NCBI GenBank assembly: GCA_963730185.1
Contig: CAVSQW010000015.1
Span: forward strand, 1 to 64,000
DNA length: 64,000 nucleotides
Origin: an uncultured Gemmatimonadales bacterium
GTDB lineage: Bacteria > Gemmatimonadota > Gemmatimonadetes > Gemmatimonadales > GWC2-71-9
Reading direction: 5' to 3'
Shown piece after piece: positions 1-64,000 of the stretch. The notes below the pieces were generated by a model that was given only the letters and a program-made list of their open reading frames with translations, had not been told where the DNA came from and did no database searches. Every line of letters starts with the position of its first letter. The stretch's first letter is position 1. Both the position numbers and the translations under genes were made by a program.

Positions 1-478
1 ACTTGTCGAACCGATAGGTCTTGCCGACCTCGAGGGGCGTGGTGCGGATGAAGTAGAGGAACGCGGCGTCGTCGAGCGGCTGCGCCGGGGTCGGGCTGGT
101 TTCGGTGTGACCGCTCTCCCGAAAGAAGCCCGAGTCGGGAAAGATCTCGAACGCGGTCTTCCGGACGTTGTCGTTCTCCCGGTCGTCCTTCTTGAAGCGG
201 AGCGATCGGAACCCGTCGACCGTGGTCCAGGACTCCAGGGTGTTGTTGATCTTGAAGATGAAGTTCCCGCCCTCGAGTCGCATCCGGAACAAGAACGTGG
301 GCTGCTGGCGGACGGTGTCGATCTGGACCACCTGGAGCGACGCCTCGCCGAGCTTGAGGAGGCCCAGCTTGGCGGTGTACTCGAGCCGCTCGCCCACGCC
401 GAACGGATAGCCCGGCGCCCGGGTCGGCGCCTGCGCCGTCAGGGCCAGCAACGCGGAGATTACCGCGGGGAGCATCAT
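1..478 (-). CDS. DUF3108-like exported protein (3' end runs off the window)
   Basis: Manual translation MMLPAVISALLALTAQAP...PFGVGERLEYTAKLG...PLDDAAFLYFIRTTPLEVGKTY; signal peptide; start overlaps the upstream stop (ATGA at 475-478); absent from the ORF track because no stop lies in the window. Confidence 0.7.
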   Translation of the reverse strand, partial: MMLPAVISALLALTAQAPTRAPGYPFGVGERLEYTAKLGLLKLGEASLQVVQIDTVRQQPTFLFRMRLEGGNFIFKINNTLESWTTVDGFRSLRFKKDDRENDNVRKTAFEIFPDSGFFRESGHTETSPTPAQPLDDAAFLYFIRTTPLEVGKTYRFDK

Positions 479-1278
479 GCCTTCGGCCTCGCGGTCCGTT
501 CGCGCCGGGGGCGGGAGCGCCGCCGGGGCTTGGGAGGGGCCGGCTCCTGGCTGACTCGAGCATGGCGGATCGAGCGCCGGGCGCCGAACATGGCCCGGGC
601 CGCCACCCAGGGCTCGACCCGCGACGGCCGGTTCCGGAGGTCGTGGCGCTCGTCGAACGCGGTCGCCTCGACCCGCCGGGCGTGGGCCGCGGCGCGGGCG
701 AGGAGCTCGGCGGTGGCGACCCAGCCTTCGCCGCCAAGGACGGGTTCGGGGGCGTCGAAGACCGGTCGCACGGTCGCCAGCCGGAGCGCGACGAACCCGG
801 ACAGCGGGTCGCGCACTCCGGGCAGGCCCACCGCGGGCCGGAGCCAGAAGGCGCCGAAGCGACGGGCCCAGCGGTAGCCGCGCGAGGCCTCGCCTTCGAG
901 GCGCCCCTCGGCCACCACGAGGTCGGCCCCGCTGTCGAGCCTCCGGACCAGGTCGCCAAGCGCTTCCGGCCGGTGGACGTAGTCGGCGTGCATCAGGACG
1001 GCGCAGTCCCGCCGGGGACGATCGCTCAGCTCCAGGGCTCGGCGGAGCAGGGCCTCGACGGTCCGGGCGTAGCCAAGCTGCTCGGGTTGCTGGATCATGG
1101 TGAGAGGGACGACGCTGCCGTACTGCTCGAGCACGTCGGCGGTGTGGTCGGTCGAGCCGTCGTCGGCCACGATGATGTGGTACTCCCGGCCCAGCTCCTC
1201 GAAGACCTTTCTGATCTTCCAGAGAACCAGCCCCAGGGTCTCGGCTTCGTCATGGCTCGGCAGACACACGTAAATCAT
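475..1278 (-). CDS. Glycosyltransferase family 2
   Basis: N-terminal IYVCLPSHDE, ADDGSTD motif, HAD in the DxD position, RDPLSGF. Confidence 0.85.
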   Translation of the reverse strand: MIYVCLPSHDEAETLGLVLWKIRKVFEELGREYHIIVADDGSTDHTADVLEQYGSVVPLTMIQQPEQLGYARTVEALLRRALELSDRPRRDCAVLMHADYVHRPEALGDLVRRLDSGADLVVAEGRLEGEASRGYRWARRFGAFWLRPAVGLPGVRDPLSGFVALRLATVRPVFDAPEPVLGGEGWVATAELLARAAAHARRVEATAFDERHDLRNRPSRVEPWVAARAMFGARRSIRHARVSQEPAPPKPRRRSRPRRERTARPKA

Positions 1279-2356
1279 TGCGCATCAACGGCTAAAGAGA
1301 GCGAACGATACACAGATAGGGTGGCCTCGGCCATCCCCCCGACGGCATGCCGGCGGGCCACGTCCCGACCGGCCTCCGCGAGGGTCCGGGCGGCTCCGGA
1401 TCGCTCAGGATCCGGCTCACGGCGCCGGCCAATTCCAGGGGCCTTCCCGGCGGGACCAGGAGGCCGGCGCCGGGCTGGACCAGCTCGGGCAGTCCACCCG
1501 CCGCGGTCGCCACCACCGGGACGGCGAGCGCCATCGCGTCGAGGACGGCGGTTCCGAGGCCCTCGACCGTCGAGGGTGCTACGAACACGGCGGCCGTGGC
1601 GATCAGGGGCAGGGGGTCGTCCAGCCAGCCAGTGAAATGGATGCGTTCTCCGAGACCGGCGTCGCGCGCCCGGGCCACGAGCTGGTCACGAAGCGGGCCG
1701 GCCCCGGCCACGACCCAATGGAGGTCGGGCTCTGACCGGAGCAGCGCGGCCGCCGCGATCAGGTCGTCCAGGCCCTTCTCGGCCGTGAGTGCCGAGACGG
1801 TGACGGCCAGCGGAGCGGTCGCGGGGAGACGGAGCTGCGCCCGGATCGGTCCGGGTGCCGCCGTCCTGATCCGCTCGAGGTCGACGCCGTCGGGAATCGT
1901 CACCACCCGGCCGGGCCGGATTCCGGCGGCATCGACCTGGCGGCGAACCGCGTCGGAGATGGCGATGACCCGATCGGCCCGCTGCCAGAACCAGGGTCGG
2001 CGGAGTGGAAAGGCGGTCCGCCGATGGGCCACCAGCGGGACCCGCCGGAGGCCGGCCGCGAGCGCGGCCAGCGTGATGGCGTGGCCGTCGTGCGAATGGA
2101 GCACCGTGCCCGGGTGGGTCTCGGCGAGCAGGGCGAGGAAGGTCCGGGGCGAGAGGGCCGTGGCCCACGCCGTGGTCCGGGTCGGAATGCCGGCCTTGGC
2201 CAGGGCCGCCGCGAGACGGCTCTGCTCGGTGGTGACGACGAGCTGATCGACCCCGCGGTGAGCCAACTCCCGAGCCAGGAGGAGGACCTGTCGCTGCCCG
2301 CCCCGCCACTCCGGCGCCGAGGCGACGTGGACGACGCGGAGCCGGCCGGGGCTCAC
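1275..2356 (-). CDS. Glycosyltransferase family 4 (GT-B), apparent frameshift near 1390
   Basis: GTG at 2356 overlaps the upstream stop; WRGGQRQ, EKG and EGLGTAVLDAMA motifs; the shifted frame continues ARTLAEAGRDVARRHAVGGMAEATLSVY to a TGA overlapping the GT2 ATG. Confidence 0.85.
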
Positions 2357-2835
2357 TTCCCGAGCGAGTCGGGGAACAGGGGACAGCCGGGTTCCTCGAA
2401 CGCGGCCGGCGCGGCCCGGAGGCCGATCAGCGGCACCTCGGTCGCCCCGAGATTCACGCTGCCGAGCACGGGAGCGCCGGGGATGGGGGGGCCTTCGTAC
2501 ACGACCACGCCTCGGGCGCCGAGGACCGGGTCGACCACCAGCACCCCGAAACCGGGCTTGCTCTTCAGCGGGAGGGTGCCTTCGATTCCCACGACCCATC
2601 CCGAGTCGGTCCGCCCCACCAGGCCCCGGAAGGCCTCCGCGGCCGCCAGGCGGACGGCGAGGACCTCGGGCATCTTCTCGGGGGCGGTGCCGAGCGTGTG
2701 GCCCGGACGGGTGAATTCCTCGAGCAGCATTCCGGGACCGGCGAGCGCGGCGATTCCACACCGGGTCTTCCGTGCGCCCCCGCCGCACGCGACGAGCAGA
2801 AGGAGCAGGATCGGGCCGATGGAACGCACGCGCAT
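2353..2835 (-). CDS. Hypothetical lipoprotein
   Basis: Lipobox LLVAC after a hydrophobic stretch; first gene of a translationally coupled run. Confidence 0.7.
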   Translation of the reverse strand: MRVRSIGPILLLLLVACGGGARKTRCGIAALAGPGMLLEEFTRPGHTLGTAPEKMPEVLAVRLAAAEAFRGLVGRTDSGWVVGIEGTLPLKSKPGFGVLVVDPVLGARGVVVYEGPPIPGAPVLGSVNLGATEVPLIGLRAAPAAFEEPGCPLFPDSLGK

Positions 2836-2901
2836 GGCTCACTCGGAACGGGCGGGATGTGGTTCCCAAAGATACACCCGGGGGCTAACATTGGAGCCGC
2901 T

Positions 2902-3432
2902 ATGGGAATCGACGAACTCAAGGCCAGGCTCGATTCTCTCCTCCGGGATTTCACTCGTCCGGGCAGCTCGCGCGACCAGGCGGCGGCCCTTCACTCCGCC
3001 CTCGTCGACATGAAGGTCGGCCTCAAGGACCTGGAGCAGGCCCTTGGCGCCACCGAGCGGGAGCTGACGGGCGAACGGAGCGAGCTCGAGACCGCCGAAC
3101 GCCGAGGCCAGCTGGCCCGCGACATCGACGACGGGGAGACCGCTTCCATCGCCGATCAGTTCGTGACCCGGCACCGCGAACGGGTGGCGCTCCTGGAACG
3201 GAAGCTGGCGGTGCAGCAGGAGGAGCTCGCCATCTCCCGCCGCGAGTACGAAGAGCTCGCCGCGCGATACCGCGGGGCCCGCCAGGGCATTCCCGAGCCG
3301 GGTGTTCGCGCCGCCATGCCGGACCCTCTCGCCGAGGACGAGTTGCTCCAGGCCCAGGCCGATCGTCAAACGGCCGACGCCGCGGTCGAAGCACAGCTCG
3401 CCATGCTCAAGAAGAAGCTGGGCAAACAATAG
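2902..3432 (+). CDS. Coiled-coil protein, PspA/IM30-like
   Basis: GGAG before ATG 2902; long heptad coiled coil; C-terminal VEAQLAMLKKKLG resembles PspA termini. Confidence 0.6.
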   Translation: MGIDELKARLDSLLRDFTRPGSSRDQAAALHSALVDMKVGLKDLEQALGATERELTGERSELETAERRGQLARDIDDGETASIADQFVTRHRERVALLERKLAVQQEELAISRREYEELAARYRGARQGIPEPGVRAAMPDPLAEDELLQAQADRQTADAAVEAQLAMLKKKLGKQ

Positions 3433-3439
3433 GATCGCC

Positions 3440-4966
3440 ATGAGCGCATCGGACCGGAGCTTCTTCGGCCACCCCCGTGGTCTGTCGACCCTGTTCTTCA
3501 CCGAAATGTGGGAACGGTTCAGCTACTACGGGATGCGGGGCATCCTGATCCTGTTCATGACCAGCACGGTCGCGCAGGGCGGGCTGGGGCTGCCGGTGGA
3601 TCAGGCCGGGTCGATCTACGGCACCTACGTCGCCATGGTCTACATGACCACGATGGTCGGCGGCTGGCTGGCCGATCGGCTCCTCGGATTCCGGCGCTCG
3701 GTGTTCTGGGGCGGGGTGCTGATCATGGGCGGCCACGTGAGCCTGGCCGTGCCCGGCCTGGCCACCTTTTACCTCGGTCTGGTGCTGGTGGTCCTCGGCA
3801 CCGGACTTCTCAAAGGCAACATCTCCGCGATCGTCGGTCAGCTCTACGAGGGCGACGACGATACCCGGCGCGACGCCGGGTATTCGCTCTACTACATGGG
3901 TATCAACCTGGGCGGCGCCATCGGTCCGATCGCGGTCGGCCTCTTCGCGCAGCACCCCTGGTTCAAGGGCGTGCTCCGCTCCTGGGGTCTGCCGGTCGAG
4001 TCGGCGTGGCACTTCGGCTTCGCGCTGGCCGCCGTCGGGATGTTCTTCGGCTTGGTGCAGTACGTGCTGGGACAGAAGCGCCTCCCGGCCAAGTCGATCC
4101 CGCCGGCCGGCGGCACGGACCCGGTCAAGCTGGCCCGCGCCAAGCGGATCGTCGCTCTGTCGGCGGGCGGCACGCTGGTGGTCCTGCTGGCGCTCTGGGG
4201 CCTGACCCGGGCCGGCACGCTCACCATCACGCCGAACGGCGTGGGCCTCGCCTTCGACGTCCTGATCTCGGCGACGGTCATCGGGTTCTTCGGCTGGCTC
4301 TTCCTGAGCGGGAGCTGGACCCCACGCGAGCGGAAGCGGCTGGTGGTGGTCTTTGTGTTGTTCCTGGCGGCCTCGGTGTTCTGGGCCGGGTTCGAGCAGG
4401 CGGGATCGACCCTCACGCTCTTCGCCCAGCGGAATACCCGACCCACCTTCCTCGGGATGACGTTCCCGGCCAGCTGGTTCCAGTCGATCAACTCGATCTT
4501 CATCATCATCTTCGCGCCGGTCTTCGGATGGATCTGGCTCCGGCTGGGCCGTCACGACCCGTCGCGACCCACCAAGTTTGCGCTCGGGCTCTTCCTGTCG
4601 TCGCTGGGCTACGTCGCGATGTTCTTCGCCGCCAAGGCGGCGGCGAACGGCGCGCTGGTGAGCCCGATGTGGCTGGTCCTCTGCTACCTGATGCAGACCT
4701 TCGGCGAGCTCTGCCTGAGCCCGGTGGGGATGAGCGCGATGTCCAGCCTGGCGCCGGCCCGAGTCGGCGGCCTCATGTTCGGGGTCTGGTTCCTGGCCAG
4801 CTCGGTCGGCAACAAGATCGCCGGCCGGGTGGGCGGGCTCTACGAATCCTTCTCGCTTCCCACGATCTTCGGCGCCAACGCGGGGTTCGTGCTGGTGTTC
4901 GCCGTCCTGATGGCCCTCCTGATCGTGCCCATCAAGCGGATGCTGGCCCGGCCCGACCCGGCGTGA
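3440..4966 (+). CDS. POT family proton-dependent oligopeptide transporter
   Basis: FFGHP, EMWERFSYYG, YYMGINLG and ELCLSPVG signatures. Confidence 0.95.
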   Translation: MSASDRSFFGHPRGLSTLFFTEMWERFSYYGMRGILILFMTSTVAQGGLGLPVDQAGSIYGTYVAMVYMTTMVGGWLADRLLGFRRSVFWGGVLIMGGHVSLAVPGLATFYLGLVLVVLGTGLLKGNISAIVGQLYEGDDDTRRDAGYSLYYMGINLGGAIGPIAVGLFAQHPWFKGVLRSWGLPVESAWHFGFALAAVGMFFGLVQYVLGQKRLPAKSIPPAGGTDPVKLARAKRIVALSAGGTLVVLLALWGLTRAGTLTITPNGVGLAFDVLISATVIGFFGWLFLSGSWTPRERKRLVVVFVLFLAASVFWAGFEQAGSTLTLFAQRNTRPTFLGMTFPASWFQSINSIFIIIFAPVFGWIWLRLGRHDPSRPTKFALGLFLSSLGYVAMFFAAKAAANGALVSPMWLVLCYLMQTFGELCLSPVGMSAMSSLAPARVGGLMFGVWFLASSVGNKIAGRVGGLYESFSLPTIFGANAGFVLVFAVLMALLIVPIKRMLARPDPA

Positions 4967-4986
4967 CGCCAGCGGGTGCGGCACCG

Positions 4987-7900
4987 ATGAGACGAGCATC
5001 GACCTGGGCGCTCCTTGCGGGCGCCCTGGCGCTGGGGGCGTGCGCCGGACCCGCGGCCGGTCCGTGGCAGTCGGCTCAGGGGTATCGCTGGCGGGCGCTC
5101 GCGCCGGCGGGGCGGGGCGGCCCCGGCTTCACCTCTCTTCGGGCCGGCCGGGCCGGAATCGACTTCCAGAACGACGTGAGCGACTCGGCCGCCCGGCGGA
5201 ACCGGCACCTGATGCACGGCTCCGGCGTGGCGATCGGCGACGTGGATGGCGACGGCCGGCCCGACGTCTACCTGCCCCGGATCGAGGGGCCGAACGCCCT
5301 CTACCGCAATCTCGGTGGCTGGCGCTTTGCCGACGTGGCCCGCGAAGCGGGGGTGGCGCTCGCCGACCGGGCCTCGACCGGCGCGGTCTTCGCCGACCTG
5401 GACGGCGACGGGGACCTCGACCTGATCGTGACCGCCATGGGCGGCCGTAACACGCTCTTCCTGAACGACGGCCGGGGCCACTTCACCGACGCGACCGCCA
5501 CCAGCGGATTCGTGCCCGAATCGCGGGGCAGCACCACCGCGACCCTGGCCGACGTCGACGGCGACGGCGACCTCGACCTCTATGTCACCAACTACAAGGC
5601 CCGGACCATGCTCGACTCGCTCTCGCCGGCCGAGCGGTCGTTCGATCACGTGGTCCGGAAGGTGGGCGAGCGGTTCGAGGTGATCCCCGAGCTCCGCAAC
5701 AACTACCGGGTCGTGCTCCGCGAGGACATCCGGGGCGTGAGCCTGGTGCAGCGGGCCGATCCGGACTGGTTCTATCTCAACGACGGGAAGGGACACTTCA
5801 CCCGGGTGCCGCTGGCCGGATCGTCCCGCTTCCTCGACGAGCGGGGGCGGCCGCTCGAGCGGGAGCCCGATGACTTCGGCCTGGCCGCCCGGTTCGTCGA
5901 CTTCACCGGCGACGGGGCCCCCGATCTCGTGGTCGCCAACGACTTCGAGGACCCCGATCAGTTCTGGGTCAACGACGGCAAGGGCAACTTCCGGCTCCTG
6001 GCGGCCTCGGCGATCCGCCAGACGAGCAACTCGGCGATGGCGGTCGCCGCGGCCGACATCGACCGCGACGGGCGGGTGGACCTCTTCGAGCCCGACATGC
6101 TGGCCCAGGACAGCCACCGGCGGAAGACCGAGATGCCGGCCAACACGGCGGTGCCCAAGGTGCCCGGCGATTACCGGACCCGGGCCCAGTGGCAGCGGAA
6201 CGTGCTCCTCCACAACCGAGGCGACGGCAGCTTCGAGGAGATCGCGAGCGCGGCGGGCGTCGAGGCCTCGGGCTGGTCCTGGTCGGCGCTCTTCCTGGAC
6301 GTGGACCTCGACGGATACGAGGACCTCCTGATCGGGAACGGTCATACCTGGGACCTGATGGACGCCGACACCCAGGAACGGCTCCGGTCGATGCCGGCCG
6401 GGTTCGACTGGCGCGACGAGCGGAAGCTCTATCCCAAGCTCTCGCTCAAGAACGTGGCCTTCCGGAACCGGGGCGACCTCACCTTCGAGGACGTCTCCGC
6501 GCGCTGGGGCTTCGGGGTCGAGGACGACATCTCGAACGGGATGGCGATCGGCGATCTGGACGGCGACGGCGACCTCGACGTGATCGTCAACCGGCTCGAC
6601 GCGCCGCCGCTCCTGCTCCGGAACGACGCCTCGCCGGCGCGGGTCGAGGTTCGGTTGGCGGGACGGGCGCCGAACACCCATGGGGTCGGGGCCGTGGTCC
6701 GGGTTCGGGGAGCGGGAGCGGTGCCCGAACAGTCGCGAGAGATCGGGGCGGGCGGCCTCTATCTGTCGAGCTCCGAGGCGGCGGCGACCTTCGCGACCGG
6801 CTCGGCCGACTCGGTCTCGATCGAGGTCGACTGGCGGGACGGGACCCGGTCGCTGATCCGGGGCCCCGTGAACCGGGAATACGAGATCGACGAGGCCGGG
6901 GCGCCGCCGGCGCCGCCGGCGCCGGCCGCCGCCCCAGTCACCCCGCTCTTCGCGGACGTCTCCGACCGGATCGACTTCACCCCGACCGAACGGCCCTTTC
7001 CCGACCTGGCTCGGCAACCGCTCCTTCCCTGGAAGCTCTCCGAGTTAGGGCCCGGCGTCAGCTGGATCGACGTGGACGGCGACGGCCGCGACGATCTGGT
7101 CGTGGGCGCGGGGGCGGGCGGTACCGTGACGGTGTTCGCCAACCAGGGACGGGGCCGGTTCCGGCGGTTGCCCACTCCCCGGCGGGCCGACTCGCTGGAT
7201 TTGACGACCGTGCTCGGGCTGGGTCAGGGGCGCGGGGCCCAACTGGCGGTGGGGCGCTCGAGTTACGAGGCGCGAAGTCCGAGGCAGGCGGTCTCGGAGC
7301 CGGCCGTGGTGCGTCTCGGGGCGGGCCGCGCCGATCAGCCGAGCGTCGTGGCCGGCGGCGACACCACCAGCGTCGGGCCGCTCGCGCTCGCCGACGTCGA
7401 CGGCGACGGCGACCTCGACCTGTTCGTGGGCGGCCGGGTGGCGCCCGCCGTCTACCCGGCTCCGGGGTCGAGCCGGCTCTTCCGGAACGACGGTGGGCAC
7501 TTCGTCCTCGACACCGCCAACGCCGCGCTACTCCATACCATCGGGCTGGTGTCGGGGGCGGTGTTCACCGACCTCGACGGCGACGGCGATCCCGACCTCG
7601 TGCTGGCGGTCGAGTGGGGCCCGATCCGGGTCCTGATCAACGACGCGGGCCGGTTCACCGATCGGACCGCGGAGTGGGGACTCGCCGCCTGGACCGGTCG
7701 CTGGAACGGAGTGGCCGCCGGCGACTTCGACGGCGACGGCCGCCTCGACCTGGTCGCCACCAACTGGGGTCGGAACACCGCCGTGCAGGCCGACTCCGCG
7801 GCGCCGCTCTACCTCTACTACGGCGACTACAACGGGACCGGGGTGGTTGAGACCGTGCTGGCGCGGCTCGACTCCCGGCTCCAGGCCATCGCGCCGCTCA

Positions 7901-8664
7901 CCCCCTTCGCCCGACTGGCCACCGTGATCCCCTCGAGCCGGAGCCGGGTACCGAGCTTCACGGCCTACGCCGACGCCTCGATCGACCAGGTGCTCGGCGA
8001 CCGGGTCCACCGCGGCGGGCGGGCCGAGGCGCGGACCCTCGACCACATGGTGTTCCTGAACCGGGGCGACCACTTCGACGCCGCGGCGTTGCCGTTCGAG
8101 GCCCAGCTGGCGCCGGCGTTCGGGGTGGCGGTCGCCGACTTCGACGGCGACGGGAACCAGGACCTGATGCTGGCCCAGAACTTCTCCGCGACCGACCTCC
8201 TTACCCCGCGATTCGACGCGGGGCTCGGCGTGCTGCTCCGGGGTGGCGGTGATGGTCGCTTCACGGTGGTCGGGTCGCGGGCGTCGGGGATCGCGATGGT
8301 GGAGGACCAGCGGGGCGTCGCGGTCGCCGATTTCGATGGCGACGGCCGGCCCGACCTGGCGGTTGGACGGAGCGCCGCGCCGGTGGCCCTCTTCCGGAAC
8401 CAGGGCGGGAAGCCGGGGTTGGTCGTTCGCTTCAAGGGAGATCCGACCGGGGCGGTTCTTCGGGTCGTGTATCCGGACGGCAAGGGCCCCGCGTCGGAGG
8501 TGCACGCCGGGGCCGGCTACTGGTCGGAGGACGGCTCGCTCAGCTTGGGGCTTCGGGCGGCGCCGGTTGCGGTGGCGGTACGCTGGCCCGGTCGGCCTGA
8601 GGCCGAGGTGCGCCTGCCGCCGGGGGCCCGGGAGGTGCTGCTCACCAGGCCACTTCGGCCGTAG
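4987..8664 (+). CDS. FG-GAP/VCBS repeat lipoprotein with ASPIC/UnbV domain
   Basis: Lipobox LALGAC; many DxDGDGDLD repeats; central NTHGVGAVVRV...GGLYLSS segment. Confidence 0.9.
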   Translation: MRRASTWALLAGALALGACAGPAAGPWQSAQGYRWRALAPAGRGGPGFTSLRAGRAGIDFQNDVSDSAARRNRHLMHGSGVAIGDVDGDGRPDVYLPRIEGPNALYRNLGGWRFADVAREAGVALADRASTGAVFADLDGDGDLDLIVTAMGGRNTLFLNDGRGHFTDATATSGFVPESRGSTTATLADVDGDGDLDLYVTNYKARTMLDSLSPAERSFDHVVRKVGERFEVIPELRNNYRVVLREDIRGVSLVQRADPDWFYLNDGKGHFTRVPLAGSSRFLDERGRPLEREPDDFGLAARFVDFTGDGAPDLVVANDFEDPDQFWVNDGKGNFRLLAASAIRQTSNSAMAVAAADIDRDGRVDLFEPDMLAQDSHRRKTEMPANTAVPKVPGDYRTRAQWQRNVLLHNRGDGSFEEIASAAGVEASGWSWSALFLDVDLDGYEDLLIGNGHTWDLMDADTQERLRSMPAGFDWRDERKLYPKLSLKNVAFRNRGDLTFEDVSARWGFGVEDDISNGMAIGDLDGDGDLDVIVNRLDAPPLLLRNDASPARVEVRLAGRAPNTHGVGAVVRVRGAGAVPEQSREIGAGGLYLSSSEAAATFATGSADSVSIEVDWRDGTRSLIRGPVNREYEIDEAGAPPAPPAPAAAPVTPLFADVSDRIDFTPTERPFPDLARQPLLPWKLSELGPGVSWIDVDGDGRDDLVVGAGAGGTVTVFANQGRGRFRRLPTPRRADSLDLTTVLGLGQGRGAQLAVGRSSYEARSPRQAVSEPAVVRLGAGRADQPSVVAGGDTTSVGPLALADVDGDGDLDLFVGGRVAPAVYPAPGSSRLFRNDGGHFVLDTANAALLHTIGLVSGAVFTDLDGDGDPDLVLAVEWGPIRVLINDAGRFTDRTAEWGLAAWTGRWNGVAAGDFDGDGRLDLVATNWGRNTAVQADSAAPLYLYYGDYNGTGVVETVLARLDSRLQAIAPLTPFARLATVIPSSRSRVPSFTAYADASIDQVLGDRVHRGGRAEARTLDHMVFLNRGDHFDAAALPFEAQLAPAFGVAVADFDGDGNQDLMLAQNFSATDLLTPRFDAGLGVLLRGGGDGRFTVVGSRASGIAMVEDQRGVAVADFDGDGRPDLAVGRSAAPVALFRNQGGKPGLVVRFKGDPTGAVLRVVYPDGKGPASEVHAGAGYWSEDGSLSLGLRAAPVAVAVRWPGRPEAEVRLPPGAREVLLTRPLRP

Positions 8665-8715
8665 GCGGCTGGCCGCTCCGAACTCGGGGTAGGCGCTGGA
8701 GGGACTCGGGGGCTG

Positions 8716-9462
8716 TCAGGGCGCGGCTCGGGTCCAGATGACGACGACCCCGCAGCCGGCGGTTGAGCCGGTGAACTCCGCCGGGATCTCGCCGCTCCCG
8801 CGATAGACCTCGATACCCTGGACGTCGGCGATCGGGGTGCTCTCGGCGAAGGAGCGGACCTCGACGCCGTCGACCCAGAAGGACGGGCCGCAGCCGGGGG
8901 CTGCCCGGGCCATTTGGATCCGGCAGTCGATGGCTCCACAGTTGACCTTGACGCCCTTCACGGTTCGGAGGGCGTCGCCCATGTTCATGTAACCGCGGTT
9001 CCGGATCTCGTCGCGGGTAATGAAGTGGCCGACCCCGCGGGCTCGCCGCCGCTCGAAGTCGTTGAATCGAACCAGGGTCTTGGACGCTTTCTCCTCGACC
9101 TCGAGGTCGGGGAGCTTCTCACCGGTGAACTCGAGCTCGAACGTCTTCTGGATGGTCTGGCCGGGGAGGAACTCGAGATACGCGGTCAGGGGCTTGTAGC
9201 CGACGACCCGGATGTCGATCCGGCGCCGCCCGGGCTCGAGGTTGGAGATCACGAACCGGGCCTGGCTCGACAGCACAGCGTGGACGTTCTGCATGTCGAT
9301 GAGGACCTCGGCGTTGGTCAGGGCCTCACTGGTCCGGCTATCGTAGGCCCGTCCGATCAGGGCTGCCCGTTCCGGTTCCTGGGCACGAGCGGTTCCGGCG
9401 CTCAGCGACAGCGCCGCGAGGGCAAGTCCGGCAACGGAAGCTGGCCACCGTGATGGGCGCAC
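8716..9462 (-). CDS. Exported protein with carboxypeptidase-regulatory-like domain and TonB plug-like domain, no barrel
   Basis: AAGGGAGG before GTG 9462; signal peptide; GFxERR-like FERRRARGVGHFITRDEI and GIEVYRG...CGVVVIWT. Confidence 0.75.
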   Translation of the reverse strand: MRPSRWPASVAGLALAALSLSAGTARAQEPERAALIGRAYDSRTSEALTNAEVLIDMQNVHAVLSSQARFVISNLEPGRRRIDIRVVGYKPLTAYLEFLPGQTIQKTFELEFTGEKLPDLEVEEKASKTLVRFNDFERRRARGVGHFITRDEIRNRGYMNMGDALRTVKGVKVNCGAIDCRIQMARAAPGCGPSFWVDGVEVRSFAESTPIADVQGIEVYRGSGEIPAEFTGSTAGCGVVVIWTRAAP

Positions 9463-9974
9463 GGTGCCTCCCTTCTTGGTGCGAGTGGCGTGGGGCCATC
9501 GCGCCGATGGGTTGGGTTGGTCTGTGGGCCTGGTTGCGCTTTCCCCCGCCCGCAACGAATATAGGACGTTAGCCCCGGCATACCTGCGATTCAGTTTGAG
9601 ACGCCGACAGGAGGACGCTCCTGGCGGAATCGGGCTGTTCTAACGCTCAGAATGGGCGGTGGATCGGTCGGGGATCTCCGGTATTCCCAGGCCTGTGTCA
9701 CACGGACACGGTGCCGTTGGCTCGCCCGTGTCCATTTAACACGAATCGAATCAGGGACGACTGGGGAAGTTGTTTCTGGCCAATTGCTTCGACAGGCTCC
9801 GACGGGGGCATGTATCGTGCTCTGACAGAGGGCGTGCCGCTTCGGCACACAAGTCATTCATTAGTTGCTGGTTGCTTGAACTTCCGCCAGGGTCGCTCCG
9901 GCAGGACGGCCACATCCGTTCATGCGGCTCTGTTGCGGAAGACGGTCCCGAATTCACTCCAAACCGAGGAACGT

Positions 9975-12900
9975 ATGATGAGGCGTTCGGCAAGCGCGGG
10001 ATTCCTGCGGGCCGGCATCGTCACGGGGTTGCTCTTGTTCGGAGCCCAGGTGGCTTCGGCCCAGGACGCGACGATTTCCGGTAAGGTGACGGACGGTCAA
10101 GGGCGGCCGCTCGGTGGTGCCAGCGTGCTGGTTCAGGGCACCCCGATCGGGGCGGCCACGAACACCGATGGGAAGTACACCATCGTGGTATCTGGCGAGC
10201 GCGTGAAGGAGCAGCAGGTCACCCTGATCGCCCGGTACCTCGGCAAGGCGCCGATGACCAAGACGATCACCCTGAGCGCCGGCGCGCAGACGGTCGACTT
10301 CGAGCTCAAGGACGATCCCCTTCGGCTGGACGAGCTGGTGGTGACTGGGGTGTCGGAGGCGACGTCGACCAAGAAGCTGCCCTTTGCGGTGGGCAAGGTC
10401 TCGGCCGACCAGCTGCAGGAGACTCCGGGCGTGACCGCGCTGGGCGCGCTCGAGGGTAAGGTGGCCGGCGTCCGGCTGGTGGAGACCACCGGCGAGCCGG
10501 GCACGGCGCCCAAGATCAAGCTCCGGGGCGCGACCAGCATCTCGGGCAACCAGGATCCCCTCATCATCATCGACGGCACCATCACCCGGCTTACCCTCGC
10601 CGACATCGCCTCGGAGGACATCGAGCGGGTCGAGGTGATCAAGGGCGCCGCCGCCTCGTCGCTGTACGGATCTGACGCCGCCAACGGCGTGGTCCAGATC
10701 TTCACCAAGCGCGGCGCGAACCTCGCCGACGGCAAGCTCCTGGTCACCGCCCGGACCGAGGGTGGCGCCTCGTTCATGACCAAGCGGATCCCGAACTCCC
10801 AGGCCCACGCGTGGGAGATCGAGCCCGACCCCGACCACCCGGGCCAGATTCGGTTCAAGCGCACCGCCGGCGGGGCCCGGATCGGGGAGCCGGATGGGAT
10901 CGCGGACAACCCCTATCCGACCTACTACGATCACCAGGCCGAGGTCCTCAAGCCGGGCCTGTTCCTGACCAACTATGCCTCGGTGGGCCAGCGGAAGGGC
11001 AACACCAACTTCAACGCGTCGTTCGAGAATACCCACACCGAGGGCGTGATCTTCGGGATCAAGGGCTTCACCCGGCAGAACTTCCGGATCAACGTCGATC
11101 AGCAGCTCAGCCCGCGGGTCGATCTGTCGTTCAGCTCGTTCTACGGGCGGTCGAACAACAACGACGCCGATCAGGGGCCGGGCGCGCCGTTCTTCGCGAT
11201 CACCTTCGTGGAGCCGGACGTCGACCTCTTTGCCCGCTGCGCCTCGCTGCCCTGCTCGCCGCAGGATGGCAACCCGGACGGGAGCCCCTACCGGGCCTTC
11301 ATCCCGGACCGGATCTCCAACGCGGCCAACCCGCTCTACGCCCTCGCCAACACCGATCGGCAAAACGACCGGGCCCGCTTCACCGGCGCGGGCAAGGTCC
11401 GGTGGCGAATCCGGGACTGGCTGATCGCCGAAGCGAATTACAACTTCGACCAAGAGAAGAACGATTACAACCGGACCCAGCCCTACGGGTACCTGTCGGC
11501 CCTTGGCCAGCCGACCTCGGGCAACCTGGACCGGCAGTCCACGTCCGGGCGGACCTACAACACCGGAGCGACCCTGACGTCGATCCGGACCTTCGGTTCG
11601 ATCACCAACACGACGAAGGTGAGCTACATCTACGAAGATCAGACGGAGCAGTTCCTGCGAGCCCGGGCCGGCGCATTCGTAGTGGCTCGGGTGCCTGAGT
11701 TCACCTCGGTCGATCCGACCACGCTGACCAGCGACTCGCACGATTACTCGATCCGGAACCGGAACGCGTTCGCGGTCACGACCTTCGACATCAAGGATCG
11801 CTACATCCTGGACGGCCTGGTCCGCCGCGACCAGTCGTCGCTGTTCGGCCCCGACCAGCGGTCGTCGACCTACTACCGGCTCTCCGGCGCCTGGCGGGCC
11901 AACGAGGACCTCAAGATCCCGGGCGTCGACGAGCTCCGGTTCCGGGCCTCCTACGGCACGGCCGGTCTCCGTCCCGGGTTCAACTACCAGTACGAGACGC
12001 TGACGGTAGGCGGCGGGTCGTTCACCAAGGCGCAGTTAGGGAACCGGGACCTCCGCCCGGCCAAGTCGTCCGAGGTCGAGGTCGGCGCCAACCTGGAGAT
12101 GGGCGGCGGCAAGTTCACGCTGGAGTACACCTACTCCGAGAAGAACACCAAGGACCAGATCCAGCTGGTCGACCTGCCCTCGGTCGTTGGCTTCACTCAG
12201 CAGTGGCAGAACGTGGGCGCCTTGAGGTCGAAGACCCATGAGGTGGCGATCGGCCTCCAGCTGATCAACAATCGCGACATGGCGCTCCAGTTGAACCTGA
12301 CCGGCGACCGGAGCCGGCAGACGATCACCGACTATCCGCTGCCGCTCCGCCTCTACGGTGGTGGCTCGCAGGCGCCGGAGACCTTCCTGCTCAAGCAGGG
12401 TGTGTCGCTCGGCGTGATGTACGGGAACAAATCGGTCCGGTCGATCAGCCAGCTGTACGACGACCCGGCCAAGAAGGCCCAGTCGGGCGCCGGTCAGGCC
12501 TACGATCCGGCCAACTTCGTGGTGAACGAAGAGGGGTACGTGGTCCGCAAGGATCAGTGGCGGACGGTTGACGAGACGCCGATCAAGTACGTCGACGCGA
12601 CCGGGAGCGAGATCGTCAAGATCGGCGACGCCAATCCCGACTTCAACCTGAGCTTCAACCCGATCTTCAACTGGAAGCGGTTCGCCATCAACGGTCTGCT
12701 CGATTGGAGCCAGGGCGGCGACATCTATAACGGCACCCGCCAGTGGCCCTTCTTCGACAACCGCGACCGGATCTACGACCAGCGCGGCAAGCCGGACGCG
12801 GAGAAGAAGAATCAGAGCTACTACAACTTCTTCTACAACAGCTTGAACCCGATCGACTTCTTCGTGGAGTCCGGCACCTACGTGAAGATCAAGGAGCTGG

Positions 12901-13130
12901 CCGTTCACTACACCTTCGACCGGAACCAGCTGAGCAAGATCGGGCTCGGGAAGATCGAGAACGTCCGGATCGGCGTCATCGGCCGGAACCTGTTCACCTT
13001 CACGAACTACTCCGGGTACGACCCCGAAGTCGGCAGCCCGTTCGCGAACGATCCCTATCAGGTGCGGTTCGACTGGTTCACCTACCCGCACTTCCGGACG
13101 TTCACCGGTCTCGTCGAGATCGCGTTCTGA
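9975..13130 (+). CDS. SusC/RagA family TonB-dependent outer membrane transporter
   Basis: GAGGA RBS; LDELVVTG, PLIIIDG, IERVEVIKGAAASSLYGSDAANGVVQIFTKRG, NYSGYDPE; terminal Phe. Confidence 0.95.
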   Translation: MMRRSASAGFLRAGIVTGLLLFGAQVASAQDATISGKVTDGQGRPLGGASVLVQGTPIGAATNTDGKYTIVVSGERVKEQQVTLIARYLGKAPMTKTITLSAGAQTVDFELKDDPLRLDELVVTGVSEATSTKKLPFAVGKVSADQLQETPGVTALGALEGKVAGVRLVETTGEPGTAPKIKLRGATSISGNQDPLIIIDGTITRLTLADIASEDIERVEVIKGAAASSLYGSDAANGVVQIFTKRGANLADGKLLVTARTEGGASFMTKRIPNSQAHAWEIEPDPDHPGQIRFKRTAGGARIGEPDGIADNPYPTYYDHQAEVLKPGLFLTNYASVGQRKGNTNFNASFENTHTEGVIFGIKGFTRQNFRINVDQQLSPRVDLSFSSFYGRSNNNDADQGPGAPFFAITFVEPDVDLFARCASLPCSPQDGNPDGSPYRAFIPDRISNAANPLYALANTDRQNDRARFTGAGKVRWRIRDWLIAEANYNFDQEKNDYNRTQPYGYLSALGQPTSGNLDRQSTSGRTYNTGATLTSIRTFGSITNTTKVSYIYEDQTEQFLRARAGAFVVARVPEFTSVDPTTLTSDSHDYSIRNRNAFAVTTFDIKDRYILDGLVRRDQSSLFGPDQRSSTYYRLSGAWRANEDLKIPGVDELRFRASYGTAGLRPGFNYQYETLTVGGGSFTKAQLGNRDLRPAKSSEVEVGANLEMGGGKFTLEYTYSEKNTKDQIQLVDLPSVVGFTQQWQNVGALRSKTHEVAIGLQLINNRDMALQLNLTGDRSRQTITDYPLPLRLYGGGSQAPETFLLKQGVSLGVMYGNKSVRSISQLYDDPAKKAQSGAGQAYDPANFVVNEEGYVVRKDQWRTVDETPIKYVDATGSEIVKIGDANPDFNLSFNPIFNWKRFAINGLLDWSQGGDIYNGTRQWPFFDNRDRIYDQRGKPDAEKKNQSYYNFFYNSLNPIDFFVESGTYVKIKELAVHYTFDRNQLSKIGLGKIENVRIGVIGRNLFTFTNYSGYDPEVGSPFANDPYQVRFDWFTYPHFRTFTGLVEIAF

Positions 13131-13161
13131 TCTCGCGCCCAACTAGAGTGAGGAATTCGAC

Positions 13162-14904
13162 ATGAGGATGACACGCATCACTCGCTGGGCCGCCGTGGTC
13201 GGACTGGTGGCGACGTTCGGGTGCAAGAGCCTCGACGTCCAAAACCCGAACGCCCCGGACGCGGCCCGAGCCTTCTCGGACCCCGCCGCCGTGGCGGGGC
13301 TGATCACCGGTGGCTTCAAGAACTGGTTCAACACCCATGAGGAGTACAACAGCGCTCTGGTGCTCGACGCCATGGCCGACAGCTATACCGCCTCGTGGAA
13401 CAACTTCAACCTCCGGTACTACTCGTCCTACGGGGTGGAATGTCCGGAGCGCTGCGGCTGGGACAACGCCCCGACCTCGGCTCTCCGATTCCAAGTCGAG
13501 TACTACTGGTACGGCTATTACGGGGTTCTCTCGAACGCCAACGACGTGCTGACCGCCATCCGCAAGAACGGGGTGGTGATCAGCGACCAGCCCACGACGG
13601 ACCGGACCGAAGCGGCCGCCGTGCTCCTCCAGGCGATGGTGTTCGCCCAGATCGCGCTCAACTACGATCAGGGCTTCATCGTGACCGAGGAGACCGACCT
13701 CAGCACGCCGGAAAAGGTGCAGCAGCTCGAGTTCAAGCCGCGGGACGAGCTGCGCGACGCGGCGATGGCCAAGTTCGACGAAGCCATCGGCCTGCTCCAG
13801 GGGCAGAGCTTCACCACGCCCACCGCCTGGTTCGGCATCATCGGGGCGCAGTCCTATTCCAGTGAGCAGCTCGTCCGGGTGGCGCGGACCATGCAAGCCG
13901 AGCTCTTGGCCTACTACCCGCGCACGTCGGCGGAGAACGGCCAGGTCAACTGGAGCCAGGTCGCCACCTATGCGTCGCAAGGCATTTCCACCGGCGCGCC
14001 GTTCGACTTCGGCTACTACCAGGACGACCCGTCGTCGCCGTCGCAGCAGTTTTGGTCGGGCGTGAAGAGCTGGGGCAACGACATCACCACCATGCGCCTC
14101 GACACCCGGGTGGCGCACTTGATCACCGGGGAGTGCAAGGACCTCGCGAAGACGGTCTGCCCGCCGGCCGATCGGGTGCAGGCCGATCCGTGGCCCGACC
14201 CGGATGGCAATCCCCAGCCGCTCGCCGAGGACGCCCGGGTCGGTGACGGCACCTGGGGCGCCACCGACGACTTCCTCGGCGTGGGCACCCTCCAGGAGGG
14301 CGCCGGTTCGGGCACCGACTTCGCCTTCGCGTCGGGAAACATCTTCCGACCGGCAAGAGGTCAGTTCCACCAGAGCAACCTCGGCCACATCCGGTACAAC
14401 TACCTGGCGTATCCGGGGTACGGGCGGCCGGAGTTCGACGGCACCGGGTTCGTCCCGACCTATTCGGCCACGATGAACGACCTGCTCTGGGCCGAAGGGC
14501 TCATCCGGGGTGGCGGCGACCTCCAGACCGCGGCGCAGCTGATCAACAAGACTCGCGTGGGTCGCGGCAACCTCGATCCGGTCTCCGCGGCCGACGGGAC
14601 GGCCGGCCTGCTCACCGCGTTGCAGTACGAGCAGGACATCGAGCTCGCCGGGATCTCCGCCGCGCCGTTCTACAACCGGCGGCGGATCGACGGCCTCTGG
14701 CCGATGACGCCTCGACAGATGCCCGTTCCCGCCAAGGAGCTGCAGATTCTGCAGCGCGAGCTCTATACCTTCGGCGGCCCGGACAACCCCGACGCCGCGC
14801 CGGGCGTCGACGGATCGAACGCTCAAGTCAGGAACGTTCGCCAGATCTTCGATGACATGATGGCCTACTCGAAATTGCAGGCCAAGCGGAATCGGCGAAA
14901 CTGA
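13162..14904 (+). CDS. SusD/RagB-like lipoprotein
   Basis: Directly follows susC; lipobox TFGC then LDVQNPNAPD; C-terminal INKTRV...LQYEQDIEL...PVPAKEL. Confidence 0.85.
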   Translation: MRMTRITRWAAVVGLVATFGCKSLDVQNPNAPDAARAFSDPAAVAGLITGGFKNWFNTHEEYNSALVLDAMADSYTASWNNFNLRYYSSYGVECPERCGWDNAPTSALRFQVEYYWYGYYGVLSNANDVLTAIRKNGVVISDQPTTDRTEAAAVLLQAMVFAQIALNYDQGFIVTEETDLSTPEKVQQLEFKPRDELRDAAMAKFDEAIGLLQGQSFTTPTAWFGIIGAQSYSSEQLVRVARTMQAELLAYYPRTSAENGQVNWSQVATYASQGISTGAPFDFGYYQDDPSSPSQQFWSGVKSWGNDITTMRLDTRVAHLITGECKDLAKTVCPPADRVQADPWPDPDGNPQPLAEDARVGDGTWGATDDFLGVGTLQEGAGSGTDFAFASGNIFRPARGQFHQSNLGHIRYNYLAYPGYGRPEFDGTGFVPTYSATMNDLLWAEGLIRGGGDLQTAAQLINKTRVGRGNLDPVSAADGTAGLLTALQYEQDIELAGISAAPFYNRRRIDGLWPMTPRQMPVPAKELQILQRELYTFGGPDNPDAAPGVDGSNAQVRNVRQIFDDMMAYSKLQAKRNRRN

Positions 14905-14924
14905 TCCGCTGGCTTCGAGGGTGA

Positions 14925-14958
14925 CAAGCGGGGTCGGACGACAGTCCGGCCCCGCTTG
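14925..14958 (+). terminator. GC-rich hairpin after susD
   Basis: CAAGCGGGGTCGGAC-GACA-GTCCGGCCCCGCTTG, 15-bp stem with one G-U pair; weak U tail. Confidence 0.6.
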
Positions 14959-15054
14959 GCCGTTCGTCCCGGCACCTCGCTCGGTGGGGTTCCCCCCGGT
15001 CCTCCTTGGCGTCACCTTTGACGCGCTCGCCATCGAATCCCTGAAACGAGATCT

Positions 15055-16905
15055 ATGACCAAGCCCAGCGTGGGGGAGGCTCGGGAGGGCTGGGGCGGCC
15101 CGGCGGGGGTGCTCCGAACGGCCGCGGGCTTCGGGCTGGTTGCCGGGTTGCTCGAGGTGGCTGTCCAGCTGATCCGCCGCTTCGGGATGGGCCGCCTCTC
15201 GCTTTTCGGGCCCGATCTCGTGTGGATGGCCCCGCTGGCGGATCTCGCGGTGTTCGTCGTCGTGGGCGCCGTCTACGTCCTCCTGATGGCCCTTCTGCGT
15301 CCTCTCCGGCGCCCGCCGGTCGTGGTCGGCACGTTCGCGGCCCTTGCGGCCGGGGCCGTGGTCGCCAACGTCGAGGGGCTCCACTGGGCGGCCGTCGTCC
15401 TTCTGTCGGCCGGGATCGGCGCCGTGGTCGGTCGGTCGCGGGCGGGCCGGGTGTTGCCGGGCGCCCGGCTGTTGTTGGCCCCGGCCGGCATCGTCCTGAT
15501 ACTCGGGATCGCGGTCCGTTACTCGGGCGAGCTGCTGGAGCGTCAGGCCGAGTCTCGCCTCGGTTCCGCGGACGCCGGGCGGCCGAACGTCCTGCTGCTC
15601 GTGCTGGATACGGTCCGGGCCTGGAACCTCGGCCTCTACGGCTACGGACGCGCCACGACGCCGCTCCTCGACCGCCGGTTCGCGGACGCCTCGGTCTTCG
15701 AGCGGGCGATAGCCACCTCGCCGTGGACCCTTCCGTCGCACGCCAGCATGTTCACCGGCCACCTCCCCACCACGGTCTCCGCCAATTGGGAGTCGGCGCT
15801 GGACGCCGCCGCGCCCACCCTGGCCGAGGTGCTGGCCAAGGCCGGATACGTCGCGGGCGGCTTTGTCGGGAACTTCCGCTACACGGGCCGGTCCACCGGC
15901 TTGGCCCGCGGTTTCACGCACTACGAGGACTATCCCATCAGCTGGGACGAAGCGCTCCGGATGACGGCGATCGCCCGCCGGTTCCTGCGGCTGCCCAGCC
16001 TCGAGGAGTGGCTGGGTGAGAACCGGATCCTTCAGGCCCGGCCCGCGGCGGACGTCAACCGCCGGTTCCTGGGCTGGCTCGACGGCGTGAAGGGACGGCC
16101 GTTCTTCGGGTTCTTGAACTACGTCGACGCCCACTCGCCCTACCTGCCCCCGGCGCCGTACGACCTCATGTGGAGCCGGCCGGGCGCCGACCCCAAGCAG
16201 CGCGCCGAGCGGTACGAGGCCATCATCCAGCGGACGTTCGGCTCCGGTCCGATGCCCCCTGAGCTCCTGACCGAGTACCTGGACGGGTACGACGGGGCGA
16301 TCCGGTACCTCGACACCCAGATCGACTCCCTGTTCCGGGCGCTCGACGCCCGCGGCCTGCTGGCGAACACGGTGGTGGTGCTGGTGGGCGACCACGGCGA
16401 GCACTTCGGCGAGCACGGCCTGATTCAACACGGGAACAGTCTCTACCTGCCCTTGCTGCACGTCCCGTTCGTGGTCTGGTGGCCGGGGCACGTGCCCGCG
16501 CGGCGGGTCGGAACGCCGGTCTCGCTCCGGGACGTGGGTGCGACGATCCTCGATCTGGCCGGCGTGCCCAACCCGGGGCTCCAGGGCCATTCTCTCGCGA
16601 CGCTCTGGCAGGCCGACTCGGCCGGTGGGCCGCTCGACGCGCTGGCCTCGGCGGTGGACTGGCGGGACGACCTCTCGCGGTTTCCGCCGTCCCCACTTCT
16701 CGCCGGGTCGCTCCGGTCGGTGCTGGTCGACAGCCTGCACTACATCCGCCGGGCCGACGGGACCGAGGAGCTCTACGACTTGAACCGGGACTTTCTGGAG
16801 AGCCGGAACTTGGCGGGCTACCCGCCGCTGGTCTCGATCATGGCGGGGATCCGGGCTCGTCTCGATTCGATCTTCCAGGGCGACGCGGGGCCGCTGCCCC
16901 AATAG
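15055..16905 (+). CDS. Membrane-anchored sulfatase-like/alkaline phosphatase superfamily protein
   Basis: N-terminal TM helices; PNVLLLVLDTVRA, SPWTLPSHASMFTG, DAHSPY, GDHGEHFGEHG. Confidence 0.9.
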   Translation: MTKPSVGEAREGWGGPAGVLRTAAGFGLVAGLLEVAVQLIRRFGMGRLSLFGPDLVWMAPLADLAVFVVVGAVYVLLMALLRPLRRPPVVVGTFAALAAGAVVANVEGLHWAAVVLLSAGIGAVVGRSRAGRVLPGARLLLAPAGIVLILGIAVRYSGELLERQAESRLGSADAGRPNVLLLVLDTVRAWNLGLYGYGRATTPLLDRRFADASVFERAIATSPWTLPSHASMFTGHLPTTVSANWESALDAAAPTLAEVLAKAGYVAGGFVGNFRYTGRSTGLARGFTHYEDYPISWDEALRMTAIARRFLRLPSLEEWLGENRILQARPAADVNRRFLGWLDGVKGRPFFGFLNYVDAHSPYLPPAPYDLMWSRPGADPKQRAERYEAIIQRTFGSGPMPPELLTEYLDGYDGAIRYLDTQIDSLFRALDARGLLANTVVVLVGDHGEHFGEHGLIQHGNSLYLPLLHVPFVVWWPGHVPARRVGTPVSLRDVGATILDLAGVPNPGLQGHSLATLWQADSAGGPLDALASAVDWRDDLSRFPPSPLLAGSLRSVLVDSLHYIRRADGTEELYDLNRDFLESRNLAGYPPLVSIMAGIRARLDSIFQGDAGPLPQ

Positions 16906-16912
16906 CCCCGGG

Positions 16913-18058
16913 TCAGCCGCGCGCGCGCCGGCGCCCGCCCCGTGTCCGGCCGGTCGGCTGGCTGGGAGCGGCGCCCGGTGCCGCCGGCGCTGGCAGGTGC
17001 CCGAACAGGTCGGCCCGCACGTCCGGGTTCCGGAGCTTCCACATCACCCCGTCGGTGAAGAAGTGGTGGATGTTGAGGAAGGTCATCACCATCATCCCCG
17101 CGTAGACGCCCGGCTGCTCCCCCAGCGTCTTGGCCACGATGTCCATCGCCGTGCCGGGCAGGAGCTCCGACCAGAGCACCGAGGCGAGAATGATCAGGGC
17201 CGCGTAGATCGCCATGTGGGTGAAGAAGCGGCCAATCCGGCCCTGGCTCGTGCGATTGGTCCGGTTCATCTCCACCCGGAGCGGGAAGACCAGGTACTGG
17301 AGCGCGTGCGCGTTCTGGACCCAGAAGAGCGCCTTGATGTCGCGCCCCAGCACGAGGTACCAGACGAACACCGCGCCCCAAGCGACGACGGCCGCGGCGG
17401 GAGGCGCCTGGCCGGTGCGGATCCGGTAAAGGAAGAATCCGACCGCCCCGGCGGCGAGGGGAATCGCCATCGCGAAGGTCACCGCGCGGTAGACGTCGGT
17501 GAGCTGGCCGTTGGTGTAGAACCAGTGGATGAACCAGGTCACTTGCCAGAGGGTGAGCAGCCGGAGCCCGTCCCGGATCAGGAACCGTTCCAGGTTCGAG
17601 AGCGGCTTCCCGGCAAGCCAGGTGTGGGTGGCCACCATTCCCCAGGCCTGACCGGTGTAGTGCCAGGCGAGGTAGCATCCCTGCGCGGTCAAGATGTACG
17701 TCACCCATCGATCGGTCACCGGGCTCCGCCACACGGCAAAGACGATGTACCCGATCAGGAGCAGGGGGACGTAGATCGCGGCCCATCGGTGGCGCGCGAT
17801 CATCTCCCGGCTTCGGTACACCATCCGGTACGATGCCATGAAATGGGGGAGGTTCAGGAAGATCCCCACCCAGGCCTGCACCCCGACGCTCAGGATGACG
17901 AGATCGGACCGCCCGCTCAGGAGCAGTGGGACGAAGACGACAATCGAGAGGCCGCCGGCGCAGAGCAGGTCGATGGCCGGCGAGATGATGGCGCGGCGGG
18001 GAGCGGTATGGTCGAGCTCTGAGCTGGGCTGCCCCGGCGCGCGAATGGCCGTGGTCAT
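16913..18058 (-). CDS. Hypothetical polytopic membrane protein with His motifs
   Basis: Many TM segments; NLPHFMAS, WHYTGQ, HALQY, IHHFFTDGVMWKLR. Confidence 0.8.
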   Translation of the reverse strand: MTTAIRAPGQPSSELDHTAPRRAIISPAIDLLCAGGLSIVVFVPLLLSGRSDLVILSVGVQAWVGIFLNLPHFMASYRMVYRSREMIARHRWAAIYVPLLLIGYIVFAVWRSPVTDRWVTYILTAQGCYLAWHYTGQAWGMVATHTWLAGKPLSNLERFLIRDGLRLLTLWQVTWFIHWFYTNGQLTDVYRAVTFAMAIPLAAGAVGFFLYRIRTGQAPPAAAVVAWGAVFVWYLVLGRDIKALFWVQNAHALQYLVFPLRVEMNRTNRTSQGRIGRFFTHMAIYAALIILASVLWSELLPGTAMDIVAKTLGEQPGVYAGMMVMTFLNIHHFFTDGVMWKLRNPDVRADLFGHLPAPAAPGAAPSQPTGRTRGGRRRARG

Positions 18059-18065
18059 GGCGGAA

Positions 18066-18270
18066 GATAGTGAATTGGGAGTGGGGAGTAGGGGCTAGGG
18101 AGGGAGTAGGCACTTGGCACTAGGGGGACGGCCAACGCGTCGGGGGCTCGGCGCTCACCACTGCTCACGACTCACCACTACTCCCGCCCGACTCACAACT
18201 CACGACTCACTCCCTATTCCCCACTCCCGACTCACCAGTCCCTACGATATTCCCCACTCCCGACTCACTG
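18066..18270. repeat. G-rich arm / core / C-rich arm low-complexity element
   Basis: AGTGAATTGGGAGTGGGGAGTAGG is roughly complementary to two copies of TATTCCCCACTCCCGACTCAC; GACTCAC-type heptamers. Confidence 0.7.
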
Positions 18271-18666
18271 GTCCCTACCAACGTCCGTTCGGCCTCCGCG
18301 ATCCATTCCACCCACTCATCGGGCGCCGGGGTCGCCAGGAGGGCGGCTTCCCGGGCCAGGTCGATGGCGCGGCGGGCCAGGTGGTCGGCGGCGGACCGGT
18401 CGCCGGCGGCGCGCTCGATCGCGCTTCGGAGGGCCACCGTCTGGGCGTAGCTGTAGAGGCGGTTGGGGTCGCCGAGGAGCCGGGCGACGCTGGGCGGGTC
18501 GAGCTTCAGCACCAACTCGCCCAGGGAGACCGAGGATCTGGGCCTCCGCGTCCTTCAGGTACTGGCGGGCCAGATCCAGCGACAGGGTCGGATCCCGCCG
18601 GAGCAGCCGGGCGATCAGCACCGACAGCTGGGAGATCCACCGGAGGACGATGTCGCGCTGGAGCAA
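18207..18666 (-). CDS. Hypothetical helical protein, apparent frameshift near 18530
   Basis: ORFs 18316..18666 and 18207..18515 join (AQILG/SLGELVLKLD) by removing one base. Confidence 0.6.
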
Positions 18667-18701
18667 AGGAGCCGGGCCTGGAGACGGGCCCGAATAATGG
18701 C

Positions 18702-19166
18702 TCAGCCCATCACGCCGGGAAACCGGGTCGGGTCGATCCCGGCGCCCGGAAAGATCGCCTCCAGGTCGCGAGCCCCGAGATGGCGGCTCAGGATCTCACC
18801 GAAGAGGTGCCGGAAATCGGTCGTGACGGCCAGGTCCCGGCCCTGTTAGAGGCCGCCACCGTCGAGGCCGGGCCACCGGCCCGCCACCCGCCCGCCTTTC
18901 ACGCCGCCGCCGAGCACCAGCATCGCCGTGCCGTGACCGTGGTCGGTGCCGCCGGTGCCGTTCTCCCGCCACCGTCCGGCCGAACTCCGACACGGTGAGG
19001 ACCACCACATCGCGCATCCGTTCCCCGAGGTCGGTCGAGAACGCGGCCAAGCCCTGGCCAAGCTCCCGGAGCCGGGCCGAGAGCTGGCCCGTCTCGGCGC
19101 CCTGGTTGACGTGAGTGTCCCATCCGCTCATGTCGGCAAAGGCGAGCTCCAGCCCGAGGTCGGACC
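18702..19166 (-). pseudogene. DUF1501 family C-terminal remnant
   Basis: GWDTHVNQG, SEFGRTV, NGTGGTDHGHG, GRDLAVTTDFR; frameshift near 18968, in-frame TAA at 18846-18848, N-terminal part missing. Confidence 0.8.
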
Positions 19167-19167
19167 T

Positions 19168-19215
19168 GCTTCGCTATACAAAGTACTTGACGCCATGGCT
19201 CCCCGGCGCTAGACT
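19168..19215 (+). promoter_or_regulatory. Sigma70-type promoter with adjacent operator-like site
   Basis: TTGACG (19187-92), 17 nt, TAGACT (19210-15), 5 nt before ATG; GCTTCG-N5-CAAAGT at 19168-84. Confidence 0.7.
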
Positions 19216-19220
19216 GTGGC

Positions 19221-19838
19221 ATGCCCAAGGCCTTTCGTCGAGTCGTCTCGGGGGCACCGGATCCGGTGCCGCTGCACGACCGTGCCGTCCGGGACCTCTC
19301 GTTCATCCGGGAGACGATGGAGCGGGCGGGGCGGGTGACGTCGGTGCCGGGATGGGGCGGGATGGCGATGGGCGTGGTGGCGGTGGTCGCGGCCTGGTTG
19401 GCCTCGCGCCGGGCGACGCCGGCGGAGTGGCTGGCGGTCTGGCTGGCGGCGGCGATGATCGCGATGGGCATCGGAGGCCTGACCATGGCCCGGAAGGCCG
19501 ACGCGACCGGCGCGGCGCTCTGGAGCCGGGCCGGGAAGCTCTTCGCCGGCGCGTTTGCGCCGCCGATCCTGGCAGGCGCGGTGCTGACGGCGGTGTTCTA
19601 TCGCGAGGGGCTGACCCGGCTCCTGCCCGGGGTCTGGCTCCTCCTCTATGGCACCGGCGTCACCACGGCGGGGGCCTTTTCGATCCGAGCCGTGCCGGTG
19701 ATGGGCGTTTGCTTCATGATTCTGGGCGGCGCCGCCTTTCTGGCCCCGGCCGGCTGGGGCGACCTGATGATGGCGCTGGGATTCGGCGGGCTCCAGATCG
19801 GCTTCGGACTTCTGATCGCGAGGAAACACGGTGGCTAA
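19221..19838 (+). CDS. Hypothetical membrane protein
   Basis: AVRDLSFIRETMERA followed by about 6 TM helices; overlaps the HTH gene. Confidence 0.85.
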   Translation: MPKAFRRVVSGAPDPVPLHDRAVRDLSFIRETMERAGRVTSVPGWGGMAMGVVAVVAAWLASRRATPAEWLAVWLAAAMIAMGIGGLTMARKADATGAALWSRAGKLFAGAFAPPILAGAVLTAVFYREGLTRLLPGVWLLLYGTGVTTAGAFSIRAVPVMGVCFMILGGAAFLAPAGWGDLMMALGFGGLQIGFGLLIARKHGG

Positions 19839-20235
19839 GAGAGCGACCAATCGGAAACCGGCGGCCGACGCGCCGACCCCACGCCGCCTCGAGGCGGTGC
19901 CGGGCGCCGCCCCGGCGCGCGAGTCGCTCGCCCTCGACCGGGTCATCCACGAACGGGTCCGGTTGGCGATCGTCAGCGCCCTGGCGGTCGACGACACCCT
20001 CTCCTTCAACGACCTCAAGCGCCTGACCGGCGCCACCGACGGCAACTTGAGCGTCCATGCCCGGAAGCTCGAGGAAGCCGGCTACCTGACTTACCGAAAG
20101 TCCTTCGAGGGCCGGATGCCCAAGACCGAATACCAGCTGACCCAGGCGGGCCGGGACGCGCTGGAGCGGTACGTGGGGCACATGGAGGCCCTGATCGCGG
20201 GGATGCGAGGGGAGGGACGGGGAGGGACGAGGTGA
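19831..20235 (+). CDS. Winged-helix transcriptional regulator (HTH_34/MarR-like)
   Basis: LDRVIHERVRLAIVSAL, TDGNLSVHARKLEEAGY, PKTEYQLT. Confidence 0.9.
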   Translation: MAKRATNRKPAADAPTPRRLEAVPGAAPARESLALDRVIHERVRLAIVSALAVDDTLSFNDLKRLTGATDGNLSVHARKLEEAGYLTYRKSFEGRMPKTEYQLTQAGRDALERYVGHMEALIAGMRGEGRGGTR

Positions 20236-20300
20236 GACCAGGCGAGACTAGGCGAGACTAGGCGAGACTTGGCGAGACGGGGAGGGACGAGGTGGGGCGG
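20211..20300. repeat. Degenerate 10-bp tandem repeat (GGCGAGACTA-like, about 9 units)
   Basis: ggagggacgg ggagggacga ggtgagacca ggcgagacta ggcgagacta ggcgagactt ggcgagacgg ggagggacga ggtggggcgg. Confidence 0.8.
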
Positions 20301-20323
20301 GGGCCCTTTTTTTCGGAGGCTAT

Positions 20324-20340
20324 ACTTTGTGAGGCAAAGT
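20324..20340. promoter_or_regulatory. Inverted-repeat operator over the uppS start codon
   Basis: Perfect ACTTTG-N5-CAAAGT, AT-rich in a GC-rich background. Confidence 0.65.
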
Positions 20341-21081
20341 TGGGGCGGACACGTCGGCATCGTCATGGACGGCAACGGGCGTTGGGCCCAGGCGCGCGGG
20401 CTCGACCGGCCGGCCGGCCATCGGGCGGGCGCGCGGACGGCGGAGCGGATCATCGAGTCGGCGCCGGCGCTTGGGATCGGGACGCTGACGTTGTTCGCCT
20501 TCTCGGCGGACAACTGGAAGCGGCCGGCGGCGGAGGTTCGGGCGTTGATGGCGGTGCTGGAGCGGGAGCTCCGGCGCCAGGCGAGCCGGTGCGTGAAGCA
20601 CGGCATCGAGCTGACCGTGATCGGGCGTCGGGATCGGGTGCCGGCGGGCGTCCTCCGGGCGATCGACCGAGCCGAGGCGGCGACCTGGGGTGGAGCGACG
20701 CTCCGACTCCGGCTGGCGATCGACTACTCGGCCCGGGAGGGCCTGCTCCGGGCGGCTTCGCTCCTCGCTGAGGCGCCCCTGGGGCGGCGGTCGGCCGATG
20801 CCTTCGCGCTCGCGCTGGCCCAGGCGGAGCACGCCGGCCGGGTCACGCCGCCCGTCGACATCTTCGTGAGGACGGGCGGCGAGCGGCGCTTGAGCGACTT
20901 CCTGCTCTGGGAGAGCGCCTACGCCGAGCTCTTCTTCCGGCCCGAGCCATGGCCGGACTTCGGGCCGGAGGCGCTGGCCGAGGTCATGGCGGAGTTTCAG
21001 GGGCGGGAACGGCGCTTTGGCGGGTTGGGTGGGACCGGGGCGGCCAACGACGACACGGGGTACGGACGGGGAGCGGCGTGA
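20329..21081 (+). CDS. uppS: cis-Prenyl (undecaprenyl-type) diphosphate synthase
   Basis: GGAGG before GTG 20329; HVGIVMDGNGRWA, FAFSADNWKRP, RTGGERRLSDFLLWE. Confidence 0.92.
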   Translation: MRQSWGGHVGIVMDGNGRWAQARGLDRPAGHRAGARTAERIIESAPALGIGTLTLFAFSADNWKRPAAEVRALMAVLERELRRQASRCVKHGIELTVIGRRDRVPAGVLRAIDRAEAATWGGATLRLRLAIDYSAREGLLRAASLLAEAPLGRRSADAFALALAQAEHAGRVTPPVDIFVRTGGERRLSDFLLWESAYAELFFRPEPWPDFGPEALAEVMAEFQGRERRFGGLGGTGAANDDTGYGRGAA

Positions 21082-21668
21082 TGATACCGGTATTCGTGGG
21101 AATGCTGATCGTGCTGGGCACGCTGGTGCTGGTGGGGTTCGGGCTGGTGGTCGCGATCGCCGGGTCAGTGACCCGTCGGGCGGGCGTGGTCCGGGCGGGC
21201 GCGACCCTGGCGGGGCTGGCGCTGCTCGGTTGGGGCGTCGCCTGGGTCGCGGGATACGTGGCGTCGCCGAGCCGAGTCGTGCCGGTGGGTGAGGAGCTGT
21301 CGTTCTGCAGCCTCGACTGCCACCTCCACGTCTCGGTGGTGGAGGCGCGCCGGAACGGCGGCCTGGCCGTCACGCTTCGCTTCCGGAACGACGCTCGTCG
21401 GGAGCCGGAGTACCCGTTCCACCTCGACATCGTGGCCCGCGATTCGGCCGGGCGGCTCTATCCGCCTTCGAGCGGGCTGGTGGCCGAGCCGCTCGGGGCG
21501 GGGCAGACCGTCGAGCGGGAGTTCCGGTTTGCGCTGGCCCCGGACGCCGGGGCGCCGACCCTGATGGTGCGGTACGACGGCTGGATGGATTACCTGGTGC
21601 CGGGCCGGGGCAACGCGCTGGTCCAGGGCCGGGTCAGGCTAGGGCTGGGAGAGACTCCGAAAGCCTGA
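21081..21668 (+). CDS. Hypothetical membrane-anchored protein
   Basis: TGATG coupling to uppS; two TM helices then a beta-rich domain with FCSLDCHLH. Confidence 0.75.
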   Translation: MIPVFVGMLIVLGTLVLVGFGLVVAIAGSVTRRAGVVRAGATLAGLALLGWGVAWVAGYVASPSRVVPVGEELSFCSLDCHLHVSVVEARRNGGLAVTLRFRNDARREPEYPFHLDIVARDSAGRLYPPSSGLVAEPLGAGQTVEREFRFALAPDAGAPTLMVRYDGWMDYLVPGRGNALVQGRVRLGLGETPKA

Positions 21669-21690
21669 CCGGCGGCGCCCGGGCCCCGAA

Positions 21691-22494
21691 TCAGGCCGGC
21701 GGCGCGATCGTGCCCTGCAGCACGGTGACCGCCTGACCGGTGAGCCGGACCCGCTGGCCGGCCAACTGGACCCGCACGGTGCCGCCGCGGGCCGAGGCCT
21801 GATAGCCCACCATCGCGGTCTGGCCGAGTCGGCCGCCCCAATAGGGCCCCAGGGTGCAGTGGGCCGAGCCGGTGACCGGGTCCTCCGGCACGCCCGCCGC
21901 CGGTCCGAAGAACCGCGACACGAAGTCGAGTCCCTTCCGATCGCCGGGCGCGGTGACGATCACCCCGCGGCAGGGGAAGCCCGTGAGTCCCGCCATGTTG
22001 GGCACCAGTTCCCGAACCCGGGCGGCCGAGTCGGTTACCACCAGATAGTCCGGCTGGGCGACCTGGTTGATCAGGACCGAGGCGGTCTCGATGCCTAACG
22101 CCGGCAGGAGGCCGGCCGGCGGGGTCGTCGGCACCGGCGGGGTGGCCGGGAAGTCGAGCGTGATGCCCTCGGCCGAGCGCTCGGCGGTGAGCAATCCGCT
22201 CCGGGTCCGGAAGCGGGCCACCACGTCGGGCCCGAGCCGGGTGGTCTCCCAGAGAAAGTGTGCGCTGGCCAGGGTGGCGTGGCCGCAGAGGTCCACCTCG
22301 TAGGCCGGGGTGAACCAGCGGAGCCGGATCTCGTCGTCTTCGGCCCGCAGGAAGGCCGTCTCCGCCTGGTTCATCTCCAGGGCGACCGACTGCATCCAGG
22401 CGTCCGGCGCCGGCGCGTCGAGCCAGCAGACGCCGGCCGGGTTACCGGCGAAGGGAACCGCCGTAAAGGCGTCAATCAGATGCAGGGTAGGCAT
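21691..22494 (-). CDS. PhzF family isomerase/epimerase
   Basis: IDAFT..FAGNPAGV, MNQAETAF, EVDLCGHATLA, EDPVTGSAH. Confidence 0.95.
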   Translation of the reverse strand: MPTLHLIDAFTAVPFAGNPAGVCWLDAPAPDAWMQSVALEMNQAETAFLRAEDDEIRLRWFTPAYEVDLCGHATLASAHFLWETTRLGPDVVARFRTRSGLLTAERSAEGITLDFPATPPVPTTPPAGLLPALGIETASVLINQVAQPDYLVVTDSAARVRELVPNMAGLTGFPCRGVIVTAPGDRKGLDFVSRFFGPAAGVPEDPVTGSAHCTLGPYWGGRLGQTAMVGYQASARGGTVRVQLAGQRVRLTGQAVTVLQGTIAPPA

Positions 22495-22501
22495 GGGGAC
22501 C

Positions 22502-22554
22502 CGTGAGTCGTGAGTCGTGAGTCGTGAGTCGTGAGTCGGGCGTGAGTCGTGAGT
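22502..22554. repeat. Heptamer tandem repeat (CGTGAGT)x5 + x2
   Basis: Read directly; fills the oppF-phzF spacer. Confidence 0.9.
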
Positions 22555-22559
22555 TGGGA

Positions 22560-23546
22560 CTAGGCCGGGCCGGACGGAGTGGTGGCGTGATGGCAGGCGA
22601 CCTCGGCGTTGCCCAGCGGGCGGAGCAGGGGGAGCTCGGTCCGGCAGCGGGCGTCCTTCTTGGGATGGAAGCAGCGGGACGCGAAGGGGCAGCCGGGCGG
22701 CGGGGTCGCGGGGCTCGGCGGGTCGCCGGGAAGCACCAGGCGGGTCCGCTGACCGGCCGGGTCCGGCTCGGGCACGGCCGAGAGCAGCGCCTGGGTGTAC
22801 GGGTGACGGGGCTGCTCCAGGATGGTATCGCGGTCGCCCTGCTCCACGATCCGGCCGAAGTACATCACGGCCACTCGGTGGGCGATCTGCCGGACCACGG
22901 CCAGGTCGTGCGCGATGAACAGGTAGGCCAGGTTCCGCCGGGCCTGAAGGTCGAGCAGCAGGTTCAGCACCTGGGCTTGGACCGAGACGTCGAGGGCCGA
23001 GACCGGCTCGTCGCACACCACGAACACCGGATCGACCGCCAGCGCCCGGGCGATGCCGATCCGCTGGCGCTGGCCGCCGCTGAACTCGTGCGGGTAGCGG
23101 GTCGCGAGGCTCGGGTCGAGGCCGACTTCCGCCAGCAGCTGCCCCACCCGCGACGGGATCTCGCGGGCGGGCAGGAGCCGGTGGATCTCGATCCCCTCGG
23201 CGACCGAGGCGCCGACCGTCATCCGGGGGTCGAGCGAGCCGAACGGATCCTGGAAGACGATCTGCATCCGTCGGCGGAGGCCCCGGAGGGTGCGGCCGTC
23301 GGCGGCGAAGACGTCGGTGCCCTCGAACGTAACCCGTCCAGCCGTGGCGTCGACCAGCCGGAGGATCGAGCGGGCCACGGTGGTCTTGCCCGAGCCCGAC
23401 TCGCCCACCAGGGCCAGGGTCTCGCCCGGCGCCACCGAAAACGAGACCCCGTTCACGGCGTGAATCACGGTCCGGCCGCCCAGGAGGCCGCCCGATCCGA
23501 AATGGGTGACCAGGTCGGTGACCTCGAGCAGGGTCGGGCCGCTCAT
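22560..23546 (-). CDS. Oligopeptide/dipeptide ABC transporter ATPase (OppF/DppF-like)
   Basis: GESGSGKT, FSGGQRQR, VCDEPVSALD, HPYT, GCPFASRC. Confidence 0.95.
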   Translation of the reverse strand: MSGPTLLEVTDLVTHFGSGGLLGGRTVIHAVNGVSFSVAPGETLALVGESGSGKTTVARSILRLVDATAGRVTFEGTDVFAADGRTLRGLRRRMQIVFQDPFGSLDPRMTVGASVAEGIEIHRLLPAREIPSRVGQLLAEVGLDPSLATRYPHEFSGGQRQRIGIARALAVDPVFVVCDEPVSALDVSVQAQVLNLLLDLQARRNLAYLFIAHDLAVVRQIAHRVAVMYFGRIVEQGDRDTILEQPRHPYTQALLSAVPEPDPAGQRTRLVLPGDPPSPATPPPGCPFASRCFHPKKDARCRTELPLLRPLGNAEVACHHATTPSGPA

Positions 23547-24523
23547 GCCGGGCCCCGCTCGAGGAGGAAGCAGCGGGCCCGGTGCGCCTCGCCCGCGGCG
23601 CGCCAGTCGGGCGAGTTCTGGTCGCAGGGCTCGAACCGCGCCGGGCAGCGGGGGTGGAAGCGACACCCGGACGGCCAGGCCGACGGCAGCGGCACCGTGC
23701 CGGGGATCGGCGCCAGGCGGCGGATCGGGCCGGTCAGCCGGGGAATGGAGTCGAGCAGCGCCTTGGTGTAGGGATGGGCCGGGTGGGCGAAAAGGGCCGC
23801 AGTCGGGGCCTGCTCCACCAGCTGGCCGGCGTACATCACGGCCACCCGGTCGGCCCGGCCCGCCACGACGCCGAAATCGTGGGTGATCAGGAGCACGGCC
23901 ATCCGGCGGCTGGTGCGGAGCCGGTCGAGCAGCTCGAGAATCTGGGCCTGAACGGTCACGTCGAGCGCCGTGGTGGGCTCGTCGGCGATCAGGAGGTCGG
24001 GCTCGCCGGCGAGAGCGATGGCGATCATGACCCGCTGGCGGAGACCGCCGCTCAGCTGATGGGGATAGGCCCGGTAGCGCCCGGTGGGGTCGGGGATCCC
24101 GACCTCCTCCAGCAGCGCGATCACCCGGTCGTGCGCTTCCGTCCGGGGCATCTTGCGGTGGGCGGTGACGGCTTCGCGGACCTGGTAGCCGATGGTGAGG
24201 ACCGGGTTCAGGCTGGTCATCGGGTCCTGAAAGACGAGGCCGATCCGGCGGCCGCGGATCCGGCGAAGGGCCTCGCCCTCGAGGTCCATGACGTCCTCGC
24301 CTTCGAGGACCATCCGGCTGGCGGGGTCGATGACTCCGGGGTGCGGTACCAAGCGGAGGAGCGCCAGGCCGGTGAGGCTCTTGCCGCTCCCCGACTCGCC
24401 CACCAGGGCCAGGACCTCGCCGGCGTCGAGGTGGAAGCTCACGCCGTCGACGGGATGGACCGGGGCGCCGTCGGGCCCGGGGAACGCGATCCGCAGGTTG
24501 TCGACTTCGAGCAGTGGGGTCAT
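23543..24523 (-). CDS. Oligopeptide/dipeptide ABC transporter ATPase (OppD/DppD-like)
   Basis: [35 protein letters not shown]. Confidence 0.95.
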
Positions 24524-25362
24524 GCGCTTCGAGGGTCGAAGGCGGCGCGGAGGGCGTCGCTCACCAGGTTGACGGCCAGCACGGTCACCACGATGGCGAG
24601 GCCCGGGAAGAGCGCGGTCCAGGGAGCGCTCGCGATCACCTGGCGGGCGTCGAGCACCATCGACCCCCACGAGGGGGTCGGCGGCTGCACGCCCACGCCG
24701 AGAAACGAGAGGCCGGCTTCGAGCAGGATCACGTCGCCCATGCCGAGGGTGGCAGTGACCAGGACGACCCCCAGGACGTTCGGGACCAGGTGACGAAAGA
24801 TAGTGTGGCCCGGGCGGGCACCGAGCGCCAGGGCCGCCTGCACGAAGCCCTCGCTCCGGAGCCGGAGGACCTCGCCGCGGACCAGGCGCGAGGTGCCGAA
24901 CCAGCCGGTCGCGCCGATCACCAGGATCAGGGCGGCGAGCGGGACCCGCTCCCAGACGGCGAGCAAGAGCAGCAGGACGAAGAGTCGGGGCACCGCCAGC
25001 GCGGCGTCGACGAGCCGCATGAGCAGGGCGTCGAGCCATCCGCCCACGAAGCCGGCCACCACTCCCACGGTCACGCCGATGGTGAGCGACAGGGTGACCG
25101 ACAGGGCGGCGATCGAGAGCGAGACCCGCCCGCCGAACGCCACCCGCGAGAGAACGTCGCGGGTGAGGGCGTCGGTGCCGAACGGATGGGCCAGACTGGG
25201 CGGCTGGGCCCCGGCGCCGAGATCCGGGATCGCGATCGGGCTCCGAAAGAGCCAGGGTGCGACGACGGCCGCGAGCACCAGCAGGGCGAGGGTGGCGAAG
25301 CCTGCCTTGGCGCCTGGTTTCCGCCAGGCGCGTCGCAGCGTGGCGAGCAGACTTCCGGTCAT
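24520..25362 (-). CDS. Peptide ABC permease (OppC/DppC-like)
   Basis: HPFGTD, GGRVSL, EAGLSFLGVG..PPTPSWG. Confidence 0.95.
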   Translation of the reverse strand: MTGSLLATLRRAWRKPGAKAGFATLALLVLAAVVAPWLFRSPIAIPDLGAGAQPPSLAHPFGTDALTRDVLSRVAFGGRVSLSIAALSVTLSLTIGVTVGVVAGFVGGWLDALLMRLVDAALAVPRLFVLLLLLAVWERVPLAALILVIGATGWFGTSRLVRGEVLRLRSEGFVQAALALGARPGHTIFRHLVPNVLGVVLVTATLGMGDVILLEAGLSFLGVGVQPPTPSWGSMVLDARQVIASAPWTALFPGLAIVVTVLAVNLVSDALRAAFDPRSA

Positions 25363-26333
25363 GGGGCGCGGGTCCGGGGGTCGAGAGCGTAGTAGGCGAG
25401 ATCGGTCGCCACCCCGCCCACCAGCACGCCGCCCGCCACCAGCATGGCGGTGGCCATCAGCACCGGGTAATCCCGGGCCATCACCGCGTTGGCGGCGAGC
25501 GAGCCGAGGCCGGGCCAGTTGAAGACGAACTCGACGAAGACCGACCCGGAGACCAGGATCGGGAGCCAGAGGCCCAGGAGCGTGACCACCGGGAAGAGGG
25601 CGTTCCGCCAAGCGTGTCGCCAGACGACCTGCCCTTCGGTAAGGCCCCGGGCTCGGGCGACCCGGACGAAGTCGAGCCGGAGCACCTCCAGCAGGGCGGT
25701 CCGCTGGTAGCGCATCGTCACGGCGATGGTGACCACCGAGAGGGTGATGGCCGGGAGGGCCAGGTGGCCCAGCAGGTCGACCATGCGCGCGCCGAGGGGC
25801 GCGTCGGGAGCGAGCAGCGGGTCGTGCATCTGCGCCGCCGGAAAAACGTGCCACCGGACGCTCAGCCAGGTTACCAGCATCAGCGCCAGCCAGAAGCTCG
25901 GCATGGCGTAGCCGGTGAGGGCGAGCCGGGTGAGCCACCGGTCCAGGCGGCTCCCCCGGCGTTGGGCCTGGATCACCCCGAGCCAGACGCCGAGCGTGAA
26001 ATTGACCAGCAGGACGGTGAGGCCGAGCAGGAGCGAGGGCATGATCGCGCGGCCGACCAGGCCGGTGACCCGGCGGGGGTAGTGCTCGATCGAGACGCCC
26101 AGGTCGCCCCGGACGGCGCCGCCCAGAAAGCGCCCGAACTGGACCAGGGGCGGCTGGTCCAGTCCGAAGAGACGCTCCAGGCGGGCCCGCTCCTGGGGAA
26201 GCATGCCGCGATCGTCCGACAGGCGCTCGAGCGGATCGCCGGGGGTGAGCCGCATGAGGAAGAAGAGGAGGGCCGACACCAACGCGAAGGTGACGACGGC
26301 CTGGGCCAGCCGGCGGGCGAGCCAGGCGAGCAC
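25359..26333 (-). CDS. Peptide ABC permease (OppB/DppB-like)
   Basis: PGDP, GDLGVS, FVRVARARGL, FNWPGLG, RDYPV, LDPR. Confidence 0.95.
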   Translation of the reverse strand: MLAWLARRLAQAVVTFALVSALLFFLMRLTPGDPLERLSDDRGMLPQERARLERLFGLDQPPLVQFGRFLGGAVRGDLGVSIEHYPRRVTGLVGRAIMPSLLLGLTVLLVNFTLGVWLGVIQAQRRGSRLDRWLTRLALTGYAMPSFWLALMLVTWLSVRWHVFPAAQMHDPLLAPDAPLGARMVDLLGHLALPAITLSVVTIAVTMRYQRTALLEVLRLDFVRVARARGLTEGQVVWRHAWRNALFPVVTLLGLWLPILVSGSVFVEFVFNWPGLGSLAANAVMARDYPVLMATAMLVAGGVLVGGVATDLAYYALDPRTRAP

Positions 26334-26334
26334 G

Positions 26335-27969
26335 CTAGCGACCTAACGCGTCATCGCGGGCGATTCGATGAGCGGGGTCGACCGACCAGCGCCAGAGGTC
26401 CGCCCAGGGCGAGTCGGAGCGGAAGCTCACGTTCCGGTAGCGGGCGCTCAGCACCACCACGTCGGCCGGCGAGTAGAGGAACACGGCCGGTGTGCCGGCC
26501 TGGAGGGCCGCGATCGCCGCCCGCCAGGAGCCTTTCGGGTCGGTCACGTCGTGGATGGCATGATCCAGCGCCTGGTCGAACGCCGGGTCGCAGACCCCGC
26601 CGACGTTGGAGTCGACCGGACCGGCGCAGCTCCAGCTCTGGACCAGGCCGCTGGGGGTCGGATCGAGGCCCGCCTGGCTGAAGTCGAGGTCGAAGTCGCC
26701 GGCCTTCCGGCGGCCGTACCAGACGGGGCCGTCGAGGCGCACCAGCTGAAGATCCACCCCGACCTCGCGAAGCATCGCCTGGACCGCCTCGGCGAGGGCC
26801 ACCCGGGGAACGCTGGTCCCCGGATAGATCAGCTCGAGCGAGAGCTTGGCGCCGTTCCGGTCGCGGATCCCGTCGCCGTCGCTGTCCTGCCACCCCTCGC
26901 GGGAGAGGAGCTGGCGGGCGCGGGCCGGGTCGAATGGCGGGCCGGGCGGCGCCACCCGCCGGACCCAACTGGCCCGGCCGAACGGCCCGTCGGCCACCGA
27001 GCCGTACGGTCCGAACACCGACCGGAGCAGGCGCCGGCGGTCGATGGCCAGGGCGATCGCCCGGCGGACGTTGGCGTCCTTGAGGATGGGATGGGGCCTG
27101 GACCGGTCGCCGGGAAGCCGCTGGTTGAAGAGCAGGTAGCCGACGCTCAGGGACGGGAAGGTCTGGATCCGGAGCGCCGGCTTGGCCATGACCGGCGCGA
27201 TGTTCCGGGCGATCAGAAAGCCCTCGAATGCGTCGGCGGTCCCGTCGAGCACGAGATTGAGCTGGGCCTCGGCGCTCCGGACCAGGAGGAAGATCACCCG
27301 CTCGATCTTCGGGGCGCCGAGAAAGAAGTCGCGATCGGCGACCAGCTCCACCTGGCGGCCCGGATCGACCCGGCCCCAGCGATAGGGGCCGTCCCCGACG
27401 GGCGCGGCGGCGAAGCTCGAGGTCGCGAGGCGCGCGGCGGGAATGGTGTCGAGCAGGTGGGCGGGGAGCGGCGGGGCGTGGAACACCGCGTCGTACATCT
27501 GCTCGGGGTACGCCTCCGTGAAGTGGAAGACCACCCGATCCGGCCCCTCGGCCTCGACTCGGTCGATCCGGCGGAGGAGCAGGGCGAACACCGGGGAGAT
27601 GGTCGAGTCGCGAGCGCGGTCGATGCTCCAGACGACGTCCCGCGAGGTGACCGGCTGGCCGTCGTGCCAGCGGGCTCGGGGATCGAGCTCGAAGACCAGG
27701 GTCAGGGGATCGCGGCGCGACCACGAGCTGGCCAGGGCCGGCTCGTAGCTCGCTGCGTTGGTGATGTCGAGGTCGTGGCTCACCCGGGCGAGCGGTAGGA
27801 AGAGCAGGGCGCCGACGTCGACGTTCTGCTTGAAGCTCGACAGCGTCGGCACCGGCAGGGTGGGCTCGGCGCCGAGCACGATGGTGATGGTTCCGTGGTC
27901 CTGCTGGCCCGCCGCGGGCGTGGCCGCGACGCTCCAGGCGAGCCAGCATCCGAGCACGATCCGGCGCAT
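26335..27969 (-). CDS. Peptide ABC substrate-binding protein (family 5)
   Basis: GGAGGT before ATG 27969; signal peptide; WHDGQPVTSRDV, PVGDGPY. Confidence 0.92.
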   Translation of the reverse strand: MRRIVLGCWLAWSVAATPAAGQQDHGTITIVLGAEPTLPVPTLSSFKQNVDVGALLFLPLARVSHDLDITNAASYEPALASSWSRRDPLTLVFELDPRARWHDGQPVTSRDVVWSIDRARDSTISPVFALLLRRIDRVEAEGPDRVVFHFTEAYPEQMYDAVFHAPPLPAHLLDTIPAARLATSSFAAAPVGDGPYRWGRVDPGRQVELVADRDFFLGAPKIERVIFLLVRSAEAQLNLVLDGTADAFEGFLIARNIAPVMAKPALRIQTFPSLSVGYLLFNQRLPGDRSRPHPILKDANVRRAIALAIDRRRLLRSVFGPYGSVADGPFGRASWVRRVAPPGPPFDPARARQLLSREGWQDSDGDGIRDRNGAKLSLELIYPGTSVPRVALAEAVQAMLREVGVDLQLVRLDGPVWYGRRKAGDFDLDFSQAGLDPTPSGLVQSWSCAGPVDSNVGGVCDPAFDQALDHAIHDVTDPKGSWRAAIAALQAGTPAVFLYSPADVVVLSARYRNVSFRSDSPWADLWRWSVDPAHRIARDDALGR

Positions 27970-27989
27970 GCCGCGACCTCCGTCCCGGG

Positions 27990-28768
27990 TCATCGCTCCC
28001 AAGTCCAACGATCGGATCGGAATCGGTTCAAATGTAATGCCGCTCGCTCGGTCAGGTCCGGCGGCGGCGCGGATTCGAACCCCGCGATCCCCGCTCGGGC
28101 CAGCCCGTCCGCCAGGGCGGCCGCCGTCTCGTCGAAGCCGATCCGGCGGCCCAGCACCGCGCTCAGCGGGGCTTCGGGGGCGGGGGCCGGGGCGCGATCG
28201 CCGTCGGCCCGGCGGGAGACTTCCCGCACCAGGGCTTGATCGTCCTCCAGGAGGAGCGACCCGTGCTGGAGCAAGGCTCGCTCGCCCCGGCGCTGGGCGC
28301 TGCCCAGGATCTTCCGGCCGCCCACCACGAGCTCGCCGCCCACCGCCTGGGCGAAGCAGGCGCCGGCCGCGAGGCCCGGGGTCAGCCCGGGCGGGGCCAG
28401 ATCGGGGCGGACGCCAAGTCCGGCCAGGGCCCCCGCAAGCCACCGGTGGATCTCGTGATATGCCGCGCGGAGCCCGCCCAGCTCGCCGAGCGGCATGGCC
28501 ACGGCGTAAGTCAGCTCGCGGGCGTGCCAGACGGCCCGGCCACCGGTGGGCCGGCGGACGCACTCGACCCCGAGCGCGGTGATCCGGTCGCGGTCGTAGC
28601 GGCGGGTGGCGGGCTCATGGAGCCCGAAGGAGAGGCAGAACGGTTCCCAGTGATAGAAGCGGAGCCAGGTTCCGCCCCGGGTCTCGGCGAGTTCCCACAT
28701 CGCCACGTCCCGGGCCATGTTCTCGAACCCGGGACGGGGCGTGCCGTCGATCCAGCCGACGGCCCTCG

Positions 28769-28772
<4 letters not shown>
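27990..28772 (-). CDS. Lipoate-protein ligase/octanoyltransferase (LipM/LplA family)
   Basis: [39 protein letters not shown] overlap with gcvP. Confidence 0.9.
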
Positions 28773-31636
<2,864 letters not shown>

Positions 31637-31674
31637 GGCTGCACCTTCACCCGATCAGGGTTGGGAATGACGAA

Positions 31675-31699
31675 GCCCCGGGTTGCTCCACCCCGGGGC
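31675..31699 (-). terminator. Hairpin between gcvH and gcvP
   Basis: GCCCCGGG...CCCGGGGC stem followed by TTCGTCATT on the minus strand. Confidence 0.4.
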
Positions 31700-31729
31700 G
31701 TATCGTGAGGCTCACTTCATCCCTCGGGG

Positions 31730-32119
31730 TCAGGCGCCGATATGGGCCCGGTACGCTTCGGCCGTGAGCAGGGTATCGAGCTGCCCGGGATCGTCCGCTT
31801 TGAGGCGGATCATCCAGCCTTCTTCGTAGGGCGACCGGTTCACGGCCGCGGGGTCAGCGTCGAGCCCGGCGTTCACTGCGACGATCTCGCCGGCGAGCGG
31901 GCTGTAGAGATCGGAGACCGCCTTGACGGCTTCGATGGTTCCGAAGACTTGGTGGGCGTCGAGCTTCTCGCCGACCTTGGGCAGGTTGACGAACACCACG
32001 TCGCCCAGCTCGCCCTGCGCGTAGTCGGTGATACCGATCTCGATCACGCCGGCGGCGCCCGTCGACCGGGTCCACTCGTGCTCGGCGGTATAGCGAAGAT
32101 CGTCGGGTACGTTCGCCAC
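31730..32119 (-). CDS. gcvH: Glycine cleavage system H protein
   Basis: YTAEHEW, GITDYAQGELGDVV, IEAVKAVSD lipoyl-lysine. Confidence 0.97.
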   Translation of the reverse strand: MANVPDDLRYTAEHEWTRSTGAAGVIEIGITDYAQGELGDVVFVNLPKVGEKLDAHQVFGTIEAVKAVSDLYSPLAGEIVAVNAGLDADPAAVNRSPYEEGWMIRLKADDPGQLDTLLTAEAYRAHIGA

Positions 32120-32147
32120 TCGAAACCCCGTGGGAGAATGCGGCTTC

Positions 32148-32176
32148 AGGATACCCCGGCCCGGTGCCGGGGTCAA
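32148..32176 (-). promoter_or_regulatory. Sigma70-type promoter for the gcvH operon
   Basis: TTGACC, 17 nt, TATCCT on the minus strand; -35 overlaps the coaE stop. Confidence 0.65.
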
Positions 32177-32790
32177 GCGGAACCGGACTCGTCCTTGCGC
32201 CGCTCCAACGCCTGAAATACCGCCCACGCGCGCCGTTCGAGGGTCGCGAGGTCGGCATCGTTGTCGATCACGAAAGTGGCCCGGCTTCGCTTGGCCTCAG
32301 CCGGCATCTGCGCGGCGATCATTGCCTTGGCGCGATCGGGGCTGAGCCGCCGGTCGGCCACCAGCCGGGCCTGCCGAATCGGAACGGGGGCGTCGACCAG
32401 CACCACGGCGTCGAAGCCGGCCGGGTCCATGGCCTCGAAGAGCAGGGGAATGTCGCTCACCACGATCCGGTCCCCGCGTCGGCGGGCCTCCTCCAGGCGG
32501 AGGGCGCGCTCGGCGGCGACGGCGGGATGAACGATCTTCTCGAGCGCCGCCCGCTCCTCCGGCGACGAGAAGACCCGGCGGCCGAGGGCCGCGCGGTCGA
32601 GGGTCCCGTCGGAGGCCACGACCGTGGGGCCGAAGCGGGTCACGATCGCCTCGAACACCGGCCGGCCCGGCCGTTGGAGGGTGTGGACGATCTGATCGGC
32701 GTCGATCACGGTGGCGCCCCAGCGCTCGAAGTGCCGGGCCACGGTCGATTTCCCCGAGGCGATGTTGCCGGTGAGGCCGACGCTCAGCAT
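32173..32790 (-). CDS. coaE: Dephospho-CoA kinase
   Basis: VGLTGNIASGKST, IDAD, LEKIVHP, DIPLLFE. Confidence 0.95.
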   Translation of the reverse strand: MLSVGLTGNIASGKSTVARHFERWGATVIDADQIVHTLQRPGRPVFEAIVTRFGPTVVASDGTLDRAALGRRVFSSPEERAALEKIVHPAVAAERALRLEEARRRGDRIVVSDIPLLFEAMDPAGFDAVVLVDAPVPIRQARLVADRRLSPDRAKAMIAAQMPAEAKRSRATFVIDNDADLATLERRAWAVFQALERRKDESGSA

Positions 32791-32809
32791 CGGGATTCGG
32801 GGTGGGGCC

Positions 32810-33421
32810 TCAGACCGCCAGGATCGTGGTCTGGTCCTGGTCGCGGCTGGGGACCCGGTGGCAGCGGCGGCAGCGGGCCTCGTAGGCCTCGCTCCCACCA
32901 ACCATGATGGTCGGCGAGTCGAACCGGGCGGGCCGGCCGTCGATCAGCCGCTGGTTCCGGGAGGCCAGGTCGCCGCAGACCACGCAGATGGCCTGGAGCT
33001 TGGTGACTTCCTCGGCCACGGCCATGAGATTGCCCATCTCACCGAAGGGCAGTCCGCGGAAATCGGTGTCGGTGCCGGCCAGAATGACCCGGACGCCGCG
33101 GTCGGCCAGGTCGGTCGCGATCTCGACCACGCCGTCGTCGAGGAACTGGACCTCGTCGATGGCCACGACCTCGGTCTCGGGGCGAATCTGGCGGAAGATC
33201 TCGGCGGCGCTGTCGACCGGCACCGCTTCGAGCTCGACGCCGGTGTGGCTCGAGACCAGGGTGATCCCGCCATAGCGGGCATCGAGGTGCGACTTGAAGA
33301 CCTGCACTCGCCGGCGGGCGATCAGCGCGCGACGGACGCGGCGAATCAGCTCTTCGCTCTTGCCACTGAACATGACGCCGGCGATGACTTCGATCGATCC
33401 GGCGCGGGCGGCCTGATACAT
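32810..33421 (-). CDS. tdk: Thymidine kinase
   Basis: [29 protein letters not shown] and CRRC zinc ligands. Confidence 0.97.
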
Positions 33422-33479
33422 CGACGGGCCCTGTGAGATGGGGTGAGGGGTTCGAGGATAGGCGTCGTTGTCCCGACGG

Positions 33480-34904
33480 TCAAGGCGCGCGCGCTTCACG
33501 ACCCCGATCGAGCCGGGCGGCCAGCCGGCGGCCGCGGAGGGTGCGTCCGGCGAGGCGATCGACGGCGTGTTGGGCCTCGAGGTCTCCCGCGAACTCGATC
33601 AGCGTGAACGTCTCCTTCAGGTCCACCCGACCCACCGTCTCCCGAGGGACGTCGATCTCCGACGTCAGGAACGAGAGCCACTCGCCGAGCGTGACGCCGT
33701 CCTTGCGGCCGGCGTTGACCCAGACCCGGGCGCGCCGGCCGCTCGGCCCGGCCGCCGGATGCGCGGCGGCCTCGTGCCGGTGGCGCGCCTCGGTCCAGAG
33801 GCCGTGCAGGGCCGTGGCGACCTCGGTCGCCTGGTAGCGCTCGAAGAGCGGCGCCAAGGTGGCGAGGGCCGCCCGGTCGTCACCCGCGTCGATCCGGGCT
33901 CGCACCAGACGGCGCTCCTCCGCCATGGCGGCCTGCGCGGTGTCGAGGTGCCCGGGCAGACGCACGGGCTGCCGGTGGGCGATCCATCGGGCGGCGTAGG
34001 GCTCGCTCCCCGGCGGGAGCAGCACCACGGCCCCGCGGGCGGCGAGGTCGCGCAACGTCTCCGGCGGGGGCACGTCGAAGCAGGCGACGAGGGCGGCTTC
34101 CTCCGGCACCTGGGCAGTGACCGTCGGATCGATGCCGCGAGCCCGGAGGCTGGCCCGAATTTGGGGGTGATCGGAGGGCGACGCGGCCCAGACGGTGATC
34201 GTGTCGGCGTCCTCGAGGTCGACGAGATCGCCGAGGGCGCCCAGGCGGTCGTGCCACTGGACGGAGGCGACCCGGGCGCGGAACGCGGCCGGGGCCGTGA
34301 CCGTGCCGCCGACCAGCGGGCCTGCCACCACCGCGCGCCAGGCGTACCGTTCGGCCAGGGACGCGGTGCCTTCGGGATCGGTGGTGACGATGAGTCGGGG
34401 GACGGTCCGGGGCAGCTCGTTGAAGAACGGCACCAGCGGCTCGTCGGACGGCAGGAGCTCGGGCCAGATCAACACCAAGGCGCGGATCCGCTCGAGCGGG
34501 AGGCCACCTCGGCTCTGGAGCGCGGCGATGGTCTCCGGGGAGGCCACCAGTCCGGCGGTCTCGGGCGCGTGGGCCAGCCGACCGGCGCGGCCCGGCCCCG
34601 CGGCATAGGCGACGGCCCGGCCCAAGGCGGGCGCGAGTCGCGCGGCGAACGAGGCCCATGCCTCCGCGGCGCCGTCGGGTGCCATCAGGAGCGTGAAGCC
34701 GGGGGATGGGTCGGAGGAGGCCAAGGCGAGCGCGGCGGCGACGCCGGGCGCGGCGTACACGGGTGCGGGCGGCGCGGCCAGCACGGCGTGATTGCCCCGG
34801 AGCAGAGCCGGGACGACCGTTCGGGTGACGGGGTGGTCTTGCCCCATCCCGAGCGCTTCAAGCGCGCCCGACACGGCGGGCGGCAGCTTCGTTCCTTCCG
34901 ACAC
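33480..34904 (-). CDS. Degenerate DEAD-box helicase-like protein with C-terminal DbpA RNA-binding domain
   Basis: GAGGGA before GTG 34904; C-terminal [11 protein letters not shown]...[16 protein letters not shown]-terminus follows the DEAD-box layout without GKT or DEAD. Confidence 0.7.
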
Positions 34905-35007
34905 GGTTCCCTCGGTTGTCAAAAGAGCGGAGCGAAAGGAATAGCATTGACTTCGCCTGCGCAACCGGGAAGCTTTCGCCGCGATTCCCCCATCCGGATT
35001 GCTCGCC

Positions 35008-36231
35008 GTGACCAAAGTGCTTCGTCTCCCGGACCCGTTGTCCGCGAATCTGCAGCATCTCAAAGGCTCCGAAACCATCGCGATCAGCGCCGAGGCGCGA
35101 CGGCTCCGGGCTGAGGGGAAGGACGTCATCGACCTGAGCGTCGGCGAGCCGGACTTCGACACCCCGGCGCCGGTGGCGCAGGCCGGCGTTCAGGCGATTC
35201 AGAAGGGGTTCACCCGCTATCCGCCCAACGCCGGAACGGCCGATCTCCGGGCCGCGATCGCGAGCCACCTGAGCGCCCTGTCCGGCGGGCGGGCGGTCAA
35301 TCCGGACCAGGTGGTGGTCAGCTCCGGCTCCAAGCAGGCGCTCTTCAACGCCTGCTTCAGCCTCTTCGGTCCCAAGGACAAGGTGCTGATTCCCTCGCCC
35401 GCGTGGGTGTCGTATCCGCAGATCGTAGACTTGTCCCGGGCCACCCCGGTGATGGTGCCCGGCGATTCCGACTGGGGGCTCAAGGTCGGAGTGAAGGACC
35501 TCGAGCGGCACGCCGACAAGCTGGTGCGGGGGCTGATCCTTTGTTCGCCGTGCAATCCGACCGGCTCGGTCTACACCCTGACCGAGCTCAAGGCGATCGC
35601 CGACTGGGCCCGGGAGAACCACGTCTGGATCATCAGCGACGAGATCTACCGGCGGATCTACTACGGCTCCGGCGCCGCGCCCTCGATGTTCGACCTGCCG
35701 GACGAGTATCTGGAGCGGGCCGTGGTCATCTACGGGGCCAGCAAGGCGTACGCGATGACCGGCTGGCGGATCGGCTCGGCCTACGCGCCGCCCCACGTCG
35801 CCAAGGCGATGGCCAACCTCCAGTCGCATACCACCGCCGGCGCCAACCACCCGGCCCAGATCGCGGCCACCGCCGCATTCAGCGATCCCAAGGTGGAGCA
35901 GGACGTGGTCCGGATGACGGCCGCCTTCCGGCGCCGGCGTGACACGCTGGTCGAGAGTCTGCGGCGCGACGTCCCCGGGGTGGAGTTCGTCGAGCCGCAC
36001 GGCGCCTTCTACCTCTTCTTTCGGGTGGACGGGTTCGGTCCCAACCACGACACCACCGGCACCGCGTTCGCCGCCAAGCTGATCTCGGAGTTCGGGGTGG
36101 CGTCGGTCCCAGGCGGAGCCTTCGGCGACGACCGGTGGGTCCGGCTCAGCTACGCCGTCTCGGACAAGGAGCTCGACCGGGCGATCACCCGGATCCTCTC
36201 CTGCATCGAGGCGATCGGGCAGGGCCAGTGA
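35008..36231 (+). CDS. PLP-dependent class I aminotransferase (aspartate aminotransferase-like)
   Basis: LSVGEPDF, SPCNPTG, ISDEIY, SKAYAMTGWRIG; exact start uncertain. Confidence 0.95.
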   Translation: MTKVLRLPDPLSANLQHLKGSETIAISAEARRLRAEGKDVIDLSVGEPDFDTPAPVAQAGVQAIQKGFTRYPPNAGTADLRAAIASHLSALSGGRAVNPDQVVVSSGSKQALFNACFSLFGPKDKVLIPSPAWVSYPQIVDLSRATPVMVPGDSDWGLKVGVKDLERHADKLVRGLILCSPCNPTGSVYTLTELKAIADWARENHVWIISDEIYRRIYYGSGAAPSMFDLPDEYLERAVVIYGASKAYAMTGWRIGSAYAPPHVAKAMANLQSHTTAGANHPAQIAATAAFSDPKVEQDVVRMTAAFRRRRDTLVESLRRDVPGVEFVEPHGAFYLFFRVDGFGPNHDTTGTAFAAKLISEFGVASVPGGAFGDDRWVRLSYAVSDKELDRAITRILSCIEAIGQGQ

Positions 36232-36256
36232 CCGGCCGGCGCCTCGCGGCCGAGGG

Positions 36257-37198
36257 GTGGTCGCCCGAGCCATGAGGCGGAGCCTCGTGATCGAGCGGAT
36301 CCGCCGCCGGCTCGGCGCCCGCGGCTACGCCACCGCCACGTCGCTCCCCTCGGCGGTCGACGGTCGGGCCGACGAATTTCGCCTGGTCCCCGCCCGGGTC
36401 CTGGACGACGCCCCCCTCTTGGCGCATCCGGTGGGCCCACCCACTGCCTGTTCCGAGCCGATCGCGTTTCTCGACGGGGTGCAGCGCCTGGAGGTCGTGG
36501 GCTTCTCCGAGGCGACGCCGATCGTGGTCGCCGAGATCGCGGCGGCGGTCCGGCTCCGGACCGGCCGCGAGTTCAAGACGGTGGTTCGGGACGAGCGCCG
36601 GCTGGTGGTGAGCGCGCCGGAGGTGCTCGACGAGCTGGGCGAGTCGGCCGCCGAGTGCGAGGCCTGGCCGCTCGACGTCGAGGACCCGGCGGTAGGGCAC
36701 CCGCTCCGGGCTCTGGAGCTGGCTCGGAAGCGGGTCGACCAGCGCCGGGCCACGCTGGAGCATCAGGTGGGCGACGCCTTTCGCCGCCGGTCCGATGCCT
36801 GGCTGGTGGTCGATGGCGTGCTCAACGACAGCGCCGCGTGGTCCGCCGACCCGCGGGCCATCGGGGTCTCGAAGAGCCACGCCACCCTCCCGTTCGAGGG
36901 TGACGACCTCTTGACCTATCTCCGCCTGCCGGCCGGCCACCGCTCGTCGGTGTTCGAGCCTGGGACCTGGCGGATCGGTCCGGTCCACGCCTGGGGCCTC
37001 CGCCTCTGGGAATGGGAGGGTCACGATCTGCTGCACGGCCTGGTCCGGATCGAGGCGGCCGTCTCCGCGGAGCCCGACGCCCGCGCGGACGAGATTTCCC
37101 GCTGGATCCTGGCGGAACGGGTGCCGCTGAGTCGCCCGGACCCGCGGTGGGATAGGCTGCTGTACGGCGTGGCGACGGTGGAAAGAGCGATCGGATAG
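36257..37198 (+). CDS. NurA-like nuclease (RNase H-like fold)
   Basis: Acidic motifs IAFLDG, TLEHQ, WLVVDG, IGVSKS and late GLVRIE; lies directly upstream of the HerA-like ATPase; alternative start at ATG 36272. Confidence 0.7.
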   Translation: MVARAMRRSLVIERIRRRLGARGYATATSLPSAVDGRADEFRLVPARVLDDAPLLAHPVGPPTACSEPIAFLDGVQRLEVVGFSEATPIVVAEIAAAVRLRTGREFKTVVRDERRLVVSAPEVLDELGESAAECEAWPLDVEDPAVGHPLRALELARKRVDQRRATLEHQVGDAFRRRSDAWLVVDGVLNDSAAWSADPRAIGVSKSHATLPFEGDDLLTYLRLPAGHRSSVFEPGTWRIGPVHAWGLRLWEWEGHDLLHGLVRIEAAVSAEPDARADEISRWILAERVPLSRPDPRWDRLLYGVATVERAIG

Positions 37199-37522
37199 GG
37201 AGTGGGGACTTGTGAGTGGTGAATAGGGAGTGAGTTAGGAGGGGAGTGGGCGATAGGGGTGGCCGGGTCCGGTGGCGGCTCCTGCTCGCCGATGCGACGC
37301 AGGGCTCGGTTCCCGGCGACTCGCGCGGGCCGCCCCTCGCCGCTTCCCCCCGCCGCTCCCTACCCAACTCCCTCCCCACTCACTACCCTACTCTCAACGC
37401 CTACTCACTCCCGTACTCCCAACCGCCTACTCACTCCCCTACTCCCAACCGCCTACTCACTCCCCTACTCCCAACCGCCTACTCACTCCCTATTCACCAC
37501 TCACAAGTCCCCACTCCCTATC
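37194..37522. mobile_element. MITE-like/palindromic element with perfect 42-bp terminal inverted repeats
   Basis: 37194-37235 GATAGGGAGTGGGGACTTGTGAGTGGTGAATAGGGAGTGAGT is the exact reverse complement of 37481-37522; no credible coding capacity; mobility not shown. Confidence 0.55.
37387..37489. repeat. 26-bp tandem repeat, about 4 units
   Basis: CCTACTCCCAACCGCCTACTCACTCC units head to tail; first unit degenerate. Confidence 0.85.
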
Positions 37523-37525
37523 ACC

Positions 37526-39443
37526 ATGGTCGGCCGCGTCGTAGCCACGGAGCTCAAACCAGCACCCCGCACCAGTTCCTCTTCTGGACGGCGCGGGACG
37601 CGGTGGTGGGGATCGGCTCGATCGTGCGGGTCGAGGGTGACGGGCGGGTCGTCTACGGGGTGGTGACCGACGCGTTCGCCTACAGCGATCTGGCGGGCGC
37701 CGATGGACGCCGTATTCGCCGCCGACGGCGACCCGGCGAGCGCCGTCGATCCCAGCCGGCGGAGCGAGATCCGCCTCTATCAGACGGCGGTGCTCCGCCA
37801 CGAGCCCGAGGAGCCGCTCCAGCCGGTGCCGCTGGGCGAGGTGTACCTCGCGACGGACGCCGACGTGGCCACGGCGCTCCGGATGGACGCCTTTCTCGGC
37901 GGGGAGAAGCCCACCGGGATGCCGGTCGGGCTCTACGCCGCGGGCGGGCTCGAGGCCCCGGTCTACCTCGACGCCGAGTTCCTGCTCGGCCCCGAGGCGG
38001 CGCACCTCAACATCAACGGCGTCTCCGGTCTCGCCACCAAGACCTCGCGCGATCGAGTTTTTCCTCGCGAGCATCTTCCAGACCTTCCCGGCCCACAAAG
38101 GGACGGGTCGCGGCGCTCTGCTTCAACGTGAAGGGGCCCGATCTGCTCTTCCTCGACCAACCGGGGCCGCTGTCGCAACGACGACCGCCACATGTACGAG
38201 CGGCTGGGTCTCGAGGCCAGGCCGTTCGAGCGGGTCCGCTACTTCGCGCCCTTCAAGCCCGACGGCGTCAACCTCAACACCCTCCGCACCCACCCCGAGC
38301 TGCCGCACCACGGAGCCGTTGGTGTGGGGGCTCCGCGAGGTGCTCGACTATCACCGAGGTGCTGCTCAACCGCGACGACGTCGATGCCAAGGCCGACGCC
38401 TTCATCGACTTTCTGGCGGAGCGGGTGATCGGCCGCGAGTTCCACGACGAGATCCTGGGCCAGACCTTCACGGTCCGGAGCTTCGCCGAGCTGGAGCAGT
38501 TCTTCCGGCGATCTTCAACTTTCTCGAGATGCAGACCCGGGGCGGAGAGATCTGGCGGACCCACCACATCGCCACCATCCGAAAGATCCGGAACCGCCTG
38601 GGCAACATCAGTACCCGGTCCAAGGGGCTGGTGACCGACGACGGCGAGGTGAACGACCTGCCCTGGGGCGCCTTCGAGGACCGGGCCACCTACGTGGTCG
38701 ACGTCGCCGGGCTCGATCCCCTGGCGCAGGACCTGGTGTTCGCCCGGGTGGTCTCCAAGCTCCGGGAGCACCTGGAACGGCGCGACCTGGGCGTGGAGCA
38801 CGTGGTGGTCTTTGTCGACGAGCTCAACAAGTACGCCCCCCAGGAGGGGCCGGACACCTACGTCCGGAAGATGCTCCTCGACCTCTCGGAGCGAGGCCGC
38901 TATCTCGGGCTGGTGCTCTTCTCGGCCCAGCAGTTCCGGTCGCAGGTGCACAAGCGGGTGATCGGCAACGCCGGCACCTCCGTCTTCGGCCGGCTGGATC
39001 CGGACGAATTGGCGACACCGGGTTATGCGATCCTGTCTCCGGCCATCAAGGCCAAGCTCGCCGCCCTCCCCAAGGGCGAGCTGATGCTCCGGCACCCCCA
39101 CTTTACCCAGCCGGTGTTCGTCCGCTTTCCCCGGCCGGCCGTGCTGGCCGGACGGGATGGGATCGACCGCTACCCGCCGGAGGCCGAGGTCCCGTTCGAG
39201 GACGCGGTGGTCCGGCGGCTCCGGGCCCTGGACCCGAAGATCCCGACCAACCGGCTCCGGGATCTGGTCTCCGGCCGGGCGCCCGACGACGTGGTGCGGG
39301 CCCTCCACGCCACCATCCGGACCCGCCCGGACGACGTGATGGCCTTCTTCGTGAAGTGCCTCGGCCGGGAGGTTCCGACCCGGACGGTCGCCCCGCGGGC
39401 CGGCGTCCCACCCCTCCGAATCACGGACGACCCCTACGCCTGA
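37526..39443 (+). CDS. herA: HerA/FtsK-family ATPase, with multiple frameshifts in the 5' half
   Basis: Stitched frames give an HAS-barrel-like N-terminus (MVGRVVATE...VYGVV), variant Walker A NINGVSGLATKTS, FNVKG, Walker B VVFVDELNKY and ERGRYLGLVLFSAQQ; about 8 single-base indels between 37560 and 38510. Confidence 0.8.
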
Positions 39444-39511
39444 GCTGAGTTGACGGCCGTTTCGGGCGCCCGGCCGCTTGCGGCCCCCCAATCGGCAAGC
39501 GATTCTCCAGC

Positions 39512-40693
39512 GTGCGCTTAGCCCATCTCGCCGACCTCCATCTCGGCTACCGCCAGTACCACCGTCAGACGGCCGCCGGGATCAACCAGCGGGAGGCCGA
39601 CGTCGCCCAGGCCTTCCGGGCCGCGATCGACGGCGTCATCGAGGCGCGCCCCGACCTCATCGTGGTCGCGGGCGACCTCTTTCATGCGGTCCGTCCGACC
39701 AACCAGGCGATCGTCTTCTGCTTCCGGCAGTTCCAGCGGATCCGGGCCGCGCTCCCCGACGTCCCGGTCGTGCTGGTCGCGGGGAACCATGACACGCCGC
39801 GGGCGACGGAGACCGGCTCGATCCTCCGACTGTTCGCGGAGCTGGGCTTCGACGTCGTCGCCGACGAGGCGAAACGTCTCCCCTTTCCCAAGCTCGATCT
39901 CTCGGTCCTGGCGGTGCCCCATAGCGCGCTCACGGCCGGCGAGCGACCCCGGCTCCGGGCCGAGGGGACGGCGCGCTACCAGGTGTTGGTGACCCACGGC
40001 GAGGTCGAGGGCCTCTTCCCGCTGGACCGGTGGTGGGCCGAGCCGGGTGGGGCGGTCCTCGACCCGGTCGAGCTGGCCGAGGGCGACTGGTCGTACGTGG
40101 CGCTGGGTCACTATCACGTGCAGAAGCAGGTCGGCGAGCGGGCGTGGTATGCCGGCGCCCTCGACTACGTCACCCCCAACCCCTGGGGCGAGCTGATCGA
40201 GGAGCGGAAGTCCAAGGTCAAGGGCAAGGGCTGGCTGCTGGTGGACCTCGACTCGGGCCGGGTGGAGTCGCACCCGGTCAAGACGCCCCGGAGCTTCCTC
40301 GACCTCAAGCCGATCGAAGCCCGCGACCTTCCTGCCTCGGAGCTGGATCAGGAGATCGCCGCCCGCCTCGGGAGTGTCCGGGGCGGGATCGCCGACAAGG
40401 TCGTCCGCTTGGTCGTGCACGACGTGGCCCGCCACCTGGTCCGGGAGCTCGATCATGCCGCGATCCGGGCCGCCAAGGCGAGCGCCCTTCACCTCCATCT
40501 CGACTTCCGCCGTCCGGAGGCGCATCGCACCGTCGGCGTGGGCGCCCCGGGGCCGCGGCAGACGCTGGTGGACGTGCTCCGGAGCTATCTCGCCAACCGG
40601 CCGCTCCCGGAACGGGTGGATCGCGAGCGGTTCGTGCGCGAAGGCGTGGCCCTGCTCGAAGCCGCCACCGCGGACGTCGAGGGGACGGCCTGA
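39512..40693 (+). CDS. sbcD: Mre11/SbcD family nuclease
   Basis: DLHLG, AGDLF, GNHD, THG, ALGHYH phosphoesterase motifs. Confidence 0.92.
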   Translation: MRLAHLADLHLGYRQYHRQTAAGINQREADVAQAFRAAIDGVIEARPDLIVVAGDLFHAVRPTNQAIVFCFRQFQRIRAALPDVPVVLVAGNHDTPRATETGSILRLFAELGFDVVADEAKRLPFPKLDLSVLAVPHSALTAGERPRLRAEGTARYQVLVTHGEVEGLFPLDRWWAEPGGAVLDPVELAEGDWSYVALGHYHVQKQVGERAWYAGALDYVTPNPWGELIEERKSKVKGKGWLLVDLDSGRVESHPVKTPRSFLDLKPIEARDLPASELDQEIAARLGSVRGGIADKVVRLVVHDVARHLVRELDHAAIRAAKASALHLHLDFRRPEAHRTVGVGAPGPRQTLVDVLRSYLANRPLPERVDRERFVREGVALLEAATADVEGTA

Positions 40694-43116
40694 TGCTGAT
40701 CCGCCGGGTTCGGCTGCTCAACTTCCGCCAGCACGCCGACACGGTGCTGGAGCTGGCGGAGGGCCTCACCGGTATCGTGGGGCCCAACGGGGCGGGGAAG
40801 ACCACCCTGCTCGAGGCGATCGCCTGGGCGATGTACGGCACCCCGGCGGCCCGGGGGACCCGCGACACGATCCGCCGTCGCTCGGCGCCGCCCCGCTCAC
40901 GGGTGGAAGTGGAGCTCGAGTTCCAGCTCGGCCCGCACCGCTACCGCGTGGTCCGGTCGCTCCAGTCGGCGGCGCTCTATCAGGACGACGAGCCGGCCGC
41001 GATCGCGAACAGTCCGGGGGCGGTGACCGAGAAGGTCACCCGGATCCTCCGGATGACCCGCGAGGAGTTCTTCAACACCTACTTCACCGGGCAGAAGGAG
41101 CTGGCCATCATGGCGTCGATGTCGGCGCCGGATCGAGCCCGGTTCCTGAGCCGGGTGTTGGGGTACGATCGGTTGGCGGCGGCCCAGGTCCGTCTCAAGG
41201 AAGCTCGTTCCGCCCTCCGGGCCTCGCTCCAGACGGCGGAGCACGGGCTGATCGACGCCGCGTCGCTGGCGACCGAGGAGCGTGAGGCCGACGCCCGGCT
41301 GGCCACCGCCGGCACGGCGTTGGAGCAGAGCCGGGCGCATGCCGCCGCCGGCGCCGAGGCCTTCCAGACCCTGGTGCCGGTCTGGGAGTCGCTTCAGCGC
41401 CGCCGGGAAGAGGTCCTCTCGGTCGAGACCGACCTCAAGGTCGCCGCCCACCAGGCCGACGAAGCCCGCCGTACCTTCGAGGGCATGGACCGGGAGTTGG
41501 CCGAATCGCTCGCCGCCAAGACCAAGCGGGACGCTCTCTTGCCGGCGCTGGCCGACTGGGAGCCGCTGGTCAAGGAGCGCGATGCCCTGGACGCGGACGC
41601 CCAGGCCTTCTCGGGCCGGCGGGCCCTCGAGGCCCGAGTCGGCGAGGTCAAGGCTGCCCTGACCGCGGCCGCGGCCCGCCTGGAACGGCTCCCCCGGTCG
41701 AACCGGGTAGACATAACCCGTAGCGATCTGGCCACGGCCCGGGAGACGGCGGCCCGGGCGGTGTTGGCGGTGGAAGAGCGCCACACGGTCTGGGTCCGCG
41801 ACAAGCAGGACGCGGAGACCCAGCGGAAGAACCTGCTCCAGCAGCACGAGGACGTCGCCAAGCAGCTGGAGCGCCTCCGGGCCACCGGCCCCACCGTGGT
41901 CTGTCCCACCTGCGGCAAGCCCCTCGGCAAAGAGTACGAGGCCGTCCTCGACGACCTTCAGACCCGGCACGACGACATCCTGTTCCAGGGCAAGTTCTAT
42001 CGCCAGCGGATCGACCAGCTTACCCCGGAGCCGCCCGAGCTCAAGCAGGCCCGGGCGGCCGCGGAGCAGGACGAGAAGCGCGTCGCCGAGCTGACCCGCA
42101 CCCTGGCCCAGGTCGAGGCGGCGGTGGCCGAGCGGGCCGGGGTCGAGCGGGAGCGGGCGCAGCTGGCCGAGCGCCTGGCCGACCTGGAACGGGAGCTGGC
42201 CGCCGTGCCGGGGCGGTACGACGAGGAGCGCCACCGGCAGGTGCGGGCCCGGCTGGCCCAGCTGGAGCCGCTCCGGGAGCAGGTGACCCGGCTGACCGTG
42301 GCCGCCGACCGGGGCGCCCAGTTGATGCCTCGGGCGGCCGAGGCCGAGCAGGTGCTCTCCAAGGCCGAGGCCAGGGTGATCGAGCTCCGCCACCGGTTGC
42401 AGGAGTTCGGCTGGTCGAGCGAGACCTTCGAGCAGACCCGCACGGCCTATCAGCGGGCCGACCAGGAGCGGCAGGTCGCCGAGGTGCGCCGGGTCCGGGC
42501 CGAGTCCGAGCTGGCCGCCGCCAACGAGCATCGGGGGGCGGTCGCCCGGCGACGGGCCGAGCGGCAGACCCGGCTCCGGGAGGTGGAGCGGCTGGGGAGC
42601 GAGGTGGCCCTGAACCAGGAGCTGGACCGGGCCTTCACCGATCTCCGCGAGGAGCTCAACGCGACCATCCGGCCCGACCTGTCCGACTCGGCCTCGGCCT
42701 TGCTCCGGGATCTGTCGGGAGGGCGGTATGCCGACCTCGAGCTGGACGAGAACTACATGCCGACCATCGTGGACGACGGCGAACCCAAGACCGTGATCTC
42801 CGGCGGCGAGGAAGACGTCGCCAACCTGGCCCTCCGGCTGGCCATCAGCCAGATGATCGCCGACCGGGCCGGCCAGCCGTTCTCGCTCCTGGTGCTCGAC
42901 GAGATCTTCGGCTCGCTCGACGAGGAGCGGCGGATGGCGGTCCTGGACCTGCTCCGGAGTCTGGCCGACCGGTTCCCGCAGGTCATCCTCATCACCCACA
43001 TCGAATCGGTTCGCGACGGCTTCGACCGGGTGATCCGGATCGCGTACGACGTGGAGCGGGGCCTCGCGACCGCGCGCGAGGAACGCCTGGGTGAGGTGCC
43101 TCATGTGGCGGCGTGA
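40693..43116 (+). CDS. sbcC: Rad50/SbcC family SMC-like ATPase
   Basis: TGATG coupling; GPNGAGKTT, Q-loop FTGQ, zinc hook CPTC, ISGGE, LVLDEIFGSLD, ITH. Confidence 0.93.
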   Translation: MLIRRVRLLNFRQHADTVLELAEGLTGIVGPNGAGKTTLLEAIAWAMYGTPAARGTRDTIRRRSAPPRSRVEVELEFQLGPHRYRVVRSLQSAALYQDDEPAAIANSPGAVTEKVTRILRMTREEFFNTYFTGQKELAIMASMSAPDRARFLSRVLGYDRLAAAQVRLKEARSALRASLQTAEHGLIDAASLATEEREADARLATAGTALEQSRAHAAAGAEAFQTLVPVWESLQRRREEVLSVETDLKVAAHQADEARRTFEGMDRELAESLAAKTKRDALLPALADWEPLVKERDALDADAQAFSGRRALEARVGEVKAALTAAAARLERLPRSNRVDITRSDLATARETAARAVLAVEERHTVWVRDKQDAETQRKNLLQQHEDVAKQLERLRATGPTVVCPTCGKPLGKEYEAVLDDLQTRHDDILFQGKFYRQRIDQLTPEPPELKQARAAAEQDEKRVAELTRTLAQVEAAVAERAGVERERAQLAERLADLERELAAVPGRYDEERHRQVRARLAQLEPLREQVTRLTVAADRGAQLMPRAAEAEQVLSKAEARVIELRHRLQEFGWSSETFEQTRTAYQRADQERQVAEVRRVRAESELAAANEHRGAVARRRAERQTRLREVERLGSEVALNQELDRAFTDLREELNATIRPDLSDSASALLRDLSGGRYADLELDENYMPTIVDDGEPKTVISGGEEDVANLALRLAISQMIADRAGQPFSLLVLDEIFGSLDEERRMAVLDLLRSLADRFPQVILITHIESVRDGFDRVIRIAYDVERGLATAREERLGEVPHVAA

Positions 43117-44053
43117 AGACGAGCTGATCGGCCCCGACCGGGCGACGCCCGACGACATCGAGGCGATCAACCGGGTCTTTTCCGACGCGTTCACCGAGCG
43201 CTATCACCGCGACGGGATGAACGGCGTCCGGGTGCCCCTCCTGAGCCCGGCCATCTGGCGCTTCGCGATCGCGACCGCGGCCGACGGCGCCCTGGTCTGG
43301 CGCGACCGGTCCAGCACGATCGCCGCCTTCAACATGGTCCACGTGTCGGGCGCCGAGGGGTGGATGGGACCGCTGGCGGTCCGGCCGGATTGCCAGGGGC
43401 GCGGCGTCGGACGAACGATCGTCACCGTCGGGTCGGCCCTGCTCCGGGAGCGGGGCTGCCGGGTCATCGGCCTCGAGACCATGCCCCGGACGATCGAGAA
43501 CATCGGATTCTACAGCACCCTCGGCTTCCGGCCGGGGTTCCTGACCATCTCGATGGTGAACGAGGCGATTCGCCGGGGCGATCGCCTCCCGCTCGCTTCG
43601 GAAAGCCGCTCGGTCGACTGGCTCGGCGCCTGCACCGGACTCACCACTCGCCTGGCGCCGGGGCTCGCCTTCCAACGCGAGATCGCCCTGACGTTGGAAC
43701 AGACCCTGGGTGACGTGTCGCTGGTCTGGCGGGACGGCGCGTTGGCGGGGTATGCCCTCTGGCATTCGGCGGCGCTGGCCGCGGGGCGCCCGGCCGACGA
43801 GCTCCGGGTCCTCAAGCTATCGGCCCTCGATCCGGCCGCGTTCCGGTCGTTGGTGGAGGGGCTGCTGACCGAGGCCCGGGCCCGGTCGCTCCGGCGGGTG
43901 GCGATTCGCTGCCAGACCGCGCATCGGGCGGCGTTCGCCGAGCTGCTGGCGCTCGGTTTCCGGGTTCACTGGACCGATCTCCGAATGACGCTGGAGGGAT
44001 TCGACGAAGCGCCGACGCCGGCGGGCGTCGTGTTTTCGAACTGGGAAATTTGA
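43103..44053 (+). CDS. GNAT family N-acetyltransferase
   Basis: GAGG before ATG 43103, overlapping the end of sbcC; LAVRPDCQGRGVG and NIGFYSTLGF. Confidence 0.88.
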   Translation: MWRREDELIGPDRATPDDIEAINRVFSDAFTERYHRDGMNGVRVPLLSPAIWRFAIATAADGALVWRDRSSTIAAFNMVHVSGAEGWMGPLAVRPDCQGRGVGRTIVTVGSALLRERGCRVIGLETMPRTIENIGFYSTLGFRPGFLTISMVNEAIRRGDRLPLASESRSVDWLGACTGLTTRLAPGLAFQREIALTLEQTLGDVSLVWRDGALAGYALWHSAALAAGRPADELRVLKLSALDPAAFRSLVEGLLTEARARSLRRVAIRCQTAHRAAFAELLALGFRVHWTDLRMTLEGFDEAPTPAGVVFSNWEI

Positions 44054-44056
44054 GCT

Positions 44057-44106
44057 GCGCCGCGGGGTGAGCGTCGGTCCGTTCGACCGGACGCTCCGAG
44101 CGGCGC
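44057..44106. terminator. Hairpin between convergent genes
   Basis: GCGCCGC...GAGCGTCGGTC-loop-GACCGGACGCTC...GCGGCGC. Confidence 0.5.
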
Positions 44107-44117
44107 GGGGGTGACGC

Positions 44118-44270
44118 TCAACTCGGCTTCGGGACCCTGAGCGCGTACCAGCGGATCAGCAGCACCACCCCGATCGCCAGCAGCAGGTGCACGAGTCCGA
44201 CCCCCGTCGGCATCACGAAGGTCAAGAGAAACCACAAAGCAAGTGCAACGATCGCGCCAGCGAGAGTCAT
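44118..44270 (-). CDS. Small two-helix membrane protein (50 aa)
   Basis: MTLAGAIVALALWFLLTFVMPTGVGLVHLLLAIGVVLLIRWYALRVPKPS; LW...G.VHLLL pattern resembles lmo0937-type small proteins. Confidence 0.7.
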   Translation of the reverse strand: MTLAGAIVALALWFLLTFVMPTGVGLVHLLLAIGVVLLIRWYALRVPKPS

Positions 44271-44293
44271 GGTTTCTCGGGGCAGAGAATGCG

Positions 44294-44323
44294 TTGACGG
44301 TACCGAGGGCCACGAGGTATTAT
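44294..44323 (+). promoter_or_regulatory. Sigma70-type promoter of the ncRNA
   Basis: TTGACG (44294-99), 18 nt, TATTAT (44318-23). Confidence 0.7.
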
Positions 44324-44326
44324 AGT

Positions 44327-44493
44327 GGGGTCGGCTGGTGGCCGGGAACCACGTTATTGAGCCAACAGGTCTGAAACTGGGCCCATATACCGTGGCCGAT
44401 GTCATGCCCCTCGGGGGAAGGCAGACGCCGTTGGTGAGGGTGCCAAGCATTATGTTTCGGGCTTCAATAAACCTCCCGGTACCATCCGACCTC
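44327..44493 (+). ncRNA. ssrS: 6S RNA-like ncRNA
   Basis: About 167-nt rod folded by hand: GGGGTCGG/CCGACCTC, GCCGGGA/TCCCGGT, TTATTGAGCC/GGCTTCAATAA, a central A/U-rich bubble and an apical stem; own promoter and terminator. Confidence 0.72.
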
Positions 44494-44536
44494 GGGGCGC
44501 CGACCGACTTCGCGTCGGGTCGGCGCCTCGTCTTTT
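44493..44536 (+). terminator. Intrinsic terminator after the ncRNA
   Basis: GGGGCGCCGACCGAC-TTCGC-GTCGGGTCGGCGCCTC followed by GTCTTTT. Confidence 0.75.
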
Positions 44537-44557
44537 CGGGACCCTCGAGGAGCTGGT

Positions 44558-44977
44558 ATGCCGAGCTGCGTGGTGGCGCGTCGGGCTCACTTCAACGCGG
44601 CGCATCGTCTCCATAACTCCGACCGGTCCGACGACTGGAACCGCGCGACGTTCGGCCCCTGCAACAACCCCAACTACCACGGTCACAACTACGAGCTCGA
44701 GGTGCTGGTCGAGGGAACCATCGATCCCGAGACCGGCTATGTCATCGACGTGGGCGTCGTCAAGCGGATCGTCGACGAGGTCGTGGTGTCGGTCCTGGAT
44801 CACCGCAACCTGAATTTGGACGTGCCCTGGTTCCGCGACCGGTTGCCGTCGGCCGAGAACATCGCGGTGTTCTGCTGGGAGCAGGTCGCCCCCCGGCTGC
44901 CGCGCGGACGGCTCCACCTCATTCGTTTGTGGGAGACTCCGAGGAACTATGTCGAGTACCAAGGCCGGGAAGACTGA
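44558..44977 (+). CDS. 6-pyruvoyl-tetrahydropterin synthase / QueD family protein
   Basis: [38 protein letters not shown]. Confidence 0.92.
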
Positions 44978-45539
44978 CCTCCGCCCCCTGATCCATACCC
45001 TGCTGTCGGCGCTGGGCGAGGACCCCGAGCGGCCCGGGCTCAAGCGCACCCCGGAACGGGTGGAAAAGGCGATGCGCTTCCTGACCCGGGGCTACGAGAT
45101 GTCGGTGGCCGACGTGGTCGGGAGCGGGGTGTTCGAGGAGTCGCACCAGAACATGATTTTGGTGCGCGACGTGGAGCTCTACTCGATGTGCGAGCACCAC
45201 ATGCTGCCGTTCTTTGGCCGGGCGCACGTGGCCTACATCCCGAACGGCCGGATCATCGGGCTCTCGAAGATTCCCCGGATCGTCGACATGTTCGCCCGGC
45301 GGCTCCAGGTCCAGGAGCGTCTGACCGACCAGGTGGCCGACGCCGTGATGGAGGTGCTCGAGCCGCAAGGCGTGGGCGTGGTGGTCGAGGCGGTCCACCT
45401 CTGTATGATGATGCGCGGGGTCGAGAAGCAGAATTCGCGGACCGTTACCAGCGCGCTCCGGGGCGTGTTCCAGGAGGACCCTCGAACCCGCGACGAGTTC
45501 CTCCGCCTGGCGCACGGCGGTCGCGGGATCGAAATCTGA
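44949..45539 (+). CDS. folE: GTP cyclohydrolase I
   Basis: [38 protein letters not shown]. Confidence 0.97.
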
Positions 45540-46234
45540 TGGCGGATCGGCTGGCGGGCCGCCTGGCGGTCGTCACCGGGGCCTCGCGGGGCATCGGACG
45601 GGCGGTGGCCGACGCGCTCCATGCCGCCGGGGCCACGGTGGTCCGGATCGCCCGGAGCCTCGAGCCCGCCCAGGTAGACCGGCGGATCGATCTCCCGACC
45701 GACCTCACCGACGACGAGGCCCGGACCCGGACCATGGACGCGGTCCTCCGGATCGGCACGCCTGACCTGGTGGTGAACAACGCCGGGGCCTTCGAGTTGG
45801 CGCATTTCGAGGACCAGACCCTGGAGGGCCTCGACCGGCTCTACCGGGCCAACCTCCGGGCACCGTTCGCGGTGGCCAAGGCGCTGCTTCCGTCGATGCG
45901 CCGGGCCGGTGCCGGCCGTCACGTGTTGATCGGGAGCATTGCCGATTACCAGGCCTTCCCCGGCAACGCCGCCTACGCGGCCACCAAGTTCGGCGCCCGT
46001 GGTCTGCACCAGGTTCTCCGGGCCGAGCTTCGCGGCAGCGGCGTGCTCTGCACCCTGATCAGCCCCGGCCCGACCGACACACCGCTCTGGGATCCGTTCG
46101 ATCCCGACCGCCGCGACGACCTGATGTCGCGCCACCAGATGCTCCGCCCCGAGCACGTTGCCGGCGCGGTGCTCTGGGTGGCCACCCAAAGCCCCAAGGT
46201 GGAGGTGGACCTGATTCGCCTCGGCCCCGCCTAG
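45539..46234 (+). CDS. SDR family oxidoreductase
   Basis: TGATG coupling to folE; TGASRGIG, NNAG, YAATK. Confidence 0.92.
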   Translation: MADRLAGRLAVVTGASRGIGRAVADALHAAGATVVRIARSLEPAQVDRRIDLPTDLTDDEARTRTMDAVLRIGTPDLVVNNAGAFELAHFEDQTLEGLDRLYRANLRAPFAVAKALLPSMRRAGAGRHVLIGSIADYQAFPGNAAYAATKFGARGLHQVLRAELRGSGVLCTLISPGPTDTPLWDPFDPDRRDDLMSRHQMLRPEHVAGAVLWVATQSPKVEVDLIRLGPA

Positions 46235-46259
46235 CCTCCACAAGGAGCCATCCAGCGTT

Positions 46260-46335
46260 CCCGACCCCTCCCACCCCGAGTCCCTACTCCCAACTCCCTC
46301 CCTACTCCCAACTCCCCATTCCCTAGTCCCTATCC
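46260..46335. repeat. C-rich low-complexity heptamer-like tract between convergent genes
   Basis: TCCCTAC/TCCCAAC/TCCCCAT/TCCCTAG units. Confidence 0.65.
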
Positions 46336-47364
46336 TCATCGCAGGACGACATACGCCAACGCCGCCATCGACGCCGCCAGCGGGATCGTCAGCACCCACG
46401 CCCAGACGATCCGCCCTGCCACCGCCCACCGGACCGCCGACAGCCGCTGCGCGGCGCCCACCCCGACGATCGCCCCGGTGATGGTGTGGGTGGTGCTCAC
46501 CGGAATCCCGAAGAACGAGGCCAGGAAGATCGCCCCGGCGCCGCCGGTCTCCGCGCACACGCCGCCGAAGGGCCGGAGCTTGGTGATCCGGGTCCCCATC
46601 GTCTTGACGATCCGCCAGCCGCCCAAGGCCGTGCCCAGCGCGATGGCGGTGTAGGCGGCCATCTCCACCCAGATCGGCACGGTATCGGGCGAGGTGAGGT
46701 AGAGGTGGGAGAGCCACCCGGTCTGGTCGCGGAAGAGCCGGTTGGTCGCCACCAGCAGGCCGACGATGACTCCCATCGTCTTCTGGGCGTCGTTGGCGCC
46801 GTGACTGATCGAGAACGCGGCGGCCGACAACAGCTGGAGCCGACGGAATACCCGGTCCAGGAATGCCGCCTGCACCCGTCGGAGGGCCCAGGCCAGGGCG
46901 ACCGTGAGGGCCATCGCGGCGAACATCCCGATGATCGGGGAGAGAAAGATGAAGAGGATCGGCTTGACCCACCCGGCGGCGATCAAGGCTCCGATCCCGG
47001 CCTTTGCCACCGCGGCGCCGCCGAGCCCGCCCAGGAGCGCGTGCGACGACGACGACGGCAGGCCGAGCCACCAGGTGGCGAGGTTCCAGGCGATGGCCCC
47101 GAGCAGGGCGGCCAGGATGACGGTCGAATCCACGACGGTCGGATCGACCAGTCCCTTGCTGATCGTCCGGGCCACCGCGGTTCCGACCGTGAAGGCGGCC
47201 ACGAAGTTGAACCCGGCAGCCCAGATCACCGCCACGCTCGGCGAGAGCACCCGGGTGCCCACCACCGTCGCGATGGAGTTGGCGCTGTCGTGGAAACCGT
47301 TGATGAAGTCGAACGCCAGCGCCACCGCCACGATGGCGACGACGAGCGAGACGCTGTCGGTCAT
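46336..47364 (-). CDS. PiT family inorganic phosphate transporter
   Basis: NGFHDSAN, PSSSSH, HGANDAQK, PVSTTH. Confidence 0.95.
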   Translation of the reverse strand: MTDSVSLVVAIVAVALAFDFINGFHDSANSIATVVGTRVLSPSVAVIWAAGFNFVAAFTVGTAVARTISKGLVDPTVVDSTVILAALLGAIAWNLATWWLGLPSSSSHALLGGLGGAAVAKAGIGALIAAGWVKPILFIFLSPIIGMFAAMALTVALAWALRRVQAAFLDRVFRRLQLLSAAAFSISHGANDAQKTMGVIVGLLVATNRLFRDQTGWLSHLYLTSPDTVPIWVEMAAYTAIALGTALGGWRIVKTMGTRITKLRPFGGVCAETGGAGAIFLASFFGIPVSTTHTITGAIVGVGAAQRLSAVRWAVAGRIVWAWVLTIPLAASMAALAYVVLR

Positions 47365-47981
47365 GAGTGCTTGATCGCGATCGATTCCAGCACGTTGGCG
47401 ACGTCCTCGGCCTGGTCGAGGGTCTTCTCCAGCGTGTCGTAGATCTCCTTCCACTTGATCAGGTTGGCGGGATTGGTCTCGGTGTCGAACAGCCGGCCCA
47501 GCCACTCGTGGTAAACCGCGTCGCCCTCCTCCTCCAGCCGCTTGATCTGGGTGCAGGCCGCGATCACCACCGGTGCCTTCCCCCTGCTCAGGACCCGAAC
47601 GGCCTCCAGGATCTGCTGGGTCGAGCGGATCACGACCTCGGCGATCAGGACGGCGCCCTGGGGTGCCTGGCCGGCCCGGAAGATGTGGATCCGGCGGGCG
47701 GTCCCGTCGATCCGGTCGATGATGTCGTCGAGCCGGGAAGCCAGCATGTGGATGTCTTCCCGGTCGAGCGGCGTGATGAAGCTTCGGTCGAGCCGGCTGA
47801 TCACCTCGTGGGTGATCTCGTCGGCCTCGTGCTCGAGGCGCTTGATGGCCTCGACCAGGTAGATCCGGCGATCGCCGTCGACCGCGATGAGCTCGTGCAG
47901 GTGGCGGGCCGCTTCGACGTTCAACGTCGCGACCGAGGTGAACAGGTCGAAGAACCGCTCGTCTCGGGGCAGGAGGCGCAC
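47361..47981 (-). CDS. DUF47 / PhoU-like PiT accessory protein
   Basis: LEHEADEI, FITPLDREDI, LEEEGD, WKEIY; coupled to the PiT gene. Confidence 0.92.
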   Translation of the reverse strand: MRLLPRDERFFDLFTSVATLNVEAARHLHELIAVDGDRRIYLVEAIKRLEHEADEITHEVISRLDRSFITPLDREDIHMLASRLDDIIDRIDGTARRIHIFRAGQAPQGAVLIAEVVIRSTQQILEAVRVLSRGKAPVVIAACTQIKRLEEEGDAVYHEWLGRLFDTETNPANLIKWKEIYDTLEKTLDQAEDVANVLESIAIKHS

Positions 47982-48044
47982 GGAGGGTCCTTGGGCTCGT
48001 GGGATCGCTGGAAGCCGGACCGAATCTGCCGCCGCGACTCATTG

Positions 48045-48061
48045 GTGACAAGTCCGTGACA
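48045..48061 (-). promoter_or_regulatory. Pho box-like direct repeat
   Basis: TGTCAC-GGACT-TGTCAC (11-bp period) about 64 nt upstream of DUF47-PiT. Confidence 0.65.
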
Positions 48062-48129
48062 TCGAATCGGACCCGGGCCGGGCCGGGGATGGGCTCCGCC
48101 CCGCCTTGCCGGGTGACTAGCTTCCCGGG

Positions 48130-48714
48130 GTGTTCATCGAGCTGACGGACCACCTCCGCTGCGCCAACGACCATCCCGAGTCGTTCCTGGTCCTCCTCCC
48201 CGATCGGATGGAGGGGCGACGAGTCATCGCAGGGAGCCTCGGATGCCCCGTTTGCGCGAGTGTGGTCACTCTCACGGAGGGCGTTGCGACCTTCGGCGAG
48301 GCATCGCCGGCCGCCGGAGGGACGGCCCTGGCCCCGGCCGCGGCTCTCGCCCTGCTCGGCCTCGAGGGCCCGGGCGGATTCGTGGCGCTCCTGGGCGGAG
48401 CCACGACCCTCGCTCCGGGGCTGGGAGATCTGCTCCCCGGGGTTCACTTCCCGCTGGTGAACCCCTCGGCGGACGCGCAAGACTCGCTCCTATCGAGCGT
48501 TCTGCGCTCTCCCATCCTTCCAATCAAGCGGGCCAGCATGCGAGGCGTGGTCGTCGGCCCCGACCTGGCCGCCGAGCCGCGGTGGGTCGACAGAGCCCTG
48601 GAGGCAGCCCTCCCCGGCAACCGAATCGTCGGCGAAGGCCCCACGCCGACCCATCCCGATTTCGAGGTCCTAGCCGAAGCCGCCGGCATCTGGGTGGCAA
48701 AACGCCGGAAATAG
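48130..48714 (+). CDS. Hypothetical protein with Trm112-like Cys/His N-terminus
   Basis: LRCANDH...GSLGCPVC...EGVA, then a Rossmann-like remainder. Confidence 0.7.
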   Translation: MFIELTDHLRCANDHPESFLVLLPDRMEGRRVIAGSLGCPVCASVVTLTEGVATFGEASPAAGGTALAPAAALALLGLEGPGGFVALLGGATTLAPGLGDLLPGVHFPLVNPSADAQDSLLSSVLRSPILPIKRASMRGVVVGPDLAAEPRWVDRALEAALPGNRIVGEGPTPTHPDFEVLAEAAGIWVAKRRK

Positions 48715-48760
48715 GAGTCGCCCGACGAACCGAGAGCCCCTACTCCCCACTCCCCACTCA

Positions 48761-49852
48761 CTACTTCCCGCCCGGAAGCCTGAGCGCCATGCCCGGCCGG
48801 AGACGATACCACCTGGGGATCGCGTTGGCCCGCCGGAGCGCCTCGGGGGTCAGCCCGTGCGCCTTGGCCAGACTCTCGACGGTGTCACCCTTGCCCACCC
48901 GGATCAGCTTGCCGAATCCCAGCCTGGGGGAACCCAATTCCGAGGCCGTGACCGGCGGCAGGCTGGCCAGCCGGCGGTCCAGCTCAGCGCCCAGGCCCGG
49001 CGGGACCCGGACCCACGAGGTGGAGGCGGGTGGGGTGACGCCGCGGACGTACTGGGGATTGAGCTTTTTCAGGCTGTCCCGGGGGAGTCCCAGGCTCCGG
49101 GCCGCGGCGCCGAGGCTCACGGGTCCCTTGACCGAGAGGGAGTCGAACTCGGGGCTCGAGAGGGGCGGCGGCGTGAAGCCGAAGCGCTCCGGGTCCCGGC
49201 CAATGGCCGCCGCGGCGATCAGCTGAGGCACGTAGTCCCGGGTCTCGGAGGCGAGCAGCTTCCGGTCGGCGAGAGTGAAGAAGTCCGCGTCCGAGCCGCC
49301 CGCCGAATCGCCGTCGGCAGGGTTGCCGTACAGCGTGGCCAGGCCCCGCGCCACCCGGCCCGCCCCGCCGTTATAGGCCGCCGCGGCGAGGAGCGGTGAG
49401 CCGAGGGTCCGGTTCAGATCGGCGATGTGCTTGACGGCCGCGTCGGTGGCCAGATACGGGTCACGCCGCTCGTCGACGTAGCGATTGATCGAGAGCCCCA
49501 TCCGCTTCGCGGTCTCGGGGATGAACTGCCACATTCCCACCGCGCCGGCCTTGCTTACCGCGGTGCTCGAATAGCCGCTTTCGATCAGGGGGAGAAACTC
49601 GAGCTCGCTCGGGAGGCCTTGGCTCTTGAGGCGGTCCCGAATCAGGCCCCGGTAGGCGCTGCCGCGATCCAGCCAGGCCGCCATCCGGTCCCGGGCGGGG
49701 CCGGTAAAGTACTCGATGAAGTGCGCCACCCGGGGATTGTGGAGCAAGCTGTCGATCGGGAGCGACGAGCCGAGCGCAGGGTCGGCGGACTGGGCGGCCA
49801 CGGGCGCCGCCACGAGCAGGGCCCCGAGGGCCCAGCGAATCGGGGTAGACAT
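48761..49852 (-). CDS. Lytic transglycosylase with LysM (MltD-like)
   Basis: LIESGY, GAVGMWQF, AAYNGG, ETRDYV; C-terminal LysM. Confidence 0.93.
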   Translation of the reverse strand: MSTPIRWALGALLVAAPVAAQSADPALGSSLPIDSLLHNPRVAHFIEYFTGPARDRMAAWLDRGSAYRGLIRDRLKSQGLPSELEFLPLIESGYSSTAVSKAGAVGMWQFIPETAKRMGLSINRYVDERRDPYLATDAAVKHIADLNRTLGSPLLAAAAYNGGAGRVARGLATLYGNPADGDSAGGSDADFFTLADRKLLASETRDYVPQLIAAAAIGRDPERFGFTPPPLSSPEFDSLSVKGPVSLGAAARSLGLPRDSLKKLNPQYVRGVTPPASTSWVRVPPGLGAELDRRLASLPPVTASELGSPRLGFGKLIRVGKGDTVESLAKAHGLTPEALRRANAIPRWYRLRPGMALRLPGGK

Positions 49853-49988
49853 ACCCTGGGTGCCGGGCAGGTTCCGGACCACGGCCTCCAGAGTGGTAAC
49901 ATGTTGCCGATAAGGTGTTTACAGTGATGGCTTCCGGGCTTCTCTGGAACGACCGGCACCGATCTCCGGCCGAGATTGCCGGGTGGCC

Positions 49989-51812
49989 TCAGGCAGGGTC
50001 GCCGTGCTCCAGCTCGGCCCGCTGGAAGATGGCGTCGATTTGGTCGCGATAGTGGGCTTCGACGACTTTCCGCTTGACCGAGAGCTTGGGGGTGAGTTCG
50101 CCGGTCTCGATCGAGAACTCGCCGGGGATGACCAGGAAGCGCTTGGGCACCTCGTACCTTGCCAGGTCGCGGAGATGCTTTTTGGCCTCGGCCTCCATCA
50201 GCGTGGTGACTTGGGGCAGCTCCACCAGCTCCTCCCGCGAGCCGAAGCTCAGTCCCTGGCCGCGGGCCCAGGCTTCGAGACGCTGGAAGTCGGGAGCGAG
50301 CAGCATGATCGGGAACTTCCGCTTGTCGCCCAGCATCACGGCGTTCGCGATGAACGGGTTCTGGCGGAGCAGGTCCTCGATCGGTTGGGGGGCGATCTTC
50401 TTGCCGCCGGCGGTCGCGATCAGATCTTTCTTGCGATCCGTGATCTTGAGGTAGCCGTCGTCGTCGAACTCGCCGATGTCGCCGGTATGGAACCAGCCCT
50501 CGGGGTCGATCGCCTCGGCGGTGGCCTCGGGCTTGTTGAAGTAGCCCCGCATCACGTTCGGACCCCGGACCAGGATCTCGCCGTCCTCGGCGATCCGTAC
50601 CTCGACCGACGGGACTACGTGGCCGACGGTCCCCAGCCGGATCGCGTCGAGCGTGTTGACGCTGATCACGGGCGAGGTCTCGGTCAGTCCGTAGCCTTCG
50701 AGAATCGGGATTTGGGCGGCATAGAAGAACCGGGCGATGTCCGCGTTGAGGGGTGCGCCGCCCGAGATGAAGTACCGGAGCCGGCCACCGAGCGCGGCCC
50801 GGAGTTTCGAGTAGACCAGCCGGTCGGCGATCCGGTGCGAGAGCGAGAGCGAGAGTGGGATCGACTCGCCGCCCAGTCGGCGGCTGGTCCACTGATCGCC
50901 CACCCGCTTGGCCCAGAGGAACACCCGGCGAGACAGCGCCGAGCGGTGCACTGCGGTCTCGAGCGCCCGGGCATACATCTTCTCGTAGAGTCGGGGTACC
51001 GCGGCGACCACGGTGGGCTGCACGGTCATCAGGTCCTGCGGCACCGTGTCGATGCCCCGGGCGTAATTGATGACCACACCCATCTCCAGCATGCTGTAGT
51101 GTCCGACCATCCGCTCGAAGATGTGGGAGAGCGGCAGGAACGAGAGGCACTCGTCGCGGGTGGAGATGGGGAGCACGGCGCATCCGGCCCGGACGTTGGA
51201 CGCGATGTTGCCGTGGGTCAGCATCACGCCTTTCGGCTCGCCGGTGGTCCCCGAGGTATAGATGATGGTCGCCAGGTCGTCGGGCCGGCCGGCGAGGGCG
51301 TTGGCCCGCCAATCCGGGTGGCGCGACGCCGCGGTGCGGCCGCGGGCCTCGAGCACCTCGATCGGGATCACGTCGTCGCCGGTCAGGTCGGCGTCGAACC
51401 CGATGATCCAGCGGAGGGCCGGCAGGTCGGCCCGGATCTCGAGGATCTTGTCGAGCTGGGCCTGGGTGGAGACGCAGACCGCCTTCGCGCCCGAGTCGTT
51501 CAGGAGGTACCCGATCTGATGCGGCACCAGGGTGGGGTAGATCGGAACGTCCACCGCCCGGGCGGTGAGGCAGGCGTAGTCGATCACGGCCCATTCCGGC
51601 CGGTTCTCCGAGAGGATCGCCACCCGATCGCCGGCCGCAACGCCCAGGTCCAGCAGTCCCATGCTGGCCGACCGGACCCGCTCGTGCAGGACCCGATAAC
51701 TGATCGGCACCCAGGTGTCGCCCGGCCGGTGGCGCATGGCGACCGGATTGGCGCCGTACCGCTCCTGCGCGCCGAAATAGAGCTCGTTGAGGGTGCGGGG
51801 CTCTTGCTTCAT
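49989..51812 (-). CDS. Long-chain fatty acid-CoA ligase
   Basis: YTSGTTGEPKG, EGYGLTE, GWFHTGDIG, TPKLSVKR. Confidence 0.95.
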   Translation of the reverse strand: MKQEPRTLNELYFGAQERYGANPVAMRHRPGDTWVPISYRVLHERVRSASMGLLDLGVAAGDRVAILSENRPEWAVIDYACLTARAVDVPIYPTLVPHQIGYLLNDSGAKAVCVSTQAQLDKILEIRADLPALRWIIGFDADLTGDDVIPIEVLEARGRTAASRHPDWRANALAGRPDDLATIIYTSGTTGEPKGVMLTHGNIASNVRAGCAVLPISTRDECLSFLPLSHIFERMVGHYSMLEMGVVINYARGIDTVPQDLMTVQPTVVAAVPRLYEKMYARALETAVHRSALSRRVFLWAKRVGDQWTSRRLGGESIPLSLSLSHRIADRLVYSKLRAALGGRLRYFISGGAPLNADIARFFYAAQIPILEGYGLTETSPVISVNTLDAIRLGTVGHVVPSVEVRIAEDGEILVRGPNVMRGYFNKPEATAEAIDPEGWFHTGDIGEFDDDGYLKITDRKKDLIATAGGKKIAPQPIEDLLRQNPFIANAVMLGDKRKFPIMLLAPDFQRLEAWARGQGLSFGSREELVELPQVTTLMEAEAKKHLRDLARYEVPKRFLVIPGEFSIETGELTPKLSVKRKVVEAHYRDQIDAIFQRAELEHGDPA

Positions 51813-52522
51813 GGCTGGTGCAGGAACCGGATGACGAACTGGACGCCCGAACCGGGGATCGGCTGGCCGTTGGCGCGGTAGGCGGTGGCCTCGACCACGA
51901 CCCGGTCGGGGGGCGTCTGGCCCGTCGCCGCCCTGACGGTCATCGGCGTCGTTGGGGCGCCGGTGGCTGCGGTCAGGACCGAGTCGCGGGTCTTGGTGGT
52001 GCGGAGCACGACCGTGGGGGTCGTGCTCTGGACGGGGTCGACGATCTGGAACCCGATCGGTCGGCCGGCCACTCCGGTCGCCGCGGTGGTGTCGATCAGC
52101 GCCACCTCGAGGGCGACGCTGGTGGCGGTGTCGGTCGCGACCTCGATCGAGTCCGGGCCCACCAGGCGAAGCGAGTCGGCCCGGGCGGTCAGGGTGAACT
52201 TGAGGCTGTCCGACGGCGTCAGCAGGGTATCTTTTCCGAAGAGGCCGACCTGAACCCGACCGATGCCGCTGCCGAGGAGTGGCGTCACCAGACCGGCGGG
52301 GTCGACGGTGATGGTGGTGTCGGGGGTGAGCCAGACCAGCGAGGCGCCGACGCTGTCGCCGGCCGCGTTGCGGGCCACGGCGTGCAGCTGGACGGTTTCA
52401 CCCAACTCGAGGTAGAAATTGGCGGGCAGCCGGACCTCGAGCGACGCCACCCCGTCCTGGTTGTTCGCGAAGGAGCTGCAGGCCAGCGCGAAGCAGAGCA
52501 GCGCCGGCCACGCGCGGATCAC
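51809..52522 (-). CDS. Hypothetical lipoprotein with Ig-like domains
   Basis: GTGA overlap; lipobox ALAC; beta-rich Thr/Val sequence. Confidence 0.7.
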   Translation of the reverse strand: MIRAWPALLCFALACSSFANNQDGVASLEVRLPANFYLELGETVQLHAVARNAAGDSVGASLVWLTPDTTITVDPAGLVTPLLGSGIGRVQVGLFGKDTLLTPSDSLKFTLTARADSLRLVGPDSIEVATDTATSVALEVALIDTTAATGVAGRPIGFQIVDPVQSTTPTVVLRTTKTRDSVLTAATGAPTTPMTVRAATGQTPPDRVVVEATAYRANGQPIPGSGVQFVIRFLHQP

Positions 52523-52971
52523 GCCGTGCCGGCGATCGATTCCGCGGGCGCGTCGTCCATCTGTCGAAGGGTATGCTCGGCGTGCTGTATCCACCGGTCG
52601 GCGTCCGGTCCGCGGGGTGGTCGCGCCAGGAACGCTCGGAGGTGCTCGGCGGCCTGATCGGGGTCCCCGCGCTTGAGCAGCAGGAACGCGAGACCATAAT
52701 GCGCGCCCGACAGCGCAGAGTCCAGTTCGAGGGCACGCCGGTAGTGCCGAATCGCCTCGTCGGGTTGGCCGGTCCGGGTGAACGCGATGGCCATGTTCTG
52801 GAGAATGCGCGGATCGGCGGGGTCTTCCCGGAGCGCGAGCCGGTAGGACGTGATCGCGGCGGTGAAGTCACCCTGCCGCTCGAGCGCGAGCGCTTCGTTG
52901 AGATAGTCGAGGCGCTGGGGTCGAGAGGCGGGCTTGCCCAGCTTGTCGAGGACGTCTCGAATGAAGCTCAT
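52519..52971 (-). CDS. TPR repeat protein
   Basis: Tandem TPRs (AITSYRLAL, AIRHYRRAL, AHYGLAFLL). Confidence 0.88.
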   Translation of the reverse strand: MSFIRDVLDKLGKPASRPQRLDYLNEALALERQGDFTAAITSYRLALREDPADPRILQNMAIAFTRTGQPDEAIRHYRRALELDSALSGAHYGLAFLLLKRGDPDQAAEHLRAFLARPPRGPDADRWIQHAEHTLRQMDDAPAESIAGTA

Positions 52972-53182
52972 CGGACGGGTCGCGTCTCCACTCTGGAAGG
53001 AAGGCGACATCGGGGTGCTGATGCGCCGCTGCCACAAAGCTAAGAAAGTTGTTCAGGCCGTGCAATACAACTCCTTGTCCCACCGGCACAACGGCCATGA
53101 CCTTGCGGCCGACTTTCGGACCGGCTGAGGCAGGCCTATTGTTATGCAGGGACCGGCCGATCCGGTCCCCAAACCGTGAAGG

Positions 53183-53707
53183 ATGGCCCCCATGCCCCGT
53201 CGCCCGCTCGATCCCACCCGTGGCGTGCTGGAAATCGACTGGCCGCTGTTCGGCGAGCTCTGTCGCGCCCTGGCCGTGAAGGTCGCCCACGAGTACGACC
53301 CCGAGATCGTGGTCGGGATCGCCAAGGCGGGAGTGATTCCCGGGGCCGTGATCGCGTCCATCCTCCAGCGCGAATTCGTCTCGATGAGCGTCACCCGCCC
53401 GAAGCCCGGCGAGCCGCCGGTGCTGGTCAGCGGGCCGCCGGCGAGCGTGGCTGGGCGGCGGGTGCTGCTGGTGGACGAGACCTGCGACACCGGACACACC
53501 ATGAAGCTCGCCCTCAACGAGGTTCGGGCGGTGGGACCGGCCGAAGTCCGGACGGCGGTCTCGTTCCGGACTGGCGGGTTCAATCCCGACTTCTATTCGT
53601 TCTCGACCGAGAAGGCCATCATCCTGCCCTGGGATCGGGAAGAGATCCGGGACGGCGAGCTGGTCCCGCGCAGCGACTGGACTCCGGGCGGCGCTTCCCC
53701 GGAATGA
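53183..53707 (+). CDS. Type I phosphoribosyltransferase
   Basis: VVGIAKAG and PRPP loop VLLVDETCDTGHT; start may be ATG 53192. Confidence 0.88.
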   Translation: MAPMPRRPLDPTRGVLEIDWPLFGELCRALAVKVAHEYDPEIVVGIAKAGVIPGAVIASILQREFVSMSVTRPKPGEPPVLVSGPPASVAGRRVLLVDETCDTGHTMKLALNEVRAVGPAEVRTAVSFRTGGFNPDFYSFSTEKAIILPWDREEIRDGELVPRSDWTPGGASPE

Positions 53708-55074
53708 TGCGGGAGCGGCTGCAGGACGCCCTGGGCGCCATCAAGGACGCCTACGTCGAAATCAGGCTTCGCCGCCGCTGGACCACCACGGTGGTGTTCC
53801 GGCGCCAGCGGCCCGAGGTCGCCGCCGAGTCCGACCTGGCCGGCGGTGTGGTCCGCTGCCTGGTGCCTGGATTCGGATGGGGGGCCGTGGCCTTCACCGA
53901 CGTGGACCGGGCCGCCCGGGCGGTCGAGCGGGCCCGCGAGCTCTCCCGCGAGCTCCGGCCCGAAGTGCCGATCGCGTTGGCGCCGATTCCGATCCGGCAG
54001 GTGGAACAGGCCGATCCCCTCCTCGACGATCCCCGGGTCATCCCCCTCGACGAAAAGCGGAAGTTCCTCGAACATCACACCGGCCTTCTCCTCGGCGCCG
54101 ATCGCCGGGTGGTCGATTCCCGCACGACGTTCACCGACACGGTCCACGAGACCTGGCTGGCCACCAGCGAGGGCGCCTGGCTCCATGAGCTCAAGGCCGA
54201 CGCGGCGCTCGGGGCCCTGGCGGTCGCGAGCGAGGGCGGCGCCACCGAGCGGGCGGTGGATTCGGTGGCGCTCCGGGGCGGATGGGCCGCCATCCGGGAG
54301 CACGGCACCCTCTTTCCCGCCGTGGCGGAGCGGGCCGTGCAGCGGCTCCATGCCGCGCCGGTCAAGCCCGGTCGGTATCCGGTGGTGCTCGACAACCGGT
54401 CCACCGGGGCGCTGGTGCTCCAGAGCCTGACCGACCACTGCCGGGCGGCGCCCCGAGGCCAGGAGCGCGACGTGTTCGCGGTGGGCGCCCGGATCGGCCC
54501 GGAGTGCCTCTCGATCGGCGACGATCCCACCGCCGCCGGGCTCCGGACCAGTCTGGCCCTCGACGACGAGGGTACCCCGGTGTCCAACACCTTGCTGGTG
54601 CAGCACGGCGTCGTGGTGGGGCACCTTCATACTCGGGAAACCGCCGCCCGCGATCAGGCCGCGCCGACCGGCCACGCGCTGGCGCCGGCGCTCCGGGCCG
54701 TGCCCGGCGCCCGGCCCACCAACACCTACCTGGCTCGGGGGCAGGGCTCCGCCGCCGACCTGATCGGGAGCGTCTCCGAGGGTCTTTACCTCTCCGACGT
54801 GCTCTCGATCGGTTCGGAGGGGCGCCGGGTTACCCTGGTCCCGGGTTTTGCCAGGATGGTCCGGCGGGGCGAGCTGGCCGAGGCGGTCAAGTGCCCCGCC
54901 ATCACGAGCGACCTGTACTCGCTCTTCGGACGGCTGGAGGCCGTCGCCGAGGACTTCGCCTGGGATCAGTCGGCGTCGCAACTCCACGAGACCCATCTGC
55001 CGACCCGCGCCGTCACCACCGGCGCCGCCCATACGCGCTTCGTCGACATCGACGTCGGCGCGATGTACGCATGA
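53704..55074 (+). CDS. TldD/PmbA family protein (TldD-like, divergent active site)
   Basis: PGRYPVVLD, IGDDPT, DDEGTP, LHTRETA, PTGH, RPTNTY. Confidence 0.85.
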   Translation: MMRERLQDALGAIKDAYVEIRLRRRWTTTVVFRRQRPEVAAESDLAGGVVRCLVPGFGWGAVAFTDVDRAARAVERARELSRELRPEVPIALAPIPIRQVEQADPLLDDPRVIPLDEKRKFLEHHTGLLLGADRRVVDSRTTFTDTVHETWLATSEGAWLHELKADAALGALAVASEGGATERAVDSVALRGGWAAIREHGTLFPAVAERAVQRLHAAPVKPGRYPVVLDNRSTGALVLQSLTDHCRAAPRGQERDVFAVGARIGPECLSIGDDPTAAGLRTSLALDDEGTPVSNTLLVQHGVVVGHLHTRETAARDQAAPTGHALAPALRAVPGARPTNTYLARGQGSAADLIGSVSEGLYLSDVLSIGSEGRRVTLVPGFARMVRRGELAEAVKCPAITSDLYSLFGRLEAVAEDFAWDQSASQLHETHLPTRAVTTGAAHTRFVDIDVGAMYA

Positions 55075-56348
55075 TCGACGCGCTCACCGAGGCGCTCTCC
55101 CGAACCGTCACCGCCGCCGACCTCGTCGCGAAGACCGACGCCACCCTGAGCGTGACCGTCGACGCCTGGGGCGACGTGGCGATCACGTCCGACGACTCGT
55201 CCGGCGTCCATGTCCGGGTGCTCCAGCACGGCCGGGTTGGCCGGGCCGGCGGGCTCGAGGCCGATGCCCCGGCCGTGGTCGAGGCCGCGCTCCGCTCGGC
55301 CAGGGGCGGCCCGGCCTTGGAGCTCATGCTCCCGGTCGCCTCGCCGCTCGCGCCGGTGGTCACCGAGGCGCCGGCCGCCGCGAGCGCCGGCAGCGAGGCC
55401 CTGTTGGCCCTGGCGCGCACCCTGGCGGACCGGCTCCGCCGGCCGGGCCGCCGGCTCGACGTCTGGGCCGAGCGATCGGCCGGCGAGGTGCGGATCGCGA
55501 ACACCCGCGGGGTCACCGCCGCCTATCGCACCACGGTCGCCGGCGCGGGCGTGACCGTGCGGGTGCCGGGGACGGACTTCGACGCGCCCTTCCGGGCCTG
55601 GGTGTCCGGATCCGACCTCCCGGCGTTGCCGGAGATCGACGCCCTGGCGGCCGAGGTCGACTGGTGGACCGGCCTCCCCGCCGTCGAGGAGACGCCGCCG
55701 GGTTCCCGCCATCGGGCCTGGTTCCACCCCCGGGCCGTCCGCACCCTGCTCCAGCCGCTCCTCCAGCGACTCACCGGCGAGACCTGGGTGGATCGGCGGC
55801 GCGACCCCTCGGCGCTCGACCCCCGGCTCACCGTGATCGACGACCCGCTGGCGCCCGGCCGGCCGGGCAGCCGGCCGATCTCCGACGATGGGGTCGTGAC
55901 CCGGCGACTGATCCTGGTGGACCGGGGCGGCCCGGTGCAGGGGATCGTGGATCTCGAGACCGGGGCCCGCTTCGGGGTGCCGGCGACCGGGCACGGAGTC
56001 CGGCGGATGCTGGGCGCCCCGCGGGCCGGGTTCTCGAACCTGATCGTCCTGCCGGGCGACGTGCCCACCGGGAGGCTCGCCGGTCTGGTCGGCGAAGGCC
56101 TGGTAGTCCTGGCGCTCGATTGGGGGCCGGCGCCGAACCCGGGGTCCGGTCTCTTCCGGGCCCGCGCCCCCTGGACCTTCCTGGTCCGGGGCGGTGAGAT
56201 CGTCGGTCGGTTGGAGGGGGTGGTGCTGGCCGGCAATGCCGACGAGCTCCTGGCGGAGGTCGTGGCGGTCGGGGCCGACGCGCCCTGGGACGGGGCGGCC
56301 TCGCTCCCGTCGCTGGTGGTGGAGGGAGTGCTTCTGGAGGAGCGTTAG
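55071..56348 (+). CDS. TldE/PmbA-like protein
   Basis: IANTRG, LTVIDDP, SDDGV, TGHG, FSNL, LAGN; ATGA coupling. Confidence 0.85.
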   Translation: MIDALTEALSRTVTAADLVAKTDATLSVTVDAWGDVAITSDDSSGVHVRVLQHGRVGRAGGLEADAPAVVEAALRSARGGPALELMLPVASPLAPVVTEAPAAASAGSEALLALARTLADRLRRPGRRLDVWAERSAGEVRIANTRGVTAAYRTTVAGAGVTVRVPGTDFDAPFRAWVSGSDLPALPEIDALAAEVDWWTGLPAVEETPPGSRHRAWFHPRAVRTLLQPLLQRLTGETWVDRRRDPSALDPRLTVIDDPLAPGRPGSRPISDDGVVTRRLILVDRGGPVQGIVDLETGARFGVPATGHGVRRMLGAPRAGFSNLIVLPGDVPTGRLAGLVGEGLVVLALDWGPAPNPGSGLFRARAPWTFLVRGGEIVGRLEGVVLAGNADELLAEVVAVGADAPWDGAASLPSLVVEGVLLEER

Positions 56349-56899
56349 GCGCGGAGCCGGTCCAGCAGCTCGGCGTAGCCCGCGCCCCCGCCCATCCCCT
56401 CGTAGAGCCAGGTCAGGATCTCGGGACTCCCCACCAGGAACCGGCACTGGGCGTCGCCGTGGCTCCGGCACTCCACTTCCATCACCGCCGCCGGGCGGCC
56501 GCCCAGCCGGGTGCAGAAATCCGAGAGCAATCCCGAGCTGAAATGGCAGGACGGGTAGGGCGCTTCCCAGGGGCTCGCCTCGGCCCAGTCGGGGCTGTCG
56601 ATGGCCAGCACCCCCGGGGCGATCTTGTCGGTCGTGACCGTGCCCCAGCCCTCTTCCCGGAAGAATCCCGCCAGGGCGTCGCCCAGGAACCGGGCGTCGA
56701 GCCCCTGCGGCGTCTCGACCCCGTAGCGGGCGGTCACCGACTCGACGAACCCCTCGTAGGCGGCCTCGCCGGCTGCGAAGCCGATCTCCCGGAGGAGGGT
56801 GGCGGACTGTTCGGGCAGCTCGCGCTCGAGCACCTGGGCGAGCTGCTCCAGGGTCGCCCGACCGAGGGCGAGACGGGGCACGGAGATGGCGCTAGGCAT
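56345..56899 (-). CDS. V4R domain protein
   Basis: GFAAG, GWG, CHFSSG, EVECRSHGDAQCRF. Confidence 0.85.
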   Translation of the reverse strand: MPSAISVPRLALGRATLEQLAQVLERELPEQSATLLREIGFAAGEAAYEGFVESVTARYGVETPQGLDARFLGDALAGFFREEGWGTVTTDKIAPGVLAIDSPDWAEASPWEAPYPSCHFSSGLLSDFCTRLGGRPAAVMEVECRSHGDAQCRFLVGSPEILTWLYEGMGGGAGYAELLDRLRA

Positions 56900-56909
56900 G
56901 GGAACGAAG

Positions 56910-59713
<2,804 letters not shown>

Positions 59714-59744
59714 AGGAAGCCAAAAATGCCTCCCGATGGGGGCC

Positions 59745-59918
59745 AGGGAAAGGGGGGAGGGTAGGGATTAGGGAGGGAGTAGGGAGTAGGGTAGGGGGTA
59801 GCGAGTAGTCGCCCCCGCTGCCAACCGCTCGTTCCTGATCCCTGCCACTCCCTGGGCCTCCTCACGCCCTCGTCGCTCCCTGCTCCCTACTCCCACCCTA
59901 CTCACGACTCCCTCGCTA
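59745..59918. repeat. G-rich arm / core / C-rich arm element
   Basis: GGGAGTAGGGAG in the left arm is complementary to CTCCCTACTCCC in the right arm; many G3 runs. Confidence 0.65.
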
Positions 59919-60113
59919 ATGCCCCTCTCATGACGCGCTGACAATCCACCCAGCTCACGGTGTTGGCGTGATGGTTCTCGGGGTCCTCACCCCGCCGGTG
60001 ATCGCGTCCGGGGAATGAGCTCCGGTGCCAGCGAGCCTAACGATCTATGCCGAATTCATGAGGTAGTGACGGATGACTGGTCACAACCTCCGTCCCTGCT
60101 TAGACTTCAGGGC

Positions 60114-60401
60114 ATGAGTCACCACGACGACGAGCTCGAAGACGACGAGCTCGAGGACGACGAGGTCCTCGATGAGGACCACGACGTGAGTTCCGGGCGG
60201 GCCGGGGGGTTCGCGGCGGGGTTGGTGCTCGGGCTGATGGTGGGCGCCGGCGCGGCCATTCTGTTCGCGCCGACTTCCGGCGAGGAGACCCGCCGCCGGC
60301 TCCGGCGACAGCTGCGCCGGACCCGGGACAAGCTCGGCGACGACGTCTACGACCTCCGCCGGAAGGTGCGCCGGCGGATCCGCCGGCACACCGAGAGCTA
60401 G
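60114..60401 (+). CDS. YtxH domain protein
   Basis: GFAAGLVLGLMVGAGAAILFAPTSGEETRRRL; acidic N-terminus. Confidence 0.85.
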   Translation: MSHHDDELEDDELEDDEVLDEDHDVSSGRAGGFAAGLVLGLMVGAGAAILFAPTSGEETRRRLRRQLRRTRDKLGDDVYDLRRKVRRRIRRHTES

Positions 60402-61120
60402 GCCGGCCCCGGGGCGGTCCAGGCCGCCGTCTCGAACTCGTAACCCGAGAGCTCTCCCAGGAGCCGCTCCCGGCTCCACCGGACCCGCTCGCGGGTTACC
60501 CCGAGAAACCAGGTTTCCTGCGCCAGCGGCTCCGCGACCTGAAACGCGGTCGGCGTGAGCACCGCGCCGCAGCCGCCGTGTTCCGGATCGCGCACCGACT
60601 GGTATCGAATCACCGCGATGCCGGCCGCTCGGGCTTCACCCGCCAGGATCTGACACGCCCCATAGTCGACCGGATCCGTCCACTGTGCCTTCCGGCCGGC
60701 CAGCCGGCCGGTTCGGAGATCGATGCCCGTCCCGGCCACCGCCACCTGAAAGACGGTCTGCGCCGCCGGCTCCAACCGCTCGACCGCGGGGCTGTCCACC
60801 AGGAAACGCCAGCGCCAATAGCCAAGCTCGGCGCAGGCGGTCCGAATCTCGTCGGCACCGTAGAAGACGCCGGGATCGGTGGGGCGGCGGAAGCGGGAGC
60901 CATAGGGTGGCGGTGGGTAGCGGAACGGCGTGAAGAGGAGGTAGTGGAGGCCCCGCGCCGCGGACGGCACCGGCGGCTTGCCGGCTTCGATCAGCTGCTC
61001 CAGGAGCAGCTGCTCCTCTCGGGTGTCGACCAGGGCCATGGTCGACACCACATGCTGGGCCTCGACCGCGCGCCAGAGCCGGAGCCGGACCGGCCCCGAC
61101 TCAAACCCGGCCGCGGGCAT
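60398..61120 (-). CDS. RES domain toxin
   Basis: WRAVEAQH, TPFRY, GSRF, AELGYW, YQSVRD. Confidence 0.9.
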   Translation of the reverse strand: MPAAGFESGPVRLRLWRAVEAQHVVSTMALVDTREEQLLLEQLIEAGKPPVPSAARGLHYLLFTPFRYPPPPYGSRFRRPTDPGVFYGADEIRTACAELGYWRWRFLVDSPAVERLEPAAQTVFQVAVAGTGIDLRTGRLAGRKAQWTDPVDYGACQILAGEARAAGIAVIRYQSVRDPEHGGCGAVLTPTAFQVAEPLAQETWFLGVTRERVRWSRERLLGELSGYEFETAAWTAPGPA

Positions 61121-61478
61121 GGTCCAGGTACTGCACCACCCGGACCAACCCCTCGGCGCTCCGGATCAGGTCGAGCGGGGCGGCGCCTAACGCCTGGTTC
61201 GCGCCCCGGAGCCAGGCCCGGGCCTCGGGGCCGTGGCCGGCCACCGCGTCGAGCGATCGGAAGAGCCGGAGGAAGAGCAGGGCCAGCTCCCACTCCTTGG
61301 CCCGTTTCGGGTCGAGCAGGTAGGCGCCGGAGAAGAGCCGCGACACGGTGGCCCGACTCAGGCCCAGCACGTCGGCCAGGGTGGCCTGGGTGAGGTCAAG
61401 GAGGCCGGCGGCCCGCTGGACCGCCTTGGTGACGGTGGGGCCAGGAATGGGCTGGAGATCGAGCGCCAGGTTGGTCAT
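61101..61478 (-). CDS. Xre/MbcA/ParS-type antitoxin
   Basis: HTH (LADVLGLSRATVSRL), LFLRLFRSLD, AWLRGANQALGAAPLDLI. Confidence 0.9.
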   Translation of the reverse strand: MTNLALDLQPIPGPTVTKAVQRAAGLLDLTQATLADVLGLSRATVSRLFSGAYLLDPKRAKEWELALLFLRLFRSLDAVAGHGPEARAWLRGANQALGAAPLDLIRSAEGLVRVVQYLDHARGRV

Positions 61479-61491
61479 GATGTAGCCTCCA

Positions 61492-61522
61492 CAGCAACAA
61501 TAACACTATGTTATTGCTGCTG
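61492..61522. promoter_or_regulatory. Inverted-repeat operator of the TA operon
   Basis: CAGCAACAATAACA-CTA-TGTTATTGCTGCTG, 14-bp arms with 1 mismatch, just upstream of the antitoxin RBS. Confidence 0.7.
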
Positions 61523-61565
61523 CAATACTGGAGGCGTGCCGAAAATGACTCCGGACGGACCGGCC

Positions 61566-62362
61566 CTACTTCTCGGATTTGTCCCGCTTGTCCGCGATCC
61601 GGAGCTTCAGTTCCACCGCCTCCAGTCGGTAGCGGGGGTCGTCCGGGAACTGGTTGGGCAGGGAGTCGATCGCCCGGAGCTGGGCCCGGGCCGCATCGTA
61701 GCGCTTCCGGTCCACGTAGACCCGGGCCAGGTCGAGCCGGTGGTAGAGTCGGCTCGGGTCCAGGGCCACCGCCCGCTCCAGGTGAACCAGGGCCGAGTCC
61801 CACTTGGCCTTGCCCAGCACCTTCGCCCCGAGGATGTTCTTCGCCATGAAGCGGTTGAACCCGGAGATCCGCATCACCTCGGCGTTCCAGAGGCCGAGGA
61901 CGTGATGGGCGCCGTCGTGGTCGGGGGCGATGGTGAGGGCGCGGACCGCCGCGTCGTGGATCTCGACGGCGTACTCGAGTCGCTGGCGCTGGCCCTTGGT
62001 CAGGGCGGCCCGGCCCAGCGCCATCGAGAGGGCGAACCAGCCGTCGGCCTGGGTGGAATCCACCCGGACGGCTCGGCGCGCCATCCGGACCGCGCCGGCA
62101 TAGAGCGAATCCCGCTCGGCGCTCTTGACCGAGTCGGGCGTTTCCTTCCCCCACTCGACCGCGGCGACGGCGCCGCGCCAGTTGGCCTCGTAGTCGAGCG
62201 AATCGATGGCCAGGGCCCGCTCGAAGTAGCGATAGGCCTGGTCGGGGTAACGCCGCGAGATGGCTCGGCCATGGGCCACCAGCTCGAAGAGTCCCTGGGC
62301 TCGGGCGGGGGTGGGAACGGCGAGGGTGGCCAGCAAAAGGGCGAGCGGACCGACATATCCAT
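61566..62362 (-). CDS. Exported TPR-like helical protein (start uncertain, probable indel near 62340)
   Basis: Signal peptide LLLATLAVPTPARAQ; TPR-like repeats; nearest ATGs (62356, 62362) are out of frame with the main ORF. Confidence 0.7.
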
Positions 62363-62393
62363 ATATAATATACGACAGGTGCGACGAGCCATC

Positions 62394-63764
62394 ATGCCAG
62401 GGAATAAATTGGAGACCTCGGGACAAGGGAAGCCGCTCAATGTCCCTCGCCTGATCGAGCGGAAGCGAAACGGCCAGAGCCTGACCGCCGAAGAGTGGGC
62501 GGCCCTGATCGGGGCCTACGTGGACGACCGGGTGCCCGACTATCAGATGTCGGCCCTGGCGATGGCCATCGTCTTCCAGGGCCTCGCGCCCGACGAGCTG
62601 GTGGCACTGACCCGGGCCATGCTCGAGTCGGGTGACCGATTCGATCTGGCCGGCTGGCCGGCGCCCCGGGTGGACAAGCACTCGATCGGCGGGGTGGGCG
62701 ACAAGACCTCGTTGCTCCTGGCGCCGATGCTGGCGGAGCTGGGCGTGGCGGTGCCGATGATCTCGGGCCGCGGGCCTGGGCCACACCGGCGGCACGCTCG
62801 ACAAGCTGGAGTCGATCCCCGGTTTCCGGACCGGCCTCTCGCTTCGGGAGGCCCGGGCCCAGCTGGAGCGGATCGGCGCGGTGATGCTGGGCCAGACGCC
62901 CGAGCTGGTGCCCGCCGACCGGAAGCTCTACGCCCTTCGTGACGTGACCGGGACGGTCGAGTCGATCCCGCTCATTTCCGCCAGCATCATGTCGAAGAAG
63001 CTGGCCGAGAGCTGACCGGCCTGGTGCTCGACATCAAGACCGGGAGCGGCGCCTTCATCACCGATCCGGCACAGTCGCTGGCGCTGGCCCGGACCATGAT
63101 CGATCTGGGCGAGGCGAGCGGCTGCCGGACCGTGGCGCTGCTGACGGCCATGGACCGGCCGTTAGGCATCGCTTGCGGGAACGCGCTGGAGGTGCGCGAG
63201 GCGATCGCCGGACTCCGAGGCCAAGGCCCGGACGACCTGATGGAGGTGACGTTCGCCCTGGCTACCGAGATGCTGGTGGTCTCGGGGTTGGAGCGGAATC
63301 GGGCGCTGGCCCGTACCAAGGTCGAGGAGGTGGTGCATTCGGGGCGGGCGCTCGAGCGGTTCCGGGTGCTGGTCGCGGCGCAGGGGGGAGATCCCGGCGT
63401 GATCGACGATCCGGGCCGCCTGCCGACCGCGCCGCTCGTGGAGCCCTACCTGGCCGACTTGGCGGGGTGGGTCCAGCAGGTCGAGCCTCGCGCGGTGGGC
63501 CACGCAATCATCGAGCTGGGCGGCGGCCGGCGGCAGACCAGCGACCGGATCGATCCCGCCGTGGGCTTCCTGATCGCGGCCAAGCCGGGGCAGGCGGTGG
63601 TGCGGGGGGAGGTGCTGGCCGAGATCCATGCGGCGCGCGAGGCCGACCTAGCGGCGGCGCGGCTGGCGTTGGGGCGGGCGATTCGGGTCGGAGCGGAGCC
63701 GCCGGTGGTGCCGCCGCTCGTGTCGCACCGGGTTACCAAGGCTGGGATCGACGGGGTGGGTTGA
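62394..63764 (+). CDS. pdp: Thymidine/pyrimidine-nucleoside phosphorylase, two apparent frameshifts
   Basis: [56 protein letters not shown]; indels near 62773 and 63012. Confidence 0.92.
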
Positions 63765-64000
63765 GGTGTCCTGGTCTGGGTCAGGCGACGGGGCGGGATT
63801 GAGCAACTGACTAACCGCAGAGAGCGCGGAGGGCGCCGGAAGTGGTCGGCTTCGGGGCCGCCGTCCGTCGAGGCAGGAGGCACGTGGCGCCTGGGCCGTC
63901 CAGGAGGCGGCAACCGGTCGCACTTCCACTGGGCGAATCTCGATCGGGAAGGGCTCTCGCGGCTGGCTTGCGCCTTGCGCCTGGAGCCTCCGGCTTCTCC

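Follow-up and report, generated by a model that had tools for sequence, protein, structure and literature searches.

Known NurA-HerA clusters and the Gemmatimonadales locus

In thermophilic archaea (Sulfolobales, Thermococcales), the genes for HerA, Mre11, Rad50 and NurA are described as forming an operon, in that order (PMC13748450, PMC2288612). Among bacteria, a nurA-hepA-sbcD-sbcC cluster is in print for Oceanithermus profundus, where it was read, from one genome, as a late recruitment of SbcCD (PMC5448004), and a nurA-herA pair is described for Deinococcus radiodurans, for the products of which structures are available (PDB 7F6D, 7WRW, 7WRX; PMC9960219).

The locus considered here (Table 1) lies in a window of 64,000 nucleotides, the whole stretch of DNA analysed, from an uncultured Gemmatimonadales bacterium (assembly GCA_963730185.1, contig CAVSQW010000015.1; genome label G000, 81.8% complete). 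It comprises co-oriented nurA, herA, mre11 and rad50 genes and an overlapping GNAT gene (36257..44053). The initial annotation, made from the sequence alone, had assigned the first four of these as NurA, HerA, Mre11 and Rad50, and the identities hold, all the genes lying within its coordinates; it missed eight frameshifts in herA and did not mention the GNAT gene.

Table 1. Features of the cluster, with positions counted from the first letter of the window
Feature	Position	Strand	Description
nurA	36257..37198	+	bacterial-type NurA nuclease, RNase H-like fold
palindromic element, REP/MITE-like, separating nurA from herA	37194..37522	.	329 bp
herA	37526..39443	+	HAS-barrel + HerA/FtsK ATPase, Deinococcus type
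mre11 (SbcD homolog)	39512..40693	+	393 aa; phosphoesterase motifs
rad50 (SbcC homolog)	40693..43116	+	807 aa; ABC ATPase motifs, CPTC zinc hook
tandem-GNAT acetyltransferase	43103..44053	+	overlaps rad50 end

Compared with the archaeal operon, the same four families are clustered, but the gene order differs, NurA and HerA are of bacterial type, with a Glu replacing the archaeal catalytic His in NurA, and nurA and herA are dispensable in Gemmatimonadales. The four genes and their order are the same as those published for O. profundus, also a bacterium (PMC5448004), the likeness being one of published gene order; by contrast with that single genome, the arrangement here is fixed across an order. 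The D. radiodurans pair, which provides the best structural match for NurA, has in common with the present locus the nurA-herA tandem and an HAS insert at the NurA-docking position. The Gemmatimonadales pair is, however, linked to mre11-rad50-GNAT, its HerA has an extra C-terminal region of ~85 aa, ending in a DPY-like tail, and the identity between the two NurAs is low (13% structural).

The order herA-sbcD-sbcC-nurA is present in 63/80 GTDB loci, mostly from Actinomycetota. The clusters of Actinomycetota and Longimicrobiales belong to the same bacterial NurA/HerA superclade (HerA ~30-32% identical to that of Gemmatimonadales) but, unlike the Gemmatimonadales locus, encode canonical SbcC/SbcD and mostly have that order. 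Family f7 is a contrast case (sbcC 243 bits, sbcD 185 bits), the aligned HerAs of which are without the C-terminal extension and the loci of which gave no match to the Gemmatimonadales GNAT. Thus the parts and their arrangement are already known, and the proposal that this is an undescribed system falls with the published O. profundus cluster (PMC5448004) and the GTDB loci. With 77/83 Gemmatimonadales genomes and 53/54 Actinomycetota-dominated loci with full flanks, the module of four genes is a frequent component of bacterial genomes, and a poorly annotated one. A literature search found no paper on a nurA-herA-mre11-rad50 operon in Gemmatimonadota. An earlier precedent for the bacterial cluster is possible, since Iyer et al. 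in 2004 reportedly surveyed bacterial herA/nurA neighbourhoods.

The encoded proteins and the element between nurA and herA

The nurA product is 313 aa counted from GTG 36257, though homolog starts suggest that ATG 36272 is the likelier start. An RNase H-like NurA fold, a check named in the initial annotation, is predicted with an AF2 pLDDT of 94.3, and Foldseek with this model returned NurA chain 7F6D_G (E 3.7e-11), 1ZUP (2.7e-10) and 2YGK (1.2e-6), together with a more distant fold relative, TdpAB chain 8WFD (E 1.4e-4). A profile search matched 1ZUP and 7F6D at ~1e-8, and Deinococcus and Thermotoga structures ranked above Sulfolobus. As a single sequence, NurA gave no Pfam match (PF09376 included) and no NCBIfam match; with an E limit of 0.01, PF09376 matched 11/100 of its homologs. 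The two DG motifs, the catalytic Glu and a C-terminal Glu are present, so that no catalytic acidic residue is missing: D73, E168, D186 and E309 are conserved in 93, 100, 98 and 96 of 100 homologs, respectively. The first three align with D49, E140 and D157 of TmNurA, and E309 would, by position, correspond to TmNurA E280 (residues as given in PMC3300031).

In the assembly herA is not an intact ORF, having eight single-base frameshifts between ~37563 and ~38510 and no in-frame stops; its product is 83-84% identical to intact HerA of the same genus. The frameshifts are probably assembly or sequencing errors, since herA is intact in 18/18 relatives read and three of the eight are absent from short-read contigs of near strains; only these three were checked directly, and the other five may mean that the gene is truly disrupted in the strain. 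In searches of the NurA and HerA single sequences against Pfam and NCBIfam the only match was a weak one to the N-terminal HAS barrel of HerA (PF09378, E 5.9e-6). HerA from an intact relative matched 7F6D HerA at E 4.6e-42, Deinococcus HerA being the only solved relative by sequence, and no archaeal HerA was matched at E up to 1. HerA/FtsK ATPase motifs are present in 31-34 of 34 relatives, and an Atlas search with the C-terminal region gave only a 0.76 lead.

The genes nurA and herA abut in relatives (median gap 54 bp), whereas here they are split by the palindromic element, the 42-bp perfect inverted arms of which (37194-37235 and 37481-37522) flank a 26-bp tandem array (fold z -9.1). Arm-like matches of at least 30 nt number ten in the genome, two being the element's own arms, and a contig of a near strain carries a variant form. 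The element is a passenger, outside the machine.

Mre11 has all five phosphoesterase motifs (PF00149, E 3e-13), and Rad50, a split ABC ATPase with a long coiled coil, has a Walker A motif, the CPTC hook in mid-protein, an ISGGE signature, a Walker B/D-loop and a His switch, in agreement with the motifs first noted. The zinc hook is present in 38/39 Rad50 relatives, the single miss being cut by a contig end, and nearly all of the 34-39 relatives compared retain the HerA, Mre11 and Rad50 motifs. The described TGATG coupling of mre11 and rad50 is likewise confirmed, at 40690-40695. For Mre11, the Mre11_Sulfo model scores 83 bits and sbcD 71.5 (TIGR00619 cut-off 77.65); for Rad50, PRK03918 scores 188 bits and sbcC 93.5 (TIGR00618 cut-off 478.5). 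Archaeal models thus outrank TIGR00619 and TIGR00618, yet all scores are far below the archaeal cut-offs; PDB chains named Mre11 or Rad50 also score above SbcCD. The term archaeal-type, as originally applied to the whole cluster, is therefore only half apt: for Mre11 and Rad50 the archaeal models outscore those of SbcCD, but NurA and HerA are of Deinococcus/Thermotoga type.

The GNAT gene starts at ATG 43103, with an SD-like motif upstream, or alternatively at GTG 43091. It follows rad50 in 35/35 Gemmatimonadales loci with room, and in 5/5 more, versus 0/2 loci outside the order; its solved relatives are generic acetyltransferases.

Inheritance of the locus and nested gene loss

The order nurA>herA>mre11, the synteny of which had been named as a check, is present in 77 of the 83 phylum genomes having all three genes. 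In families f1-f3 the cluster occupies the same site, downstream of an aminotransferase gene and upstream of GNAT-queD-folE, and the Rad50 tree, a quick version built on 38 rows picked to include losses (truncated L037 was left out), mostly tracks families. GC content is even throughout the cluster, and a promoter/terminator scan found nothing informative inside it. Judged by these comparisons of sequence and gene order, the operon is vertically inherited at a housekeeping locus in Gemmatimonadales.

This setting bears on the role of the NurA-HerA pair. HerA-based defence systems include Sir2-HerA, DUF4297-HerA and TdpAB, and NurA-HerA could be resident in a repair operon yet serve to destroy linear DNA that enters from phages or plasmids. 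The Thermococcus pair digests both DNA strands and has been put forward as antiviral (PMC12977600), a defence role of NurA-HerA in bacteria is asserted in a 2026 review (PMC13748450), NurA shares its fold with a TdpAB chain, and nurA is frequently lost, like defence genes. However, the pair occurs once, its housekeeping locus is fixed, the Rad50 tree is vertical and the GC content uniform, and neither a cognate effector, a PADLOC model nor a mobile or island context typical of HerA-based defence was found; PADLOC matched neither NurA nor Mre11, and HerA matched generic ATPase models only, and weakly (E 1e-7 to 7e-6). Among plasmid records just six carry relatives of HerA (26-35% identity), all of them bacterial. 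A defence function is accordingly given little credence, and the original view of the context, as housekeeping rather than a defence island, stands.

Linkage of herA and mre11 is kept in 96/98 genomes, with herA directly adjoining mre11 in only 27/77; passenger genes often intervene. Such passengers would fit with HerA being mainly a DNA-transport or segregation motor, for transformation or cell-to-cell transfer, with mre11-rad50 a neighbour for shared expression only, as would the loss of competence and DNA donation in Thermus hepA mutants (PMC5448004) and the fact that HerA, the most conserved of the four, outlives nurA. By contrast, the near-constant linkage, and the recurrence of the four-gene linkage in Actinomycetota and f7, there with another SbcCD clade, which suggests selection for the herA-mre11 pairing, make a primarily transport-related role very unlikely. 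There are exceptions to the usual pattern: two genomes of the same genus (L013, L017) have herA with no mre11 nearby, and one (G127) has nurA without herA.

Within the order, gene presence is nested (n=107 genomes), i.e. mre11 in 106/107, herA in 97/107 and nurA in 83/107, and nurA is missing at the locus in 15 herA-positive genomes; at least four changes in nurA presence are forced by starred branches of the Rad50 tree. Search misses were rejected as the cause, since the 15/15 loci read have no nurA. Replacement of NurA by a new nuclease was also rejected, the candidate 166-aa gene being present in nurA-positive loci too.

The HAS insert of HerA aligns with residues D78, E80 and D81 of Deinococcus HerA, which are described as binding NurA (PMC9960219). 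The insert motif is kept in 19/19 nurA-positive versus 7/15 nurA-less HerAs, the ATPase motifs staying in place, a contrast that overstates the evidence because kin are not independent (10 of the 19 are from one genus). The predicted docking loop is thus lost in 8/15 nurA-less and 0/19 nurA-positive genomes, i.e. decay is confined to genomes without nurA; seven of the 15 nurA-less HerAs retain it.

Other resection genes and the likely role of the cluster

Neither AddAB nor RecBCD was found in G000, the check having been proposed at the outset and the genome being 81.8% complete. One match (L069) was rejected as AddA, as it spans no more than the C-terminal two thirds, a region that looks WYL-like. 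G000 does have RecJ, RecQ and Ku. The nuclease domain of AddAB/AdnAB/RecB, PF12705, occurs in 43/43 sampled genomes outside the order, versus 18/74 in f1, 15/31 in f2 and 1/2 in f3, and RecC in none of the 74 f1 genomes and in five of the 31 from f2; thus AddAB/RecBCD is patchy within the order.

In its strong form, the inference of the initial annotation would be that Gemmatimonadales resect breaks mainly with these four proteins, which would have replaced AddAB at the origin of the order. The distribution of PF12705 and RecC, the result for G000, and the restriction of this NurA/HerA clade to families f1, f2, f4 and f5 are in keeping with such a replacement. Strict complementarity of AddAB and nurA was, however, rejected, strong AddAB/RecBCD (as classified by hand) being found in 8/22 nurA-less versus 16/83 nurA-positive genomes (p=0.15). 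In 14/22 nurA-less genomes neither AddAB nor RecBCD was found, G000 has other resection genes, and f7 has AddAB plus its own four-gene cluster. A main-resector role is consequently considered unlikely, and the suggestion in the initial annotation of a complete four-part resection machine finds no support in these genomes or in the repeated loss of nurA while herA-mre11-rad50 remains.

The reading that we favour, on balance and by no wide measure, is of a vertically inherited operon whose products would likely form a modular pathway for the processing of DNA ends, with Mre11-Rad50 as the fixed core, HerA as a near-fixed partner and NurA as optional. By analogy with work on Deinococcus, Pyrococcus and Sulfolobus, Mre11-Rad50 would bind and clean a broken or blocked DNA end, a HerA hexamer would thread the duplex with ATP, and a NurA dimer on the HAS barrels of HerA would trim the 5' strand, so leaving a 3' tail for RecA. 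The pathway would probably act beside RecJ/RecQ, not as the sole resector, and after loss of nurA HerA would continue with Mre11-Rad50 or RecJ.

Reports in favour of a modular pathway include the co-precipitation of Sulfolobus Rad50, Mre11 and HerA without NurA (PMC2288612), the UV sensitivity of a hepA mutant of Thermus HB27, despite its truncated nurA (PMC5448004), and the stimulation of RecJ by Deinococcus HerA (PMC4663267). Counted against it are the ~10-fold greater resistance of a Deinococcus nurA-herA double knockout to UV and mitomycin C (PMC9960219) and the report that Thermococcus HerA-NurA cuts both strands, the authors of which doubt a role in resection (PMC12977600), as well as the exceptional genomes and retained docking loops described above.

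A more speculative, and rather improbable, extension is a hybrid break-repair machine in which HerA, with its lineage-specific C-terminal domain and DPY tail, would couple directly to the archaeal-like Mre11-Rad50, with or without NurA. This machine would have replaced AddAB as the order lost it at its base, and the rad50-welded GNAT would regulate it by acetylation. If so, nurA-less lineages would be natural experiments isolating a NurA-independent activity of HerA-Mre11-Rad50.

Other bacteria commonly carry similar gene strings, and relatives of this bacterium often drop NurA and keep HerA by Mre11-Rad50. The nested losses, together with decay of the docking loop, put two questions within reach of a test: does HerA act with Mre11-Rad50 when NurA is missing, and does NurA-HerA serve in the resection of breaks or in the destruction of foreign DNA?

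Organization and conservation of the operon

The four co-oriented genes, and the TGATG junction of the last two reported in the initial annotation, were read on the forward strand, in a region of flat GC content among what we take to be housekeeping neighbours, labelled by Pfam match or motif (aminotransferase, thymidine kinase, CoaE, GcvH, QueD and FolE). Searching the source assembly (5.27 Mb, 17 contigs, 81.8% complete; the window is C15:1-64000) with the cluster proteins as queries gave no further copy of SbcCD, HerA or NurA.

Positions of the operon genes, the intervening palindrome and the contrasting clusters of the Longimicrobiales-like family f7 (L-numbers are loci read from related genomes)
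Feature	Position	Strand	Comment
nurA-like	36257-37198	+	ORF
Palindromic element	37194-37522		42-bp perfect arms; between nurA and herA
herA	37526-39443	+	frame-split in assembly
mre11	39512-40693	+	
rad50	40693-43116	+	TGATG coupling to mre11
GNAT gene	43103-44053	+	overlaps rad50 end
f7 cluster, herA-sbcD-sbcC-nurA	L053:7777-14535; L055; L058		
f7 cluster, nurA-herA-sbcD-sbcC	L054:7860-15021; L057		

The prospect that the four-gene order might not be kept in relatives is not borne out: among 20 relative loci, 18 are readable past herA and 16 of these have all four genes in order, the exceptions being L013 and L017. Among 150 genomes drawn evenly from the phylum (completeness ≥90%), the 107 belonging to the order Gemmatimonadales carry mre11 in 106, herA in 97 and nurA in 83 cases. 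Where all three give strong matches (83 genomes, families f1, f2, f4 and f5), the order nurA>herA>mre11 with gaps <6 kb is found in 77, the remaining six having the genes divided among contigs; herA-mre11 linkage holds in 96/98 genomes. The GNAT gene follows rad50 in 35/35 loci of the order with room for it, plus 5/5 more, including loci lacking herA and nurA, and in 0/2 loci outside the order. A quick Rad50 tree (38 rows) mostly tracks families. As judged from these comparisons, the operon is real, conserved and vertically inherited, with a predicted role in DNA-end processing.

In this assembly herA is spread over three frames. Frameshift-aware alignment with two intact same-genus proteins (83-84% identity) gives eight single-base shifts, from ~37563 to ~38510, and no in-frame stops, and a single open frame is present in 18/18 relatives read. 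Near-strain short-read contigs have, among the matches listed, compensating indels at ~38307, ~38350 and ~38506, one such contig covering 960 bp with 21 substitutions; the frameshifts are likely assembly errors, three of the eight sites having been compared with these contigs. A second recQ in two pieces (L153, C6:94315-96157 of the same genome) suggests further indel errors. At C9:7773-9712 of that genome, the C-terminal portion of an L069 ORF finds a gene, presumably WYL-like by motif, as several pieces in different frames.

The palindrome between nurA and herA, an arm of which has 18 blast matches scattered over the genome, belongs to an intergenic, REP/MITE-like repeat family, palindromic and tandem and CT-rich/GA-rich, also present at 18208-18278, 46281-46332 and 59758-59912. 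In many Gemmatimonadales a 166-residue gene without an NCBIfam family (L035:4671-5171 and homologs) lies between the aminotransferase and nurA/herA genes; it is absent from the window and lost in the source genus. A gene for a protein of ~280-300 residues with a signal-peptide-like start is often found between herA and mre11 (L023:9998-10852, L025, L026, L047, L063, L064), and other genomes have there genes that we presume to be AMP-ligase-like or channel-like. At 33480-35162 (minus strand), divergent from the aminotransferase gene, is a conserved gene for ~490-560 residues with a C-terminal DbpA RNA-binding domain and no Pfam helicase match, its product being possibly a degenerate DEAD-box-like protein.

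Mosaic relationships of the four proteins

Neither Pfam nor NCBIfam gives a match for the first ORF when it is searched as a single sequence. A profile from 100 of 428 homologs, 11/100 of which match PF09376, finds 1ZUP (TM1739 from Thermotoga, E 1.4e-8) and 7F6D (NurA from Deinococcus, E 1.6e-8), and an AF2 model (pLDDT 94.3) matches 7F6D_G (3.7e-11), 1ZUP (2.7e-10) and Sulfolobus NurA 2YGK (1.2e-6). Residues D73, E168, D186 and E309 are retained in 93, 100, 98 and 96 of the 100 homologs, respectively; the first three align in the profile search with TmNurA D49, E140 and D157, and E309 would by position correspond to E280 (TmNurA residues from PMC3300031). The first ORF therefore has the NurA fold, the lack of which had been named as refuting the proposal, together with the catalytic residues.

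Close relatives of this HerA come from sources labelled Gemmatimonadales. The sole PDB match of an intact relative is Deinococcus HerA (E 4.6e-42); that relative has ~85 extra C-terminal residues, and a DPY-like tail ends the protein in 29/34 relatives. Mre11 and Rad50 have the full set of catalytic motifs and a central CPTC hook. Rad50 scores 188 bits with PRK03918 versus 93.5 with sbcC, and Mre11 83 bits with Mre11_Sulfo versus 71.5 with sbcD, all under cut-off; in the PDB, chains under the names Rad50/Mre11 come well ahead of SbcC/SbcD chains, the top entries being, we presume, archaeal. The f7 proteins have the reverse preference (sbcC 243 bits, sbcD 185 bits). From these matches and scores the cluster is, at the sequence level, a mosaic of Deinococcus/Thermotoga-type NurA-HerA with archaeal-like Mre11-Rad50, so that the proposed archaeal type may apply to the latter pair, with scores below cut-off, and is not supported for the former. 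Since records from Arcobacter and Pontibacillus contain 'SMC family ATPase' genes that are comparably short, 'archaeal-like' need not imply transfer from archaea. The archaeal herA-mre11-rad50-nurA set resembles the Gemmatimonadales operon in predicted working, but the NurA/HerA half here appears not to be of shared descent.

Nor is the system undescribed, as had been proposed. Oceanithermus profundus has been reported to have an identical gene order (PMC5448004). A GTDB scan led by a divergent f7 HerA confirmed 583 stretches; of the best 80, which are mostly Actinomycetota and biased to the query's clade, 63 have herA, sbcD, sbcC and nurA together (53/54 with full flanks). The Gemmatimonadales and GTDB counts contradict the statement, in a 2026 review (PMC13748450), that bacterial nurA lacks such synteny. 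A literature search found no paper on the Gemmatimonadota operon; earlier precedent in the 2004 literature is possible. The f7 genomes have two distinct clusters of the four genes, both with canonical SbcCD; HerA of the herA-sbcD-sbcC-nurA cluster is 60-70% identical to actinobacterial HerA, which suggests transfer.

Nested gene loss and the role of the operon

Fifteen genomes have herA without nurA, herA-mre11-rad50 staying and nurA being absent in 15/15 loci read; both are absent in 10 genomes (nine loci read). A single genome has nurA and no herA (L155, G127:C46:8000-20000), with 4.4 kb of other DNA separating nurA from mre11. The Rad50 tree forces at least four changes for nurA loss and at least five for herA loss.

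The HerA HAS-barrel insert aligns at the position of Deinococcus HerA D78/E80/D81, mutation of which abolishes NurA binding (PMC9960219). Its motif is retained in 19/19 nurA-positive versus 7/15 nurA-less HerAs, related genomes not being independent, and ATPase motifs persist in HerAs that lose it. Because the motif decays in nurA-less HerAs only and the ATPase motifs are kept, it can be inferred that NurA docks on HerA in this lineage and that HerA has a NurA-independent job. The latter would fit reports that Sulfolobus Rad50, Mre11 and HerA co-precipitate without NurA (PMC2288612), that a Thermus strain with a truncated nurA is UV-sensitive when hepA is mutated (PMC5448004), and that Deinococcus RecJ is stimulated by HerA (PMC4663267). 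That the operon's HerA is a transport motor seems highly improbable.

PF12705, the nuclease domain of AddAB/AdnAB/RecB, is present in 43/43 sampled genomes outside the order, and within it in 18/74 (f1), 15/31 (f2) and 1/2 (f3); RecC is found in 0/74 (f1) and 5/31 (f2). Neither was found in the incomplete source genome, which carries RecJ, RecQ and Ku. Strong AddAB-like pairs or RecC, classified by hand, occur in 8/22 nurA-less versus 16/83 nurA-positive genomes (p=0.15); AddAB loss thus coincides with the order, yet is unmatched genome by genome. The suggestion that the lineage may use a complete archaeal-type resection machine gains from the lack of PF12705 and RecC hits in the incomplete source genome, and is not supported as a whole in view of RecJ, RecQ and Ku and of the repeated loss of nurA. 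It is unlikely that the operon is the main resector and replaced AddAB. A Deinococcus nurA-herA double knockout is more damage-resistant (PMC9960219) and Thermococcus HerA-NurA cleaves both strands (PMC12977600), both against a central resection role. Degradation of foreign DNA by the operon is distinctly unlikely. The best reading, which we hold to be somewhat probable, is that the operon would be a modular repair pathway working beside RecJ/RecQ, in which NurA may be an optional part.
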